From: Desulfobacterales bacterium
GTDB lineage: Bacteria; Desulfobacterota; Desulfobacteria; Desulfobacterales; UBA5852
DNA: 64,000 nucleotides
Direction of reading: 5' to 3'
Assembly: GCA_963674755.2 (NCBI GenBank)
Contig: CAXXVS010000002.1
Span: 1,472,001 to 1,536,000, forward strand
Made by a program: the position numbers and the translations under genes. The notes under the pieces are model-generated. The model did no database searches and had not been told where the DNA came from. It worked only from the letters and a program-made list of their open reading frames with translations. This document shows positions 1 to 64,000 of the stretch, one piece after another. Position 1 is the first letter of the stretch; every line of letters starts with the position of its first letter.

Positions 1-252
1 GGTGGCCCGCATCAGATTCGTGCCCAGCACGATGCTTAAGAGAGACGGCCGGATCTCCTTGGTTTTGCCGTTCTTCTCGAGATAACCCAGTTCCACCAGG
101 GTGTTGATGTAGCGATAGGTGGACGTCATGTTCAGCCCCAGGGTTTTGGCGATCGCACTCTGGGTCAACACGGGCGTCTCGCGGTTGAAGAGGGCCAGGA
201 TGCTCAGACCTTTCTCCAGGGACTTTGAAAAATAGAATTTTCCTTTTGACAT
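1..252 (-). CDS. IclR-family transcriptional regulator, N-terminal HTH part (runs off window start)
   Basis: Manual translation from ATG at 252: MSKGKFYFSKSLEKGLSILALFNRETPVLTQSAIAKTLGLNMTSTYRYINTLVELGYLEK. This is the typical IclR HTH pattern (SLEKGL.IL..F ... ST.YR...TL...GYL). Not in the ORF track because it is truncated. Confidence 0.85.
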   Translation of the reverse strand, partial: MSKGKFYFSKSLEKGLSILALFNRETPVLTQSAIAKTLGLNMTSTYRYINTLVELGYLEKNGKTKEIRPSLLSIVLGTNLMRAT

Positions 253-278
253 TCAGATTGGGGGTGATTTATTAGGGC

Positions 279-309
279 ACTATAATAGTCATCTGATTAC
301 TATTATAGT
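279..309. promoter_or_regulatory. 31-bp inverted repeat made of two palindromic ACTATWATAGT boxes; candidate operator of the divergent regulator
   Basis: ACTATAATAGT(279-289)-CATCTGATT-ACTATTATAGT(299-309) in the AT-rich gap between divergent genes; contains TATAAT. Confidence 0.7.
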
Positions 310-382
310 TAAATTGTCAGATGCCGATACGGATGTCAATTATTAATTTTCATTCAGCAGGCCATAGGGTGCCCAAAGGGGT

Positions 383-2851
383 GTGCCAATGCTTCAAGAT
401 GAAGCCATCGTTGGGGTTGCGTTCAATCATTCGGATGAAACCAATCAGGTCCCGCTCAATGCTCTGGTGGCGGCCCTCACCGGCTTTCTGGATCAGATGG
501 GCGTCCAATCCTTTGTGGGAGAAGGGGTTGCGGACATTATCCGGACGGGTGACGGGCCCACCAAACTGGAACGCCTGCTAAAGACCTGCGGCTATCCCGG
601 AAACCCGGAGGGCTTTTTCCAGGCGCTGCTGCCGCAACTCGGGACAGCGAATGGCGCGGCCCCCATCGCCGTCAACGGCATCGAACTGCCCTATTTGATG
701 ATGATGGCCCTGATGGAAGTTGTCCTGCCCGGCAACCAGTTCATCTCCGTCAAATCCACGACGCAGTTGGAAAAACTGGCCAATATCACCATCCCCGAAA
801 CAGACCGGGAGGCCATGCAGGCGGTCCTCGACACCTATCCGGTGCGGCTCTCCATGCACACCATTCGTCAGATGCGCCTCTCCCCCCACGTGGCGTACCA
901 ATATCTCCCCTTCGTCCAGGAGCTGGATACCGTCGGGCACACCAACACCTGGATCGGCCAGTTTCACCAGGGGCTGCTGGAGCAGATGTACCAAAATCGC
1001 GTCATTTTCCTTTTGAACATGAGCTGTCCGGTCTACTGCCGCTTCTGTTTCCGCAAACACAAGGATTCCCGCAACGAAACCAACCCTACCGTGGAGGATG
1101 TCAAAAAGGCCGTCGCCCATGTGGCGAATTCCCCCGCCGTCAAGGAAATCGTCATGACCGGAGGGGATCCTTTCATGAACCGGGCCAATATGGCCGCGGC
1201 TATCGACGGTTTGATGGACATCGCGCATGTGCAATCCCTGCGCCTGGCCACCCGCTCCATCGCCTACTACCCCCATATGTTCCTGTCCGAGGACGGCCGG
1301 CTGCTCACCTATCTCAAACGCAAGAACCTGGAACTCCAGGAGCGGGGCAAACGCCTGGAAGTGGCCACCCATTTCATCCATCCCGATGAAATTTCGCCCC
1401 AGAGCCTGATGATCATCGCCGACCTGGTGAAAAACGGGATCGCGGTCTATGTCCAAACGCCCCTCCTGGACAAGTGCAACGATGAGGGCCCGGAGCTGGT
1501 GCGTCTCTTCAGCCTGCTGCGCGGGGCCGGGGCCGAACTCCATTACATCTATATCCCCTGCAGCCCCATCCACGGCAACAGTGTCTACTGGTCGCCGATT
1601 GCCAAGGGGCTGGCGGTGGGCAGCTACCTGCGGGCCCACCTCTCCGACCGGGTGATCCCGCGCATCTGCACGGCCACGCCCATCGGCAAAATGGACTGGA
1701 ACACCAGCGGCTGGGCCGTGGAACCCGTGGCGGAAAACGACAACTTCATGTGGATCCGCAGTCCTTACACACCGGACTATTTCAAACAATTCGCCCCCCT
1801 GGCCAACCGGCTCGACAACATCCGGGTCAACCAGGAAGGCACCATCGACATCCAGTATATGGCCCAGATCGGCGATCGATCCCTCTTTCTGGGTGCCCGT
1901 CCCCCCAGGGGCGACCGCGGGACAGCGCCCCCGCCGGAAAGCACGGAGGCGGTGCTGCCGCTGGTGTTGAAATCAGAGGGCCTCGCGCCCTCCCTGGTGG
2001 ATACAGGGTCATCCACCCTTTCGCGCGTTCATGAAACCCGGGTCGAACTGGCGGCTGAATGCACGGAAGCCGATATAGACTATATCTGCCACGATGAGCG
2101 GATCACCGACGTGGTGGTGATCGCGGAGCAAGACGCCACCGCATCCCTTTGTGCCATCGCTAAGCTGATCAGGGCCCTGGAAGACATCCCCCATGTCAAC
2201 GCCGTCCGGCTGCGCAGCCTGGCTTTCAATTACGGACCCGAACGCTACACCCCGCTGGTCATCGACCAACTGGACCGCTGGAATCGACTGACCGTGGTCA
2301 ATCCGCTGCGCCTGGAAATCGAGACCCAGTTCCTGACGGCCGACGAATTTCGCCCGGCGCACGCGCGTTTGGCTCGCCAGCTCAACAACCGGGGCATTAC
2401 CGTCTACAACAACACCCCCCTGCTGGGCCGCGTCAACGACACGCCGGAGGCCATTCACGCTTTGGCCTATGGCTGCCGCCAGGCCGCCATCGAATTTCAC
2501 CACCTCTATGTGGCCGGCCTGCCCGTGCAAAAGGCGTGGAACGCAGCCAACCCCGTGGCGCTGTACGATGTGGTGGACATCGCCACCAAGGTCCGGCGGG
2601 AGGGCAGCGGCCGCGAAATCCCCCGCTATATCATCCGCACGCTCCTGGGCGAGGTGGACTTCGGGCTGTCTTCGGCGATCATCGGGGAGGGGAACGACCT
2701 GCAGGTCAAACTGCTGCCTTACACGCTGGCCTACTTCAAAGCGTTGTCACCTGATTTCAGCTGGCCCGCAGGGGTCCGGGAAGATGAAGACGGCCGACCC
2801 ATCGCGGCGGTCCCCGGCCTGTTGAAGACCACCGCCTTTGCTTTGTCCTGA
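383..2851 (+). CDS. KamA (lysine 2,3-aminomutase)-like radical SAM/PLP protein with a second, degenerate KamA-like domain (start may be ATG 389)
   Basis: CPVYCRFCFRK (CxxxCxxC), MTGGDP, LRLATR, THFIHPDEI, QTPLL..CND and PIGK (likely PLP Lys). The C-terminal third repeats these motifs (IPHVNAVRLRS, NNTPLLGRVND, IPRYII) without the Cys triad. Confidence 0.85.
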   Translation: MPMLQDEAIVGVAFNHSDETNQVPLNALVAALTGFLDQMGVQSFVGEGVADIIRTGDGPTKLERLLKTCGYPGNPEGFFQALLPQLGTANGAAPIAVNGIELPYLMMMALMEVVLPGNQFISVKSTTQLEKLANITIPETDREAMQAVLDTYPVRLSMHTIRQMRLSPHVAYQYLPFVQELDTVGHTNTWIGQFHQGLLEQMYQNRVIFLLNMSCPVYCRFCFRKHKDSRNETNPTVEDVKKAVAHVANSPAVKEIVMTGGDPFMNRANMAAAIDGLMDIAHVQSLRLATRSIAYYPHMFLSEDGRLLTYLKRKNLELQERGKRLEVATHFIHPDEISPQSLMIIADLVKNGIAVYVQTPLLDKCNDEGPELVRLFSLLRGAGAELHYIYIPCSPIHGNSVYWSPIAKGLAVGSYLRAHLSDRVIPRICTATPIGKMDWNTSGWAVEPVAENDNFMWIRSPYTPDYFKQFAPLANRLDNIRVNQEGTIDIQYMAQIGDRSLFLGARPPRGDRGTAPPPESTEAVLPLVLKSEGLAPSLVDTGSSTLSRVHETRVELAAECTEADIDYICHDERITDVVVIAEQDATASLCAIAKLIRALEDIPHVNAVRLRSLAFNYGPERYTPLVIDQLDRWNRLTVVNPLRLEIETQFLTADEFRPAHARLARQLNNRGITVYNNTPLLGRVNDTPEAIHALAYGCRQAAIEFHHLYVAGLPVQKAWNAANPVALYDVVDIATKVRREGSGREIPRYIIRTLLGEVDFGLSSAIIGEGNDLQVKLLPYTLAYFKALSPDFSWPAGVREDEDGRPIAAVPGLLKTTAFALS

Positions 2852-2864
2852 ACCGGAGGCCGCC

Positions 2865-3530
2865 GTGCACTACCCTTTTTTACTCTACGACCGTAAAATC
2901 CATCACCGTCCCGTCTTCACCGGACTTGAAGGCGCCCCCTACCTCGCCGACCTTTCCCTCCGGAGCGCCCTGCTGAAGGACCGGGCGCCGCGGGACCAGG
3001 GCGCCCTGCAGCAAATTTTAGAAGAAAAGATGGGCCGCGATTATCACTGGGGCCTGGCACCCTACCTCGAGCAGCGCGACACGCTGCTGCGCGACTGCCC
3101 CCAGATGGTGGCTGAAAAACGCTTCATCCATTTGGGCCTGGATGTCATCGTTCCCCTGGCAACCCCCTTGCATGCCCCACTGGATGCGGTGGTGGCCGAA
3201 AGCGGCTATGAGGAAGGCGAGGGCAACTACGGGGGCTATGTCCTGTTGAAGCACGAAGACCCCGGCTTCGAGACCTTCTACAGCTTCTATGGCCACCTGT
3301 GCCGTGATCGCCTGCCGGCCGCCGGGCAAACTTTCCGGGCCGGCACACCCTTTGCCGAAATCGGCGACTTTCACGAAAACGGCCATTGGTTCCACCATAC
3401 CCACATCCAGGTCATTACCCAAAAGGGGCTGGAGGCGGGCTACACGACCAAAGGCTATTGCAGCGCCCCGGACATGGCGGTCATGAATGACCTCTGCCCT
3501 TCCCCCATCCCCTTATTTAAAACCGGATAG
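2865..3530 (+). CDS. Peptidase M23-like domain protein, no obvious signal peptide
   Basis: HLGLD (HxxxD), YGGYVLLKH, FYSFYGHL, HTHIQ (HxH); GGAGG RBS at 2855-2859 before GTG 2865, 13 nt after the upstream stop. Confidence 0.75.
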   Translation: MHYPFLLYDRKIHHRPVFTGLEGAPYLADLSLRSALLKDRAPRDQGALQQILEEKMGRDYHWGLAPYLEQRDTLLRDCPQMVAEKRFIHLGLDVIVPLATPLHAPLDAVVAESGYEEGEGNYGGYVLLKHEDPGFETFYSFYGHLCRDRLPAAGQTFRAGTPFAEIGDFHENGHWFHHTHIQVITQKGLEAGYTTKGYCSAPDMAVMNDLCPSPIPLFKTG

Positions 3531-3954
3531 CGGCCTTTGCCGGACACGGCCCGTTCCTGCCCCTTGGTGGACAAAAGTTCCCCGGCAGCGCTCCATTGGT
3601 CCCGCCCATCATCGATCGGACTGTCGGCAAACGGGGCGACCCTGCGGGATGCAAGGGCCGCCCGTCGATACGGATAAGGAGATCAACGTGTTCGGGTGGG
3701 GACGGCTTTAACCACTTCCAGAGAATTATGTCGTTGCATTCCTTCACCATCCTGTGCTTAACCATTCAGACATAAGGCCCCCGGTTCCGGGCGGCGCTGC
3801 GCAAAAACCCGGTGCTTGCGATAGACCCTGTTCAAACCGCGATCGTGCAAAGCAGGCCTTGAAAGCATCGCTTTTGCGCTAAATTCTGAAGATATCCCCA
3901 AAATCAGTGCGGGCCGGGCGCATCATTCCACAACCGGCGGCCAGGAGACCCTCC

Positions 3955-4452
3955 ATGCGGTTTAGCTTGATACCATCCCATCGGAAGACGGCGATCGCCA
4001 TCGTCGTCGGTTTCATCATGATTGCAGCGCAGGGCACCATAGCCGCCGACGCTCAAATCCCCAAGGGCCAGACGCTTTATGTCCCGGTCTACTCCCATAT
4101 CTACAGCGGCGACCGGGAACGGCCGGTCTATCTGGCCGTCACCCTCAGCATTCGCAATACCGACCCGACCCATGCCATCCAGGTGACGACCGTGGATTAC
4201 TACGACTCCGAAGGACGGCGGCTCCAGCATTATCTGAAAGCACCTGTCGCCCTGCCCCCCCTGGCAACGGTGCGCTACGTGGTCAAGGAATCGGACAAAG
4301 CGGGCGGATCGGGGGCCAATTTCCTCGTGCGCTGGCAATCCGCGGAACCGGCCAACCCGCCCCTGGTCGAAAGTATCATGATCAGCACGGCCTCTCAGCT
4401 GGGCATCTCCTTTACCTCCCGGGGCGTACCGATCGTCGAAACAGCCCCGTAA
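3955..4452 (+). CDS. DUF3124-family exported protein
   Basis: Signal-like N-terminus; GQTLYVPVYSHIY, TLSIRNTD, VDYYDSEG, GGSGANFLVRW, PLVESIMI; AGGAGA RBS before ATG 3955. Confidence 0.8.
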   Translation: MRFSLIPSHRKTAIAIVVGFIMIAAQGTIAADAQIPKGQTLYVPVYSHIYSGDRERPVYLAVTLSIRNTDPTHAIQVTTVDYYDSEGRRLQHYLKAPVALPPLATVRYVVKESDKAGGSGANFLVRWQSAEPANPPLVESIMISTASQLGISFTSRGVPIVETAP

Positions 4453-4472
4453 TCCAAAAGGAAAGCAGACCG

Positions 4473-6113
4473 GTGGACCCTGTTTGGATCTCAGCGGCCT
4501 TTCTCTTCGGGTTTGCGGTACAACAAGTAGGCCTGCCGCCACTGATCGGTTATTTGATGGCGGGCTTTACCCTGAGCGCCTTCGGCGCCGAGGGCGGCCC
4601 CATGTTGGCGAACGCGGCCGACATGGGGGTGACCCTGCTGCTCTTCTGCATCGGTCTCAAACTGCGGGTCCGGAATTTGCTCCGGCCTGAGATCTGGGCC
4701 GGTGCGGGCATCCACATGGTGCTCACCGTGTTGCTTTTCGGCACGGGAATACACGCTCTGAGTCTTGTCGCCCTCACCGGGTTTACGCCCCTGGACTTTA
4801 CCCAATCCTTTCTGATCGCCTTCGCCCTGAGCTTTTCCAGTACGGTGTTCGCGGTCAAGGTGCTGGAAGAAAAAGCGGAGATGGCCGCCTTCCACGGACG
4901 GGTCGCCATCGGAATCCTCATCATGCAGGACCTTCTGGCGGTGATCTTCCTGACCGCTTCCACAGGCAAACTGCCCTCGCCCTGGGCCCTCGTGGCCGTC
5001 CCGGGCCTGTTCCTGATCCGCCCCGTGCTGATGTTCCTGATGGACCGCAGCGGCCACGGCGAGTTGATGATCCTGTGCGGCTTTCTGATGGCCCTGGTCT
5101 GCGGGGCCGGCCTGTTCGAAGGGGTGGGCCTCAAGGCCGACCTCGGCGCCCTGTATATCGGCATCCTGTTGGCACCCCATGCCAAGGCCCCCGAACTGGC
5201 CAAGCATTTGCTGGGATTCAAGGATTTCTTCCTGATCGGCTTTTTCCTCACCATCGGCCTGGCCGGCATACCAACCCTTGCGACTTTCGGGGCGGCTCTG
5301 CTCCTGGTGGCGGTGATGCCCTTAAAGGTGGTGCTTTTCTTCCTTCTCCTGACACGGTTCAAACTGCGGGCGCGCACGGCGGTGTTAACTTCCCTGAGCC
5401 TGGCCAACTACAGCGAATTCGGCCTCATCGTCGGCGCCATCGCCGCCGGCAAGGGCTGGATCGGTAATGAATGGCTGATGATCACCGCCATCGCTCTCTC
5501 CCTGACCTTTGTCATGGCCGCGCCGCTCAACACCCGGGGAAACGACCTTTACCAACGTTTGGCCCGTTGGCTGAAACGTTTTGAGACCGAAACCCGCCAT
5601 CCCACCGACGCCCCGATCGATCCCGGCGATGCCCAAATCGCTGTTTTCGGCATGGGACGCCTCGGCACTTATGCCTACGACGCCCTTGCGGAACGCTACG
5701 GGGGGGTGGTCATCGGTATTGATTTTGACCACGCCACCGTTAAGCGTCACCAGGCCACCGGGCGCAACGTGATCTTCGGCGACCCCACGGATCCGGATTT
5801 CTGGACCCGCACGCCACCGGACCGTCAGCTGCGCCTGACCCTGTTGGCGATGCCCAAACACACCGCCAATCTCTCGGCGGCGCGTCAGGTGCGCGCCAAG
5901 GGGTTCACGCAGCGGGTCGCTGCCACAGCCCTCTTCGATGATGAAATCCCGGATCTGGAAAAAGCCGGGGTGGATGCGGCGTTTAATCTGTACAACGAGG
6001 CGGGGCTGGGGTTCGCCGCCCATGCCGGCGATCTCCTTGGAAAACGGCGGCCCAATTCCCGGCGGACGGGATCATCGTCGGTCAGCATTCCCGCCAGCCG
6101 CCAAAACGGGTGA
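4473..6113 (+). CDS. CPA2 cation:proton antiporter with C-terminal TrkA-N (KTN) domain, Kef-like
   Basis: Many TM segments with LLLFCIGLKL, SFSST, GILIMQD and SEFGLI; C-terminal GMGRLG Rossmann motif and GDPTD. Confidence 0.9.
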   Translation: MDPVWISAAFLFGFAVQQVGLPPLIGYLMAGFTLSAFGAEGGPMLANAADMGVTLLLFCIGLKLRVRNLLRPEIWAGAGIHMVLTVLLFGTGIHALSLVALTGFTPLDFTQSFLIAFALSFSSTVFAVKVLEEKAEMAAFHGRVAIGILIMQDLLAVIFLTASTGKLPSPWALVAVPGLFLIRPVLMFLMDRSGHGELMILCGFLMALVCGAGLFEGVGLKADLGALYIGILLAPHAKAPELAKHLLGFKDFFLIGFFLTIGLAGIPTLATFGAALLLVAVMPLKVVLFFLLLTRFKLRARTAVLTSLSLANYSEFGLIVGAIAAGKGWIGNEWLMITAIALSLTFVMAAPLNTRGNDLYQRLARWLKRFETETRHPTDAPIDPGDAQIAVFGMGRLGTYAYDALAERYGGVVIGIDFDHATVKRHQATGRNVIFGDPTDPDFWTRTPPDRQLRLTLLAMPKHTANLSAARQVRAKGFTQRVAATALFDDEIPDLEKAGVDAAFNLYNEAGLGFAAHAGDLLGKRRPNSRRTGSSSVSIPASRQNG

Positions 6114-6164
6114 TACCAGCTTCCCGGCGGCCCCTTGCCCCTGCCCGATGAAGGACTTCTTGCC

Positions 6165-7199
6165 ATGGTCCAAAAAGTCATTCTCGATATGGACAATGCC
6201 TTGACCATTCCGGCGCAGGACACCGATGACGCCCTGGCCCTGGCCCTGGCCCTGACATCGCCGGAGCTGGCGGTGCTGGGATGCACCACCTGTGCCGGCA
6301 ATTGCCGGACGCACCAGTCGACACAGAACACCCTGTGTCTTCTGGAAGCGGGCGGCATCCGCACCCTGCCAGTGGCCGAGGGGCACCCCGCCGCCCTGGC
6401 GCGGGACCGGGAGGCCCATTTCCGTTACCTGGCCGCCAAGAGTGAAGGACCCCAAGCCCGCTATTGGAAAGGCTTGCCGCAACCGCCGCTCCCCACTCTG
6501 ACAGCGGCCCCGCAGCCGGCGTGGGAGTTTATCCTGGAAACGGCCCGCCGCCATCCCGGCGAAGTGCTTTTTATCGCCCTGGGATCGTTGACCAACCTGG
6601 CCCTGGCCCTGCTGGAGGATCCGACCGGCGCGGCGCTGCTCAAAGGGGTGATTCACATGGGCGGGGCCTTCCAGCCTGTGGGAGGAGCGCCCTTTGTCTG
6701 GCAGACTGCGGATATTCCCGCCGACATCTGGCGCACCACCCTGCGCTTCAACACCCTTTTCGATCCTGAGGCCGCCGCCGTGGTCTTCCGTTCCGGCCTT
6801 CCCGTGACCCTGGTGCCCGCCAATGTCACCTCCCGGGTGTTCCAGCGGATAGAGCATCTTGACCTACTCCAAGCGGCCGGAACCCCCTGGCATCGCTTCC
6901 TTGAAGCCTATGCCCGCCCCTGGGTGCAATGGTCCCTCAAAGAACGCCGGCTGCCGGGCGCCCATATGCACGACCCCTTGACCGTGGCCACGGTCATCGA
7001 CCCCGCCGTCTGCCGTTTCGAATCGATAAACCTGAGCGTGACGGCCCTGTTGAGGGGTAGAGACGACTGGCTGTCATGGGAGGGCGGCGGTCTGCCGGTC
7101 CGCATCGCCACGGAAGTGGATGCGCCGCGCTTTGAAAACTGGCTGGCCGAGCGCCTGGGCGCGCCTTTGGGGAAAGATTATCTTATCCCCCGGCCATGA
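6165..7199 (+). CDS. Nucleoside hydrolase (IU-NH family)
   Basis: VILDMD...DTDDALAL, GSLTNLALAL, HMGG, FN...DPEAA, HDPL motifs; start set at ATG 6165 after AAGGA. Confidence 0.85.
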   Translation: MVQKVILDMDNALTIPAQDTDDALALALALTSPELAVLGCTTCAGNCRTHQSTQNTLCLLEAGGIRTLPVAEGHPAALARDREAHFRYLAAKSEGPQARYWKGLPQPPLPTLTAAPQPAWEFILETARRHPGEVLFIALGSLTNLALALLEDPTGAALLKGVIHMGGAFQPVGGAPFVWQTADIPADIWRTTLRFNTLFDPEAAAVVFRSGLPVTLVPANVTSRVFQRIEHLDLLQAAGTPWHRFLEAYARPWVQWSLKERRLPGAHMHDPLTVATVIDPAVCRFESINLSVTALLRGRDDWLSWEGGGLPVRIATEVDAPRFENWLAERLGAPLGKDYLIPRP

Positions 7200-7262
7200 A
7201 GCATAAAACCGGCCGTCTTCGGCCCGGATCGTCAGCCACACGAATCGCATTGATCGATAACG

Positions 7263-8594
7263 CTAGGCGGAAAAAGCATTGCCGACCTGGTTATAGACCG
7301 CCATAACGGCGGCGATCCGCCCCAGAACGACATCTTCAGGGTCCCATGGATGGGAAGTGCCGTCAGGATGGCCGGCGGCTTCGGGCAGGTGCTTACCCAA
7401 AAGGGCGGCAGGCGGCGGATACTGCCGCAGGTTGGCCAGCAGGCGCTGCAAGGCGGCTTTGGCCTCGGGCCAGGCCCAGTAGTAGCGGATCCGATCGGAA
7501 AAGGCCTGCCGGCGCAGCCGCTTCAGCTCGGCCGCCGATCCCCGGTAGTAGGCCTGCCAATAGCGGGAATCGGCCAGCATCAGGCGCTCCATGGTTTCCG
7601 GCAAATGGGAAAGCGTCACGCCCTTGTGATCGGCCAGAAGTTCTTCTTCGATCGCCGCGAGCCCGAAAAGCGCCTCCCGCATGGCATAAGTCAGGGCCGG
7701 GCCCACCTTGAGGATGCCGCACTGGTCGGCCACCATGCGGGACAGGGCCGCCGGGGTCTGGAAATCGGTCGAATGGGCCTCGAAGACGAGCCGGTCTTCC
7801 TGCCGGATATAGGCCACCAAGGGCTGCATGCGCTCTGCATCATAGGGATGGATCACCTGCGGTGCGAAATCAGCGCCGGTGTTCACCACCAGGGCCACAA
7901 CCCGCTGCCAGGCCTTTTCCAAGCCCGCCGCTTCAAAGGCCTGGCGGCAGGCGGCGACGGTGTCCCGGACATGGACCGCCCCGCTCACCGGCGCCAACGC
8001 GGTCTGCCCGTCCTGCCCTCCCGGAAGGGGCACGTCGGATCCGATCACGTACCAGGGCGGCGCCACCCGCTGATCATGGGCGGTTTCCTCCGCCACACGG
8101 CACAACGCCGCGCTGCGGCGGCAAATCAGCGCCAGGGGAAGGCTGCCGTCCGGCTCCCGGGGATCGCCGACGCAGGGGGAGGAGGTGTCCAGGTGAATTT
8201 TCTGGTAGCCGGCGGCCACGCAGGCCGCGGCCAGTTCCATGGCCCTGGACAGGGCGTCCCCGGCGTTCTCGCCACGCCAGGGATAGGGCCCCAAATGGTC
8301 CGCCCCCAACAGCAGCCGGTGGCCGGGCAGGCCGGCGGCCTCCGCCAGCTGACGCACCCGGCGGCCGAACGCGGCCGGGGTCCATCCCGCATACCCACCG
8401 GAGAGATTGACCTGGCTGGCGGTGGACTCGATCAGGGCCGGCGCTCCGTCCCGCCGGGCCTGCTGCAGCACCGCCCGGACCGCATAGGGGCTGGCCGTGC
8501 AGGCAGCCGTCAGGGCGCACGGCCGTCCCTGCTTATGACGGCGAACCACTTCCCGAAGGACGGTCGCGGCCGGCATGTCCCGCCATCTGGGCAT
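7263..8594 (-). CDS. GatZ/KbaZ family protein (tagatose-6-phosphate 4-epimerase / tagatose-bisphosphate aldolase non-catalytic subunit)
   Basis: LIESTASQVN..GGY, GADHLGP, KIHLDTS, FEAHSTDFQ, LKVGPALT, SDRIRYYW. Confidence 0.9.
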   Translation of the reverse strand: MPRWRDMPAATVLREVVRRHKQGRPCALTAACTASPYAVRAVLQQARRDGAPALIESTASQVNLSGGYAGWTPAAFGRRVRQLAEAAGLPGHRLLLGADHLGPYPWRGENAGDALSRAMELAAACVAAGYQKIHLDTSSPCVGDPREPDGSLPLALICRRSAALCRVAEETAHDQRVAPPWYVIGSDVPLPGGQDGQTALAPVSGAVHVRDTVAACRQAFEAAGLEKAWQRVVALVVNTGADFAPQVIHPYDAERMQPLVAYIRQEDRLVFEAHSTDFQTPAALSRMVADQCGILKVGPALTYAMREALFGLAAIEEELLADHKGVTLSHLPETMERLMLADSRYWQAYYRGSAAELKRLRRQAFSDRIRYYWAWPEAKAALQRLLANLRQYPPPAALLGKHLPEAAGHPDGTSHPWDPEDVVLGRIAAVMAVYNQVGNAFSA

Positions 8595-8660
8595 TGCGTT
8601 CCTCGATGTCCGTTATATCCGTGGGGGTCCTTCGGCGGCCCCCGCCTCGGGTGGTTCGTC

Positions 8661-8689
8661 TTGACACCCCCGGGGCTTTCTTCTAATAT
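8661..8689 (+). promoter_or_regulatory. Sigma70-type promoter
   Basis: TTGACA(8661-8666)-17 nt-TAATAT(8684-8689), upstream of ATG 8728. Confidence 0.6.
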
Positions 8690-8727
8690 CGCTAAGTTTC
8701 TTTAGCGCACCCTCTGCTCGGATTTTT

Positions 8728-10233
8728 ATGACAGCATCTAACGATACGCCCCAGTTGCCCAAAACCAACCCCCTCTCGGCCAAAGTCGCCGCATTGCTCG
8801 TCTACGGCCGCCCGGGGCTTGTTTTCGGCGGAATGATCTGCGCCCTGGCAGTCATGTGGAAACAGGACCCGCTGGTCTATACCCTGGGCGTCAGTTTTCT
8901 GCTGCTCTCCATGTCGTTCGACCTGGTGGACGGATGGTTCGCGGCCCGCTTCAGGCCCGACGCCCCCCTGGCCCACCTGGCGGACCGCCTGATGGACAAG
9001 CTGGTCTATTCGATTATTTTCCCGGTCATCGCCGTGGGCATGATGTGGCGCCTTCTGGTCATTACGCCGGACCACACCAAAGGTCAATTGCTGCACGCGA
9101 TCTTTGTCCTCCTGCTGTGTGTAACCGTCCTGATCCGCGAAAACTTCGCCGCCTTCATGCGGGGTTTTGCCATCCGGCAGGGCACCGAGCCCGCCCTCAG
9201 CGAATACAACCGCCTGCGCACCATCGTAGCTGCGCCGGTCAGCGCCCTGCTCTATGCCTATGCCTTTTACATTCCGGAAGGCCCCCCTTCCTGGCTCTAC
9301 TTCAAGATCACCTGGCTGGCCAATTTCCCGCTGCAGGGCCTCTTTTTCGTCGAAATCCTGTTCATGATCATCAACTTCGGCTCCATTGCCGGATACTGCC
9401 GCAAATACGGGACGCTCTGCCTGGACGAACTCTGCCTGGGCGATGCGGTCCTGCGGCGCCGGATCCTGGCCTTTTTCCCCAACGCCCTCACGGTCATGAA
9501 CGCCATGATGGGGCTGATCGCGGTTTTCTTCGCCTACCAGGGCCGGGTCCGGGAAGCCTACCTCATGATCATCGGGGCGGCCACCTTCGATAAACTGGAC
9601 GGCGCCGTTGCGCGGCGTCTGGGGCTCACGGAACCGTTGCCGGAGGAGGTCGGCCAGCGCAAGATCAATCTGGGCAACCTCATGGACGACTTTGCCGATG
9701 CGGTCAGCTTCTGCATCGTTCCGGGCTGGATCTTCTACATCTGCCTGCGGGATATCGCTCCGCAGCAATTCGTGCACCTTCCGGTGGGTCTGGTGGCCTT
9801 GCTGTACTCGGCCATGGGGCTGGGCCGACTGATTTACTTTACCCTCGATAAAACCCCGATTCCGGGCTTTTTCAAAGGGTACCCGACGCCCGCCGGCGCC
9901 ATGCTGGTCCTGGCGCCATTGATTTCATTCAGCCAGGCCGTCAACGAGGCCTCCCACTGGGTCGCGTTCTGGGGGTATTTCGCATTTGGCGTGATGATCT
10001 TCACGGCCTTGTTGATGAACTGCTATTTCATCCGCTACCTGCACATCGGCCGTTTCATGAGCCGCAACCCCTGGATGACCCGACTCCTGCTCGTCATCCT
10101 GATGAGCGTGGTGACCCCCTATTTCGGGATCGTCAGCTTCCTCTTCATGTTTCTCTACGTGCTTTCACCGGTGGTCACCTGGCGGGTGGACCCGGATGAA
10201 GCGGCCCGCGAAACCCGCTCCACACCTTCCTGA
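8728..10233 (+). CDS. Tandem two-domain CDP-alcohol phosphatidyltransferase family protein
   Basis: Two copies of the family signature: DLVDGWFAAR...LADRLMD and DKLDGAVARR...GNLMDDFAD; PssA-like FKGYPTPAGA in the second domain; highly hydrophobic. Confidence 0.85.
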   Translation: MTASNDTPQLPKTNPLSAKVAALLVYGRPGLVFGGMICALAVMWKQDPLVYTLGVSFLLLSMSFDLVDGWFAARFRPDAPLAHLADRLMDKLVYSIIFPVIAVGMMWRLLVITPDHTKGQLLHAIFVLLLCVTVLIRENFAAFMRGFAIRQGTEPALSEYNRLRTIVAAPVSALLYAYAFYIPEGPPSWLYFKITWLANFPLQGLFFVEILFMIINFGSIAGYCRKYGTLCLDELCLGDAVLRRRILAFFPNALTVMNAMMGLIAVFFAYQGRVREAYLMIIGAATFDKLDGAVARRLGLTEPLPEEVGQRKINLGNLMDDFADAVSFCIVPGWIFYICLRDIAPQQFVHLPVGLVALLYSAMGLGRLIYFTLDKTPIPGFFKGYPTPAGAMLVLAPLISFSQAVNEASHWVAFWGYFAFGVMIFTALLMNCYFIRYLHIGRFMSRNPWMTRLLLVILMSVVTPYFGIVSFLFMFLYVLSPVVTWRVDPDEAARETRSTPS

Positions 10234-10271
10234 CAGGCTCTCCTGACCGCTCGGCCCCCGTCGTTTCCCCC

Positions 10272-10300
10272 TTGACTATCGCCCGGCAAGCTTTTATAGG
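10272..10300 (+). promoter_or_regulatory. Sigma70-type promoter
   Basis: TTGACT(10272-10277)-17 nt-TATAGG(10295-10300). Confidence 0.45.
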
Positions 10301-10375
10301 CCTTCTACCATGACCGTCACGGCTGATCGCTGGCACGGCTGCCTTTCAAACGCACTCATCGCAAGGAGAATACAG

Positions 10376-10864
10376 ATGTCGTTATGCCCCTGTGGATCGG
10401 AAACCCCCTACGAGGCGTGCTGCGAGCCCCTGATATCAGGGAGCCAGACCGCTGCAACCGCTGAAGCGCTCATGCGGGCGCGCTACAGCGCTTACGTCAA
10501 GGAGGAAGTGGCCTTTATTCTCGACACCACCCACCCTTCCCAGCGGGAACAATATACCGAAAGCGGCATCCGTCGCTGGGCGCACAACAGTGAATGGATC
10601 GGCCTGACGATCCTCGACACCCAGGACGGCACGGCCGACGATGACACCGGTACAGTGGAATTCGTGGCCGAGTATTTTGACAAGGGCCGCCGTCGCCGGC
10701 ATCATGAGGTCGCCCAGTTCCGTCGGGAGGAGGGCCAATGGCTTTTTTATGACGGCCAGGCTCCCACCCCCCAAACCGTCGTCCGTTCCGGCCCCAAGGT
10801 AGGCCGCAACGATCCCTGCCCCTGCGGCAGCGGCCGCAAATACAAAAAATGCTGTGGCGCCTGA
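10376..10864 (+). CDS. YchJ-family SEC-C motif protein
   Basis: CPCGS...[25 protein letters not shown]...F, C-terminal [29 protein letters not shown] before ATG 10376. Confidence 0.9.
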
Positions 10865-10915
10865 CCTCCGGCGGTGCCATGGGCGGCCCCACCCCTAACC
10901 GAATAGGAACGCCAT

Positions 10916-11461
10916 ATGTTTGAAAAACTGATTCGCGAGCGGCGCAGCATCCGCCGCTTTGTCGATCGCCCGGTGGAATCGGAAAAAATTGACTTGCTCA
11001 TGGAGGCTGCCTTGCGGGCCCCTTCTTCACGGGGTCTGAAACCATGGGAATTTGTGGTTGTCGACGACCGGGCGCCACTGGAGGCGCTGGCCGCCTGTAA
11101 ACCCCATGGAGCCGGTTTTCTGGGGCAAGCCCCCCTGGGTATCGTGGTGTGCGTCGACCCGGAGCAAAGCGACGTATGGGTCGAAGACGGTGCTATTGCG
11201 ATTATCTTTATTCAGATGATGGCAGTCGAACTGGGGCTGGGCAGTTGCTGGATTCAGGTGCGCAAACGGAACCACGCCGACGGGAGTCCGGCGCGCGACC
11301 ATATCGCGCGCCACCTCGCTCTGCCCGATCGGTTGGAAGTGGAGGCCATGATCGCCATCGGCTATCCGGCCGAGCCCAAAGCAGGCCACGCTCGGGAGGG
11401 CCTGCTCTTCGACCGGATCCATGGAAACCGTTTCGGAACACCCTACGTTTTTAAAGGATAG
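10916..11461 (+). CDS. Nitroreductase family protein
   Basis: RRSIRRF, APSS...PWEFVVV, LGLGSCWIQ, IAIGYP. Confidence 0.9.
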   Translation: MFEKLIRERRSIRRFVDRPVESEKIDLLMEAALRAPSSRGLKPWEFVVVDDRAPLEALAACKPHGAGFLGQAPLGIVVCVDPEQSDVWVEDGAIAIIFIQMMAVELGLGSCWIQVRKRNHADGSPARDHIARHLALPDRLEVEAMIAIGYPAEPKAGHAREGLLFDRIHGNRFGTPYVFKG

Positions 11462-11483
11462 TTACCTTTTTTGTTTTTCGGGC

Positions 11484-11510
11484 TAAAGTCCCGCTGCCGG
11501 CCGCCGATAA
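11484..11510 (+). promoter_or_regulatory. Sigma28 (FliA)-type promoter, exact consensus
   Basis: TAAA(11484-11487)-15 nt-GCCGATAA(11503-11510). Confidence 0.75.
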
Positions 11511-11586
11511 GGAACCTAAGGGCACTGCCGAAAACGCTGCCCCCAAACAGGGTTTTCGGCGCAATCCTCATAACCTTCCTTTGTTC

Positions 11587-11614
11587 CACCAGGGTGGCTT
11601 CGGCCACCCTGGTG
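11587..11614 (+). terminator. Perfect 12-bp stem with UUCG tetraloop, terminator-like
   Basis: CACCAGGGTGGC-TTCG-GCCACCCTGGTG followed by TTCTCCT (weak U tract). Confidence 0.55.
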
Positions 11615-11751
11615 TTCTCCTATCGCCTGGATGTTTGCACCAACCAGGGCGTTAAACCGCCGAGACCATATTCATGTCCCCCCGAGCGAACGCCCCATCC
11701 ATATCTGACCATTCGATTCTCTTCGAAAAACCAACGGTCTTAATAAATACC

Positions 11752-11778
11752 TAAAGATTTTCCGTTTCTTTCCAATAA
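11752..11778 (+). promoter_or_regulatory. Second sigma28-like promoter upstream of the HDOD-GGDEF gene
   Basis: TAAA(11752-11755)-15 nt-TCCAATAA(11771-11778); 6/8 match to GCCGATAA. Confidence 0.45.
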
Positions 11779-11906
11779 CACTCAAAGGGTAGGCATTTGG
11801 CAACGATAGCCGGCACACGCACTGCCCGAAGAAAAAGACGCTATCGGATGGTTGCCAAATGGTTCCGTTGTCTCCCCTTTTTTCATCCGTATCAAAGGGA
11901 GTGAGC

Positions 11907-13418
<1,512 letters not shown>

Positions 13419-13540
13419 AGACAGGCTTGACCCGCCCGCGCGCGTCCTTACCTTTCATTCCCGTCATCCAATCTAATCGGTCATGCTGTGCCGCCCGGGG
13501 CGGCTGCATGCTGTAGAAATCCACATGCGGAGGATCTGGC

Positions 13541-14233
13541 ATGCTGTTTTCGCAACGCTATTCGAAGGTCAGATGGATCGGGCTTTTGGCGTTGGTGTGG
13601 CTTGCGCTGGGAAGCGGCGCCCATAGTGCCGCGCCGAACGTTTCCGGGCGTCTGGTGGGGGGGCTGCGCCATTTGCCGGTGCCAACCGGAGAGAATGCGC
13701 TGCACTACAAGGTCTTCCGAGGGGACTACATTAAGTTCGAGCTTCCCCCGGGAACAAGCGAAACCATTCTGACGATTCCCGATCTGGGCATAGAGGAACG
13801 CCTACCTTCCGATACCACCGCGGCGCCTTATATCAAGATGAAGCAAAGCGGCCGGTTTGCCTTCACCCTCGGCGGGCGGGAAGGCCTGATCGAGGTGCTG
13901 GACTATCAGCCGGCCAATTACCGCGAGATGACCGCGGCCCAGACGGCGGCCTTCATTGAACGGGAAAACCCCCTTGTCCTGGACGTGCGCACACCGGCCG
14001 AATTCAAGGCCGGCCACCTGCCCGACGCCGTGCTGATCCCGGTACAGGAGCTCCAGCGGCGCATCGGCGAACTGGCCCCCTACCGGAACAAGGACATTCT
14101 CGTTTACTGCGCCACCGGCAACCGCAGCACCGTGGCCGCCAAGATCCTGATCGACCAGGGCTTCACCCGCATCGTCAACATGCGCCACGGCATCGCGGAC
14201 TGGTACCGGCAGAAGTACCCGGTCGTCCGTTAG
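13541..14233 (+). CDS. Exported rhodanese-like domain protein
   Basis: Signal peptide; LDVRTPAEFKAGHLPDA, VYCATGNRS active-site loop, GIADW. Confidence 0.85.
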   Translation: MLFSQRYSKVRWIGLLALVWLALGSGAHSAAPNVSGRLVGGLRHLPVPTGENALHYKVFRGDYIKFELPPGTSETILTIPDLGIEERLPSDTTAAPYIKMKQSGRFAFTLGGREGLIEVLDYQPANYREMTAAQTAAFIERENPLVLDVRTPAEFKAGHLPDAVLIPVQELQRRIGELAPYRNKDILVYCATGNRSTVAAKILIDQGFTRIVNMRHGIADWYRQKYPVVR

Positions 14234-14331
14234 CGCCCTAAACGTCCGTGCGTCAAATAGGATGGGATTACCTTACGAAAGAAAAGCGCCTTTCGGCAGC
14301 CGACAGGTTCAACAACGATCGTCGCCGAGGG

Positions 14332-15801
14332 CTATCCCCGGGGCAGATCGCAGCACCCCTTTTCCGGCAGGGCCGTTTCGCCCATGAGATACAGATCCAC
14401 CGCGCGGGCCATCTCGCGACCCTCGGAGATGGCCCATACCACCAGGGACTGGCCCCGGCGGGCATCGCCGGCCGTAAAAACGCCTGGCCGGCTGGTCATG
14501 CCGTTGCTATCCGTGGCGATGGTGCCGGTATCGGTGAGGGCAAGCCCCATCTGCTGTACGACCGTATCCTGCTCGGGACCGACAAACCCCATGGCCAGCA
14601 GGACGATCTCCGCCGGCCATCGGCGCGTGGTTCCGGGCAATTCGTGCATCGCGGGCCGCCGGCCGGGCTTCGCGTCGAAAGCCACCTCCACGGTTTCGAT
14701 GCCGGTCAGACGGCCGCCCTGGCCGACAAAGCGTTTGGACAAAATGCTCCAGCGCCGTTCGCCGCCTTCCGCATGGGAGCTGCTGGTCCTGAGCCGCATG
14801 GGCCAGAAGGGCCAGGGCTGGCCTTCCGGACGCTCCTCCGGCGGCTGGGGCAGGAGCTCGAAGCTGGTCACGCTGCGGGCGCCCTGCCGGTGGCAGGTCC
14901 CCACACAGTCGCTGCCCGTATCCCCGCCCCCGATGATGACGGCATGCTTGCCGCCGGCGTTCAGGGCCGCATCCAATTCCGGCGATGGCGTTTTACCGGC
15001 CACCCGGCGATTCTGGCAGGATAAAAAATCCATGGCGAAATGAATCCCGGCCAGCTCTCTTCCCGGGATGGGCAGATCCCGCGGGCGCGTCGACCCCGTG
15101 CAAAGGACGACGGCTTCGAAATCCACCAGATCGTCCGCCGTAGTGGTCCGGCCGATCTCGACACCCGTCTTGAAAACGATCCCCTCGGCCGCCATCAGAT
15201 CCAGACGGCGGTCGATGATGCCCTTTCCCAGCTTGAAATCCGGTATGCCGTAACACAGAAGGCCGCCGATGCGGTCGGCCCGCTCGAAGACCGTCACCGT
15301 GTGCCCGGCCCGGTTGAGCTGCTGGGCGCAGGCCAGGCCGGCCGGTCCCGAGCCGATCACCGCCACCTGTCGGCCGGTGCGTCGGGCGGGCGGTTCGGGC
15401 TTGACCCAGCCCTGCGCAAACCCTTTCTCGATGATGGCCTTCTCGATGTGCTCGATCGTCACGGCCGGTTCATTGATGGACAGGACGCAGGCTTCCTCGC
15501 AGGGCGCCGGGCACAGGCGCCCGGTGAATTCGGGGAAATTGTTGGTGGCCAGCAGTTGGGCCAGCGCTTCCTGCCATTGGCCGCGATAGACCAGTTCGTT
15601 CCAGTCCGGAATGCGGTTGCCCAGGGGGCAGCCCGAATGGCAGGTAGGCACCCCGCAGTCCATGCAGCGGGCCGCCTGTTGGATCAGCTTTTCCTCGGGG
15701 AAGTCCTGGTAGATTTCGCGATAGTCGCCGAGGCGTTCCGCCACGGGGCGGGTTTCCGGTGTTTCGCGCTCGAATTCCTTGAAGCCGGTCGGTTTACCCA
15801 T
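14332..15801 (-). CDS. gltD: Glutamate synthase small subunit
   Basis: MGKPTGFKEF start, RCMDCGVPTC, CPLGNRIP, GSGPAGL, GGGDTGSDC, GDARRGQSLVVWAISEGR. Confidence 0.96.
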   Translation of the reverse strand: MGKPTGFKEFERETPETRPVAERLGDYREIYQDFPEEKLIQQAARCMDCGVPTCHSGCPLGNRIPDWNELVYRGQWQEALAQLLATNNFPEFTGRLCPAPCEEACVLSINEPAVTIEHIEKAIIEKGFAQGWVKPEPPARRTGRQVAVIGSGPAGLACAQQLNRAGHTVTVFERADRIGGLLCYGIPDFKLGKGIIDRRLDLMAAEGIVFKTGVEIGRTTTADDLVDFEAVVLCTGSTRPRDLPIPGRELAGIHFAMDFLSCQNRRVAGKTPSPELDAALNAGGKHAVIIGGGDTGSDCVGTCHRQGARSVTSFELLPQPPEERPEGQPWPFWPMRLRTSSSHAEGGERRWSILSKRFVGQGGRLTGIETVEVAFDAKPGRRPAMHELPGTTRRWPAEIVLLAMGFVGPEQDTVVQQMGLALTDTGTIATDSNGMTSRPGVFTAGDARRGQSLVVWAISEGREMARAVDLYLMGETALPEKGCCDLPRG

Positions 15802-15812
15802 GGGCGTAATCC

Positions 15813-18800
15813 TCAGGTCAGGCGTTGGGCCGGGGCGTGGCCTTCCGCCGCCAGTCTTTTCAGGGCCCGCTTGTATTCCAGCGGCGTGATCTTGACGAAG
15901 CGCGGCTGAAACCGGTCCCAATGCTCCAGAATGCGTTCGGCCAGGGTGCTGTGGGTGCAATCCCGGTGTTTTCGAATTAGCGCCTGCAAGGTATCCACAT
16001 CCTCCAGCGTTTCCACGGGCTCCAGCGCCACCCCTTCCCGGTTGCAGCGGCGGGCCGCGAAGTCGCCGTCCGCATCCAGGACATAGGCCACGCCGCCGCT
16101 CATGCCGGCCGCGAAATTCCGTCCCGTGACGCCCAGCACGACCACCACCCCGCCGGTCATGTATTCGCAGCCATGATCCCCCACGCCTTCCACGACCCCC
16201 ACCGCCCCGCTGTTGCGCACGGCAAAGCGCTCACCGGCCACCCCCCGGATGAAGACTTCACCGGCCGTGGCCCCGTAGAGCACCACGTTGCCCACGATGA
16301 TGTTCTCCTCGGCGGGAAACGTTGCCGCGGCGGACGGACGCAGACTGAGCCGGGCGCCGGAAAGGCCCTTGCCGAAATAATCGTTGGCCTCCCCCTCCAG
16401 ATGGATGCTAAGCCCCGGGGCGCCGAAGGCCGCAAAGCTCTGGCCGCCCGTTCCCCGGGCCCGGATCACGATGGTGTCCTCCGGCAAGCCATCCTGGCCG
16501 TGGCGCTTGGCGATTTCGTGGCTCAGGGTGGTGCCGACGCTGCGCTGGGTATTACGGACCTCGAGGTCGATCGTCATTGGTTGTTGTCTCTCCAGGGCCG
16601 GCGCCAGGCGTTCGATCAGAGCGGTGTCGAGGGGCGGCGGGGCGGCCCGGGTTTCCGCCAGCAGGCAGTGGTCCTGCACCGCCGCGGGGATGTCGGGCTG
16701 CTGAAGGATGGCGGCGAGATCCAATCCGCCGGCTTTCCAGTGATCGATGGCGGCGGTCATCTCCAGGCAGTCCACCCGCCCGACCATCTCCGCCACCGTG
16801 CGGAATCCCAGTTCGGCCATGATGCTGCGCAGATCCTCGGCCACGAAACGCATGAAATTGACCAGATGCCCGGGCCGGCCGGTGAACTTCTTGCGCAACT
16901 CCGGGTCCTGGGTGGCGATGCCCACCGGGCAGGTGTTCAGGTGGCAGACCCGCATCATGATGCACCCCAGACACACCAGGGACACCGTACCGAAACCGAA
17001 TTCCTCGGCCCCCAGGAGGGCCGCCACGGCCACGTCCCGGGCGGTCTTCAACTGGCCGTCGGTCTCCAGCACCACGCGGTCCCGCAGGCCGTTCTGTCGA
17101 AGCACCTGGCGTGCTTCCGATAGCCCCAGCTCCCAGGGGAGCCCGCCGTAGCGGATCGACGTCAGGGGCGAGGCCCCGGTGCCGCCCACATCGCCGCTGA
17201 TAAGGACCACGTCGGCCCCGGCCTTGGCCACGCCGGCCGCAATCGTACCGACGCCGGCCTCGGAAACGAGCTTCACGCTCACCCGGGCGGCCGGGTTGGC
17301 CATCTTGAGATCGTAGATCAACTGGGCCAGGTCTTCGATGGAGTAGATGTCGTGGTGGGGCGGCGGTGAAATAAGTCCCACGTAAGGGGTGCAGTGGCGG
17401 GTCTTGGCGATCCAGGGGTAGACTTTGCTGCCGGGCAGCTGCCCGCCTTCACCGGGTTTGGCCCCCTGGGCCATCTTGATCTGCAATTCATCGGCATGGG
17501 TCAGGTAGTCAATGGTCACCCCGAAGCGCCCCGAAGCCACCTGCTTGATGGCGCTGTTGCGCCAGTCCCCATTGGCATCCGGCCGAAAGCGGTCGGCATC
17601 CTCCCCGCCCTCGCCACTGTTGCTGCGCCCCCCCAGGCGGTTCATGGCAATGGCCTGGGTTTCGTGGGCTTCCTTGCTGATGGAGCCATAGGACATGGCC
17701 CCGGTCTTGAAGCGTTTGACGATGGCGGTCCAGGGCTCCACCGTGTCCAGGGGCACGGAATCGCCCGCCGGCCGCAGGTCGAAGAGGCCGCGCAGCAGTC
17801 CGCCCTCACGGTTCTGCCGATTGACGATGGTCGAAAAATCATCCCAGGCCGACCGGTTATTCTCTCGGACGGCCTGCTGCAGGCGGGCGATGGTCAAAGG
17901 GTTGTACTGATGCCGCTCCCCGTCACGTCGCCACTTGTAGGTCCCGCCAATCTCCAAAAGATCCTGGTCGGGAATGTCTGCGACGGGAAAGGCCTTTGTC
18001 AGACGCCGGGCGATCTCCCGGGCCAGGCCGTCCAGGTCGGCGCCACCGATGCGCGAGGCCGTCCAGGTAAAGTAGCGGTCCACCACCCCGGGCGCCAGAC
18101 CCACACACTCGAAGATCTGGGCCCCGCGGTAGCTCTGGAGGGTCGATATCCCCATTTTGGACATGACCTTGAGAAACCCCTTGTCCACGGCCTTGCGATA
18201 GCGCTGCAGCGCCTGATGGCTATCCCCCACCAGGGCCGGCTCCCGGGCGGCCTGGTCACGCAGGGTGGCATAGGCCAGGTAGGGGTAGATCGCCCCGGCG
18301 CCAAATCCGCACAGGCAGCAGAAATGGTGTACTTCCCGGGCCTCGCCGGTTTCCACCACCAGGCCGCAGCGCGTGCGCAGTCCCTCCCGGATCAGATGGT
18401 GATGGACCGCGGCGGTGGCCAGCAGGGCCGGGATGGGGGCCTGCTGGCGCGCCGCGTCGCGATCGGTCAGGATCAGCAGGGCCGCGCCTTGGGAAACCGC
18501 TTCCGCGGCCTGCCGGCAAAGGGCTTCCAGCGCCTCTTCCAGCCCGCTGCCGCCCTGGCCAAGGGGATACAATATGGCAAGCGCCTCTGTTTTCAGACCG
18601 GACTGGCCCCGCAAGCGGGCCATATCTTCGTCCGATAGAAGCGGCCGCTCCAGGAACAGCTGATGGGCGTGCTGCGGTGTTTCCGCGAAGAGATTCCGTT
18701 CGCTGCCGATGGTGGTGGCCAGGGAAGTCACCAGTTGTTCGCGGATGGCATCCAGGGGCGGATTGGTGACCTGGGCAAAAAGCTGCTTGAAATAGTCGTA

Positions 18801-20438
18801 GAGCAGCCGGGGCCGGCGGGACAGGATGGCCAGGGGGATGTCGTCCCCCATGGACCCGGTGGGCTCTCTGCCGTCCCGGCCCATGGGCGCCAGGATCATG
18901 CGGATCTCTTCCGTCGTATAGCCGAAAAGCTTCTGGAGTGTTGACAGGCGGTCTCCGGCCGGCAGCACAGGCGCCGCTTCCGGCAGCTCCGCCAGGGAAA
19001 CCATATTCCCGCGAATCCACTGCCCGTAAGGGCGGCGTCCGGCGATACCCGCTTTGATTTCCTCGTCCTCGACGATCCGGCCCTCCGCCATATCCACCAG
19101 GAACATACGGCCGGGCTGTAGACGGCCTTTCTTCAGGACATTTTCCGGTTCAATGGTCAATACCCCCGTCTCCGATGCCATGATCACCCGGTCGTCGCGG
19201 GTAACCGTATAACGGGAGGGGCGCAGGCCGTTGCGGTCCAGCACGGCCCCCACCACCGTACCGTCCGTAAAGGGAATCGAGGCCGGTCCGTCCCAGGGTT
19301 CCATGAGGCAGGCGTGGTAGGCATAGAAGTCCTTCTTGGCGGCCGGCATGGTGGCATGATGCTGCCAGGCTTCGGGGATGAGCATCATGATGCAATGGGG
19401 CAGGGAGCGGCCCGTGTGGTAGAGCAGCTCCAGGGCATTGTCCAGGATCATGGAATCGCTGCCCCCCGGTGTGGCCACCGGAAACAGTTTGACCAGGTCT
19501 TCCCCGAACAACTCGGAAGCGAAGAGCCCCTGGCGGGCGTTCATCCAGTTGATATTGCCCCGCAGGGTGTTGATCTCCCCGTTGTGGCACAGAAAGCGAA
19601 AGGGCTGGGCCAGCCCCCAGGATGGCAGGGTGTTGGTGCTGTAACGCTGGTGGACGATGGCCAGGGCCGAAGCCATGGCGGGATCGTCCAGATCGGGATA
19701 GAAGGGGCGCATCTGATCGGCCAGGAACATGCCTTTGTAGACCAGGGTTCGGGCGGAAAGGCTGGGAATATGGAACGCGCTCTTCCCGGACCCGCCGGCC
19801 TCCCGAACCCGCTTTTCCATGACCTTGCGGATGAGGTAAAGCTTGCGTTCAAATGCGGCGGCGTCCGTTAGCTCCTCCCCCCGGCCGATGAAAACCTGCC
19901 GGATCGAAGGACGCGTGGATCGAGCCAGATCGCCGATGACTTCCGGACGGACCGGCACCCGGCGCCAGCCCAGCAGCACCTGCCCTTCTTCACGGACCAC
20001 GGCCTCGAATTGGGTCCGACACCACTGCCGCCGGTTTTCATCGTGGGGCAAAAATACCAGCCCGGCCCCGTAAGCGCCCTTTGCCGGCAGGGCGATACCC
20101 GCCTCCTGGGCGGCTTTCAGCAAAAAGGCATGGGGCATCTGGATCAGGATGCCGGCCCCGTCACCGGTGGTGGCGTCGCAGCCGCAGGCCCCGCGGTGGG
20201 CCAGATTCTCCAGGATCCGCAGGCCGTCGCGCACGATGGCGTGCGAGGCATGCCCCTTGATGTGGCAGACCAGCCCTACACCGCAGGCATCGTGATCGAA
20301 CAGGGGGCTATAGAGCCCCTGGGCCCGGGGAGGCCGGCAAAGGGTGTCGCTGGGGGATGAATGGTGTCGCTCAGGCATCTCGTTTGGGTTCCATTCGCGA
20401 AAGCTGGGTAGCGTGACCTGCTTGGTCGTATACATCAA
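15813..20438 (-). CDS. gltB: Glutamate synthase large subunit (start may be ATG 20378)
   Basis: HDACGVG amidotransferase Cys, HQRYSTNT, HNGEINT, SNSGEGG, QGAKPGEGGQLPG, CIMMRVCHLNTC [3Fe-4S], C-terminal GXGXG repeats. Confidence 0.97.
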   Translation of the reverse strand: MMYTTKQVTLPSFREWNPNEMPERHHSSPSDTLCRPPRAQGLYSPLFDHDACGVGLVCHIKGHASHAIVRDGLRILENLAHRGACGCDATTGDGAGILIQMPHAFLLKAAQEAGIALPAKGAYGAGLVFLPHDENRRQWCRTQFEAVVREEGQVLLGWRRVPVRPEVIGDLARSTRPSIRQVFIGRGEELTDAAAFERKLYLIRKVMEKRVREAGGSGKSAFHIPSLSARTLVYKGMFLADQMRPFYPDLDDPAMASALAIVHQRYSTNTLPSWGLAQPFRFLCHNGEINTLRGNINWMNARQGLFASELFGEDLVKLFPVATPGGSDSMILDNALELLYHTGRSLPHCIMMLIPEAWQHHATMPAAKKDFYAYHACLMEPWDGPASIPFTDGTVVGAVLDRNGLRPSRYTVTRDDRVIMASETGVLTIEPENVLKKGRLQPGRMFLVDMAEGRIVEDEEIKAGIAGRRPYGQWIRGNMVSLAELPEAAPVLPAGDRLSTLQKLFGYTTEEIRMILAPMGRDGREPTGSMGDDIPLAILSRRPRLLYDYFKQLFAQVTNPPLDAIREQLVTSLATTIGSERNLFAETPQHAHQLFLERPLLSDEDMARLRGQSGLKTEALAILYPLGQGGSGLEEALEALCRQAAEAVSQGAALLILTDRDAARQQAPIPALLATAAVHHHLIREGLRTRCGLVVETGEAREVHHFCCLCGFGAGAIYPYLAYATLRDQAAREPALVGDSHQALQRYRKAVDKGFLKVMSKMGISTLQSYRGAQIFECVGLAPGVVDRYFTWTASRIGGADLDGLAREIARRLTKAFPVADIPDQDLLEIGGTYKWRRDGERHQYNPLTIARLQQAVRENNRSAWDDFSTIVNRQNREGGLLRGLFDLRPAGDSVPLDTVEPWTAIVKRFKTGAMSYGSISKEAHETQAIAMNRLGGRSNSGEGGEDADRFRPDANGDWRNSAIKQVASGRFGVTIDYLTHADELQIKMAQGAKPGEGGQLPGSKVYPWIAKTRHCTPYVGLISPPPHHDIYSIEDLAQLIYDLKMANPAARVSVKLVSEAGVGTIAAGVAKAGADVVLISGDVGGTGASPLTSIRYGGLPWELGLSEARQVLRQNGLRDRVVLETDGQLKTARDVAVAALLGAEEFGFGTVSLVCLGCIMMRVCHLNTCPVGIATQDPELRKKFTGRPGHLVNFMRFVAEDLRSIMAELGFRTVAEMVGRVDCLEMTAAIDHWKAGGLDLAAILQQPDIPAAVQDHCLLAETRAAPPPLDTALIERLAPALERQQPMTIDLEVRNTQRSVGTTLSHEIAKRHGQDGLPEDTIVIRARGTGGQSFAAFGAPGLSIHLEGEANDYFGKGLSGARLSLRPSAAATFPAEENIIVGNVVLYGATAGEVFIRGVAGERFAVRNSGAVGVVEGVGDHGCEYMTGGVVVVLGVTGRNFAAGMSGGVAYVLDADGDFAARRCNREGVALEPVETLEDVDTLQALIRKHRDCTHSTLAERILEHWDRFQPRFVKITPLEYKRALKRLAAEGHAPAQRLT

Positions 20439-20683
20439 ACAAGGCGATAGATAGCAAGCCTCATACCAGACGGGCCGCCCGGCGCCTTAAATGCACCAAC
20501 GGCCCGAACCGCATACTTCGGGCATCTTGCCAGCTTGCCCGCAGGGAACAGACCGCCTCCCTTCTGAATGACAATTATGTCGCCAAACCGCCGTCCCGCT
20601 GACAACTTTGTCAGGCATTCACCCAAAGTTGCGGGAAAGCGTCTTCGACCTGCGGCCCCGAGATAGTCGTATGGATGACGGTC

Positions 20684-21934
20684 TTAGGGATGCCGCCGCC
20701 CCCTGATCTTCCAGTGCAAGCCGGCAAACCAGAGAACGGCCAGCACCTGCAGCGCGAGCAGCAGCCCGAAACCGGCCCGGTAGCCTTCCGGGGCATAGCC
20801 GGTGAGGGTGTTGGGCCATTGATCGATGACCGCGCCGACGCCCCATTGCGCGCCGAAGGCGGCCACGAAGACCAGCAGGTTGAGGCCGGTGTTGACCCGG
20901 CCGGCCAGATCGGCCGGGAAGCGCTGGGAAAGATCGGCGTAGACCAGAATGCCGCTGGTGCCGGAAAATCCGAATACGATCCAGAGCAGCATGGGGGGCA
21001 GGCGCCATTGCAGCATGATCGCGGCCTGGCAGGACATGAAAAGCAGCATGCCCGCAGCGGCCACCGTCATGGGACGGATACCGGCGCGGCTGAGACGTTC
21101 GGCCACGGTTCCCATAAAAATATAGCCGGCCACCATGCCGGCCGCCGTGGCGAAGAGAACGCCCGCCACGGCACCCCGCTCCAACCCGGCCACGTCCCGC
21201 AGCCAGGGGCCGGCCCACAGGCTCTGCAGCGCCATGAAGGTGGCCTGGGAAAGGGTGGCCCAAGGCGCCGCCCGCCAGAACACCGGACTGGAGAAGATTC
21301 GCCATACGCCGCGTCCCTGGTCGCGCAGCGAGGCCGCCGGCGCTGTAACCGGCTTGTCCGGCACCACCCCCCAGATCACGATCGCCACCAGCACCGTCAA
21401 AACGGTCAGTCCGGTAAAAAGGCCCCGCCAGTCGGTCACCGACAGCAGGAATTCCACCGGTGCGGTAGCGGACATGGCACCCAGTCCGCCGGAGGCCATC
21501 TGGATACCGTTGACCAACGGCAGCTGGCGGCGCGGAAACCACTGCACGAAGGCCTTGAAGGCCGCCATCAGACAGGCGGAGACCCCGAAACCGATCAGGG
21601 CGCGGCCCACGACGACTTCCGTCAGGGTGGTGCCGCGGGCGAACAGCAAAGCGCCGGCCGCGGCAACGAGCAGCAGCAAGGCTTCGATGCGCCGGGGACC
21701 GAAACGATCCAGCAGGACCCCAAGGGGCAGCTGGGCCGAAGCGAAGGCGATGAAATAGGCCGCCGTCAACAGCCCCAGAGCAGACGGGGCGATTCCCAGG
21801 TCCAGGGCCAGATTGGGGGCGATGACCGCATTCACCGTCCGGAAGAGATAGGAGAGAAAATACCCGCCGGCAAAGGGCAGGAAGATGCGCAGATGGAAGG
21901 CAAAGGCGTGTTGGCTCATCGGGATGGTATCCAC
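20684..21934 (-). CDS. MFS transporter
   Basis: About 12 hydrophobic segments; MFS motif A GVLLDRFGPRR; R.LIG.G in helix 4. Confidence 0.9.
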   Translation of the reverse strand: MDTIPMSQHAFAFHLRIFLPFAGGYFLSYLFRTVNAVIAPNLALDLGIAPSALGLLTAAYFIAFASAQLPLGVLLDRFGPRRIEALLLLVAAAGALLFARGTTLTEVVVGRALIGFGVSACLMAAFKAFVQWFPRRQLPLVNGIQMASGGLGAMSATAPVEFLLSVTDWRGLFTGLTVLTVLVAIVIWGVVPDKPVTAPAASLRDQGRGVWRIFSSPVFWRAAPWATLSQATFMALQSLWAGPWLRDVAGLERGAVAGVLFATAAGMVAGYIFMGTVAERLSRAGIRPMTVAAAGMLLFMSCQAAIMLQWRLPPMLLWIVFGFSGTSGILVYADLSQRFPADLAGRVNTGLNLLVFVAAFGAQWGVGAVIDQWPNTLTGYAPEGYRAGFGLLLALQVLAVLWFAGLHWKIRGRRHP

Positions 21935-22326
21935 TGTTCGCAGCCGGGCGGTTTTCCATGATCAGGCGCATCGACGGTGCCACGATTGGGTGGGGAAGTC
22001 AAAAGGAAAACCGGGCGGCTTGCCTGACGGTCGTGCCCCGGCATCGGGGCCGGCGCCCTGCTTGCCTCTTGACGGCGGGGCCTCAGGTATCCATATATAG
22101 GAACGCGCATCCGCCGTTCTTCCCACTGCCCACCGAGGCCGCTTTAGCGGCGCTTCCCTTTTACCCATCATCGCGGATGATCGCAGTGTCATGCCCGGTC
22201 GCGGACGATTTGCGGATGGGGTCTGATCGACCCCTCCGGCGCGCAGGTCCCTCTGTTTTTGGCAAAAGGCGTCATTGCCCGTTTTAACGCCCCATTTCAC
22301 CGCTTGTCATGCGAAAGGAGGTCCCC

Positions 22327-22710
22327 ATGTCCATGTCACGGCGTCTCAGTATCGCGATTCTCTGTGCAGCCGCATTGCTTTTAATGATCGGGTGCGCCAC
22401 GGTGCGGTTTACGCCCACCGGGGAGTCCCGTCCCGCCTACGCGGGCGCGGTCAAAATTTTGAAGGCCTACCCGGAAAAGGGCACCTATGACGAAATCGGC
22501 TGGGTATCCGCCGACGGTGATTTCAATACCCCCTGGTCGCAGCTGCTGGGCCTGCTGCAGAAGGAGGCAGCGGCCCACGGCGCCAACGCCATCGTTATCG
22601 AAGAAAAATTCACCACCCAGATGGACACGCCCCAGTACAGCGTGGGCGTCAACCAGCAAAACGACGTGCGCTCCGTGACAGCGGTGGCGATTCGGGTCAA
22701 CGCCCCCTGA
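22327..22710 (+). CDS. Small putative lipoprotein (YbjQ-like fold possible)
   Basis: AAGGAGG RBS; lipobox-like LMIGC; YDEIG.V and EAAAHGANAIVI. Confidence 0.65.
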   Translation: MSMSRRLSIAILCAAALLLMIGCATVRFTPTGESRPAYAGAVKILKAYPEKGTYDEIGWVSADGDFNTPWSQLLGLLQKEAAAHGANAIVIEEKFTTQMDTPQYSVGVNQQNDVRSVTAVAIRVNAP

Positions 22711-22881
22711 GCCCCTGGGCGATCCCCGGTCGATACACGTTTGACGGGCCCCAGGACATGCTCACGCGCGGAATCGTTGCCATTGCCCCTCGTTTCTGAT
22801 AATCGTTCCTGATTAATGGCGGACTGCTCTTTTCCGTTATGGGCAGCGCCTGCCGTTCAATCATCTTAAGCGAGGTATGCC

Positions 22882-23862
22882 ATGAATTCATCCCGCCCAG
22901 CACCGCCTGTTCACCAGCTTCCCGGAATACCAGCGCCGGGTGCCATGAACCGGCGCAGCTTCTTGAAACACAATGCCCGTCTGCTGCTGTGGACCTGTGC
23001 CGTCACGGCCGGGCTGCGGCTGCCCCGGGTAAAGGCGGCTGATCCGGTGCCGGATATCGCCGTGGCCGTGGGTAGCCGGGTGCCGGCCACCCGGGCCGCG
23101 GTGGACCTGCTGGGCGGCATGGGGCGGTTCGTAAAACCCGGCCAGAAGGTGGTGATCAAGCCCAATATGAGTTTTGGCGGCGGTCCCGAAGACGGCACCG
23201 ACACCCACCCGGATATCATCCGCGAACTGGTGACCCTGTGCAAGGAAGCCGGTGCGGCGCGCGTCCGGGTGCTGGACCACACCCTGCGGCGGGAGGAGCG
23301 CTGTATCGAAGGCGTTCAAAAGGCCTGCGAGCTGTACGGCGACGACGTCGTCCAGGCGGTCTCCCGCAGCCGTTTCTTCAAGGCCGCGGCCATTCCGGAA
23401 GGCCACCAGATGCGGGAAACCGATGTGATGCGGGACGTGCTCGAGGCCGATGTCCTGATCGCCGCCCCGGTGGCCAAGTCTCATTCGGGCTCCGGGGTCA
23501 GCCTGTCCATGAAGGGCATGATGGGGCTCATCTACAATCGGGGCGTCATGCACAGCCGCTACGACTTGCATGAATCCATCGTGGATCTGGCCTCCCTGCT
23601 GAAGCCGGCCCTGGTGGTGGTGGACGGCTCCCGGGTCCTGAGCACCCATGGCCCGGGAGGCCCGGGACTCGTGCTCAAGAGCGATACCATCATCGCCTCG
23701 GCGGACATGGTGGCGGCCGATGCCCAGGCCGTGGCCATGTTCGAGTGGTACGGGCGCAAGCTGCAGCCCCGCAACGTGAAACACATCCGCATCGCCCACG
23801 AGCGCGGGCTGGGACGCATGGATGTGGAAAACCTGACACGCAAGCAAGTCCAGGTCGGATGA
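22882..23862 (+). CDS. Tat-exported DUF362 domain protein (alternative start 22945)
   Basis: NRRSFLK twin-arginine signal; LGGMGRFVKPGQKVVIKPN, THP, P.AKSH, D.VAADA. Confidence 0.85.
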   Translation: MNSSRPAPPVHQLPGIPAPGAMNRRSFLKHNARLLLWTCAVTAGLRLPRVKAADPVPDIAVAVGSRVPATRAAVDLLGGMGRFVKPGQKVVIKPNMSFGGGPEDGTDTHPDIIRELVTLCKEAGAARVRVLDHTLRREERCIEGVQKACELYGDDVVQAVSRSRFFKAAAIPEGHQMRETDVMRDVLEADVLIAAPVAKSHSGSGVSLSMKGMMGLIYNRGVMHSRYDLHESIVDLASLLKPALVVVDGSRVLSTHGPGGPGLVLKSDTIIASADMVAADAQAVAMFEWYGRKLQPRNVKHIRIAHERGLGRMDVENLTRKQVQVG

Positions 23863-25499
23863 CACTCCAGCGCTTCGTGCAGGTCGTCAGCCTGACGCTG
23901 TTTCTGCTCCTGCTGACCGGTGCCGCCCTCCATTACAGCGGCTGGCTGCCCCTCGATATGTTTCTGGGGCTCGATCCGGCGGCCGCCCTCCTGACCGGGC
24001 TCGCCGCCCGGGTGTGGCTGGGCACTTTCCTGGCGGCCCTGGCCCTCCTGGTGCTGACCGGGCTAGTGGGCCGGTTCTTCTGCGGCTACCTCTGCCCCCT
24101 GGGCACCCTGATCGACGGCGCGGAGGCCTGTCTGCGCCAACCCGCGGCGGCCAGACCCGGCCTGCCCCCCCAATGGCGCCGCGCTAAATACGCGCTGCTG
24201 GTCTTTTGTGTCGCCGCGGCCTCGGCCGGCTTGTCACTGGCCTTTCTGGTGGCCCCCATCCCGCTGGTAACACGCTTTGTGGCCCTGACCATTCTGCCCG
24301 CCCTGCAGCTGCTGGCCGACGGGCTGCTCCAGCTGGTGGCCCCCCTGGCCGACCGGTTCGATCTCACCCGTCTGCTCTATCTCCAACTGCCCCTGCCGCG
24401 CTTTGACCTGCAATGGGTCACCCTGCTGCTGGTGCTGCTCATTCTGGCCAGCGGCCGCTGGTGGTCCCGCCTCTGGTGCCGCTGCCTCTGCCCGGCAGGC
24501 GCCCTGATGGCCCTTTGTGCCCAACGCCCGCTGGTACGCCGCCGGGTCAGCGAGGACTGCATCGACTGCGGCCTGTGCGCCCGCCGCTGCCCCACGGCGG
24601 CCATCGGCGACGATCCCCGCCTTACCGCCCATGGGGAATGCATCACCTGCCAGACCTGCCGCCGGGTGTGCCCGACCGGGGCCGTAAAATTTTCCTTTGC
24701 CCCGGCCAAGCCCGTGGCGGAAAAACCTGGTGTTATCCTTTCCCGTCGGGGGCTAATGGTAACCGCGGCCTGCGGCCTGGGCAGCGCCGCCATCACCCTG
24801 ACCGGGGCCCGCCATCTGTTGGGGGAGACCGGCACCCGGCGCATCATTCCGCCGCATCTGATCCGCCCGCCCGGAGCCCGCCCCGAAAACGACTTTCTGC
24901 GGCGCTGCTACCGCTGCGGCGCCTGCCTGGCCGCCTGCCCCACCAACACCCTGCAGCCTTTCGGTCTGGACGCCGGCCTGCCGGGCCTGCTGACACCGGT
25001 GATAACGCCCCAGATAGGCCCCTGCGACCCCACCTGCACGGCCTGCGGTCAGGCCTGCCCCACCCGGGCCATTCGCGCCCTGCTCCCGTCCGAGCGCATC
25101 TGGGCCAAGGTGGGCACGGCCCACATCCTGCGCCAAAAGTGCCTGGCCTGGGAGTTCGACCGCAAGTGTCTGGTATGCGACGAGGTCTGCCCCTATGATG
25201 CCATCGAACTGCGACGCGAACCGGGCCTCAAGGTGGCCGTGCCCTTCGTGGTGGAGAACCGTTGCAGCGGCTGCGGCTTCTGCGAGCATCACTGTCCGGT
25301 GGAAGCCCAACCCGCCATCGTGGTGGCGCCCATGGAAGCCCTGCGTCTGTCGACGGGCTCTTACCGGCGGGAAGGCCGGGCCATCGGCCTGCGTCTCCGG
25401 CTGAGCACCCAGAAGAAAGTTGCCGGGGGGGATGAAACCGTCTATCCGGTGGATGAAGGCCAGAATGGGTCGGGGCTGCCGCCGGGGTTTTCAGAATAA
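23859..25499 (+). CDS. Membrane polyferredoxin (NapH/MauN-like membrane part fused to MauM/NapG-like ferredoxin domains)
   Basis: ATGA overlap with the DUF362 gene; GRFFCGYLCPLG, WCRCLCPAG, six CxxCxxCxxxCP-type clusters, IRPPGA. Confidence 0.88.
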   Translation: MTLQRFVQVVSLTLFLLLLTGAALHYSGWLPLDMFLGLDPAAALLTGLAARVWLGTFLAALALLVLTGLVGRFFCGYLCPLGTLIDGAEACLRQPAAARPGLPPQWRRAKYALLVFCVAAASAGLSLAFLVAPIPLVTRFVALTILPALQLLADGLLQLVAPLADRFDLTRLLYLQLPLPRFDLQWVTLLLVLLILASGRWWSRLWCRCLCPAGALMALCAQRPLVRRRVSEDCIDCGLCARRCPTAAIGDDPRLTAHGECITCQTCRRVCPTGAVKFSFAPAKPVAEKPGVILSRRGLMVTAACGLGSAAITLTGARHLLGETGTRRIIPPHLIRPPGARPENDFLRRCYRCGACLAACPTNTLQPFGLDAGLPGLLTPVITPQIGPCDPTCTACGQACPTRAIRALLPSERIWAKVGTAHILRQKCLAWEFDRKCLVCDEVCPYDAIELRREPGLKVAVPFVVENRCSGCGFCEHHCPVEAQPAIVVAPMEALRLSTGSYRREGRAIGLRLRLSTQKKVAGGDETVYPVDEGQNGSGLPPGFSE

Positions 25500-25511
25500 C
25501 CAGCCCGGCGG

Positions 25512-27119
25512 TCAGCCGCGCGCGGCGGGCCAGCCCGGAAGCCGCTCCAGCAGGCGTTTGATTTCCCGGATGCGCAGCCCGTACCCCAAAATAACCAGCA
25601 GGAGCAAAAAAACGCCGCTCACCAGGGCCACTGTAATCAGGCTGCCCAATGTCGTGGCGGAGGCCACGTGCGCCGCAATCCAGTAGCGCAGGAGCCTCAG
25701 GACGGCCCACAGCGGCAGGGAAAGCAGCACCATTTTCAGAAAAAACCGGTAGACGGCGCCACTGCCGGCATTGCGGCTGCGCCGGTTCCAGATGACGAAG
25801 AGCAGGGCCACCTGCGCCAGGGCCGAAAAGGATACCGCCAGGCCGACCCCTACGAGGCCCATCGATTGCATGCCGAGGTAGTAGAGCGGCACGCTCACGA
25901 TCACCGCCAGGGTGCCGTACAAGGCCGGCAGAAGGGTGTTTTGAGTGGCGTAAAAACCGCGGTTGACGGCGGTCTGGGAGGCGAAGGCCACCGCCCCCAG
26001 CATCAGGCACCCCAAAACCGGGGCCGTCATCAATACATCGCCGCGGGTGAAACGCCCCCGCATGTAGAGCAGGGTGACCACCTCCTCGCGCAGCACGATG
26101 ATCAGCACGGCGAAAGGCAATACAATGCACAGGTAGCGCAAGGTGTCGTTCAGGAGCTGGTTCATTTCGGCCAGGCGCCCTTCGGCGGCCATGCGCGTCA
26201 TGAAGGGATAGATCGCGATGCCCAGCGCCTGCCCGAAGAAGGCTACCAGCATCTGCATGATGCGCATGGCGTAATCGATCCAGGCGATGCTGCCCGGAGG
26301 CAAATAGCTGCCGAAGAACTTGGTGAAGATCTCGGTGGAAAACATCATGGTCAGCCCCAGCATCAGGGGCAGGGTCAGGCGCAGGTAACGCCACAGGTCG
26401 GAATGCCGCCAGTCCCAGAGCGGTGTGAAGCGCAGACCGACCCGGCGGGCGCCCTTGATCTGGAGGGCGAAATTGCCGATCAGCGCGCCGCCCAGGACAC
26501 CCCAGGCAAAGCCTTCCATGCCCAGGGATGAGGCCAGCAGAACACCCCCGGCGATGATCCCCAGGTTGTAGACCAGCGGCGCCAGGGCCGGGATAAAAAA
26601 CCGCTCCTGGGCGTACTGGACAGCCGCCATCAGGCCCCCGGCGAAAAAGAAGAACTGGGCGGGCAGGATGATGCGCGTCATACGCACGGTCATGGCCACA
26701 AAGGCCGGATCGCTGCGCCCCGGCGCCAAAACGGCGACCAATTGCGGCGTCAGCACCTCGGCCACGGCAATCAAAATGATCAGCAACGTACCGAATACCG
26801 TCATGATCAGCGAGAAGACCTGCCAGCCTTCCTCGGCACGGTCTTCCGCCAGATAGCCGGTGAAAATGGGGATAAAGGTGACCGCCATGAAGCCGCTGGC
26901 CACGATGTGGTTCAGGATTTCCGGTACGATGAAGGCCACCCGGTAGGCGTCCACGGCGGCGTCCGCGCCGGCCACCCCGGCAATGACCATTTCCCGGACC
27001 AGGCCCATGACGCGGCTGAGAAAAATGGACGCCATCATGATAGCGGAGGCAATCCCGATTTTCCGCCACAATCGGGCGGTTTTATCTTCGCTGGGCTTCG
27101 GGGCGGCAGAGGATGACAT
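25512..27119 (-). CDS. murJ: Lipid II flippase MurJ (MviN)
   Basis: SRVMGLVRE, DAYRVAF.VP, FIPIF, YAMRIMQ, RGFYATQNT..P; many TM segments. Confidence 0.9.
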   Translation of the reverse strand: MSSSAAPKPSEDKTARLWRKIGIASAIMMASIFLSRVMGLVREMVIAGVAGADAAVDAYRVAFIVPEILNHIVASGFMAVTFIPIFTGYLAEDRAEEGWQVFSLIMTVFGTLLIILIAVAEVLTPQLVAVLAPGRSDPAFVAMTVRMTRIILPAQFFFFAGGLMAAVQYAQERFFIPALAPLVYNLGIIAGGVLLASSLGMEGFAWGVLGGALIGNFALQIKGARRVGLRFTPLWDWRHSDLWRYLRLTLPLMLGLTMMFSTEIFTKFFGSYLPPGSIAWIDYAMRIMQMLVAFFGQALGIAIYPFMTRMAAEGRLAEMNQLLNDTLRYLCIVLPFAVLIIVLREEVVTLLYMRGRFTRGDVLMTAPVLGCLMLGAVAFASQTAVNRGFYATQNTLLPALYGTLAVIVSVPLYYLGMQSMGLVGVGLAVSFSALAQVALLFVIWNRRSRNAGSGAVYRFFLKMVLLSLPLWAVLRLLRYWIAAHVASATTLGSLITVALVSGVFLLLLVILGYGLRIREIKRLLERLPGWPAARG

Positions 27120-27287
27120 GCCCCCCTGTATAGGAGGGATCTCCGGCTTTGTCCACAAGAATGCCGCTGCCGCCCCGGCGGCGGCATTAGCCCTTGACCT
27201 CAGTCATCCGGGACCTTATGGGATAGAGAAAACAATCCGGAACACGCACGTTCCTCAAATTCGAGAACCAACCGAAAGCCTCTTCCC

Positions 27288-27956
27288 ATGCAGCTTGACG
27301 CCATGCTTTGCGACCTGGACGGCACCCTCCTGGACACCCTGACCGATCTGGCGGACGCCGCCAACCGGGTGCTGGCCGAAGCCGGCCTGCCGATCCACCC
27401 CCTCAGCGCCTACCGCGGGTTTATCGGTGACGGATCGCGCCGGCTGATCACCCGGGCCCTGCCCCAGGACCGGCGCAATCCGGATACCGTGGACGCCTTT
27501 CTGGAACGCTTCAAAGCCGACTACGGCGCCAACTGGAAATCCGCCACACGCCCCTACCCTGGCATCCGGGAGCTTTTGCAGACACTCACCCGCCGCGGCA
27601 TTCCCCTGGCGGTGGTGACCAACAAGCCCCAGGAATTTGCCGAATGCTGCCTGGCACACTTCTTTGCGGACGTGACCTTCCGGGCGGTCCGGGGACAGAC
27701 GGGGAACCGCCCGCTGAAGCCCGATCCGGCCCCGGCCCTGGATGCGGCGGCCCAGTTGGGGGTGGCGCCGGCAACCTGCCTCATGCTGGGGGACAGCGGG
27801 GTGGACATGCAAACCGCCCGGGGAGCCGGGATGCTGCCGCTGGGGGCGTCCTGGGGGTTTCGGCCGGTGGCGGAACTGACGGCCGCCGGCGCGGCGGGCA
27901 TCGCCCGGCATCCCCGGGAAGTTCTCGAATGGTTCCCACGAAGCGAAGCCCCATGA
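27288..27956 (+). CDS. HAD-family hydrolase, phosphoglycolate phosphatase-like
   Basis: DLDGTLLDT, VVTNK, KPDP, GDSGVD, WGFR. Confidence 0.88.
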   Translation: MQLDAMLCDLDGTLLDTLTDLADAANRVLAEAGLPIHPLSAYRGFIGDGSRRLITRALPQDRRNPDTVDAFLERFKADYGANWKSATRPYPGIRELLQTLTRRGIPLAVVTNKPQEFAECCLAHFFADVTFRAVRGQTGNRPLKPDPAPALDAAAQLGVAPATCLMLGDSGVDMQTARGAGMLPLGASWGFRPVAELTAAGAAGIARHPREVLEWFPRSEAP

Positions 27957-29698
27957 CCCCCAAGCCCTTCCCATCTCTGGTGCATGAAACCGTCGCCACC
28001 ATTGTGGACGGCTACCGCGCCTACCGGAACGATTTCCAGGCCATCACGGCCCGCGCCCTGGATCGCTTCGTGCGCTGTGACTGGAGCGGCATGCAGGACG
28101 ATGCGCTGGAACGGCTGGAGGCCTATCAGAAGGTTCTGACGTCGGTCGTGGCGGATCTCGACGGGATGCTGGGGCGCCAGGCCGCCGACCCCTCTTTCTG
28201 GGAAAAGGCCAAGGCCGGCATGGCCCGCGACATCGGGCAGGTGACGGATCCCGAACTGGCCGAAACCTTTTTCAATTCCGTGGTGCGCCGGCTGGCCAAC
28301 ATCATCGGGGCCGATCCGCGTTTGGAGTTTCTGCACGATGCCCCCCGCGCCCTGCCCGCCCCCCAGGCCAACCGCGATTTTCTGACGTTCCCGGCGGCCG
28401 GACGCTCTCTGGAAACGCTTTGCAGTGCCCTTCTCCATGAATCCCCCCTGGCCGGATATTTTCGGGACATCGAGCCCGAAGCCCGGCGCATGGCCGCCCA
28501 CCTGGCGCCCGTCTATGCGCAAGCCAGCGTATCCGGCGGCACCAAGGGCATCGATCGTCTGGAAATGCTGTCATCCCCCTTTTTCCGGGGGATGGGGGCC
28601 TATCTGATCGGACGGGTGGTGACCCATGAAGGCCTCACTCAGCCCCTGGCCATTGCCCTCGTCAGCGACAACCGCGGCATCCGCATCGATGGCCTGATCG
28701 ATGATACGGAAGGTCTTCGTCTGCTGTTCAGCTACACCCATTCCTACTTCCATGTCGCCACGGACCGGATCCGACCTCTGATCGCGTTTCTGCATCCCCT
28801 CCTGCCCCGCCGCCGCCTGGCCGAGCTCTATATTTCCATCGGCTTCAACCGCCACGGCAAGACCGAACTCTACCGCGATCTGGCCCGCCACCAGAACACC
28901 TGCCGCGATAGTTTCGACATCTCACCCGGCAAGCCGGGCATGGTCATGGCCGTGTTCAACATGCCCTCCGACGACCTGGTCTTCAAGATCATCCGCGACC
29001 ATTTCGCCCAGCCCAAGCACACCACCCGCCGGGAAGTGATGGCCAAGTATGCCTACATCTTCCGTCACGACCGGACCGGGCGCCTGCCGGATACCCAGAC
29101 CTTCGATCATCTCAAATTCGGGCGCGGCTGCTTCCACCCGCGCCTCATTCAGGAGCTGGAAACCACCGCGGCCCGCTCCGTCACCATCGACGGGGATGAC
29201 GTTACCATCCTGTTGGCCTATGTCGAGCGCCGGGTGCTGCCCCTCGACCTCTACCTGACCGAAGCCCCCCCCGAAGCCGCCCGGGCGGCCGTCATCGATT
29301 TCGGCCAGGCCATCAAGGACCTGGCCTGCAGCAATTTGTTCCCCGGCGATATGCTGCTGAAAAATTTCGGCGTCACCGGACTGGGCCGGGTGATCTTCTA
29401 CGACTTCGACGAAGTCTGCCCGCTGACGGATTGCCGCTTCCGGCGCAAACCGCCGGCGGTCTCCTACGAGGACGAACTGGCGGCGGAACCCTGGTATTAC
29501 GTGGCGGAAAACGATATCTTCCCGGAAGAATTCGAAAATTTTCTGGGCCTGACCGGGACGCTTAAAACGGCCTTTCTGGAACACCATGCCGATCTTCTGG
29601 GGGTGGACTTCTGGCGGCGGACCCAGGCGGAAATACGGGCCGGCAGACCGATTCATGTCTATCCCTACCAACGGTTCGCCGATCTGAAACCCCTCTGA
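27953..29698 (+). CDS. aceK: Bifunctional isocitrate dehydrogenase kinase/phosphatase
   Basis: ELAETFFNSV, HGKTELYRD, PGKPGMVMAVF, VFKIIRD.F, HDRTGRL.D, FPGDMLLKNFGVT, RVIFYDFDE; ATGA overlap with the HAD gene. Confidence 0.93.
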   Translation: MTPKPFPSLVHETVATIVDGYRAYRNDFQAITARALDRFVRCDWSGMQDDALERLEAYQKVLTSVVADLDGMLGRQAADPSFWEKAKAGMARDIGQVTDPELAETFFNSVVRRLANIIGADPRLEFLHDAPRALPAPQANRDFLTFPAAGRSLETLCSALLHESPLAGYFRDIEPEARRMAAHLAPVYAQASVSGGTKGIDRLEMLSSPFFRGMGAYLIGRVVTHEGLTQPLAIALVSDNRGIRIDGLIDDTEGLRLLFSYTHSYFHVATDRIRPLIAFLHPLLPRRRLAELYISIGFNRHGKTELYRDLARHQNTCRDSFDISPGKPGMVMAVFNMPSDDLVFKIIRDHFAQPKHTTRREVMAKYAYIFRHDRTGRLPDTQTFDHLKFGRGCFHPRLIQELETTAARSVTIDGDDVTILLAYVERRVLPLDLYLTEAPPEAARAAVIDFGQAIKDLACSNLFPGDMLLKNFGVTGLGRVIFYDFDEVCPLTDCRFRRKPPAVSYEDELAAEPWYYVAENDIFPEEFENFLGLTGTLKTAFLEHHADLLGVDFWRRTQAEIRAGRPIHVYPYQRFADLKPL

Positions 29699-29753
29699 GC
29701 CGGCCGTATACATCCTCGGCAGGAGATGACGGTTTATATAGCGAATGTTAAAA

Positions 29754-29775
29754 AGGCACCTTGTCAAGGGTGCCT
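29754..29775. terminator. Stem-loop downstream of aceK
   Basis: AGGCACCTTG-T-CAAGGGTGCCT (one bulged G), preceded by an A-run. Confidence 0.4.
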
Positions 29776-29823
29776 GCGGTAGTTACCTTCCTCTTTAAGC
29801 ATTCATCCCGTCGCGACGGTCGC

Positions 29824-29969
29824 TAGCGTTTATCCATCGATAGCATCTTTCGGCATCGGCCAGCGTTCGCACGCTCTGGAAATCCTTGCCCTAGCCCGGA
29901 TAGGCTTGCAGTTCCCAGGTCGCTACGGCCTTGGCCGGAACCAAAATCTACCGCTTCGGGACAGCGCTA
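29824..29969 (-). repeat. ~146-bp palindromic intergenic element, copy B (MITE/REP-like)
   Basis: Its reverse complement aligns end-to-end by eye with 33282-33426 (GGTAGATTTTGGTTCCGG.CAAGGCCG.AGC ... CCGGGCTA ... GAACGC ... AAAGATGC...G.TGGAT); bounded by TA at both ends. Confidence 0.75.
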
Positions 29970-30045
29970 TAAAATAAAATCCAGGTTTGACAACCGAAGA
30001 CAACCACCCCCCATCCCCAATCCGGGATAGTAAGGAGGCTCTTAC

Positions 30046-31644
30046 ATGCAAGCCACGCTCACGGTCGATGGTATCGACGTCCAGGCCCCGGTTCCCGAGG
30101 CTTTTTTGCGGGTGCTGACCCCCGAGGCCCTGCGCTTTGCCGGCGCCCTGGCCCGTGAATTTGAAGACCGGCGCCAATCCCTTCTCGAACGCCGCAAGAC
30201 GGTCCAGCAGGACATCGACAATGGTCGTCTGCCGGATTTTCTCCCGGAAACCCGCGCCATCCGGGAGGGCGACTGGAAAATCGCCCCCATTCCCGACGAC
30301 CTCCAGGACCGCCGCGTGGAAATCACCGGCCCGGTGGACCGTAAGATGGTCATCAACGCCCTCAACTCCGGGGCCAAGGCCTACATGGCCGACTTCGAAG
30401 ACTCCCACTGCCCCACCTGGACGGCAACCATCGAGGGCCAAATCAACCTCATGGATGCCGTGGACGGTACGATCGCCTTCGACAGCCCGGAAGGCAAGCA
30501 TTACGCCCTGAACGACCAAACCGCGGTCCTGCTCGTTCGTCCGCGAGGCTGGCACCTTCTGGAGAAACATGTCCTGGTGGACGGACGGCCCATCTCGGGC
30601 AGCCTTTTCGACTTTGCCCTTTACTTCTTTCACAATGCGGCCAAGCTGGTTGAAAAAGGCTCCGGCCCCTATTTCTACCTGCCCAAACTGGAAAGCCACC
30701 TGGAGGCCCGGCTGTGGAACGACGTCTTTGTCCGGGCCCAGGAATTACGCGGTATTCCCCAGGGCACGATCAAGGCCACGGTGCTGATCGAAACCATTCT
30801 GGCCGCTTTCGAAACCGAGGAAATTCTCTACGAGCTGCGCGACCACATGGCCGGTCTCAACTGCGGCCGCTGGGACTACATCTTCAGTTTCATCAAAAAG
30901 TTCAAGAACCTGCCGGAGTACATCTTCCCGGATCGCGCCCAGGTCACCATGACCCGCCACTGTATGCGCTCCTACTCCCTGCAGGTCATCAAAACCTGCC
31001 ACCGCCGCGGCGCCCATGCCATGGGGGGTATGGCCGCCCAGATTCCCATCAAGGACGATCCGCAACGCAACGCCGCCGCCCTGGCCAAAGTGCGCGAAGA
31101 CAAGGTCCGCGAAGCCACCGACGGCCACGACGGCACCTGGGTGGCCCATCCGGGCCTGGTGGCCATCGCCCTGGAAGAGTTCGACCGCCACATGCCCCAG
31201 GCCAACCAGATCGATCGGCTGCGGGAAGACGTCCAGGTGTCGGCCCGGGATCTGCTGCGCTGCCCGGAAGGGACCATCACCGAAGACGGGCTGCGCAACA
31301 ATGTCAGCGTCGGCCTCCAATACATGGCCAGCTGGCTGGGCGGCAACGGCTGCGTGCCCATCTACCATCTCATGGAAGACGCGGCCACGGCCGAAATTTC
31401 CCGCACCCAGCTCTGGCAGTGGGTGCATCATCCCAAGGGGGTGCTGGAAGACGGGCGCGACATCACGCTGGATCTCTTCCGGACCGTTCTCAAGGAAGAG
31501 CTCGCCGGGTTGCGCACCGCACTGGGCGAGGCGGCCTTTGCCCAGGGGCATTTCCAGGAGGCCGCCGACCTGCTGACCGCCATCATCAGCGACGCTACCC
31601 TGGACGAATTCTTGACGCTGCGGGCCTATGCGCAGCTGGACTGA
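30046..31644 (+). CDS. aceB: Malate synthase A
   Basis: DRRVEITGP, MADFEDS, VRPRGWHL, GLNCGRWDYIFS, GHDGTWVAHPGL, LMEDAATAEISR; AAGGAGG RBS. Confidence 0.97.
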   Translation: MQATLTVDGIDVQAPVPEAFLRVLTPEALRFAGALAREFEDRRQSLLERRKTVQQDIDNGRLPDFLPETRAIREGDWKIAPIPDDLQDRRVEITGPVDRKMVINALNSGAKAYMADFEDSHCPTWTATIEGQINLMDAVDGTIAFDSPEGKHYALNDQTAVLLVRPRGWHLLEKHVLVDGRPISGSLFDFALYFFHNAAKLVEKGSGPYFYLPKLESHLEARLWNDVFVRAQELRGIPQGTIKATVLIETILAAFETEEILYELRDHMAGLNCGRWDYIFSFIKKFKNLPEYIFPDRAQVTMTRHCMRSYSLQVIKTCHRRGAHAMGGMAAQIPIKDDPQRNAAALAKVREDKVREATDGHDGTWVAHPGLVAIALEEFDRHMPQANQIDRLREDVQVSARDLLRCPEGTITEDGLRNNVSVGLQYMASWLGGNGCVPIYHLMEDAATAEISRTQLWQWVHHPKGVLEDGRDITLDLFRTVLKEELAGLRTALGEAAFAQGHFQEAADLLTAIISDATLDEFLTLRAYAQLD

Positions 31645-31732
31645 TATGGTTAGAAGCCATCTCAACATTAGACGATAGCTTCTATCGTCACGACACGTCT
31701 ATCACCATGCCAATTCCGGGAGGAAAGCTACT

Positions 31733-33073
31733 ATGGCCAAAACCATCGCCCAACGCGCCCTTGAAATCGAAGAACGTCTGACCTGCCATATGGTGTTGCC
31801 GGATGAGATCGAAGAAGTGGAACAGGGCTGGCGGGATGATCCCCGCTGGAAGGGCGTTGTACGCCCTTACAGTGCCGAAGACATGCTCAAGCTGCGCGGC
31901 ACCCTGACCATCGACTACACCTTCGCCACCATCGGAGCCAAGCGCCTGTGGCAGTTGATCACCACCAAAGACTATGTCGCCGCGCTGGGGGCCCTCACCG
32001 GCAACCAGGCCGTGCAGCAGGTGGAAGCCGGGCTGCAGGCCATCTATCTCAGCGGCTGGCAGGTGGCGGCCGACGCCAACCTGGCCGGCGAGATGTATCC
32101 CGATCAGAGCCTCTACCCTGCTAACAGCGTACCGGCGGTGGTGCGCCGCATCAACAATGCCCTGCGGCGGGCGGACCAGATCCAGGTGCTGGACTGCCGG
32201 GGTGACGGTCCTTATTGGTTCGCCCCCATCGTGGCCGATGCCGAAGCCGGCTTCGGGGGACCTCTCAACGCCTATGAATTGATGAAACAGATGATCGATG
32301 CCGGTGCGGCTGGCGTTCACTTCGAAGACCAGCTGGCCTCGGCCAAGAAATGCGGCCATCTGGGCGGGAAAGTGTTGGTGCCCACCAGTGAGTTCATCAC
32401 CAAATTAGTGGCCGCCCGGTTGGCCGCCGATGTCTGCAATGTGCCCACCGTTCTCATTGCCCGCACGGACGCCGATGCCGCCACCCTGCTGACCAGCGAC
32501 ATCGATGAACGCGACCGGCCGTTTATCGTGGACGAATCCCGCACCAGCGAGGGATTCTACCGGGTCCGCAGCGGCGTGGAGGCCGCCATTGCAAGGGGGC
32601 TGGCCTATGCGCCCTACGCTGATCTGGTGTGGTGTGAAACGTCCCGCCCCGACATGGACCAGGCCAGGAAATTCGCCGAGGCCATCCACGCCGAATACCC
32701 GGACAAAATGCTGGCTTACAACTGCTCGCCCTCCTTCAACTGGAAGGCCCACCTGGACGATGCCGCCATCGCCCGCTTCCAGCGCGAATTGGGCGCCATG
32801 GGCTACAAGTTCCAGTTCGTGACCCTGGCCGGCTTTCACTCCCTTAACCTGGGCATGTTCAACCTGGCGCGCTCCTACAAGGACAACGGCATGCTGGCCT
32901 ACTCCAACTTCCAGCAGGACGAGTTCGAACAGGAAAAAGAGGGCGGCTACAGCGCCATCACCCACCAGCGTTTCGTGGGGGCCGGCTATTTCGACCGCCT
33001 GATGAACACGGTCACCGCCGGGCAGACCTCGGTCTCCGCCCTCAAGGGATCCACCGAAGAAGAGCAATTCTGA
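31733..33073 (+). CDS. aceA: Isocitrate lyase
   Basis: [23 protein letters not shown]...[30 protein letters not shown]-terminus. Confidence 0.98.
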
Positions 33074-33119
33074 GCTGCAACCCGATAAACCCGTCTTCCC
33101 CGACGGGGTCCCCATGACC

Positions 33120-33150
33120 AACGGCCGATCCGCTTTGCGAATCGGCCGTT
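33120..33150 (+). terminator. Stem-loop downstream of aceA
   Basis: AACGGCCGATCCGC-TTT-GCGAATCGGCCGTT (one mismatch). Confidence 0.5.
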
Positions 33151-33281
33151 ATGTCGTGTATATTTTCTCCAGTCGCTCCATGCGCGGTGATCTGATGTCC
33201 CATGACCCCATCGAAACCCCGTTGAGTTCGCTGCCAAAATCTGCTATCTCCCCCGCGGTCCTTTTTCACCAACTGCTAGGG

Positions 33282-33426
33282 AGTGCCCATCCAGAGGTGG
33301 TAGATTTTGGTTCCGGGCAAGGCCGCAGCCGACTGGCACCCGCAGGCGTAGCCGGGCTACGCCGAGGACCGACAGGAGGCGAGAACGCCGCCAGGGGCCA
33401 AAAGATGCCACCGCTGGATGGGCACT
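33282..33426 (+). repeat. ~145-bp palindromic intergenic element, copy A (MITE/REP-like)
   Basis: Terminal inverted repeats AGTGCCCATCCAGAGGTGG... / ...CCACCGCTGGATGGGCACT, inner TTTTGG/CCAAAA, central hairpin GCGTAGC-CGG-GCTACGC. Confidence 0.85.
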
Positions 33427-33437
33427 AAGGAGTTGTC

Positions 33438-34583
33438 ATGACTGCCTTTGATTTCGACCGCCCCATCGACCGCCGCCATACGGCCAGCCTCAAATGGGAC
33501 AAATACGCCGGACGGGATGTTCTGCCCCTGTGGGTGGCCGATATGGACTTTGCCGTGCCGCCGGCAGTCATCGAGGCCCTGCACGAACGTCTCGCCCATC
33601 CCGTCCTGGGCTATACCCGCCCCCCGCAGAGCCTGGTGGAGACCGTGGTCCGGGTGCTGCGGCAGCAGTATGACTGGTCTATTGAACCGGAATGGATCGT
33701 ATGGCTGCCCGGGCTGGTCACCGGTCTCAATGTGGCCTGCCGTAGCGTGGGCCAGGATGGCGACGCGGTGGTGACCGCCACCCCGGTCTATCCGCCCTTT
33801 CTGAAAGCGCCCCTGTTGGCCCGCCGCAAGTTGATCACCGTGCCCCTGCGCCAGGACACGACCGGCTGGCATTGGGACCTGGAACGTCTGGAGGCCGGCC
33901 TGACGCCCCAAACCCGGCTGCTGCTGCTGTGCAGTCCCCACAATCCGGTGGGACGCGCGTTCCGCCGGGAGGAACTGCTGGAGCTGATCGCCATTTGCGA
34001 ACGTCACGATATCATCATCTGTTCGGATGAAATCCACGGCGATCTCATCCTGTCCCCGGATTGCCGGCACATCCCGACCGCCTCGGTCAGCCCCGCGGCC
34101 CATGAGCGCTGCATCACCCTCATGGCCCCCAGCAAGACCTTCAACATCCCAGGATTGGGCTGCGCATTCGCCGTCATCGGCAGCGCGCGCCTGCGCCGCC
34201 GGTTTCGCGAGGTCATGGCCGGCATCGTGCCCGATGTGAACCTGCTGGGCTACACGGCGGCCGAAGCCGCCTATCGTCACGGCTGGGACTGGCAGCGGAA
34301 CCTGCTGGACTACCTGCGGCAAAACCGCGACCTGGTTGTCCACGCGGTCGACCGCATGCCGCCCCTGCGGATCGATTCGCCGGAAGCCACCTACCTGGCC
34401 TGGATCGATGCCCGGGGGCTGACAGTGCCCGATCCGGCCGCCTTTTTCGAAACGGCCGGGGTCGGGCTGTCAGATGGGAAGGATTTTGGCGCGGAAGGGT
34501 TTTTGCGTCTCAATTTCGGTTGCCGGCGCGCCCTGCTGGAGGAGGCCCTGGCGCGCATGGGACAGGCGCTTGACCATCGTTAA
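33438..34583 (+). CDS. PatB/MalY-family PLP-dependent C-S lyase (cystathionine beta-lyase-like)
   Basis: SLKWD, LPLWVADMDF, CSPHNPVGR, SDEIHGDL, APSKTFNIPGL, EATYLAWID, FLRLNFGC. Confidence 0.92.
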   Translation: MTAFDFDRPIDRRHTASLKWDKYAGRDVLPLWVADMDFAVPPAVIEALHERLAHPVLGYTRPPQSLVETVVRVLRQQYDWSIEPEWIVWLPGLVTGLNVACRSVGQDGDAVVTATPVYPPFLKAPLLARRKLITVPLRQDTTGWHWDLERLEAGLTPQTRLLLLCSPHNPVGRAFRREELLELIAICERHDIIICSDEIHGDLILSPDCRHIPTASVSPAAHERCITLMAPSKTFNIPGLGCAFAVIGSARLRRRFREVMAGIVPDVNLLGYTAAEAAYRHGWDWQRNLLDYLRQNRDLVVHAVDRMPPLRIDSPEATYLAWIDARGLTVPDPAAFFETAGVGLSDGKDFGAEGFLRLNFGCRRALLEEALARMGQALDHR

Positions 34584-34601
34584 ACAACCCTTCCTCCGGC
34601 C

Positions 34602-35507
34602 TTAGGTGTCCAGGTCGTCTTCCTCGTCGACGTAGTTCCGTCGGCGTCGTTGGAGACGCACAAAACCCAACAGGGTTGCCAGGGCGGCCAAAAAGAAAAG
34701 AACCCAATAGATTTGGCCGGCCATGCGCGCCAGCCATGCCAGGGGGGAAGTCTGCTGCTCACGCCAGTCCGTTTCCAAGCGCGACAGTGAAATGCCGCTG
34801 ACCGCCCCCACACTCCCCTCTATCGACCCGCCCGCCGCCAGGTGGGCCAGCAAATCCTTGATGACACCCTCCCCGTAGCGCCTTGTCATGTAACCGATGA
34901 CGCTGCGGCTCTGTTCGTAGGCCAGCTGCAAGCCGAATGCATCCCCGGGGAAACGTTCCGCCAAAGCCGCCAGGGGTATCACCCGGTCTGCGGCGAGCGC
35001 TTCCCCCAGAAGCAGCTGCCCCTGTCCGGAAAGGACCTCCGAGAGTCCGTCACTGAGGTGTTGGGCAATCCCTTCGTCCAGCCAGCGGGGCAGACGTCCC
35101 GTCGGAATGTGGCGATGGAGGAGGAGGTGGGCGTATTCGTGTTTGAGCACCGGTCGTAGCGTGTCGGGCCGATGCTTGAAGCGCGAAAGATCCATCACGA
35201 CCTGCTGCTGTTCCGGCAAGGCAAAGGCCACAAAAGTCCGTTCGCCTCCCAGGCGATGGAAGTCATCCCTATGGACGACGGGGATCACGGTGGGGCGAAA
35301 ATCCACTTTCAACCCGGTAGCCGCTTCCAGCGCCTTGAAAAGTCCCGGGCTGAGGGTCGCAATACGTTCGGCGGCGGAATGGCTCCTTTCCGTATAGAGC
35401 ACGCGAACGGCGTCCGTCTCCAAGGCATACCGGTCCTCCGCCACCGCCTGGGCACCCGTCAGCGGCAGGAGCAAGAGGCCTGCGAGGAGGATCACGGTGG
35501 GTCGCAT
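34602..35507 (-). CDS. Exported, membrane-anchored peptidase MA-like zinc metallohydrolase
   Basis: Signal peptide; HEYAH (HExxH) followed by PRWLDEGIA; LAYEQS; C-terminal TM plus RRRRR. Confidence 0.8.
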   Translation of the reverse strand: MRPTVILLAGLLLLPLTGAQAVAEDRYALETDAVRVLYTERSHSAAERIATLSPGLFKALEAATGLKVDFRPTVIPVVHRDDFHRLGGERTFVAFALPEQQQVVMDLSRFKHRPDTLRPVLKHEYAHLLLHRHIPTGRLPRWLDEGIAQHLSDGLSEVLSGQGQLLLGEALAADRVIPLAALAERFPGDAFGLQLAYEQSRSVIGYMTRRYGEGVIKDLLAHLAAGGSIEGSVGAVSGISLSRLETDWREQQTSPLAWLARMAGQIYWVLFFLAALATLLGFVRLQRRRRNYVDEEDDLDT

Positions 35508-35739
35508 GGCATATCCATCTTCTGATTTTTTCAATGTTTACGACAAGGCGACAATCTCGTATACTTCGCACTGCAACGCTATATGAGGCGTGCCGGGAGG
35601 GCTTGTCAAGGCCGCCACGAGCCTCTGTCAAGCGGGTGGGCCCTCTACGGCCGTTCCCCCCGCAGAAACCGGAGGATGCGGAAAAATCGCCGCCGGCAAA
35701 AATGTTTTTGCAGCCGGCGCCAGATCAAGGGAGGGTGGT

Positions 35740-35946
35740 ATGGAAGCTGGCGACATCGTCAATTTGACCACGACCATACTGGCGCTGGCCGCCGTGATCG
35801 TCCTGTTTCGGATATTTCGGGGGGATCGGAGTGACAACAAGGGGGGGATGGCATTTGCGGTCGTGATCCTCGGCGGACTGGCCTATTTTATCCGTACCGA
35901 CATGGGCCGGCGGCTGGTGGACCACCTGTTTGCCATTCTGCAGTAA
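35740..35946 (+). CDS. Small two-TM membrane protein (68 aa)
   Basis: GGAGGG RBS before ATG 35740; two hydrophobic stretches. Confidence 0.65.
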   Translation: MEAGDIVNLTTTILALAAVIVLFRIFRGDRSDNKGGMAFAVVILGGLAYFIRTDMGRRLVDHLFAILQ

Positions 35947-35989
35947 GATGGAATGACCGCCGGGCGTCCTGGACATATCGGCGGCAACC

Positions 35990-36367
35990 TTATTTGAGGA
36001 TCTCGGAACGCCCTTCGAAGCGGGCGCCTTCGTGGATTTGGATCGATCGGGCCCGACAATCGCCGATCAGGATCCCCTGGGGTTCAATGGTGACGGTTTC
36101 ACGGGCCTCAATATTGGCGTTCACCCGGCCCTGAATCGTGATGTTGCGTGCCGCGATAACGGCTTCCACATTACCGCTGACGGCAATGCACACATCTCCC
36201 GCCGTCTGAAGGCGACCCTTGACCCGCCCCTCGATCACCAGGTTACCACGGCCTTCCAATTCCCCCTCGATACAAATGTCGCGGCTGATCACGGCACGGG
36301 GTTGACCGTCTTCGCGACCCGACGTTTCGGAAGGACTGCCCGACGGGGTTTGCTTTGCTGCCGTCAT
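35990..36367 (-). CDS. Bactofilin (polymer-forming cytoskeletal protein)
   Basis: I.GEL...GNLVIEGRVKG, I.GRVNANI.A, G.LIGD, IHEGARFEG beta-helix repeats; ATGA overlap with the upstream paralogue. Confidence 0.88.
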   Translation of the reverse strand: MTAAKQTPSGSPSETSGREDGQPRAVISRDICIEGELEGRGNLVIEGRVKGRLQTAGDVCIAVSGNVEAVIAARNITIQGRVNANIEARETVTIEPQGILIGDCRARSIQIHEGARFEGRSEILK

Positions 36368-36786
36368 TTTCCTTGCTCCCATCCCTTAACAGAAGCGTCG
36401 CGCGCCGGCATGGCAACCTCCCCGTTGAGCTGCGCTCCTGATTCCATATGCAAGCGCGGGGTTTGCACCTGTCCGTCGACCCGTGCGGTTTCTTCCAGGT
36501 GCACGCCGCGCGAGGATTCCAGACGACCCTCCAGGCACCCTCCGACGCGGATGTCTTCCGCACGGAAGAAGCCCTTCACCATAGCGGGCGAGTCGATAAT
36601 CAAAGGACCCTGAATTTCGAGTTCCCCCTCATAGGCACATTGGATAATCACGCGGCCTTTGCCGTAGATACGCCCTTTGACCTGCCATCCCGGCGACATG
36701 ACCGTTCGGTCGGCAGGCGTCGATCGACGATCCGCCTCGGTCTGTTTGGTGTTTTTCGAAACGTTTTTTTTCCGCCATTTCAGCAT
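36364..36786 (-). CDS. Bactofilin (second copy)
   Basis: TVMSPGWQVKGRI, V.G.LEG, ARVDGQVQTPRLHMESGAQLNG.V.M. Confidence 0.85.
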   Translation of the reverse strand: MLKWRKKNVSKNTKQTEADRRSTPADRTVMSPGWQVKGRIYGKGRVIIQCAYEGELEIQGPLIIDSPAMVKGFFRAEDIRVGGCLEGRLESSRGVHLEETARVDGQVQTPRLHMESGAQLNGEVAMPARDASVKGWEQGK

Positions 36787-37091
36787 CTGATCAACCCTCG
36801 GTTATTTGGCCATGGAACGCCGCTTGAGCGTTTCACGCCCATATCGCGAAGTTCGCTAAAGGTCAATCGCATATTCCCAAAAGCCGGCCAGTCCTAGCCA
36901 TTGGGCAAATGAGGCGAAATCGCGATCGGTCCGGCCGGTTGCGCAGACGACCGCTTAATCGCTTGAGTTTCCCACCAAGGTGTCTTAGTGTGGCTTTTCA
37001 GGTAAGATGGCCCGGATCGTGTAAACGGTCAGGGTCAAACGGTCATTGTCTTTTTATAGCGCAACCCCAGGGACTACAGGAGGCCTGCCAC

Positions 37092-37592
37092 ATGCCCGGC
37101 ACAACTACCGTCGATATTTTGAAGAGCGCGATTCTATTGGAGAAAAAAGGCCGGGCCTTTTACAGCCAGGTTGCCGAGCAGAGTTCGCATACCGCGGTCA
37201 AACGGTTTTTCGAACTGATGGCGGACGAAGAAGCCGAACATATCCGGATCCTCACCGAACAATTCCAATCCTATCAGGATACGAAACGGTTTATGCCGCT
37301 AGCCGCCCCCGGCACCAGCGCCGATATCGCCGGCAAGGTCTTGACCGGCGACCTGGTGGCGGCCATCGCAGCGGCCGACTATGAAGCGGCCGCCATTTCC
37401 GCGGCCATGGCATTGGAGAAGAATGCCGTCCGTCTTTATAGCGACCGTGCTGCCAGCGCCTCGGATTCCGAAGAAAAGGCCCTCTATGACTGGCTCAGCC
37501 GCTGGGAGCAGTCCCACCTGCAATTCCTTGCGGATATCGACCGGGAAATCACCGAACGCATTTGGAACGACAATCATTTCTGGTCGTTCTGA
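37092..37592 (+). CDS. Ferritin-like rubrerythrin-family diiron protein (no rubredoxin domain)
   Basis: AILLEKKG..FY, EEAEH, AMALEKNA..LY, WEQSH; AGGAGG RBS. Confidence 0.85.
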   Translation: MPGTTTVDILKSAILLEKKGRAFYSQVAEQSSHTAVKRFFELMADEEAEHIRILTEQFQSYQDTKRFMPLAAPGTSADIAGKVLTGDLVAAIAAADYEAAAISAAMALEKNAVRLYSDRAASASDSEEKALYDWLSRWEQSHLQFLADIDREITERIWNDNHFWSF

Positions 37593-37758
37593 TTCCATCG
37601 AAACGCACCGCTTCCGGGTTTTTTCCTGAAAACCATCCTGCCGGCCAGCCTTTCTTGCAAGGCCGGCCGGATCGGACCCCACCCCTCCTTAGGGCTTCGG
37701 CATCACCATCGTAAACCGGTGCCGAAGCGGTCGCCGCCGTCCCGGCACAGGCATTGAT

Positions 37759-37786
37759 TCAAGTCAATGCGCTGGCAGGCCGATAA
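37759..37786 (+). promoter_or_regulatory. Possible sigma28-type promoter for the hybrid kinase
   Basis: TCAAG(37759-37763)-15 nt-GCCGATAA(37779-37786); exact -10 box, variant -35, spacing one nt longer than at 11484. Confidence 0.5.
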
Positions 37787-37902
37787 GCATTCAATCGGTC
37801 CTGCCCGGCAGACAGCCAATGCCGCTTGCCAACCGCGCCGGACATATTCAGTTCCTTGAATCGGCCCAACCGCCGCCGGAGAAAAATTACGTGCCGATAG
37901 CG

Positions 37903-40900
37903 ATGAACAAGCCTCTTTCATCCGATACCGCCAAAGAAATCAGCTGCCGTATCACCCGAACCCTGCTGATGTATGTAAGGGAAAACAACGGCGGTTCCCT
38001 GGGCAGTCTTCTGGATGGTCTGCCTTTGGACGAAACCTACCTTTCCGACCCGAACCAATGGGTCTCCCATGCCTTGCTGCAGCGACTCTATCGACGGATG
38101 CTGGACCAGCTCGGGGACGACCAGGCCGTCTACAAAATGACCCTGGCATCTGAACGTTACCGCTCTTTGGGGATTCTGGACAGTATTGTGCGCCTCATAG
38201 GCAGCCCGAAACTGATTTATGCCCAGGCACCCAAATACAACAAACTCCTTAAACGCAACGGCCGCGTCCTCATCCATGATATCGGCGAGGACTGGGTCCT
38301 GCTGGAAGATCGCTACCATGAAAGCGCCCAAAAGAGCCGCTTCGATTGCGACTATACCCGAGGCGTCATTGCCGGCATTCCCACCCTGTTCGGTCTGCCG
38401 GAAGCTGAGGTCGAGGAGATCGAATGCCAGGTGGCACCGGAGGTATACGGCCCCCGCACCTGGCCGGACAACCCGCGCCAGGGATGCGGCGGCTGTCTAT
38501 ACCGCGTTTCCTGGCGTCGGGATTTCAAGCCGTCCTTATGGAAACGCCTTTTCAAACGCGGGCACTACTTCCGCGAAGCCGTTGAAGAACTTCAGGAGTC
38601 CAATCGGCTGATTCAGGAAAAATACGAGGAAACCCGCCGACTGGCCGCCGAGCTCGACGAGGCCAATCGCAAATTGGAAGCCCAGGCGCAAGCCCTTATG
38701 GCTTCCGAACGCCAATATCGCGTCCTGGCGGACAATGCCACCGACGTCATCTGGATCATGGATCTGGCGCACCTCAAATTCGACTATGTCAGTCCTTCGG
38801 TGGAACGGATGCGGGGCTTTTCCCCGCAAGAAGCCATGGCCCTGTCCCTGGAGGCAACCCTTTCCCCCGAGTCTCTGGAGGAGGTGACCCACATCCTGAC
38901 GGAGGAGCTGGCCCGTGACGGCCAGCCAGGCGTCGATCCCCAACGGTCCCGCACGATCCAAATCCAGGAATCCCATAAAGACGGCACCTATGGTTGGGCC
39001 GAAGTGCAGGTATCCCTTTTACGTGATGCAGACGGCCGCCCGACCGCCGTCATGGGGGTTACCCGCGATATTACCGAACGCATACAGGCGGAAGCGGCTA
39101 AAGCGGAAAGCGAGGCCAAGTATCGCAACCTGTTTATCAACGGCATGGATCTGGTCTGCGTCCATGATCTGGACGGCAACCTGCTGGAGACCAATCTGCC
39201 CTATCAAACGCAATATGGCTGGGGACAGCAAGATCTCAAGCGCCTCAATATTCGTGGCTTGCTCCCGGAGCATCTCAAGCCGGAATTCGATCGTTATCTC
39301 GAACGGATTATCCGCAAAGGCTCGGCCGAAGGCTACCTTGAAGGGCTTACCAAGAACGGCCGCAATGTCATTCTCGAATATCGCAACACCCTGATCTACG
39401 ATGCCGACGGCCAGCCCAAAGCCGTTCAGGGTGCGGCCAGGGATGTGACCGAGAAATTGCGGGCAGAGCGCGCCCTCAGGGAAAACGAGGAAAAGTATCG
39501 CGAGCTTGTCCAGTATGCGCCGGCCGGAATCTATGAATTCGATCTGGAGAACATGTGCTTCGTCAGCGTCAATGATGTGATGTGCGAGTACACGGGCTAT
39601 ACCCGGGAAGAATTCCTGAAGATGGATCCCTACCAGCTCATCGCCGGGGAAAGCCGGGACACGGCCGATAGGGTGCTCGAAGAGGTTCTTTCCGGCCGGT
39701 CCGATCCGAATGCGGCCGAATACAAAATCCGCGGAAAGAACGGCCGCGAATTCTGGGTGCTGGTCAACTCCAAGATTTTCTTCCGCAAGGGCGTTCCCGT
39801 GCGCTCCATGTCGGTGGTCCACGACCTCACCGTGATCCACAACGCCCAGGAAGAAAAGCGCAAGCTGGAAATCCAGCTTCAGAATGCCCAGAAACTGGAA
39901 TCACTGGGCACCCTGGCCGGCGGCGTGGCCCACGATCTGAACAATATCCTGAGCGGCATCGTCAGCTATCCCGAACTGCTGCTGCTCGACCTGGAACCCG
40001 ACAGCCCCATGCGAGAGCCGTTGCAGGCCATCAAGGAGTCCGGCGAAAAGGCAGCCGAAATCGTGCAGGATCTGCTAACCCTGGCCCGTCGCGGCGTGGC
40101 CGGCAAAAAAACCACCAATCTCAACCATATCGTGGCCGATTTCCTCAAATCGCCGGAGTATCGCAACCTGATCTCCCGCAACAGCCGGATTTCAGTGGTG
40201 ACGGACATGGGGTCGGATATTCTCAACATGGCCGGGAGCCCTTTTCATCTATCCAAGACGCTGATGAATCTGGTATCCAATGCCGTTGATGCCATGCCCT
40301 CCGGCGGCGCGATTACCATCGCAACGCTAAATCGCTATATCGATGCGGCCTATCTGGGATACGAAACCATTCCGGAAGGAGAATATACCGTTTTGGAGGT
40401 CGCTGATCAGGGGTTCGGCATATCCGCCGATGACGTGACCCGCATTTTTGAACCCTTCTATACGAAAAAGTCCATGGGGCACAGCGGTACGGGGTTAGGC
40501 ATGTCCGTCGTGTGGGGAACGGTCAAGGACCATGACGGATTCATCGATATTCGTTCCGAAGAGGGGGCCGGAACCACTTTCACGCTCTACTTCCCGGCCA
40601 CCCGAACTACCGAGGAGATGGCCGAACCGATTTACATCGAGGACTATCTCGGGCAGGGCGAATCGATTCTCGTGGTCGATGATTCGCAAAAACAGCTCAG
40701 CCTGGCAGCCCGCATGCTGCAGCGGCTGGGCTATGGCATCGAGACCGCCGGCAGCGGGGAAAACGCGTTGGAACGCATGGAGGCGCGGCGCTTCGACCTG
40801 GTGATCCTCGATATGATCATGGATCCGGGCATGGATGGTCTGGAAACCTTCAAACACATGCGGCGGATCGCGCCCCGGCAGAAAGCCATCATTGCCAGCG

Positions 40901-41037
40901 GTTATTCCGAATCGGAACGGGTGCGGGAGATGCAGCGGCTCGGTGCCGGCAGCTACGTCAAGAAACCCTACACACTTGAAAAAATCGGTATGGCCGTGCG
41001 CCGGGAGCTGGATCGGCCGCACCCCGGCGATGGCTAA
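37903..41037 (+). CDS. Cytoplasmic hybrid histidine kinase: N-terminal V4R/H-NOX-like region, three PAS domains, HisKA, HATPase and receiver
   Basis: Three PAS/PAC blocks (ending RDITER, RDVTEK, HDLT); H-box GGVAHDLNNIL, NLVSNAVDAM, IFEPFYTKK..GTGLG; receiver ILVVDD...DMIM...KP; no TM seen. Confidence 0.92.
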   Translation: MNKPLSSDTAKEISCRITRTLLMYVRENNGGSLGSLLDGLPLDETYLSDPNQWVSHALLQRLYRRMLDQLGDDQAVYKMTLASERYRSLGILDSIVRLIGSPKLIYAQAPKYNKLLKRNGRVLIHDIGEDWVLLEDRYHESAQKSRFDCDYTRGVIAGIPTLFGLPEAEVEEIECQVAPEVYGPRTWPDNPRQGCGGCLYRVSWRRDFKPSLWKRLFKRGHYFREAVEELQESNRLIQEKYEETRRLAAELDEANRKLEAQAQALMASERQYRVLADNATDVIWIMDLAHLKFDYVSPSVERMRGFSPQEAMALSLEATLSPESLEEVTHILTEELARDGQPGVDPQRSRTIQIQESHKDGTYGWAEVQVSLLRDADGRPTAVMGVTRDITERIQAEAAKAESEAKYRNLFINGMDLVCVHDLDGNLLETNLPYQTQYGWGQQDLKRLNIRGLLPEHLKPEFDRYLERIIRKGSAEGYLEGLTKNGRNVILEYRNTLIYDADGQPKAVQGAARDVTEKLRAERALRENEEKYRELVQYAPAGIYEFDLENMCFVSVNDVMCEYTGYTREEFLKMDPYQLIAGESRDTADRVLEEVLSGRSDPNAAEYKIRGKNGREFWVLVNSKIFFRKGVPVRSMSVVHDLTVIHNAQEEKRKLEIQLQNAQKLESLGTLAGGVAHDLNNILSGIVSYPELLLLDLEPDSPMREPLQAIKESGEKAAEIVQDLLTLARRGVAGKKTTNLNHIVADFLKSPEYRNLISRNSRISVVTDMGSDILNMAGSPFHLSKTLMNLVSNAVDAMPSGGAITIATLNRYIDAAYLGYETIPEGEYTVLEVADQGFGISADDVTRIFEPFYTKKSMGHSGTGLGMSVVWGTVKDHDGFIDIRSEEGAGTTFTLYFPATRTTEEMAEPIYIEDYLGQGESILVVDDSQKQLSLAARMLQRLGYGIETAGSGENALERMEARRFDLVILDMIMDPGMDGLETFKHMRRIAPRQKAIIASGYSESERVREMQRLGAGSYVKKPYTLEKIGMAVRRELDRPHPGDG

Positions 41038-41110
41038 CGCCCTTCCCTGCGGACAGGCCGCCTGCGCTAGTCATCCTCAAATGGCTTGAAAGGCAGGCCG
41101 TCCGGACAGC

Positions 41111-41467
41111 CTAGCTTCGGCGCGCCCAAGCCAGTCTGAGCCCCAGGCCAACGAGCACCAGGCCGCTCACACGATGGGTCCAGCCGATCACCTTGGGCCG
41201 CGCCCGCAGCCAGCCGGAAAGGATGCCCGCACCGTAGCCGATCGGTCCCTTCACGATAAAAGTCAACACGGCAAACGACACCCCTAGCAACAACAGACGA
41301 AGGGTGGGATTTACGTCGCCGGCGGGCACGAATTGCGGCAGATACGCAAAATAGAAGATGGTGATCTTGGGGTTGGAAATATTGGAGATGGCCCCCTGAA
41401 GGAACATTTTCTTCAATGACGTCCGGGCCAGCTTACCCGTATCCAGATCGGTTCGTCCGGACGGCTG
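41111..41467 (-). pseudogene. LysE/RhtB-family exporter, C-terminal half only
   Basis: FLQGAISNISNPKITIFYFAYLPQFV ... GLGLRLA is the LysE C-half. The frame is open back only to the trkA stop codon, so the N-terminal PGP half is missing. Confidence 0.75.
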
Positions 41468-42124
41468 TCAGGGCGCGATCTTGGACAGCGATCCGCTCTT
41501 GCCGATGACAATGATGCTGTCCCCGGCGGTCAGGATGTCGTCGGCGCGGGGAATATAGCGGTAGTGGGCTTCGGCCTGTTTGCGGATGGCGATGATCTGG
41601 CAGCTGAAGCGGTTGGTCAGGTCCATGTCCCGCAGGTTCTTGCCGGCCAATTGTTCGATGGTCATCTCCCGAATGATCATGTCCGGGTCAAAGGGCAGGC
41701 GATCGATGATGCCCGGGATGTGAATACGGTCGGCCAGCTGGGCCGCGGCGATATGTTCCGGGATAATCACCGCGTCGGCGCCGATTTTACGCAGCAGGGT
41801 GGCATGATCGTCGTTGATGGCTTTCACCCATACGTTGGGCACCTTCATCTCCTTCAGGTACATGGTGGTCATGGCGCTGGTGGAGATGGAGTCACCCACG
41901 CTGATCAGGGCATGGGTGATCTCGCGGAAGCCGATTTGCTCCAGGGCCTGTTTGTTGGAAATATCCGCTTCGTACACCTGATGAAACAATTTCTGGGCCC
42001 GCTGCACATTGGCGGGGTTGGAATCGATACCGATCACCTGATGATTCAGGTGCAGGAGGGAGGTCCCCACTTTGTATCCGAATTTGCCCAGTCCGATGAC
42101 GCATATCTGCGGTTTGCCAGCCAT
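41468..42124 (-). CDS. trkA: TrkA/KtrA-family K+ uptake regulatory subunit
   Basis: VIGLGKFG, KIGADAVIIPE, C-terminal RCK-C domain. Confidence 0.88.
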   Translation of the reverse strand: MAGKPQICVIGLGKFGYKVGTSLLHLNHQVIGIDSNPANVQRAQKLFHQVYEADISNKQALEQIGFREITHALISVGDSISTSAMTTMYLKEMKVPNVWVKAINDDHATLLRKIGADAVIIPEHIAAAQLADRIHIPGIIDRLPFDPDMIIREMTIEQLAGKNLRDMDLTNRFSCQIIAIRKQAEAHYRYIPRADDILTAGDSIIVIGKSGSLSKIAP

Positions 42125-42139
42125 TCAACGCTCTCCTCG

Positions 42140-43504
42140 TCAGCCGATCATGATACTCTCTTCCGGAAGTCGATAGTAAGGGGTTTCCTGCACGCTCTGC
42201 AGGGCCGCGATCAAGACAAAGGGGCCCAGGCGGCCGATGAACATCAACGCAATGATGACCCATTTACCCGCCATCGACAAGCTCGCCGTCAACCCCGTGC
42301 TCAACCCCACCGTGCAAAACGCCGAAACCGATTCGAACAAAATCTCCAGGAATTGCCCCCGCACCATACTGTGGGGCATGTCGCCGCCTTCCGTAAAATC
42401 GAGCAGGAAGGCCGCCAGAAAAATAATCATCGATGCCAGGAGAAACAGGACCATCGCTTTTTTGACGGCATTCTCGCGGATGGCGAACTTCCCAACGGCC
42501 GTCTGGGGCCGGCCCTGCATCTGGGACCATATGGCGGCCACCAGCACCCGCAGGGTCGTCACTTTGATCCCGCCCGCGCACGAACCCGGGGCCCCGCCCA
42601 CGAACATGAGAAAAAGCAGCACCATGAGGGAAACATTCGTCATGCGGCTCATATCGAGGGAATTGAAACCGGCGGTCCGGGCGGTCACGGATTGGAACAG
42701 GGAGGTCAGAAGGGCGTCATCCGGGGCCATCATGCGATTGTAGCCCACGAACTCGGCAAAATAGATGCCCACCCATCCCAGAACGATCAGCAGGAGACTG
42801 GTGCGGATCACGATTCCGGCATACCAGCTGATCCCCTTGCCTTTGGGAATGCGGCGTCCGGTCATACGCTTGACAGCATAATTTTTGACCTCCACTAAAA
42901 CCGAGAAACCGATGCCGCCCACCACGATGAGGGTCATGAAAACCAGATTGATCCCCCAGTGGCCTTTGAAGCCCACCAGGCTGTCTGCAAACAGCGAGAA
43001 GCCCGCATTGCAGAAAGCGGAAACCGCGTGGAAGAGAGCCACAAAGGGCGTGAACGCGACCGGGTCCATGCTGAATAGCAATACCGCCCCGATCACCTCG
43101 ATCAAAAAGGTCCAGCAAACGATCTCGATGAGGAATCGGCCAAGGTTGAAGGTGGCGTCATGCAGCAGAATCTGGCCGACGGCGATCCGGTCCGTGATGG
43201 TCGTTCGCCGCCGCCAGATATAGATGGAGAGGCTCGTGAAGGTCATGATGCCCAGGCCGCCCACCTGCATCAGGCACAGGATGACGGCCTGGCCCAGGGG
43301 CGAAAAATAGGAGCCCGTATCGACGACCACCAGCCCTGTCACACAGGCGGCGGAGGTGGCCGTAAAAATGGCATCGGTCCAGGTCAGGGCATCCGTCACA
43401 TTTTTTTCCAGGCCATGCAGCAGAGCGGAACCCAGCAAAATGACGAACATAAAAAACAGGATGGGCAACAGGATGGGCGAATTGAGGAACTTGGAAAGCT
43501 TCAT
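42140..43504 (-). CDS. trkH: TrkH/KtrB-family K+ uptake membrane subunit
   Basis: Four pore motifs: SAACVTGL, SAFCNAGF, TARTAGF, SAFCTVGLSTG; GGIKVTT; MFIGRLG. Confidence 0.93.
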   Translation of the reverse strand: MKLSKFLNSPILLPILFFMFVILLGSALLHGLEKNVTDALTWTDAIFTATSAACVTGLVVVDTGSYFSPLGQAVILCLMQVGGLGIMTFTSLSIYIWRRRTTITDRIAVGQILLHDATFNLGRFLIEIVCWTFLIEVIGAVLLFSMDPVAFTPFVALFHAVSAFCNAGFSLFADSLVGFKGHWGINLVFMTLIVVGGIGFSVLVEVKNYAVKRMTGRRIPKGKGISWYAGIVIRTSLLLIVLGWVGIYFAEFVGYNRMMAPDDALLTSLFQSVTARTAGFNSLDMSRMTNVSLMVLLFLMFVGGAPGSCAGGIKVTTLRVLVAAIWSQMQGRPQTAVGKFAIRENAVKKAMVLFLLASMIIFLAAFLLDFTEGGDMPHSMVRGQFLEILFESVSAFCTVGLSTGLTASLSMAGKWVIIALMFIGRLGPFVLIAALQSVQETPYYRLPEESIMIG

Positions 43505-43638
43505 GCAGTGAGCTACCTTGCGTCATCACTCCGGACCGGAAACGCACCGCATTTGCCGGCCGGGTCGTCAGGCAAACCGGGTGACACGGAATTTCGGATC
43601 ATTGTCAATCCATCGACAACCGCAGAAAACAGGGCCCT

Positions 43639-44022
43639 TCAACTCCTGAGCAAGTAACGCTGCACGAACATCTCGTCACCGGGGGCCAGGCGGAAACCCA
43701 TCAACTCCAGAGGAGAGGCCCAACAAAGGGCTTCGTGCTCCAGGGGCTGGGGCTGGCCGATGATCCGCACCGGCTTGAAAACGATCAGGAATTCACTGCC
43801 CGGGTCGGGCACCTTAAAAAGGGTGGCCCCTACTTCGATGACGTGAACATTGAGCTCCTCGGCCAGCTCGCGGCGCACCGCTTCGGTGTCGGTTTCGTTC
43901 GCGTGGACCTTGCCGCCGGGGAACTCCCACAACCCGCCGTGGCGCTTGTCGCCGGGCCGTTGACAGGTCAAATATTTTCTCTTTTTTTCGATGACGGCGG
44001 CCACCACACGGGTCATTTCCAC
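43639..44022 (-). CDS. NUDIX hydrolase, MutT/NudG-like
   Basis: GLWEFPGGKV...E....AVRRELAEEL Nudix box. Confidence 0.9.
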   Translation of the reverse strand: MEMTRVVAAVIEKKRKYLTCQRPGDKRHGGLWEFPGGKVHANETDTEAVRRELAEELNVHVIEVGATLFKVPDPGSEFLIVFKPVRIIGQPQPLEHEALCWASPLELMGFRLAPGDEMFVQRYLLRS

Positions 44023-44283
44023 AGCATTCCTTTCAGGCCAATTTGGCCTGAGAATACCATGATCGCCGTAAAAGCGCCACTCTCCAAACCCAGAATTCCC
44101 GCGGCCATCCTCTCCTTATCGCCAATGCCACAGCCGGCATCGGGCACGGTTTGACCGGGCCCCGGGCCAGGCGATTTGTGCACCAGATCGTCGACCGGCC
44201 GGTATTCCGTCAATCGGCCGTGCGGCCTCTGTCCAGCGGCTTTGCAGTTGTCATCATTCACCGTCGGCAACGCCCCTGTGTCA

Positions 44284-45258
44284 TTAACGTTTTTTTACGC
44301 TGATGCGCCAGCAGCGATGAATCGATTTGTGCTTGCGGCGGTAATCATCGGGAATCGTCCGGTCGGTAATCTCTTCCACCCCCACAGGAGGAAGATCCGC
44401 CGTTCGGAAGGTGAAATCCTGGTGGTTGGTGGAGAAGAACAGCGTGCCCCCGGGCCGCAGGACCTCGATCACCGCCGCCAGAAGAACGGGATGGTCCCGG
44501 GCGATGTCGAAATCGCGCTTCCCGGCGCGGTCGGTGGAATAGGAAGGCGGGTCCACCACGGCCAAGTCGAAGGCGATGTTCGCGGCCCGAGCCCGGGTCA
44601 GATAAGCCAGGCTGCCGGACTGGACCAGGGTGTTGCTTTCTTCGGCAAGGCCGTTCAGCGCCAGGTTGGCCCGGGCCCATTCAATGGCCGTACGGGAGCG
44701 ATCCACCGAGACGGTGCGCCGGGCGCCGCCCCGGGCGGCATAGCATGAAAAGGATCCCGTGTAGCAGTAGAGGTTCAGCACATCCCGGCCCCCGGCCAGC
44801 TCACGCACCATCTGACGGGTATTGCGGTGATCGGCAAAAAGCCCGGTATCCACGTAGTCATTGAGATTCACGTAGAATTTGAGATCTCGTTCCCGTATCG
44901 CGATCCTGTGGTCGGTACGCTCCAGCCGGCGGTAGCGCCTGCCCTCCTGTTTACCGGCCCAGCGGTTTTTGAGGTGGAGCCTGTCCTGGGAAACGTCAAG
45001 CGCCCGGGCCGCAGCCGCCCCCATGATGGGCAGCCATTGCGGTACGGACTGCCGGCGCATGTATTCGGCCACCACCAGGTGGCCGGCATACCAGTCCACC
45101 GCCGCCCGGATCTCGGGAATGTCATGGTCGTAAAGGCGAAAAACATCGATCTGCTGCCGGGCGAAGCGCTTGTGCAGATGCTTGAAATTCTTCTTCACCC
45201 GGTTGGCCAGCATCTCCCCCTGCTGCTCAAACCGGCGTTGCAGCTCCTCTTCCAGCAT
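44284..45258 (-). CDS. Class I SAM-dependent rRNA methyltransferase resembling a stand-alone RlmK (C-terminal half of RlmKL)
   Basis: NRVKKN, FRLYD.DIPE, VNL.DY.DTGLF.DHR, LNLYCYTG, VDPPSY, IHRCWRI. Confidence 0.85.
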   Translation of the reverse strand: MLEEELQRRFEQQGEMLANRVKKNFKHLHKRFARQQIDVFRLYDHDIPEIRAAVDWYAGHLVVAEYMRRQSVPQWLPIMGAAAARALDVSQDRLHLKNRWAGKQEGRRYRRLERTDHRIAIRERDLKFYVNLNDYVDTGLFADHRNTRQMVRELAGGRDVLNLYCYTGSFSCYAARGGARRTVSVDRSRTAIEWARANLALNGLAEESNTLVQSGSLAYLTRARAANIAFDLAVVDPPSYSTDRAGKRDFDIARDHPVLLAAVIEVLRPGGTLFFSTNHQDFTFRTADLPPVGVEEITDRTIPDDYRRKHKSIHRCWRISVKKR

Positions 45259-45322
45259 TCTAACTCCCCATGTAATTTCATGATCCGCTTAGAAGGCACG
45301 GGATTTTGCTTTTGACGACAGA

Positions 45323-45409
45323 AGGCTGTTCAGAAATTGGATTTTGGTTCGCCATCAAGGCGCGGCCGCAACGCCGAGGGCGGGCCAAAAGACTTTCCTG
45401 AGGCAGCCT
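45323..45409 (+). repeat. Short, internally deleted relative of the palindromic intergenic element
   Basis: AGGCTGTTCAGAAA..GATTTTGGTTC....CAAGGCGC...AACGCCG...GCCAAAAGA.TTTCCTGAGGCAGCCT; ends form an imperfect inverted repeat. Confidence 0.6.
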
Positions 45410-45436
45410 CTCTGAAACCCCTCTCAAAATTAGGGT

Positions 45437-46405
45437 TTACCAGGAGCCGGAGGCCCCCCCGCCCCCCGAGCTCCCCCCGCCGCCGGAAAACCCGCCGCCG
45501 CTTGAAAAGCTCCCGCCGGACGAGTGCCACCCGCCCCCGCCGGAAGACAGGGTAAATCCGCCGATGCTGGCCCGGCCCTTGCGCTTCAAATCGCTTTTGG
45601 CCTTGCCGTACCACGGCCTGCGCGAGAGAATGATTTTAGCGATGGGGAAGCAAACCAAATAGGTGACCAGCAGGATAAGGGCGCCCCTGGTGCCCACCAC
45701 CACGATGGGAAACATGGCCCAGAAAGGGATCAGGAAAAAGTAGAGAAACCAGCCCATGCCCGGTGTCACCACCCCCAGCACCGTAAACAGCCCGATGATC
45801 CCGAAGATGAAACAGCCGATGAGAATGCGCTCCACGATCCCGAGATCCGGACCCTGGAAAAAGCTATTGCTGGTTTTGGATGCCGACGTGGTGCGCCCCT
45901 CCGGGATGGCGGCACTGCCGTCCTGTAGCTGGGCCAGGATAGCCGCCACCCCTTGTTCAATGCCGCCGTCGTAGTCATCGGCTTTGAAACGGGGGGCCAT
46001 GACGTTGCGGATGATCCGGCCGGCCTCGAGGTCGGTCAGCCGGCCCTCCAACCCATAACCCACCTCGATGCGCATGCGCCGCTCCCGGGGGGCCACCACC
46101 AAAAGAACCCCGTTGTCCTTGTCCTTTTGCCCCAATTGCCAGGACGCGAACACCCGCAGGGCGAAATCTTCGATGCTCTCGCCGTCCAGGGTGGCCACGG
46201 TGAGTACGGCCACCTGGTCGGTGGTGCGGGATTCGTGATCGGCCAGCAGGGCGCCGATCCGGTCGATGGCGGCCGGGTTGAGAATTTCGGCATCGTCGGT
46301 GACCCGCCCCTGCAGATAGGGAATTTCCGCCGTATGGCCAATAGCCGCAAAACCGCCCCCTAAGAAGAGGGCCAGGATGAAGACAAGCGATCGGGGATTA
46401 CGCAT
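45437..46405 (-). CDS. TPM-domain (YgcG-like) membrane protein with Gly/Ser-rich tail
   Basis: GRVTDDA, WQLGQKDKDNGVLLVVA..ERRMRIEVGYGLEG, tail FSGGGGSSGGGGASGSW. Confidence 0.92.
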   Translation of the reverse strand: MRNPRSLVFILALFLGGGFAAIGHTAEIPYLQGRVTDDAEILNPAAIDRIGALLADHESRTTDQVAVLTVATLDGESIEDFALRVFASWQLGQKDKDNGVLLVVAPRERRMRIEVGYGLEGRLTDLEAGRIIRNVMAPRFKADDYDGGIEQGVAAILAQLQDGSAAIPEGRTTSASKTSNSFFQGPDLGIVERILIGCFIFGIIGLFTVLGVVTPGMGWFLYFFLIPFWAMFPIVVVGTRGALILLVTYLVCFPIAKIILSRRPWYGKAKSDLKRKGRASIGGFTLSSGGGGWHSSGGSFSSGGGFSGGGGSSGGGGASGSW

Positions 46406-47048
46406 CGGCGCCTCCCTTCTGCTGCAGGAGCGCTTCCGGGATCAGGTCCGGGCCATCCCCCCGCGGGGTAAACCCGGCTTTTTGTAGATGCATTTCCAGC
46501 TTGGCCAATCCTTCGAATAGCGCCTCCCGGCGATTGCCCTGCTTCAAAAGCGGTAGCATGGCGTCGATCACATTGGTGAGGGCGTCGGGCGGCAAACGGG
46601 ATTCGACCCCCCGGTCGGGCAGGACGACCACCTGTCGTTCGAAAAGACCAACCACCAGAAGGATCCCGCAGCGATCCGGTACCCGGAAAACCTCATGGGT
46701 CAGGAAAAGCGACTGCGCATACTGGCGCATCTCGCCCGCGGCACGGATCTTGTCAAGAAAACAGCGGGCCCAGCCGGGCCAAACGACCGTCAGCAGGGCC
46801 ATCAGCGACCCGGTGCCGAGGATTGTCAGCAAGGGGGGCAGGGCCGATCTCCAGTCTGGCCGCATGACGACCTGAATCAGCATCATCAGCGCGCCGGCCG
46901 CAGCCCCCAACGCAAAGGCCTTCCAGGGAATCTCCGGATAGTGATCGCACTTGTCGACCACCGCCGCCACAAGCTCGACGCCGGTGCTCTTCTCCAGGGC
47001 GTGAATACGGGAATTGAGCGCCTGACTTTGGTCTTGCGAAAAATACAT
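46398..47048 (-). CDS. TPM-domain membrane protein (partner of the YgcG-like gene)
   Basis: I..LEKSTGVEL, two TMs, GILL...FERQVVVLPDRG; overlaps the downstream start. Confidence 0.8.
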   Translation of the reverse strand: MYFSQDQSQALNSRIHALEKSTGVELVAAVVDKCDHYPEIPWKAFALGAAAGALMMLIQVVMRPDWRSALPPLLTILGTGSLMALLTVVWPGWARCFLDKIRAAGEMRQYAQSLFLTHEVFRVPDRCGILLVVGLFERQVVVLPDRGVESRLPPDALTNVIDAMLPLLKQGNRREALFEGLAKLEMHLQKAGFTPRGDGPDLIPEALLQQKGGADA

Positions 47049-47187
47049 GGCTGCTTCCAGGTTGAAGAATGCGGATAACGAACCTATCCATGTGGCCTAG
47101 CGACAATGCTTTCTATGCCACACCGGTCCCCTGGTCAAGAACAGGCCCGGGGGAGCCGTATGGTGGCGGCAGGGCGTTTAAGAGGCC

Positions 47188-48147
47188 CTAATGGCTTCCC
47201 TCACCGTTTGAAACCGCAAATGACGGCGTCGTTACCTCCGGCGGCATTTGCGGCCCCCCATCGCCGCAAAACCGGGCCCGCACGGTATAACGTCCCGGCG
47301 GCAGGCCGGACGGCAGTTCCCAGCGGATGAAGGCCATCTGGTCGATATCGTTGAACCGGGGGCAACGGCCGTCCCCGGCGGCGGCCAAGGCCGGCTCGAA
47401 GGCCATCGCCTGGCCGGGCGGACCGGCGGCGTTGCGCCTCTCGAGGAAGAACACCGGCACCACGCCGATGGGAAAGGCCGTCATGCGGATAAACCGCAGG
47501 GTGACGGTCTCTCCGGGTTGGTAGCGGTCAAAATCGGTGACAATGCCGACCAGCTTGTTGTCATCCGAGATCCCGGTGCCCACGCCTGAGGTCTTTTCAT
47601 CCCAGGACCGGGCCGGCCCCACGTCCACGTGCACGGAGCGGCCGTGATAATAGCCTGTGCCGCCAAAGCCGAGGTCCTTTACGAAATCCCACACCTTCGC
47701 GGAGGCCACCCCCGCCAGCATGAAATCGGCCGCCATGCCGTACTGGTGCAGGCTGGCCTTGGCAGCCAGGCCGCCCCGCGCCCTTACCTTGGTGTTGTAT
47801 TCCGGGCTGCGGTAGCCGGAGGTGATGGTCATCAGCGCGCCGGGATTCAAGCGGTCTTCCAGGAAATCCAGGAAGGCGATCAGCCGCAGGGAAATTTGGG
47901 GACGGTCCGGGTCGAAGGGGGCGCCGAAAACCCTATGGATGGCCTTGAGGGCAGCTTCGTCATACTCGCCTTCCGCCGACCGGTAGGTGCCCTCGAAGGA
48001 CGTCCCGTTTTTTTCACTCACCAGCCGTAGCCGCCCGTCGCCGTCATGAAAAAAGCGTGCGGCATCTGTCATGGCCGCCGATCCTGGGATGGCACTCCAA
48101 AAAAAACTGACCGCAAAAAGCGCCGCCGCGATGGATAGGTTTTTCAT
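47188..48147 (-). CDS. DUF882/YcbK-family exported peptidase M15-like protein with extra C-terminal domain
   Basis: Signal peptide; ITSGYRSPEYN, AKASLHQYGMAADF, GTGYY...VHVDVGPARSW. Confidence 0.85.
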   Translation of the reverse strand: MKNLSIAAALFAVSFFWSAIPGSAAMTDAARFFHDGDGRLRLVSEKNGTSFEGTYRSAEGEYDEAALKAIHRVFGAPFDPDRPQISLRLIAFLDFLEDRLNPGALMTITSGYRSPEYNTKVRARGGLAAKASLHQYGMAADFMLAGVASAKVWDFVKDLGFGGTGYYHGRSVHVDVGPARSWDEKTSGVGTGISDDNKLVGIVTDFDRYQPGETVTLRFIRMTAFPIGVVPVFFLERRNAAGPPGQAMAFEPALAAAGDGRCPRFNDIDQMAFIRWELPSGLPPGRYTVRARFCGDGGPQMPPEVTTPSFAVSNGEGSH

Positions 48148-48210
48148 CGATCATCCTATTGCCAATAGCGTGGTTTCAGCCTCAAATCTTCTAACGAGAC
48201 GCCATGTCAT

Positions 48211-48268
48211 AATTTGGATTTTGGTTCCCTAGCAGGGCGCGGCTCTGCCGCATCCCGCATAGCGGGAC
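48211..48268 (+). repeat. Partial (left-end) copy of the palindromic intergenic element
   Basis: AATTTGGATTTTGGTTCCCTAGCAGGGCGCGGC resembles AAATTGGATTTTGGTTCGCCATCAAGGCGCGGC at 45334. Confidence 0.5.
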
Positions 48269-48380
48269 GTCCCATCTGATTGATTTTTTCAACGGTGGGT
48301 GCCCGCAGGTAATGATGTGCGATGATCAGGCTAGGTATGGAGCCGTGTCCGATTCAGAAAAGACCTTTTCGGGGCGGACA

Positions 48381-48716
48381 CTACTTGAAGCGCTTGACCG
48401 CTTTCTTCAGCCCCTCGCCAAACGCCTTCCAGGCCGTTTCCGTCCCCTGCCGGACATCTTCCCAGGCATCCTCGGCCCCGTCCTTGAATTCGTCCCAGGC
48501 GTTTTCACCAGCCACTTCCAGATCGATGATGCGCTCTTTCAGGCGCTGGCGCATCCGTCCCAGCTCTTCCCACTCCTTTTCCACCTTTTGGCGGGCCTCG
48601 GCCGAAAGGTGCTGGGTCTTGGTCTCCAGTTTGCCGCGTTCGACATTCCAGCGCTCGTTCAGGTCGTCGAACTGCCGTTTCATGTTTTTCAGGAACTCAT
48701 CTTTGGTCAGCGCCAT
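48381..48716 (-). CDS. Hypothetical charged coiled-coil protein
   Basis: GGAGG RBS; helical, E/K-rich, with repeated AW.E..G motifs (AWDEFKDGAEDAWEDVRQG). Confidence 0.75.
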   Translation of the reverse strand: MALTKDEFLKNMKRQFDDLNERWNVERGKLETKTQHLSAEARQKVEKEWEELGRMRQRLKERIIDLEVAGENAWDEFKDGAEDAWEDVRQGTETAWKAFGEGLKKAVKRFK

Positions 48717-48750
48717 ATGCTTGTCCTCCCTGGGGTTCACGATTGAAAAA

Positions 48751-48798
48751 AGTATAAGACACGGCCGCCCGTTGATCAAATCCAGGTTGATCAAATCC
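48751..48798 (-). promoter_or_regulatory. Sigma70-like promoter overlapping a 15-bp tandem duplication
   Basis: Minus strand TTGATC(48779-48774)-17 nt-TATACT(48756-48751); GTTGATCAAATCC occurs at 48771 and 48786. Confidence 0.5.
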
Positions 48799-48824
48799 GG
48801 GAGGTCACGCGCCGGCTCGCCCGT

Positions 48825-49316
48825 TCATGGCACCCGGGTCAAATAGGCATCCCGCGTCAGCCAGAGTTCTTCCATGCGGTACATATGCCAATGATCGTGC
48901 ATCAGAATGTGGCGGGTCAGGATATACGCGGTGTAAAGCCTGTATTCCGGGTGCTCGGCGGTCTGGGGCCAGGCGGCGGGCGCCAGCCCGGCCAGCAGAT
49001 CCACCTGCTGCGCACGATAGCGGCCAAACCGGGCCAGGGCGTCTTCCATGGGCATGACCTCCGGCGTGTCGGGTTCTTCTTCGCCCTCACCGGGGATGTA
49101 GGGCACGAAGACGGGATGGTCTTCGTCCCGGAAGCGCTGCAGCCGCTCCAGCAACATGGGCTGCACCTGGGCCAGGTGGCTGACGTGTTCGGCAATGGTC
49201 CAGACCCCCTCGCCCCGCCTCTGATCCCGCCGGCCGGCGGGGATGCTTTGGACAAAAGCGGTCAGGATATTGGGCGCGCGCCGGAGGCCATCCAGCAGGT
49301 CTGCGATGTCGTTCAT
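48825..49316 (-). CDS. DinB-family protein
   Basis: WTIAEHVSHL ... HILMHDHWH metal-binding His set. Confidence 0.85.
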   Translation of the reverse strand: MNDIADLLDGLRRAPNILTAFVQSIPAGRRDQRRGEGVWTIAEHVSHLAQVQPMLLERLQRFRDEDHPVFVPYIPGEGEEEPDTPEVMPMEDALARFGRYRAQQVDLLAGLAPAAWPQTAEHPEYRLYTAYILTRHILMHDHWHMYRMEELWLTRDAYLTRVP

Positions 49317-49533
49317 GGGGCATCTCCTTTTTCAGTGCCGGAAAGGCGGTCTTCTCCACAAAACCCGACCGCCGGCCGCCTACGCCGAATGACGCGGGCA
49401 AGGCCGATGTGAAAAGCGCAGCAGCCATCAGGGTTGTAACGCCGTTTCGCGAGGTCGGCAACGCCGCATTTCGGCTTTAGACACCGTTTATCCACGGTCT
49501 GTTGAGGCGCTGGCCGCAAGCCGCGTATGACGA

Positions 49534-50016
49534 TCAGGTTTCCGAGATGGGCACGGTTTCCGCGCCGGTTACCCGGAGGAGTTCCCGCGGGGTGAGGCGC
49601 ATCATGGCATCGATGGCGCCCCCGCCGCCGTATATCGTGTCCAGCGCCAGGACGGCCGGATCCACCAGGGTGCGCAGGGTCTGCCGATGGCCGAAAGGCG
49701 GCATACTGCCCACTACAAACCCTGTGATGGCCAGGGCCTGGTCCGCCGAAGCGAATTTGACTTTTTTGCGGCCCACCCCAAGATGGGATGCCAATTTCTT
49801 GCGGTCCACCCGGGAGAGCCCGTTGTTGATCACCAACAGGGGAATTTCGGCGTTCATGAACACCAGGGATTTGATGATCTGCCCGGCGGACACGTTCAAC
49901 TCCCGGGCGGCATCGCTGACCGTGGGCGTGTGGCCGTTCATGGGCAGAATGGTGGCCTCGATACGGTGGGCCTCGATGAACTGCTGCAAATCGGCGCTGG
50001 TGAAAGGCGCTGCCAT
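49534..50016 (-). CDS. YbaK/EbsC-family aminoacyl-tRNA deacylase
   Basis: TPTVSDAA, QIIKSLVF, TGFVVGSMPPFGH, YGGGG. Confidence 0.9.
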   Translation of the reverse strand: MAAPFTSADLQQFIEAHRIEATILPMNGHTPTVSDAARELNVSAGQIIKSLVFMNAEIPLLVINNGLSRVDRKKLASHLGVGRKKVKFASADQALAITGFVVGSMPPFGHRQTLRTLVDPAVLALDTIYGGGGAIDAMMRLTPRELLRVTGAETVPISET

Positions 50017-50178
50017 GGATCGCTCCTTTTTCGATGCGCAAGCCTATATCAAATCCATCGGTCTGTGGGTATGCTTTTCAGCGGGAAACGCCGGCTGAAG
50101 GCCCGTAAATGCGCGGTCTTCATGGGGGTATGGAAGCAGCCCTCCGGCTTCAGGGGGAGGGGCGCATTCAGGACCGCC

Positions 50179-51420
50179 TCATCCCAAGGCGCTGAGGCTG
50201 TCCACAAGCCGCGACACCTCGTCTTCGGTGTTGTAGTGCACCAGGCTGATGCGCACCACACCGGAGTTCTCCGGATCTTCGATTCCCAGTGCCTCCAGGC
50301 AGCGCAGGGCATAGAAGTGGCCGTGGCGCGCCGCAATGCGGTCCTGCGCCAGCCGGCGGGTGACCGCTTCGGAGGGCATCCCCTGCCTGACAAAGGAAAT
50401 GGTGGCCGCCCGCCGTCCGGTCTCCGCCACCGGGCGCCCGATAATCCGGATTTCCGGCATGCTGCGCAGGGCATCCAGCAAACGGTTGGCCAGGCGCGTC
50501 TCGTGCAGGGCAAAGAGCTCGAAGACCTGGCGGGCCTGGCCGTGGGCATCCGCCGCGACGTCCCCGAAATGATGATCGTACAACGTCCCCAGGTATTCCC
50601 GGATGCCTGCCAGGGCCGCGATTTCGGCATGCAGGGGCCCGGACGGGTTCATGCGGTAATGGGGTTTGTCATCGTTGAAGTAATGGCCCTGGGGGCGCAA
50701 CCGGGCCATGACCTCCGGCCGGATCCACATCACGCCGATATGGGTGCCGAACGTTTTATACGTGCTGAAAAGATAGACATCGAGCGCGCTTCGGCGGACA
50801 TCCAGCAGCCGGTGGGGCGCGAAGGAGACGCCGTCGCCCACCGTCAGCGCCCCCACCCGTCGCGCCAGGTCGCAGACCGCCGCCACATCGTTCATGGTGC
50901 CCACGATATTGGAGCAAAGGGTGAAGCACACCAGCCGGGTGCGGTCATTGACCAGAGCCTCCAGGTCGGCGATGGCCAGCTCGCCGCTGAGCGGGTCGAT
51001 GGACCACTCCCGGATGACGACCCCGAATTCTTCCAGACGGCGCCAGCAGCCGATATTGGCTTCGTGGTCCTGGTTGGTAACCACGATTTCATCACCGGGT
51101 TTCAGCAGGGGGCGCAAGGCCTGGGCCAGGACATAGCCGTTGAGGGTGGTGGAAGGCCCCAGGGTCAGGTCATCCACTTCGGCGTGCAAGAGGTCGGCCA
51201 CGGCCCGGTAGCCGGCCTCCATGGCCTCCCCCGCCGCCGCCGAGGACGGGAAGGGACCGTAGGGCTGGACCTTGGTATATTGGAAGAAGTGGGTCAGGCG
51301 GTCGATCACCTGCCGGGGCACGTATGATCCGCCGGCATTTTCGAAAAAAGCCCAGCGGGCCGTTTCGGGAGCCTGAAACACCGGAAACTGTCGGCGCACA
51401 AAATCAATTGCAAGAGGCAT
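50179..51420 (-). CDS. Aminotransferase class V / cysteine desulfurase-like PLP enzyme
   Basis: FFENAGGS, DHEANIG.W, DGVSFAPH, FSTYKTFG (PLP Lys), GHFYA, VRISLVHYN; AGGAG RBS before ATG 51420. No catalytic Cys at the usual G.HC position. Confidence 0.88.
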   Translation of the reverse strand: MPLAIDFVRRQFPVFQAPETARWAFFENAGGSYVPRQVIDRLTHFFQYTKVQPYGPFPSSAAAGEAMEAGYRAVADLLHAEVDDLTLGPSTTLNGYVLAQALRPLLKPGDEIVVTNQDHEANIGCWRRLEEFGVVIREWSIDPLSGELAIADLEALVNDRTRLVCFTLCSNIVGTMNDVAAVCDLARRVGALTVGDGVSFAPHRLLDVRRSALDVYLFSTYKTFGTHIGVMWIRPEVMARLRPQGHYFNDDKPHYRMNPSGPLHAEIAALAGIREYLGTLYDHHFGDVAADAHGQARQVFELFALHETRLANRLLDALRSMPEIRIIGRPVAETGRRAATISFVRQGMPSEAVTRRLAQDRIAARHGHFYALRCLEALGIEDPENSGVVRISLVHYNTEDEVSRLVDSLSALG

Positions 51421-51522
51421 GTGTTGCTCCTGAACTCTAAAACACGGGTGGACGTGAAAGACCCTGCAGAAGCGCGCTCGAAGAAAGGCTTTCTCAATAG
51501 ACATCCTTGCGCTTTTTGATGA

Positions 51523-51588
51523 TCAGGGCCAGAACGTCTCCCGCCGGGGAACCGCGACGTGGTAAAGCTCAATGAGATCGATCTTCAT
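51523..51588 (-). pseudogene. 21-codon remnant resembling the N-terminus of an enolase-superfamily (mandelate racemase/MLE) enzyme
   Basis: ATG 51588 gives MKIDLIELYHVAVPRRETFWP*, starting 28 nt after the methionine synthase stop. Confidence 0.5.
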
Positions 51589-51616
51589 GGAATCGTCTTC
51601 GCCTGTGGCGGATTCT

Positions 51617-52633
51617 TTATAGCGTGCGACGCACCAGGTCTGCCCCGGCGGCAATGCTCCTGATCTTGCCCAGGGCCGTTTCATAGGGAATGGGCGTCAT
51701 GCCGCAGTTGGAGCACGGCAGCAGCCGTTCCGGATCCACGTAGGCCATGGCGGTACGGATCACCGTGGCCACCTCTTCCGGGGTTTCCACCCGCTGCGGG
51801 GTCACCGCCACGACCCCCACCATCACCGCCTTGTCCCTGAGAAGGCCCATCAGGGAGGGCGGGACTTTGGATTCGGCGCACTCCAGAGACACCTGGTGGA
51901 TGCGACTGGCATTGAGGGCCGGAAAGATCTCCTCGTACTGCCGCCACTCGCGGCCCAGGGTATCCTTCCAGCGCAGGTTCTCGTCGATGCCGTAGCCGTA
52001 GCAGATATGCACGGCCGTGGTGCAGTCCAGCCCTTCCACGGCCCGCTCCAGGGCCGCGATGCCCCATTCCTTGACATCGGCCATGAAAACATTGAAGGCG
52101 GGCTCGTCGAACTGGATGACATCCACCCCGACCGCGGCCAGCTCCCGGGCCTCGGCATTCAGGATCTCGGCAAAGGCCATGGCCATGTCGGCCCGTCGTC
52201 CGTAGTGGGCGTCGGCAATGGTATCGCAGATGGTCATGGGGCCCGGCAGCGTAAACTTGAGTTGGCGGCGGGTCTTCCCCCGGAGGAAGCGCGCTTCCTC
52301 CCGATGCACCGCCGCCGGCCGGGACAACGGACCGGTCACGGTGGGCACCTCCACCGTGTAGCGGTTGTCGCGGATGCCCATCGCGGTTTTCCTGGTCCAG
52401 TCGATGCCCTGAACGTGCTCCAGGAAGCCATGCACGAAATGGGTCCGGAACATCTCCCCGTCCGTTACGATATCGAGACCGGCCGTCTCCTGGTGGACGA
52501 TCCATTCGGCCGCGGCGCGTTCCTTGCCCCGGATCAGCGCTTCGCCGGCAAGGCGCCAGGCCGGCCATAATTTCTGCGTCTCGGCCAGCCAGTCCGGTTT
52601 GGGAAGGCTGCCGACGGTGGTGGTCATCAACAT
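51617..52633 (-). CDS. Single-domain cobalamin-independent methionine synthase, MesD-like
   Basis: GSLPKP.WLAE..KLW..W, TDGE..R.HFV, LPGPMT, QFDEPAFNV, AVHICYGYG, EWRQYE, SLEC, PCSNCG (Zn ligands H/C/E/C); AAGGAGG RBS; about 338 aa. Confidence 0.88.
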   Translation of the reverse strand: MLMTTTVGSLPKPDWLAETQKLWPAWRLAGEALIRGKERAAAEWIVHQETAGLDIVTDGEMFRTHFVHGFLEHVQGIDWTRKTAMGIRDNRYTVEVPTVTGPLSRPAAVHREEARFLRGKTRRQLKFTLPGPMTICDTIADAHYGRRADMAMAFAEILNAEARELAAVGVDVIQFDEPAFNVFMADVKEWGIAALERAVEGLDCTTAVHICYGYGIDENLRWKDTLGREWRQYEEIFPALNASRIHQVSLECAESKVPPSLMGLLRDKAVMVGVVAVTPQRVETPEEVATVIRTAMAYVDPERLLPCSNCGMTPIPYETALGKIRSIAAGADLVRRTL

Positions 52634-52924
52634 GATGCGCCTCCTTGGTGTGATTTCGGAAACGTGACCGCATCGGGCCGCGGCCCGGCGGCCTGCGTCA
52701 GTCGCGTGCTCCGCCGTACGAAACGATCCAATCCTAAAAATAAGGTCGATCGGGTCGGTCTGACCAACGGTTTTTGTGCTCGGAGGCCGACAATCCAGTG
52801 GCTTTCTGCGTCCACCTTCGTCGGATCTGTCAGTGGAGAGGGATTTTCTTTTAAAATCCACTGTTATTGGTAGCAGGTCGGGCCGGTCTTTGCAATGCCG
52901 GGGTCGGGCATCGGGCCGGATCGT

Positions 52925-52953
52925 TTGACATCCCGGACGGGATTACATACATT
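52925..52953 (+). promoter_or_regulatory. Sigma70-type promoter
   Basis: TTGACA(52925-52930)-17 nt-TACATT(52948-52953), upstream of menA. Confidence 0.6.
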
Positions 52954-53014
52954 GCGGCTCCAAAAATCCATACTCGGCGCCTTGCACCCGGGCATGGACA
53001 CGGAAGGATCGCCC

Positions 53015-53905
53015 ATGGGCTTTTACCGCACCTGGTTTCTGGCCAGCCGTCCCTGGTCGTTTACCATGACCGCCATCTCGGTAAGCGTCGGCAGCGCGCT
53101 GGCTGCATTGGATGGCCCCTTCGATGGGCGGCTCGCGCTGTTGGCGCTATCGAGCGCCGTTCTGCTGCATGCCGCCACCAACCTGATCAACGACTACTAC
53201 GATGTGGTCAACGGCATCGACACGGTCCAGGCCGCCACGGCCCAGTATCGCCCCCATCCCCTCGTGGAGGGCCGGATACCGCTGGGGCAAGTCCGTTGGG
53301 TGGCCTATACCCTTTTTCTGGCAGCGACCGGCATCGGGGTCTATCTGACGGTGGTCTGCGGTTGGCTCGTTCTGGCCATCGGCCTGACCGGACTGCTGGC
53401 CGGGCTCACCTACACGGCGCCCCCCTTGAAATACAAGTATGTGGCCCTGGGCGAACTGTCGGTATTTTTGATGTGGGGTCCCCTGATGGTGGAAGGCGCC
53501 TACTTTGTGCAGCGCCAGACCTTCAGTTCGCAGGCCTTCTGGGTTTCGCTGCCTTTCGGTATCCTCGTGGCGCTGGTGCTCCTGGCCAACAACATCCGGG
53601 ACATCGACCATGACCGTCGCCGGGGGATTCGCACCCTGGCCATCCTTCTGGGCCACCGTCTGGGATTGAGGGCCTATCTGGCCCTGATGATGCTCGCCTA
53701 TGCCGGCGTCCTGGTCCTGGCCCTGTCGGGTGTCCTCTCCTGGTGGGTTCTGATTATTTTTGCCTCCCTGCCCCTGGCCCTCCGTCTGCTGCGCCAGATG
53801 ACCCGCTCGGTGCCGGCCAACGCCGACGCCCTGACCGCCAAGCTGGACACCGCCTTTGGTTTGCTGCTGGTGGCTTCCCTGATGATCGAGGGCTGGATGG
53901 GATGA
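53015..53905 (+). CDS. menA: 1,4-dihydroxy-2-naphthoate prenyltransferase (UbiA superfamily)
   Basis: ASRPWS, NLINDYYD...GID, YTAPPLKYKY.ALGE, LANNIRDIDHD...G.RTLA. Confidence 0.82.
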   Translation: MGFYRTWFLASRPWSFTMTAISVSVGSALAALDGPFDGRLALLALSSAVLLHAATNLINDYYDVVNGIDTVQAATAQYRPHPLVEGRIPLGQVRWVAYTLFLAATGIGVYLTVVCGWLVLAIGLTGLLAGLTYTAPPLKYKYVALGELSVFLMWGPLMVEGAYFVQRQTFSSQAFWVSLPFGILVALVLLANNIRDIDHDRRRGIRTLAILLGHRLGLRAYLALMMLAYAGVLVLALSGVLSWWVLIIFASLPLALRLLRQMTRSVPANADALTAKLDTAFGLLLVASLMIEGWMG

Positions 53906-54528
53906 GGCCGCGGCGTGTCGATCCGGTGGCATTGTGGGGCACCGTCGCTCTGGCGGCGATCCTCTGGTTTGTGACCTTCTTTCTCACCTGGTCCAATTTC
54001 TGGATCAAGATCGGCTGTTCGGCGTCCCTGCTGGCCCTGCTGGCCTTCAAACTGCAGCCCGACTATGGCGGACAGATGCGCTTCGGGTCCAAGGCCATTG
54101 TCCAGGGCCTTCTTTCGGCGGCGGCGCTGTACGGTATCTTCTGGCTGGGCAAGCTGGTCTCCACGGCCCTCTTCCCATTTGCCGCCCACCAGATCGGTGC
54201 GATCTACGGCAAGGGCGCCCACGTACCTTTGCCGGTGGTGTTTGCCCTGTTGCTGCTGGTGACCGGCCCCTGCGAGGAGATTTACTGGCGGGGGTTTCTG
54301 CAGCGGCAGCTGATGCTGCGCTACGGCAATTGGCGTGGCTGGGCCCTGGCCACCGCCATCTATGCCGGGGTCCATATCTGGTCGTTCAACGTCATGCTGA
54401 TCGGCGCCGCCGCCGTGGCCGGCGCCTTCTGGGGCCTGCTTTATTGGCGCTGGCAGCGCCTGGCGCCGGTAATCGTCTCCCATGCGGTCTGGAGCGCGGT
54501 GATTTTCGCCGTGGCGCCGGTGCCCTAA
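53902..54528 (+). CDS. CPBP (CAAX/Abi) intramembrane glutamic endopeptidase
   Basis: EEIYWRGFLQ, YAGVH, SHAVW; ATGA overlap with menA. Confidence 0.9.
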   Translation: MRPRRVDPVALWGTVALAAILWFVTFFLTWSNFWIKIGCSASLLALLAFKLQPDYGGQMRFGSKAIVQGLLSAAALYGIFWLGKLVSTALFPFAAHQIGAIYGKGAHVPLPVVFALLLLVTGPCEEIYWRGFLQRQLMLRYGNWRGWALATAIYAGVHIWSFNVMLIGAAAVAGAFWGLLYWRWQRLAPVIVSHAVWSAVIFAVAPVP

Positions 54529-54684
54529 GGCTGGTTTTTTCTTGGGAACAATCGAGACGGGGGCCAACCGGGTTCCTGTACGCCCGGCCGCTCCCGTCCC
54601 CTGCCGTCCGGGACCACATGGCCTTACAGCTTATGGATTGCCGGCAAGGCACTTGTGATCCCGAATGCACTTCTTTTCCATACG

Positions 54685-55173
54685 TTAAAGCTGGCGCTGT
54701 CTCCCGGTGTCATGGCGATCTCCCTGACGGGAGGCGCCGTTATCCGAGGCAACGGCCCCATCGGTGCGCCGGCGGTCGGATTGATCCCTCCCCCCGAAAC
54801 CTTGACGGGTCCTGTCAGAACTGAAATGGCCCGGACGATATTGGTTTGAAGAATTCTGCCGCCATCCCTGGCGATCGCTGCGGTGTTGTCCATAAGGGTG
54901 ACGGGGCCCCTGGAAATGAGGGCGGTGGCTGGGGGCACGATGTTGCAGGCGGTGGCGTGGTGCATACGCACGACCGTTGTGCCATCCCCGGTTGTGACGG
55001 GGCACGGCGCCACGCTTCCAGTGGTGGCCGTAAGGCTTGGGGGCGAAGTGCTTACCGGTTCCATAGCGATAACCGCGATGCGGACCACGCCAGTCAGCAG
55101 CGAAGGACACCGCCGTTGCGGCCAGGATGAACATTGCGGCCATGGCACCTGCCAATAGGGCTTGCTTTCTCAT
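54685..55173 (-). CDS. Hypothetical exported Arg/His/Gly-rich low-complexity protein
   Basis: GAGGAGG RBS; signal peptide MRKQALLAGAMAAMFILAATAVSFA; mature part rich in R/H/G/Q. Confidence 0.7.
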   Translation of the reverse strand: MRKQALLAGAMAAMFILAATAVSFAADWRGPHRGYRYGTGKHFAPKPYGHHWKRGAVPRHNRGWHNGRAYAPRHRLQHRAPSHRPHFQGPRHPYGQHRSDRQGWRQNSSNQYRPGHFSSDRTRQGFGGRDQSDRRRTDGAVASDNGASRQGDRHDTGRQRQL

Positions 55174-55366
55174 AATTTGCCTCCTCAATCGAATGGGGTT
55201 GAAGGCGGCCGGATAACGGAACCGCCTCAGGCGGGTTCCGTTGTCGAACGGGCAACCGTTTCCGGCCGTTTGAAAGGTCAGGACGTGCGGGGAAGCAAAA
55301 AAGTTGACGAGAAAGCCAACGGCGGTTTCCCAAAGATGGGGCGGAACCGCGGCGTGGAGCGGGTGC

Positions 55367-55942
55367 CTACCAGTTTTCAGCCAGCAGTTCGAAATACCCC
55401 CGGGGTTTGACGCAGGCCGGACATTTGTCCGGTGCCGCCGGGCCGGTATGCAGGTAGCCGCAGTTGCGACAGCGCCAGACGGTTTCTTTCTCACGGACGA
55501 AGACACGCTCCCCGGCCAGGTTGGCGGCCAGCTCCCGGTAGCGCTTTTCATGCTGCCGTTCCGAGACGCAGATGGCCTCCCAGGTATCGGCCGCCCGGGC
55601 AAAGCCTTCTTGGCGGGCGATCTTCGCAAAGCCCGGATAGAGCTCGCTGTGCTCGAAGCGTTCGCCGTCGGCCGCGGCCACCAGATTGTCATGGGTGGTG
55701 CCGATCACCCCCGCCGGGAAACGCCCCGCCATGTCCAATTCGCCGCCGTTGAAAAACTTGAAAAAGCGCAGGGCATGTTCGCATTCATGACCGGCCGTTT
55801 CCTCGAAAATCGAGGCGATCTGGTGGTAGCCTTCATCGGCCGCCCGGCGGGCGAAATAGGTATAGCGGTTGCGGGCCTGGGATTCGCCGGCAAAAGAAGC
55901 CAGCAGATTCCTGGCGGTCCGGCTTTCACGGAAAGGTGCCAT
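55367..55942 (-). CDS. rbr: Rubrerythrin
   Basis: NLLASFAGESQARNRYTYFA, ECEH, ERQH, WRCRNCGY...CPAC rubredoxin domain. Confidence 0.95.
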   Translation of the reverse strand: MAPFRESRTARNLLASFAGESQARNRYTYFARRAADEGYHQIASIFEETAGHECEHALRFFKFFNGGELDMAGRFPAGVIGTTHDNLVAAADGERFEHSELYPGFAKIARQEGFARAADTWEAICVSERQHEKRYRELAANLAGERVFVREKETVWRCRNCGYLHTGPAAPDKCPACVKPRGYFELLAENW

Positions 55943-56047
55943 GGTTTTTCTCCTTAGGGGGATGGGAAAAGCGGCGTGCTTGGGGCCCCCTAACCGTTGG
56001 GCCGCCCCAAGCATGTGGCCCTGAAATGGCGAAGTGAACGCTCCGGT

Positions 56048-56239
56048 CTAGTCTTCGATGATGATGGCATCCGCCCCGCACTCCTGGGCGGCCTGGCGCA
56101 CGACATCTTCGTATTTCTCCGGAATCACATCGAACTGCACCACGGACAGCAGCTGATCTTCATCATAGGCGAAAACTTCCGGGCACAGCTTGTTGCAATT
56201 GCGATCGCCCATACACTGCTCGGTAACGCGTGCCTTCAT
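56048..56239 (-). CDS. Single-cluster ferredoxin with CxxDxxC motif
   Basis: CMGDRNCNKLCPEVF ... AAQECGADAI; AGGAGG RBS. Confidence 0.9.
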   Translation of the reverse strand: MKARVTEQCMGDRNCNKLCPEVFAYDEDQLLSVVQFDVIPEKYEDVVRQAAQECGADAIIIED

Positions 56240-56343
56240 GACAACCTCCTTTTCCGGCCCTCAGGTCGGATTGCGTAGATCAGTTAAAATGCTTCGGTAC
56301 AATGCACCGGGGTCAATATTATTCAGGATCGGGCCATCCCTGC

Positions 56344-56838
56344 TCAGATCCGATAACAGGCCACGATATCGCCGAAATAAAGCGTATGGTAGTCTTTCTC
56401 CGGATAGAGGGACTTCAAATCCGACGCCAGATGGGACGGATCCATGGCGGACTTGTAGATGATGCGGCATTCGAAATGAATGCCGGGGGTATCGATCACC
56501 GGGGAGGCCACCTGTTGTCCGTCAAGCGTCTTGAGGCTGCAGGCGGCCAGTTTGTCGCCGTCGCGGCCGGATTTGGTGCCGCAGTACATGATGGCCTTCT
56601 TCATGTCGCCGTCGGGGACCGAGACCGTGTAATCCGCCGCCCTTTCAATAAGATCGAAGGTATGGCGGGAGTCACGCACCGCCACCATGAATACGGGTTT
56701 GCGCCAGCACAACCCGATGGCGGCCCAGCCGATGGTCATGGTGTTGAGGCGGTCGCCGGCGCGGACCGTGAGAAAAGCGCCGGCCTTGATTTTTTCGATG
56801 ATGTCATCTGCAATAGATAGGTAATCGACAGGTTCCAT
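56344..56838 (-). CDS. Flavin reductase-like (flavoredoxin-type) protein
   Basis: NTMTIGW, VAVRDSRHT, CGTKSGRDGDK, FECRII, YHTLYFGDI; start ATG 56838. Confidence 0.88.
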   Translation of the reverse strand: MEPVDYLSIADDIIEKIKAGAFLTVRAGDRLNTMTIGWAAIGLCWRKPVFMVAVRDSRHTFDLIERAADYTVSVPDGDMKKAIMYCGTKSGRDGDKLAACSLKTLDGQQVASPVIDTPGIHFECRIIYKSAMDPSHLASDLKSLYPEKDYHTLYFGDIVACYRI

Positions 56839-56867
56839 ACGTCTTCCTTTTTTTGTTTTTATAAGTT

Positions 56868-56986
56868 GTGTCCATTCAGCGGTGGTCAATTCGGGTTCCG
56901 GCCAAGGCGGCGACGATTTGTCCGGCGTAGCCCTGCGAGGTAAGCGCTGCGTGGCCCGGCTGAAATGAGGATTTCCATAGACAGCA
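56868..56986 (+). repeat. Degenerate copy of the palindromic intergenic element
   Basis: GTGTCCATTCAGCGGTGGTCAATTCGGGTTCCGGCCAAGGCGGC aligns by eye with GTGCCCATCCAGAGGTGGTAGATTTTGGTTCCGGGCAAGGCCGC; also contains GGCGTAGCC. Right end is approximate. Confidence 0.55.
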
Positions 56987-57227
56987 TTCTCTCCATACCA
57001 TATCCCGGCCCAAGATCAAGCAAACCCTGCGACATCGGATAGGCGTTATAGGGCCGTTTGGTGCAGATTGGTTGTCAAAAACGGGCTCCGGGTTGTTATT
57101 CCGGCAGGGATACCCATATTATCTGTTGCCGATCCATAAACGGCATCTTTGGACGGACACTTTTGGAAAGGTCATAAACCTCTATGAAAATTTCACAAAC
57201 GGCCCGCCGCCGGGAAAGGAGGTTGCC

Positions 57228-57689
57228 ATGACCCTGCAAAAAATTCTATGGCCGACGGATTTCTCCGAGCAGACCGGGGAGGCCCTCGAGTATATCAAAT
57301 CCTTGACCCGGCGCTATGAAGCGGAAATTCATGTCCTCTACGTGATCGAAGATGTTCAAGGCCCCCCGGACTGGGCGGGTGGCATAGCATCGGGGGGCAA
57401 AGATAACATGCTGATCTGGCATAAAATGAAAGCCCACAAACGGTTGGACCAGATTTGCATCGACTATCTGGAAGACTGCCCTTATTTCGTTCGCCATATC
57501 GCGGTCGGCGATCCGGCCCGGGAAATCCTCAGGCTCGTGGAAAGCGAGCAGATCGACATGGTGGTCATGTCCACCCATGGCGCCAGCCCCCCCTTTCGCT
57601 TCGACAGCGTGGCCGCCCAGGTGATCAGAAAGGCGCCCGTTCCCGTCGTAACGATTCCCCCGGCCAGGGAAGCGGCGCCGGCGGCCTGA
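57228..57689 (+). CDS. Universal stress protein
   Basis: KILWPTDFS, IHVLYV, GDPAREIL, DMVVMSTHG, SVA.QVIRKAPVPVVTI; AAGGAGG RBS. Confidence 0.92.
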   Translation: MTLQKILWPTDFSEQTGEALEYIKSLTRRYEAEIHVLYVIEDVQGPPDWAGGIASGGKDNMLIWHKMKAHKRLDQICIDYLEDCPYFVRHIAVGDPAREILRLVESEQIDMVVMSTHGASPPFRFDSVAAQVIRKAPVPVVTIPPAREAAPAA

Positions 57690-57738
57690 AGTGCGTCAAC
57701 ACAACCAGGCCCAGCCTACGGCCATACCCCGGAGGACA

Positions 57739-59436
57739 TCAGGCGTCCCAGCCGCCCTGTTGGCGTAAGCGCTTGATACGCTCGGCCGCGAGCTTTTGAA
57801 CCGCCAGCTTATCCACTTTGGTGCTGCGGGTGATCGGGAACTCCTCTGTGACCGGCCAGAATTCCACATGTTGGGGCCGTTTGTAGGAAGCGATCTTGCG
57901 GCAGTGGGACAAAACCGCTTGCGGTGTGATGTCTGCGCCGGCCTCGGGCCGCACGTAGGCAAAGACGCCCTCATCGAACAAGTTGTGCTGCATGCCCACC
58001 ACCACCGTTGTGTCCACCCCTGGCATTTGAGCGATATGATTCTCGATTTCGTCGGGAAACACGTTGTAGCCTTTCTGCTTGATCATGAATTTGCGCCGCC
58101 CCGCGAGATAGAGCGCCCGGTAGGTGCCCATATCCTTGAAGCATCCCAGGTCCCCCGTATAGAGGATCCCTTCCCGGGAGATCGTTCGGGCCGTCTCGTC
58201 CGGCATGTTGTAATACCCGAGAAAAACAATGGGCGGATGGTAGCAGATCTCCCCAACGTCGCCATCGGGCAATTCCGGACCGGCCTGACCGTCCGGTTCC
58301 ATGGGGCCGCGGACGCTCACCGCGGCCAAATCCGGGAACGCACGCCCCACCTGTCCCGCTATCTCGTCGAGGGGAATACCCCGGGGGGTGAAGGTGCCGA
58401 ACCCGGCGTTCTCGGTCATGCCGAGCCCCGTGCCGAAAGAGGGGGCCATCCGGGATAGCCTGCGCAAAAAGGGGGTGTCCACGGCCGATCCGCCATAAAC
58501 CACGAATGCCAGACTGCTCAGGTCGTAGCGGTCATAATCGGGATGACGCCAGAGCATGCGGTACTGGGTGGGAATCTGCCCCAAAGCGTTGACCCGGTGC
58601 CGCTCGATGGCTTCCAGAGTCAGCTGGGCGTCAAAGATCCGCAGCAGGACCGTCGTCCCCCCCATGAACATCGCCGTCATAAAACATTCGGTAACACAGC
58701 CCACATGGCTGGGCGGAAGATTGATGAGAATGCGCGGATCCGGCAAGGGATGCATGCCCCGGGCCAGGATCTCGTTCTGGACGATAATGTTGGCATGGCT
58801 CAGCAGGGCCGGCTTGGGATCACCGGTGGTGCCGGTGGTATAGATGATCAGGGCCGCTGTCTGGGGGGTTACCTCGGCGTAGGCCCTGCTCAGCCGCCGG
58901 GTGGCCAGGTCCTTCACTTTCAGCCAGACCAGACGTTTTTTGTCCATCAGGCGGGTGATGCCCACGGCCCCGTTCAGGATGTCCCCCGGTTGAGGATCCG
59001 CTGTAAATTGCACCAGCCAACGAACACCCGGGCACTGTTCCTGGACCGCTCGTCCGGCTGTCCGGAAATCCCGCAGCGGGGTCTCCCCCAGGAAAAAAAA
59101 GGCCTGGGGTGCTATTTTATTGATGTCGCGCACCACTTCGTCATCCTGGAGGCGCACATCCAGGGGGGCCATGATGACCCCGATTTTAAAACAGGCGTAC
59201 ATCAGGGCCATATGCTCCGGCACCAGAACGAGCTGGGTAGCCACCCGGTCGCCATGCCGGATCCCCATATCCAGAAGCCGCAGGGCGAAAAAGTCAATAA
59301 GGGTATCAAATTGTTTATAGGAGAGCGTTTTACCATCTTCGTGCTGGATCATGGCCGTATGGTCGGCCTTTTCCCGGGCCCAGTGACGGATGTAGTCGTT
59401 GAGGCGCGGGAGACGGAGAAACGTCGGTTCAGGCAT
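57739..59436 (-). CDS. Acyl-CoA synthetase / AMP-binding enzyme
   Basis: YTTGTTGDPK, GMTE, YTGDLG, GRRK.MIK.KGYNVFPDEIE, KVDK. Confidence 0.92.
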   Translation of the reverse strand: MPEPTFLRLPRLNDYIRHWAREKADHTAMIQHEDGKTLSYKQFDTLIDFFALRLLDMGIRHGDRVATQLVLVPEHMALMYACFKIGVIMAPLDVRLQDDEVVRDINKIAPQAFFFLGETPLRDFRTAGRAVQEQCPGVRWLVQFTADPQPGDILNGAVGITRLMDKKRLVWLKVKDLATRRLSRAYAEVTPQTAALIIYTTGTTGDPKPALLSHANIIVQNEILARGMHPLPDPRILINLPPSHVGCVTECFMTAMFMGGTTVLLRIFDAQLTLEAIERHRVNALGQIPTQYRMLWRHPDYDRYDLSSLAFVVYGGSAVDTPFLRRLSRMAPSFGTGLGMTENAGFGTFTPRGIPLDEIAGQVGRAFPDLAAVSVRGPMEPDGQAGPELPDGDVGEICYHPPIVFLGYYNMPDETARTISREGILYTGDLGCFKDMGTYRALYLAGRRKFMIKQKGYNVFPDEIENHIAQMPGVDTTVVVGMQHNLFDEGVFAYVRPEAGADITPQAVLSHCRKIASYKRPQHVEFWPVTEEFPITRSTKVDKLAVQKLAAERIKRLRQQGGWDA

Positions 59437-59492
59437 AGGGGCTCCTTTCTGGAAACGGGTGAAACATTCCACAAGCCATGAATGCGCCCTGA

Positions 59493-60392
59493 TCAGGCTG
59501 GCCCGATGTTTTCCGAACAGCGGACAAAAGCCCATCCCTGCTTGATGACGGGTTGCCCCTCCTCACCCAAGACGTCAAAAAAAAGATCGCGGCCCCGCTG
59601 GCCGTCCGAATGCGCCTGCCGGCGGATTCGGATCGTCGTTCCCGGCCGCACCATACCGCTGAAACGGCAGGCCAGCCCTTCCAAACGGCGGGGGTTGCCG
59701 GAGGCCTCACGATTCACGATTTCCCGGGCGGCCATGGCCAGCGTGGCCGTCCCCTGCAGGATGATGCCCGGCAGCCCCACCTGGCGGGCAAACCGGCGGG
59801 AGGTGTGAATGGGGAAAACAATGCCGGTGCATCCGTCGTACAGGTGGGGACGCTCGGGCTCGATATAGACTGTCGCCGCCCAGCCCTTGTCAGGATGGGC
59901 GGGCGCATTTGGAACGACGGGCAGATCGTCTGCCCCCCGGCCGGGGCCGCGGCAGACAACCCCCCGCAGGATGGTGCCCAGGTGTTCGGTGAAAACCGGG
60001 GCATCGCGTTCGTCCCGGGCCTCAAGACCGATCACCACCCGGGTGCCGGCCCGGTGGGGCAGGATGGCGGCAATGCGTCCCTCGATGGTCAGGGTTTCTC
60101 CGGGAATCGCGGGACGATGAAACCGCAGGTGCTCCGTGTGATGAACCTGGGTCAGAAGCAATTCCCGGGGAAAGGCCTCCGTCGGTATATAATCGGCGAT
60201 ATGGCCCAGGATCGGCCAGGTCACCGCCACGGCGAACATGGGGGGTGCCATGATGCCCTGGTCGCGCTCATCGTCGAAGTACGCCGGATTGGGATCGCCC
60301 ACGGCCGCCGCATAGTTCATGCTGTGGCGCCAGTCGATCCCCGTCTGATAAGGCTTCAGCAGAGTCCCGGCGAAATGGTCGTCAAGTTCCAT
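59493..60392 (-). CDS. MaoC-family double hot-dog (R)-hydratase/dehydratase
   Basis: YAAAVGDPNP, APPMFAV, H..E.L.FHRP, FPIHT...A...GLPGIILQGTATL, RFSGMV.PG. Confidence 0.82.
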   Translation of the reverse strand: MELDDHFAGTLLKPYQTGIDWRHSMNYAAAVGDPNPAYFDDERDQGIMAPPMFAVAVTWPILGHIADYIPTEAFPRELLLTQVHHTEHLRFHRPAIPGETLTIEGRIAAILPHRAGTRVVIGLEARDERDAPVFTEHLGTILRGVVCRGPGRGADDLPVVPNAPAHPDKGWAATVYIEPERPHLYDGCTGIVFPIHTSRRFARQVGLPGIILQGTATLAMAAREIVNREASGNPRRLEGLACRFSGMVRPGTTIRIRRQAHSDGQRGRDLFFDVLGEEGQPVIKQGWAFVRCSENIGPA

Positions 60393-60493
60393 CCTGTCTT
60401 CCCGGATCGGTTTCCATTCGATTTTGGTTTGCACCGCAACTTCCGTTTCGCATATCGTCACGCCTCCAGAGCCAGACAGCCGCTCGCAACCCT

Positions 60494-62173
<1,680 letters not shown>

Positions 62174-62309
62174 CTTTTGTCTCCTCGTTATCAGCCGTCG
62201 CCCCACGAGGGGTCGGCCATAATCTGTGATGCGGTGGGTTGAACGCACCAAGCGGTTCTATGTTGCCGCCCGATCGAAATCGCTATCGGGATCGAAATCC
62301 GGTTCTCTT

Positions 62310-62912
62310 TCAGCGCAAAGCGCATCCATGCCCCTGATGGTAAAGCACATAGCCCAGCCAGAGGCTGCCGCTGCCATCGGCCGCCAAGCGACGCTGAAAG
62401 TTCACGATACGCATTCCGCAGGCTATAAAAAGTGACTGTAAGGCGTCCTCCTGCCAGAAGGAAAACACGCGCTCCTTCGGGTCGGTGGCGCTCCCGTGAC
62501 CTTCTTTCAAGGAAAGGTAGACGATCCGTCGTCGGGAGCCAGGGTCCAGGGCAGGAAGAATATTCTCCAAAACGGCCGCCAGTCGATGACGAGGGATATG
62601 CACCAAGGCACCGCACAGCAGGAGGGCGTCCATCTTCAGGACGCTGAAGTCATATGTGCAAAAATCCCCTTCGATGATATCGCAGCCGGCATGCCGGCGG
62701 GCCAACCGGGCCAGGCCCGCCGATCGCTCGAAGCCGGTCACCTGCATGCCTTGGTCCTGCAGCCAGCGCAAATCCCGTCCCGAACCGCAGCCCACATCCA
62801 GAACACGGTCGCCCGGAATCAGATGCCGCACAAACGGCCCCAGAAAGGGCGCCGGATCGATACCGGCCGTGGCATCGAAATAGGCCCGGAAGTTATGGGC
62901 ATAGAAATCCAT
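62310..62912 (-). CDS. Class I SAM-dependent methyltransferase
   Basis: VLDVGCGSGRD, L.H.P, YLSLKEG. Confidence 0.82.
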   Translation of the reverse strand: MDFYAHNFRAYFDATAGIDPAPFLGPFVRHLIPGDRVLDVGCGSGRDLRWLQDQGMQVTGFERSAGLARLARRHAGCDIIEGDFCTYDFSVLKMDALLLCGALVHIPRHRLAAVLENILPALDPGSRRRIVYLSLKEGHGSATDPKERVFSFWQEDALQSLFIACGMRIVNFQRRLAADGSGSLWLGYVLYHQGHGCALR

Positions 62913-62942
62913 AATGCCGATTCGCCACCAGGTGCAAAGCCA

Positions 62943-63767
62943 TCAGCGCCAGATGATTTGGGGGTCGTTCCTAAGCGGCAGCCGCTGATAGCGGTACTTG
63001 GGACGTCCCACCATCATGGCGCCGAAAGGCGCGTGGCCCTCGGGCAGTTCCAAGGCCTCATTCAGGGGCGGCCAGATATTGGCGGCCACATTGAAGTACC
63101 CGCCCCAGCAGGCGCCCAGCCCCATCGAAGCCGCCGCCAGGTCGAAGTAAGTCAGGGCTATGGTGGCAGCAGCCGGAGAAGTGGGGTTGGCCTTGGCGGC
63201 ATGGGCCACAACCAGATGGGGCGCGCTGCGGCAGATGCGGTCATGGCCCTTGTCCCAGGCCTCCACCACCTTGTCCATATGCATGGCCGCGGCCATGGGA
63301 TTGTCTTCCGCAATGAGATGCCGCATCCAGTCCGCCACCAAACCGGCCAGACGCCGGACGTCTGCGGGGGACTGCACCACCAGCCAGTGGACGGGCTGGT
63401 AGTTGTGGCCCGAGGGGGCGTAGCGGGCCGTGTCGATGAGATGGGCCAGGGTCTCCCGATCCAGAACGTCTTCGCGATAGCGGCGGATGGAGCGCCGGGC
63501 TCTCAGGAACTGGGTTACCTGCCGGCGGTCGGGCATATAGGCCTTTTCGATAACCGGACACTGTTCGGAAGCCATGGCCGCATGGCTCAAGGCCCCGTGG
63601 GGGCATACGGCCACGCAGTGGCCGCAGCGGATGCAGCGCTCGGCACCGCCTTCCACCACCGCCGGGGTGCCGTCTTCTCCATCGAGGGTAATGATGAGGG
63701 CCGGGCAGACATCGGCACATATCCCGTCCCGCTGGCAACGCTCCCGATCGACAGTCAGCAATGACAT
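62943..63767 (-). CDS. Nitroreductase family protein with N-terminal 2x[4Fe-4S] domain
   Basis: CQRDGICADVCP, CIRCGHCVAVCP, RRSIRRY, APSGHN.QP, GLGACWGG. Confidence 0.92.
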   Translation of the reverse strand: MSLLTVDRERCQRDGICADVCPALIITLDGEDGTPAVVEGGAERCIRCGHCVAVCPHGALSHAAMASEQCPVIEKAYMPDRRQVTQFLRARRSIRRYREDVLDRETLAHLIDTARYAPSGHNYQPVHWLVVQSPADVRRLAGLVADWMRHLIAEDNPMAAAMHMDKVVEAWDKGHDRICRSAPHLVVAHAAKANPTSPAAATIALTYFDLAAASMGLGACWGGYFNVAANIWPPLNEALELPEGHAPFGAMMVGRPKYRYQRLPLRNDPQIIWR

Positions 63768-63892
63768 GAGGCGAACTCTCCTTCTCTATTCATGTGGTTA
63801 TCGAAGATAACCGCACGGCATGGAATGGTGTTATGACGTTTGACCATAGCGAATCGTGCTACGAATAACAATGCTGGATTGTTTGCCCGTCG

Positions 63893-64000
63893 TCACTCCC
63901 GCGGCCGCTGGCGGTAGCGCTGCTGGGCGGAAAGGACAGCCTTGCGCAGCCGGATGGAGCGTGGGGTGACCTCCACCATCTCGTCTTCGCGGATGAAGTG
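63893..64000 (-). CDS. typA: Translational GTPase TypA/BipA, C-terminal end (runs off window)
   Basis: Manual translation: HFIREDEMVEVTPRSIRLRKAVLSAQQRYRQRPRE*. Confidence 0.88.
   Translation of the reverse strand, partial: HFIREDEMVEVTPRSIRLRKAVLSAQQRYRQRPRE

Follow-up and report, generated by a model that had tools for sequence, protein, structure and literature searches.

What compound is handled by a locus in which an IclR-family regulator is divergent from an 820-aa KamA-fold enzyme that is closely followed by an M23-fold protein, and do the latter two form the inducible two-gene module, possibly acting on a peptidoglycan-derived fragment, that a preliminary description had proposed? 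Our window (the whole stretch of DNA analysed, 64,000 nucleotides) contains the regulator gene, a double operator, the tandem KamA gene and the M23-fold gene in this arrangement, and all four elements of the preliminary description, including the M23-like gene at 13 nt with its own ribosome-binding site, were confirmed. The two-gene limit was not: these three genes supply the regulator and the right arm, and thereby one end, of a conserved cluster for import and conversion in sulfate-reducing bacteria, which comprises about nine genes and extends past the left window edge.

Layout and control of the locus

The 5' part of the regulator gene lies at 1..252 on the minus strand and extends past the window edge (full length 262 aa in the genome), and its product matches both HTH_IclR and IclR_C above the Pfam cut-offs. 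It heads a leftward operon (G000:C2:1462795-1472252) encoding a potB/C/D/A-like ABC importer, a proline-racemase-family enzyme, an Amidohydro_3 hydrolase and a class I aminotransferase, the importer beside IclR being of the Pot type. On the plus strand, the tandem KamA gene (389..2851) runs from an ATG at 389 to a stop at 2851, giving 820 aa (822 aa if a GTG at 383 is used), and the M23-fold gene (2865..3530, GTG start, 221 aa) begins 13 nt past that stop, with GGAGG inside the gap.

A conserved trio of IclR, tandem KamA and M23 genes, which the preliminary description had suggested looking for, was found in 54 of the 66 close loci that had room on either side. IclR itself is kept in 66 of the 76 close loci that had room for it, and adjoins the tandem enzyme in only 16 of the 44 genomes having the enzyme. 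The importers found with the cluster belong to two unrelated types, Pot-type or polar-amino-acid type, none being of the oligopeptide type, and the binding protein carries W-S-G-R at the site where polyamine binders show W-N-G-S. The importer-racemase-amidohydrolase block is also found apart from, or without, the tandem enzyme; the proline-racemase-family gene is present in 26 of the 44 tandem-enzyme genomes and in 34 genomes altogether, and the cluster racemase forms a distinct subfamily of 63 sequences, in which a motif of its own surrounds the catalytic Cys. A lysine-dehydrogenase-like gene stands at the operon end in two loci, ablAB or proVWX-type osmolyte genes adjoin in four, and in one case (L058) a second amidohydrolase takes the place of the M23 gene.

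At the own-genome locus neither kamDE, ablB nor efp/epmA adjoins the enzyme, as had been stated for the window, and the single ablB of this genome lies ~760 kb away. The expectation that no kam or abl genes lie just beyond the left edge held for this genome but not for relatives, in which ablB is often linked to the enzyme. Among the recurrent neighbours of relatives we found no efp/epmA, no kinase and no class III aminotransferase, and, among those annotated, no cell-wall recycling gene. Lysine 5,6-aminomutase (PF09043), also absent from the recurrent neighbours, and D-proline reductase gave no match in the own genome, where their controls gave no signal either.

The double palindromic operator, ACTATAATAGT-N9-ACTATTATAGT (279..309), is a predicted IclR site. 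Its boxes, near-perfect ACTATWATAGT palindromes at 279-289 and 299-309, are spaced 20 bp, and the pair is present in 64 of 64 extracted IclR-KamA spacers, its own counted (64 of 67 spacers were extractable; best match per spacer, no shuffle control), with 12 of 22 box positions invariant. The double site is unique among 18 box matches in its own genome, where an operator scan for a wider regulon returned single boxes only elsewhere, and exact single boxes in five relatives were no more frequent than a reversed control. The spacer also contains TGTCAA at 334..339 (TTGACA on the minus strand), which recurs in 60 of 64 spacers and is possibly a -35 box or the site of a second factor; no sigma70 promoter was called on the minus strand at this site.

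Architecture and family tests of the tandem enzyme

The tandem KamA-fold radical SAM/PLP enzyme begins with a helical domain (~residues 1-119; 389..745, plus strand), its least conserved part, for which DUF8427 is a weak lead (score 0.82-0.83). This is followed on the same strand by an intact aminomutase module (746..1900) with C213/C217/C220 (1025-1048), R222, GGD and K434 (1688-1690), and by a degenerate second KamA module (1961..2848), which lacks the cysteine triad and has Glu755 at the PLP-lysine position, but nevertheless possesses the invariant residues R546, H548, D574 and R607. The earlier term "double KamA" is apt for the two halves of the protein, which are 27% identical across 233 aa (E 4e-22), but not for their cofactor sites, as CxxxCxxC, GGD and the PLP lysine K434 are found in the first module only. 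There, C213/C217/C220 are invariant in 75 of 75 sequences and PF04055 matches above its cut-off, which with the partial TIM-barrel fold identifies module 1 as radical SAM; K434 and R222, equally invariant (75/75), align with K337 and R134 of lysine 2,3-aminomutase (LAM; 2A5H, AblA), which we take to be its PLP-binding lysine and carboxylate-binding Arg, respectively.

The enzyme missed every named KamA-family cut-off: TIGR00238 (152.9 vs 199.2 bits), TIGR03820 for AblA/KamA (151.3 vs 525.4), TIGR03821 for EpmB (129.8 vs 369.3), and TIGR04368 and TIGR04468 for glutamate and arginine 2,3-aminomutase (135 vs 650 and 147 vs 600). The pocket also departs from that of LAM, in which Asp293 and Asp330 presumably hold the epsilon-amine of the lysine side chain. 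Ser392 and Ala429 occupy these positions, as read from alignments (the structural match covers model residues 104-811), and an Asp was found at either position in 0 of 39 diverse tandem proteins, all of which keep the PLP lysine. Free lysine is an unlikely substrate, and the enzyme probably acts on another compound; the label "lysine 2,3-aminomutase", which tandem enzymes frequently carry in databases, is probably wrong. We assume that Asp330 corresponds to an Asp changed in published engineering work on LAM. In that work, the change widens LAM to accept alanine (PMC9850924).

Distribution, ablB and candidate substrates

Within the order, 44 of 201 sampled genomes carry the tandem enzyme, a family that is thus common whatever its substrate, bearing in mind that the genomes are kin and that all such counts exaggerate independence. 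The enzyme is found in 28 of the 32 ablB genomes of the order, these 28 covering 17 families, while ablB occurs in only 4 of the 157 genomes without it (the supplement tables of PMC11337218 on kamA/ablB genomes may bear on these counts). In three of these four exceptions ablB ends the same kinds of importer genes, in two cases close to or at the point where the contig stops, and the fourth has canonical ablAB. Ordinary single KamA, taken as a control, showed no such association (25/44 vs 79/157). AblA above its cut-off was found in none of the 28 genomes having both ablB and the tandem enzyme; in a second order, it accompanies ablB in 21 of 22 genomes, the exception being the seed genome, which has the tandem enzyme. 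The fetched region around the enzyme includes ablB in 20 of the 28 genomes, directly upstream and on the same strand in 10, and all three congeners having ablB show it linked to the tandem enzyme. At the other end, 16 of the 44 tandem-enzyme genomes are without ablB, 7 (several fragmented) are without ablB, M23 and racemase, and the most distant clade (L142-L155, 42-48% identity) mostly lacks every one of the partner genes nearby.

A phylum sample contained the tandem enzyme in 3 of 401 genomes, every one in the own order, which understates its range because it was also matched in a second order and in an Acidobacteria MAG. In a wider search, 1015 of 8000 candidate proteins reached E <= 1e-30, a figure in which single-module KamAs may be counted. 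The tandem form was absent from plasmids (19 records, 0 covering 80%), and matches in two metatranscriptomes (share 0.05-0.06) were short contig pieces that cannot show transcription or co-transcription.

The distribution complementary to AblA would suit an ordinary lysine 2,3-aminomutase whose pocket has been remodelled and which replaces AblA and, together with AblB, makes the osmolyte from free lysine while the other genes import or recycle. The ten ablB-enzyme pairs resembling ablAB, the two ablB genomes (G431 and G563) in which the tandem enzyme is the sole KamA-family match, and the four loci with ablAB or proVWX-type genes next door fit this as well. We nonetheless find it doubtful, given that the two aspartates are missing in 39 of 39 proteins, that TIGR03820 is missed by so much, that ablB is missing from 16 of 44 genomes, and that L019, L046 and G686 hold canonical ablAB alongside the tandem enzyme.

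Methanogens, methane-oxidising archaea and numerous bacteria produce the salt-protection compound N-epsilon-acetyl-beta-lysine. The best explanation, which we put forward tentatively and from sequence comparisons, is that the cluster enzyme interconverts this compound and N-epsilon-acetyl-L-lysine for osmolyte salvage. The ABC system would import the acetylated compound, upon which IclR would free both promoters; the enzyme, with its degenerate module standing in for the second subunit of a LAM dimer to leave one active site per chain, would use the reversible radical chemistry of LAM to shift the amino group between carbon 3 and carbon 2; cleavage of the side-chain amide to lysine and acetate would fall to the M23 protein, the amidohydrolase or both, and the aminotransferase would pass the carbon skeleton onward. 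AblB, where retained, would acetylate free (beta-)lysine to fit the enzyme, and this would also allow an AblB-enzyme pair to produce the osmolyte; it is the importer, hydrolases and IclR control that suggest salvage. N-epsilon-acetyl-beta-lysine is reported to be excreted under hyposaline stress (PMC11337218). Against the salvage reading, ablB is gone from the own locus, and the racemase has no place in the scheme.

In a quick tree, cluster-type AblBs separated from AblA-paired ones, even inside one family, and the lone ablB of the own genome fell on the AblA-type side; because they group apart, the substrate of cluster-type AblBs may differ from that of AblA-paired AblBs. This split agrees with an account in which the substrate of the enzyme is another amino acid or an N-acyl amino acid, and the AblB-like protein, as a paralog, acetylates this substrate. 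Candidates are acetyl-ornithine, acetyl-diaminobutyrate, one of the small neutral amino acids, or else a cyclic compound or D-form on which the racemase and amidohydrolase would act first. The racemase subfamily with its own catalytic-Cys motif, the W-S-G-R of the binding protein, the two unrelated importer types and the Ala at the Asp330 site, which recalls engineered alanine aminomutases, all lean the same way. Set against them are the TIGR03827 cut-off, passed by 13 of 13 cluster AblBs tested, the alternation of AblA and the tandem enzyme as partner of ablB, and the lysine-dehydrogenase-like gene closing the operon in two loci, and on balance we hold a different substrate to be possible but rather unlikely.

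The M23-fold protein and known systems

The M23-fold protein matches PF01551 with 35 bits, above the cut-off, and its zinc site (H89, D93 and H180, with H144 and H178) is invariant in 77 of 77 sequences, giving it the HxxxD and HxH zinc ligands of the M23/LytM fold. It is predicted to be cytoplasmic: as first described, it shows no signal peptide on inspection, and neither inspection, Pfam nor the predicted model revealed an export signal or wall-targeting part. Its expected co-conservation with the enzyme is seen in the trios of the close loci, 62 of 70 close loci showing tight coupling, but breaks down further afield, the gene being present in 26 of the 44 tandem-enzyme genomes and missing from 18. 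Conversely, 26 of the 29 genomes having this M23 subfamily also have the tandem enzyme, and in three genomes the M23 gene adjoins ablB, apart from the enzyme. A predicted complex of enzyme residues 42-820 with the M23 protein scored 0.00, which speaks neither way.

A self-contained enzyme and M23 module, in which the latter cuts a cross-link peptide in the cytoplasm, could explain this coupling, the LytM fold (Z ~14) with its intact zinc site, the presence of a racemase, and a distant locus (L153) in which the M23 gene lies beside a D-Ala-D-Ala carboxypeptidase gene. However, the importers are not of the oligopeptide type, wall-recycling genes are absent among the recurrent neighbours, the M23 gene is missing in 18 of 44 genomes and sometimes shifted beside ablB, and its longer relatives in a profile search were small-molecule kinase-M23-aminotransferase fusions in 7 of 7 cases (a single-sequence search returned no longer forms). 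A peptidoglycan substrate is therefore unlikely, and the module as a whole highly improbable.

The literature search, in which most subscription papers lay outside reach, returned no title or abstract on the tandem enzyme or cluster, and none describing a route for anaerobic breakdown of N-epsilon-acetyl-beta-lysine. The cluster constitutes a complete, testable gene set in the cultured Desulfosarcina and Desulfopila strains that possess it; the tandem enzyme would offer a new beta-amino-acid biocatalyst and a natural half-of-sites LAM dimer, and the stand-alone M23 protein a way into the M23 domain that kinase-aminotransferase fusions carry, itself uncharacterised.

Among known systems, LAM/KamA of Clostridium subterminale (2A5H) is the only solved-structure sequence match of the enzyme (E 1.6e-19) and the best fold match to its model (Z 25.4, rmsd 2.6 across 345 residues). 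Module 1 retains the equivalents of its CxxxCxxC, Arg134 and PLP lysine, but the tandem enzyme differs in its 820-aa length, added N-terminal domain, second module without cofactor sites, Ser/Ala in place of Asp293/Asp330, shorter loop ahead of the PLP lysine and lack of a kamDE neighbour. AblAB (TIGR03820 and TIGR03827), described in PMC11337218 as the pathway to N-epsilon-acetyl-beta-lysine, likewise pairs an aminomutase with an AblB-family acetyltransferase, as in the two-gene run of 10 genomes. Unlike in AblAB, ablB precedes the tandem enzyme and is dispensable in 16 of 44 genomes, the enzyme stays well under the AblA cut-off, and an importer, hydrolases, a racemase, an aminotransferase and a catabolic-type regulator stand alongside. 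Pseudomonas B4, in degrading acetylated beta-lysine, and yeasts, in degrading N6-acetyl-lysine, reportedly acetylate the side-chain amine, transaminate and deacetylate; these routes are aerobic, and we know of no aminomutase working on an acetylated form of lysine.

LytM/M23 endopeptidases (LytM, the EnvC domain, lysostaphin) share the fold (Z 14.2 to 4BH5 and 13.6 to 2B0P) and the HxxxD and HxH motifs of the cluster M23 protein, which differs in having ~90 added residues and a place amid amino-acid metabolism genes, and in which neither an export signal nor a wall-binding domain was seen. Its best NCBIfam match is to PRK06148-type APH kinase-M23-class III aminotransferase fusions (E 2e-31, model positions 384-570), whose outer domains presumably resemble hydroxylysine kinase and phospho-lyase. 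The identity to these fusions is 32-42%, but the cluster domain stands alone, the 221-aa chain lacking the kinase and aminotransferase domains and reaching 108.8 of the 1128 bits set for the full-length model.

A gene cluster extending past the window edge

The IclR gene runs leftward from window position 252 (minus strand) and is complete in the genome, and its spacer with the enzyme gene carries two palindromes, ACTATAATAGT (279-289) and ACTATTATAGT (299-309). This pair was present in 64/64 extracted spacers (64 of 67 being extractable) and is the sole double site across the 6.7-Mb genome. The tandem-enzyme ORF (820 aa, plus strand) starts at ATG 389, from which its residues are numbered, and the M23-like ORF begins 13 nt past its stop, with GGAGG ahead. 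Sequence and gene calls located these four parts where the preliminary description had placed them, yet its "two-gene module" proved too small: genes for a PotB/C/D/A-like ABC importer, a proline-racemase-family enzyme (both catalytic cysteines present), an Amidohydro_3 hydrolase and a class I aminotransferase continue past the left window edge on the IclR strand. The cluster is a real, conserved system, bigger than first described. The genes at window 3958-8594 (a DUF3124 protein, a cation/proton antiporter with TrkA-N, a nucleoside hydrolase and a GatZ/KbaZ gene) were not recurrent next to homologues and bear no relation to it.

Neighbors were counted in the best 80 of 224 GTDB loci, a set biased to close relatives, in which many loci end early at contig ends or at the 10-kb flank. 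IclR was found in 66, M23 in 63, PotD-like in 58, the racemase in 48, the amidohydrolase in 43, the aminotransferase in 18 and ablB in 19, two of them as part of canonical ablAB; 7 loci have a polar-amino-acid ABC system instead of the Pot system and lack the racemase. The trio of IclR, enzyme and M23 genes, which had been expected to be conserved, occurred in 54 of the 66 of these loci with room on both sides. The racemase subfamily has its own conserved motif, Arg-Arg-Tyr-Pro before the catalytic Cys (as in L001:9844-10881), scores below all named cut-offs, and its motif is not covered in the accessible part of PMC4113996. Two loci (L043:1156-2274 and L045) end the operon with a saccharopine/lysine-dehydrogenase-like gene (best solved match 3ABI, E 1e-18), and a locus (L268) of G561, a genome without the tandem enzyme, holds an IclR paralog, a class III aminotransferase, a CoA-transferase subunit, an ArgE/DapE deacylase, a Pot ABC system, a racemase and an amidohydrolase.

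An intact KamA module with a predicted neutral pocket

Pfam assigned the tandem enzyme to Radical_SAM and NCBIfam to six KamA-type models, every one below cut-off. Lysine 2,3-aminomutase (LAM, 2A5H) was its sole solved-structure sequence match and the top fold match of its AlphaFold model (pLDDT 92, pTM 0.93; Z 25.4, rmsd 2.6, 345 residues). The two halves share 27% identity across 233 aa. Module 1 keeps C213/217/220, R222, GGD and K434, invariant in 75/75 full-length close homologues, while in module 2 the cysteine loop is gone and Glu stands at the PLP-lysine position, yet one 100-residue stretch still holds 20 invariant columns. The full-length family forms about a dozen clusters at the 50% level, with identity down to 37%. 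As LAM is a dimer of dimers, according to the available text of PMC9081730, module 2 probably takes the place of the partner subunit.

In the alignment, Ser392 and Ala429 occupy the positions of LAM Asp293 and Asp330, which we take to hold the lysine side-chain amine. Asp was found at either position in 0/39 diverse tandem proteins, and both are present in single-module AblA and in the genome's ordinary KamA. Changing the corresponding Asp in engineered LAMs gave alanine aminomutase activity (PMC9850924, accessible part).

That ordinary KamA (G000:C3:2348587-2350026) lies upstream of genes that look ATP-grasp-like by eye; roughly half of the genomes in the order sample have a similar KamA whose score falls just short of the AblA cut-off. 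Another orphan KamA with a single module (357 aa, G000:C3:1767675-1768748) shares the short loop before the PLP lysine with the tandem enzyme and has Glu at the Asp293 site. Upstream of it lie an oligopeptide-type ABC system and a 503-aa protein resembling, by eye, MlrC/M81 hydrolases. On the same contig, an HD-domain and dynamin-like gene pair stands twice in tandem (1769471-1774667), the first dynamin-like copy truncated; the repeat is either a duplication or an assembly artefact. Beside the tandem enzyme, at L105:4033-5298 and L128:9019-10278, lies yet another type of KamA, in which Gln takes the Asp293 position; it best matches glutamate 2,3-aminomutase, below cut-off (537 vs 650), and at L128 comes with its own Pot-type ABC system, class III aminotransferase and amidohydrolase.

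Kinship and placement of the M23 protein

The predicted M23 model (pLDDT 92) has a LytM fold, and H89, D93, H144, H178 and H180 are invariant in 77/77 proteins. Among families it matches the middle part of PRK06148 best; the plasmid matches listed (25 of 75 rows) lie within class III aminotransferase fusions of rhizobia, and the seven longer relatives found at E <= 1e-20 are all fusions of the kinase-M23-aminotransferase type, whose outer domains are presumably hydroxylysine kinase and phospho-lyase homologues. Such kin suggest that the protein works in the cytoplasm and hydrolyses a small amide, not the cell wall; a peptidoglycan fragment, the substrate suggested in the preliminary description, is very improbable.

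Of the 26 order-sample genomes that have both, 15 carry the M23 gene directly after the enzyme gene and 7 carry it as a divergent neighbor; in the other 4 it sits away from the enzyme, beside ablB in 3 of these. The Desulfosarcina alkanivorans locus (L031, a cultured strain; D. widdelii, L007, for comparison) has the full cluster and ablB, with no trace of an M23 gene within it. Four loci (L019, L046, L020, L057) show an osmolyte neighborhood immediately downstream of M23, made up of a MarR gene together with either ablAB or genes for proVWX-type betaine transport.

Alternating partners of ablB and the proposed reaction

A less biased sample of 201 genomes spread over the order contained the tandem enzyme in 44, ablB in 32, the M23 subfamily in 29, the racemase subfamily (full-length matches, identity at least 52%) in 34 and AblA over cut-off in 7. 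The tandem enzyme was also present in 28/32 ablB, 26/29 M23, 26/34 racemase and 2/7 AblA genomes; ordinary single KamA showed no association with it in this sample, and AblA was absent from all 28 genomes with ablB and the tandem enzyme. In a second order (141 genomes), 21 of 22 ablB genomes have AblA; the one without it is the seed genome, which carries the tandem enzyme. Thus ablB is nearly always paired with a 2,3-aminomutase, the AblA and tandem types alternating. Kinship inflates these co-occurrence counts, yet the 28 genomes cover 17 families and several gene orders; ablB is near the tandem enzyme in 20 of them, and in 10 it lies immediately upstream. In each of the three congeners that have the tandem enzyme, ablB is inside the cluster, and our genome's cluster is without it. 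IclR adjoins the enzyme in 16/44 genomes of the order sample and the full trio occurs in 14/44, with sigma-54 regulators in other arrangements. Our analysis contributes this alternation in two orders, the M23 gene moving with ablB, the M23 fusion relatives and the operator.

Taken together, the neutral pocket, the seemingly obligatory link with a side-chain acetyltransferase, the pair of amide hydrolases and the IclR-controlled importer best fit an aminomutase for the acetylated lysine/beta-lysine pair, which we propose tentatively, at somewhat less than even chance. The importer would bring in N-epsilon-acetyl-beta-lysine, the tandem enzyme would isomerise it to N-epsilon-acetyl-L-lysine, and this would then be deacetylated or transaminated. 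As the reaction is reversible, the tandem enzyme with AblB could also build the osmolyte, taking the two AblAB steps in the opposite order. Action on another substrate is a minority reading that we keep in view, and a plain replacement of AblA, which the alternation might suggest, seems unlikely to us.

Several observations count against a simple story. The tandem enzyme occurs without ablB in 16/44 genomes, without M23 in 18/44 (including G198 and G456, 99% complete) and without ablB, M23 and racemase together in 7/44. The importer-racemase-amidohydrolase block is also found away from the enzyme, and in the enzyme's most distant clade nearby partner genes are mostly missing. In a quick tree (77 of 83 rows, identical ones removed), cluster-type AblBs branch apart from AblA-paired ones and our genome's single ablB falls on the AblA side. 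That ablB (G000:C2:2232109-2233029) stands alone upstream of a polar-amino-acid ABC system, as in similar units of G198, G542 and G686.

Titles and abstracts in the literature searched, most subscription papers lying outside its scope, yielded no mention of the tandem family or cluster. LAM's known contexts are ablB and efp (PMC2821294 and PMC11337218, as far as their available text goes), and the accessible part of PMC6522883 describes B. subtilis KamA. The tandem enzyme failed the tests for AblA, for EpmB and for the glutamate and arginine aminomutases, and is not to be filed under any of them; it would work like LAM, and its genomic travel is like that of AblA.
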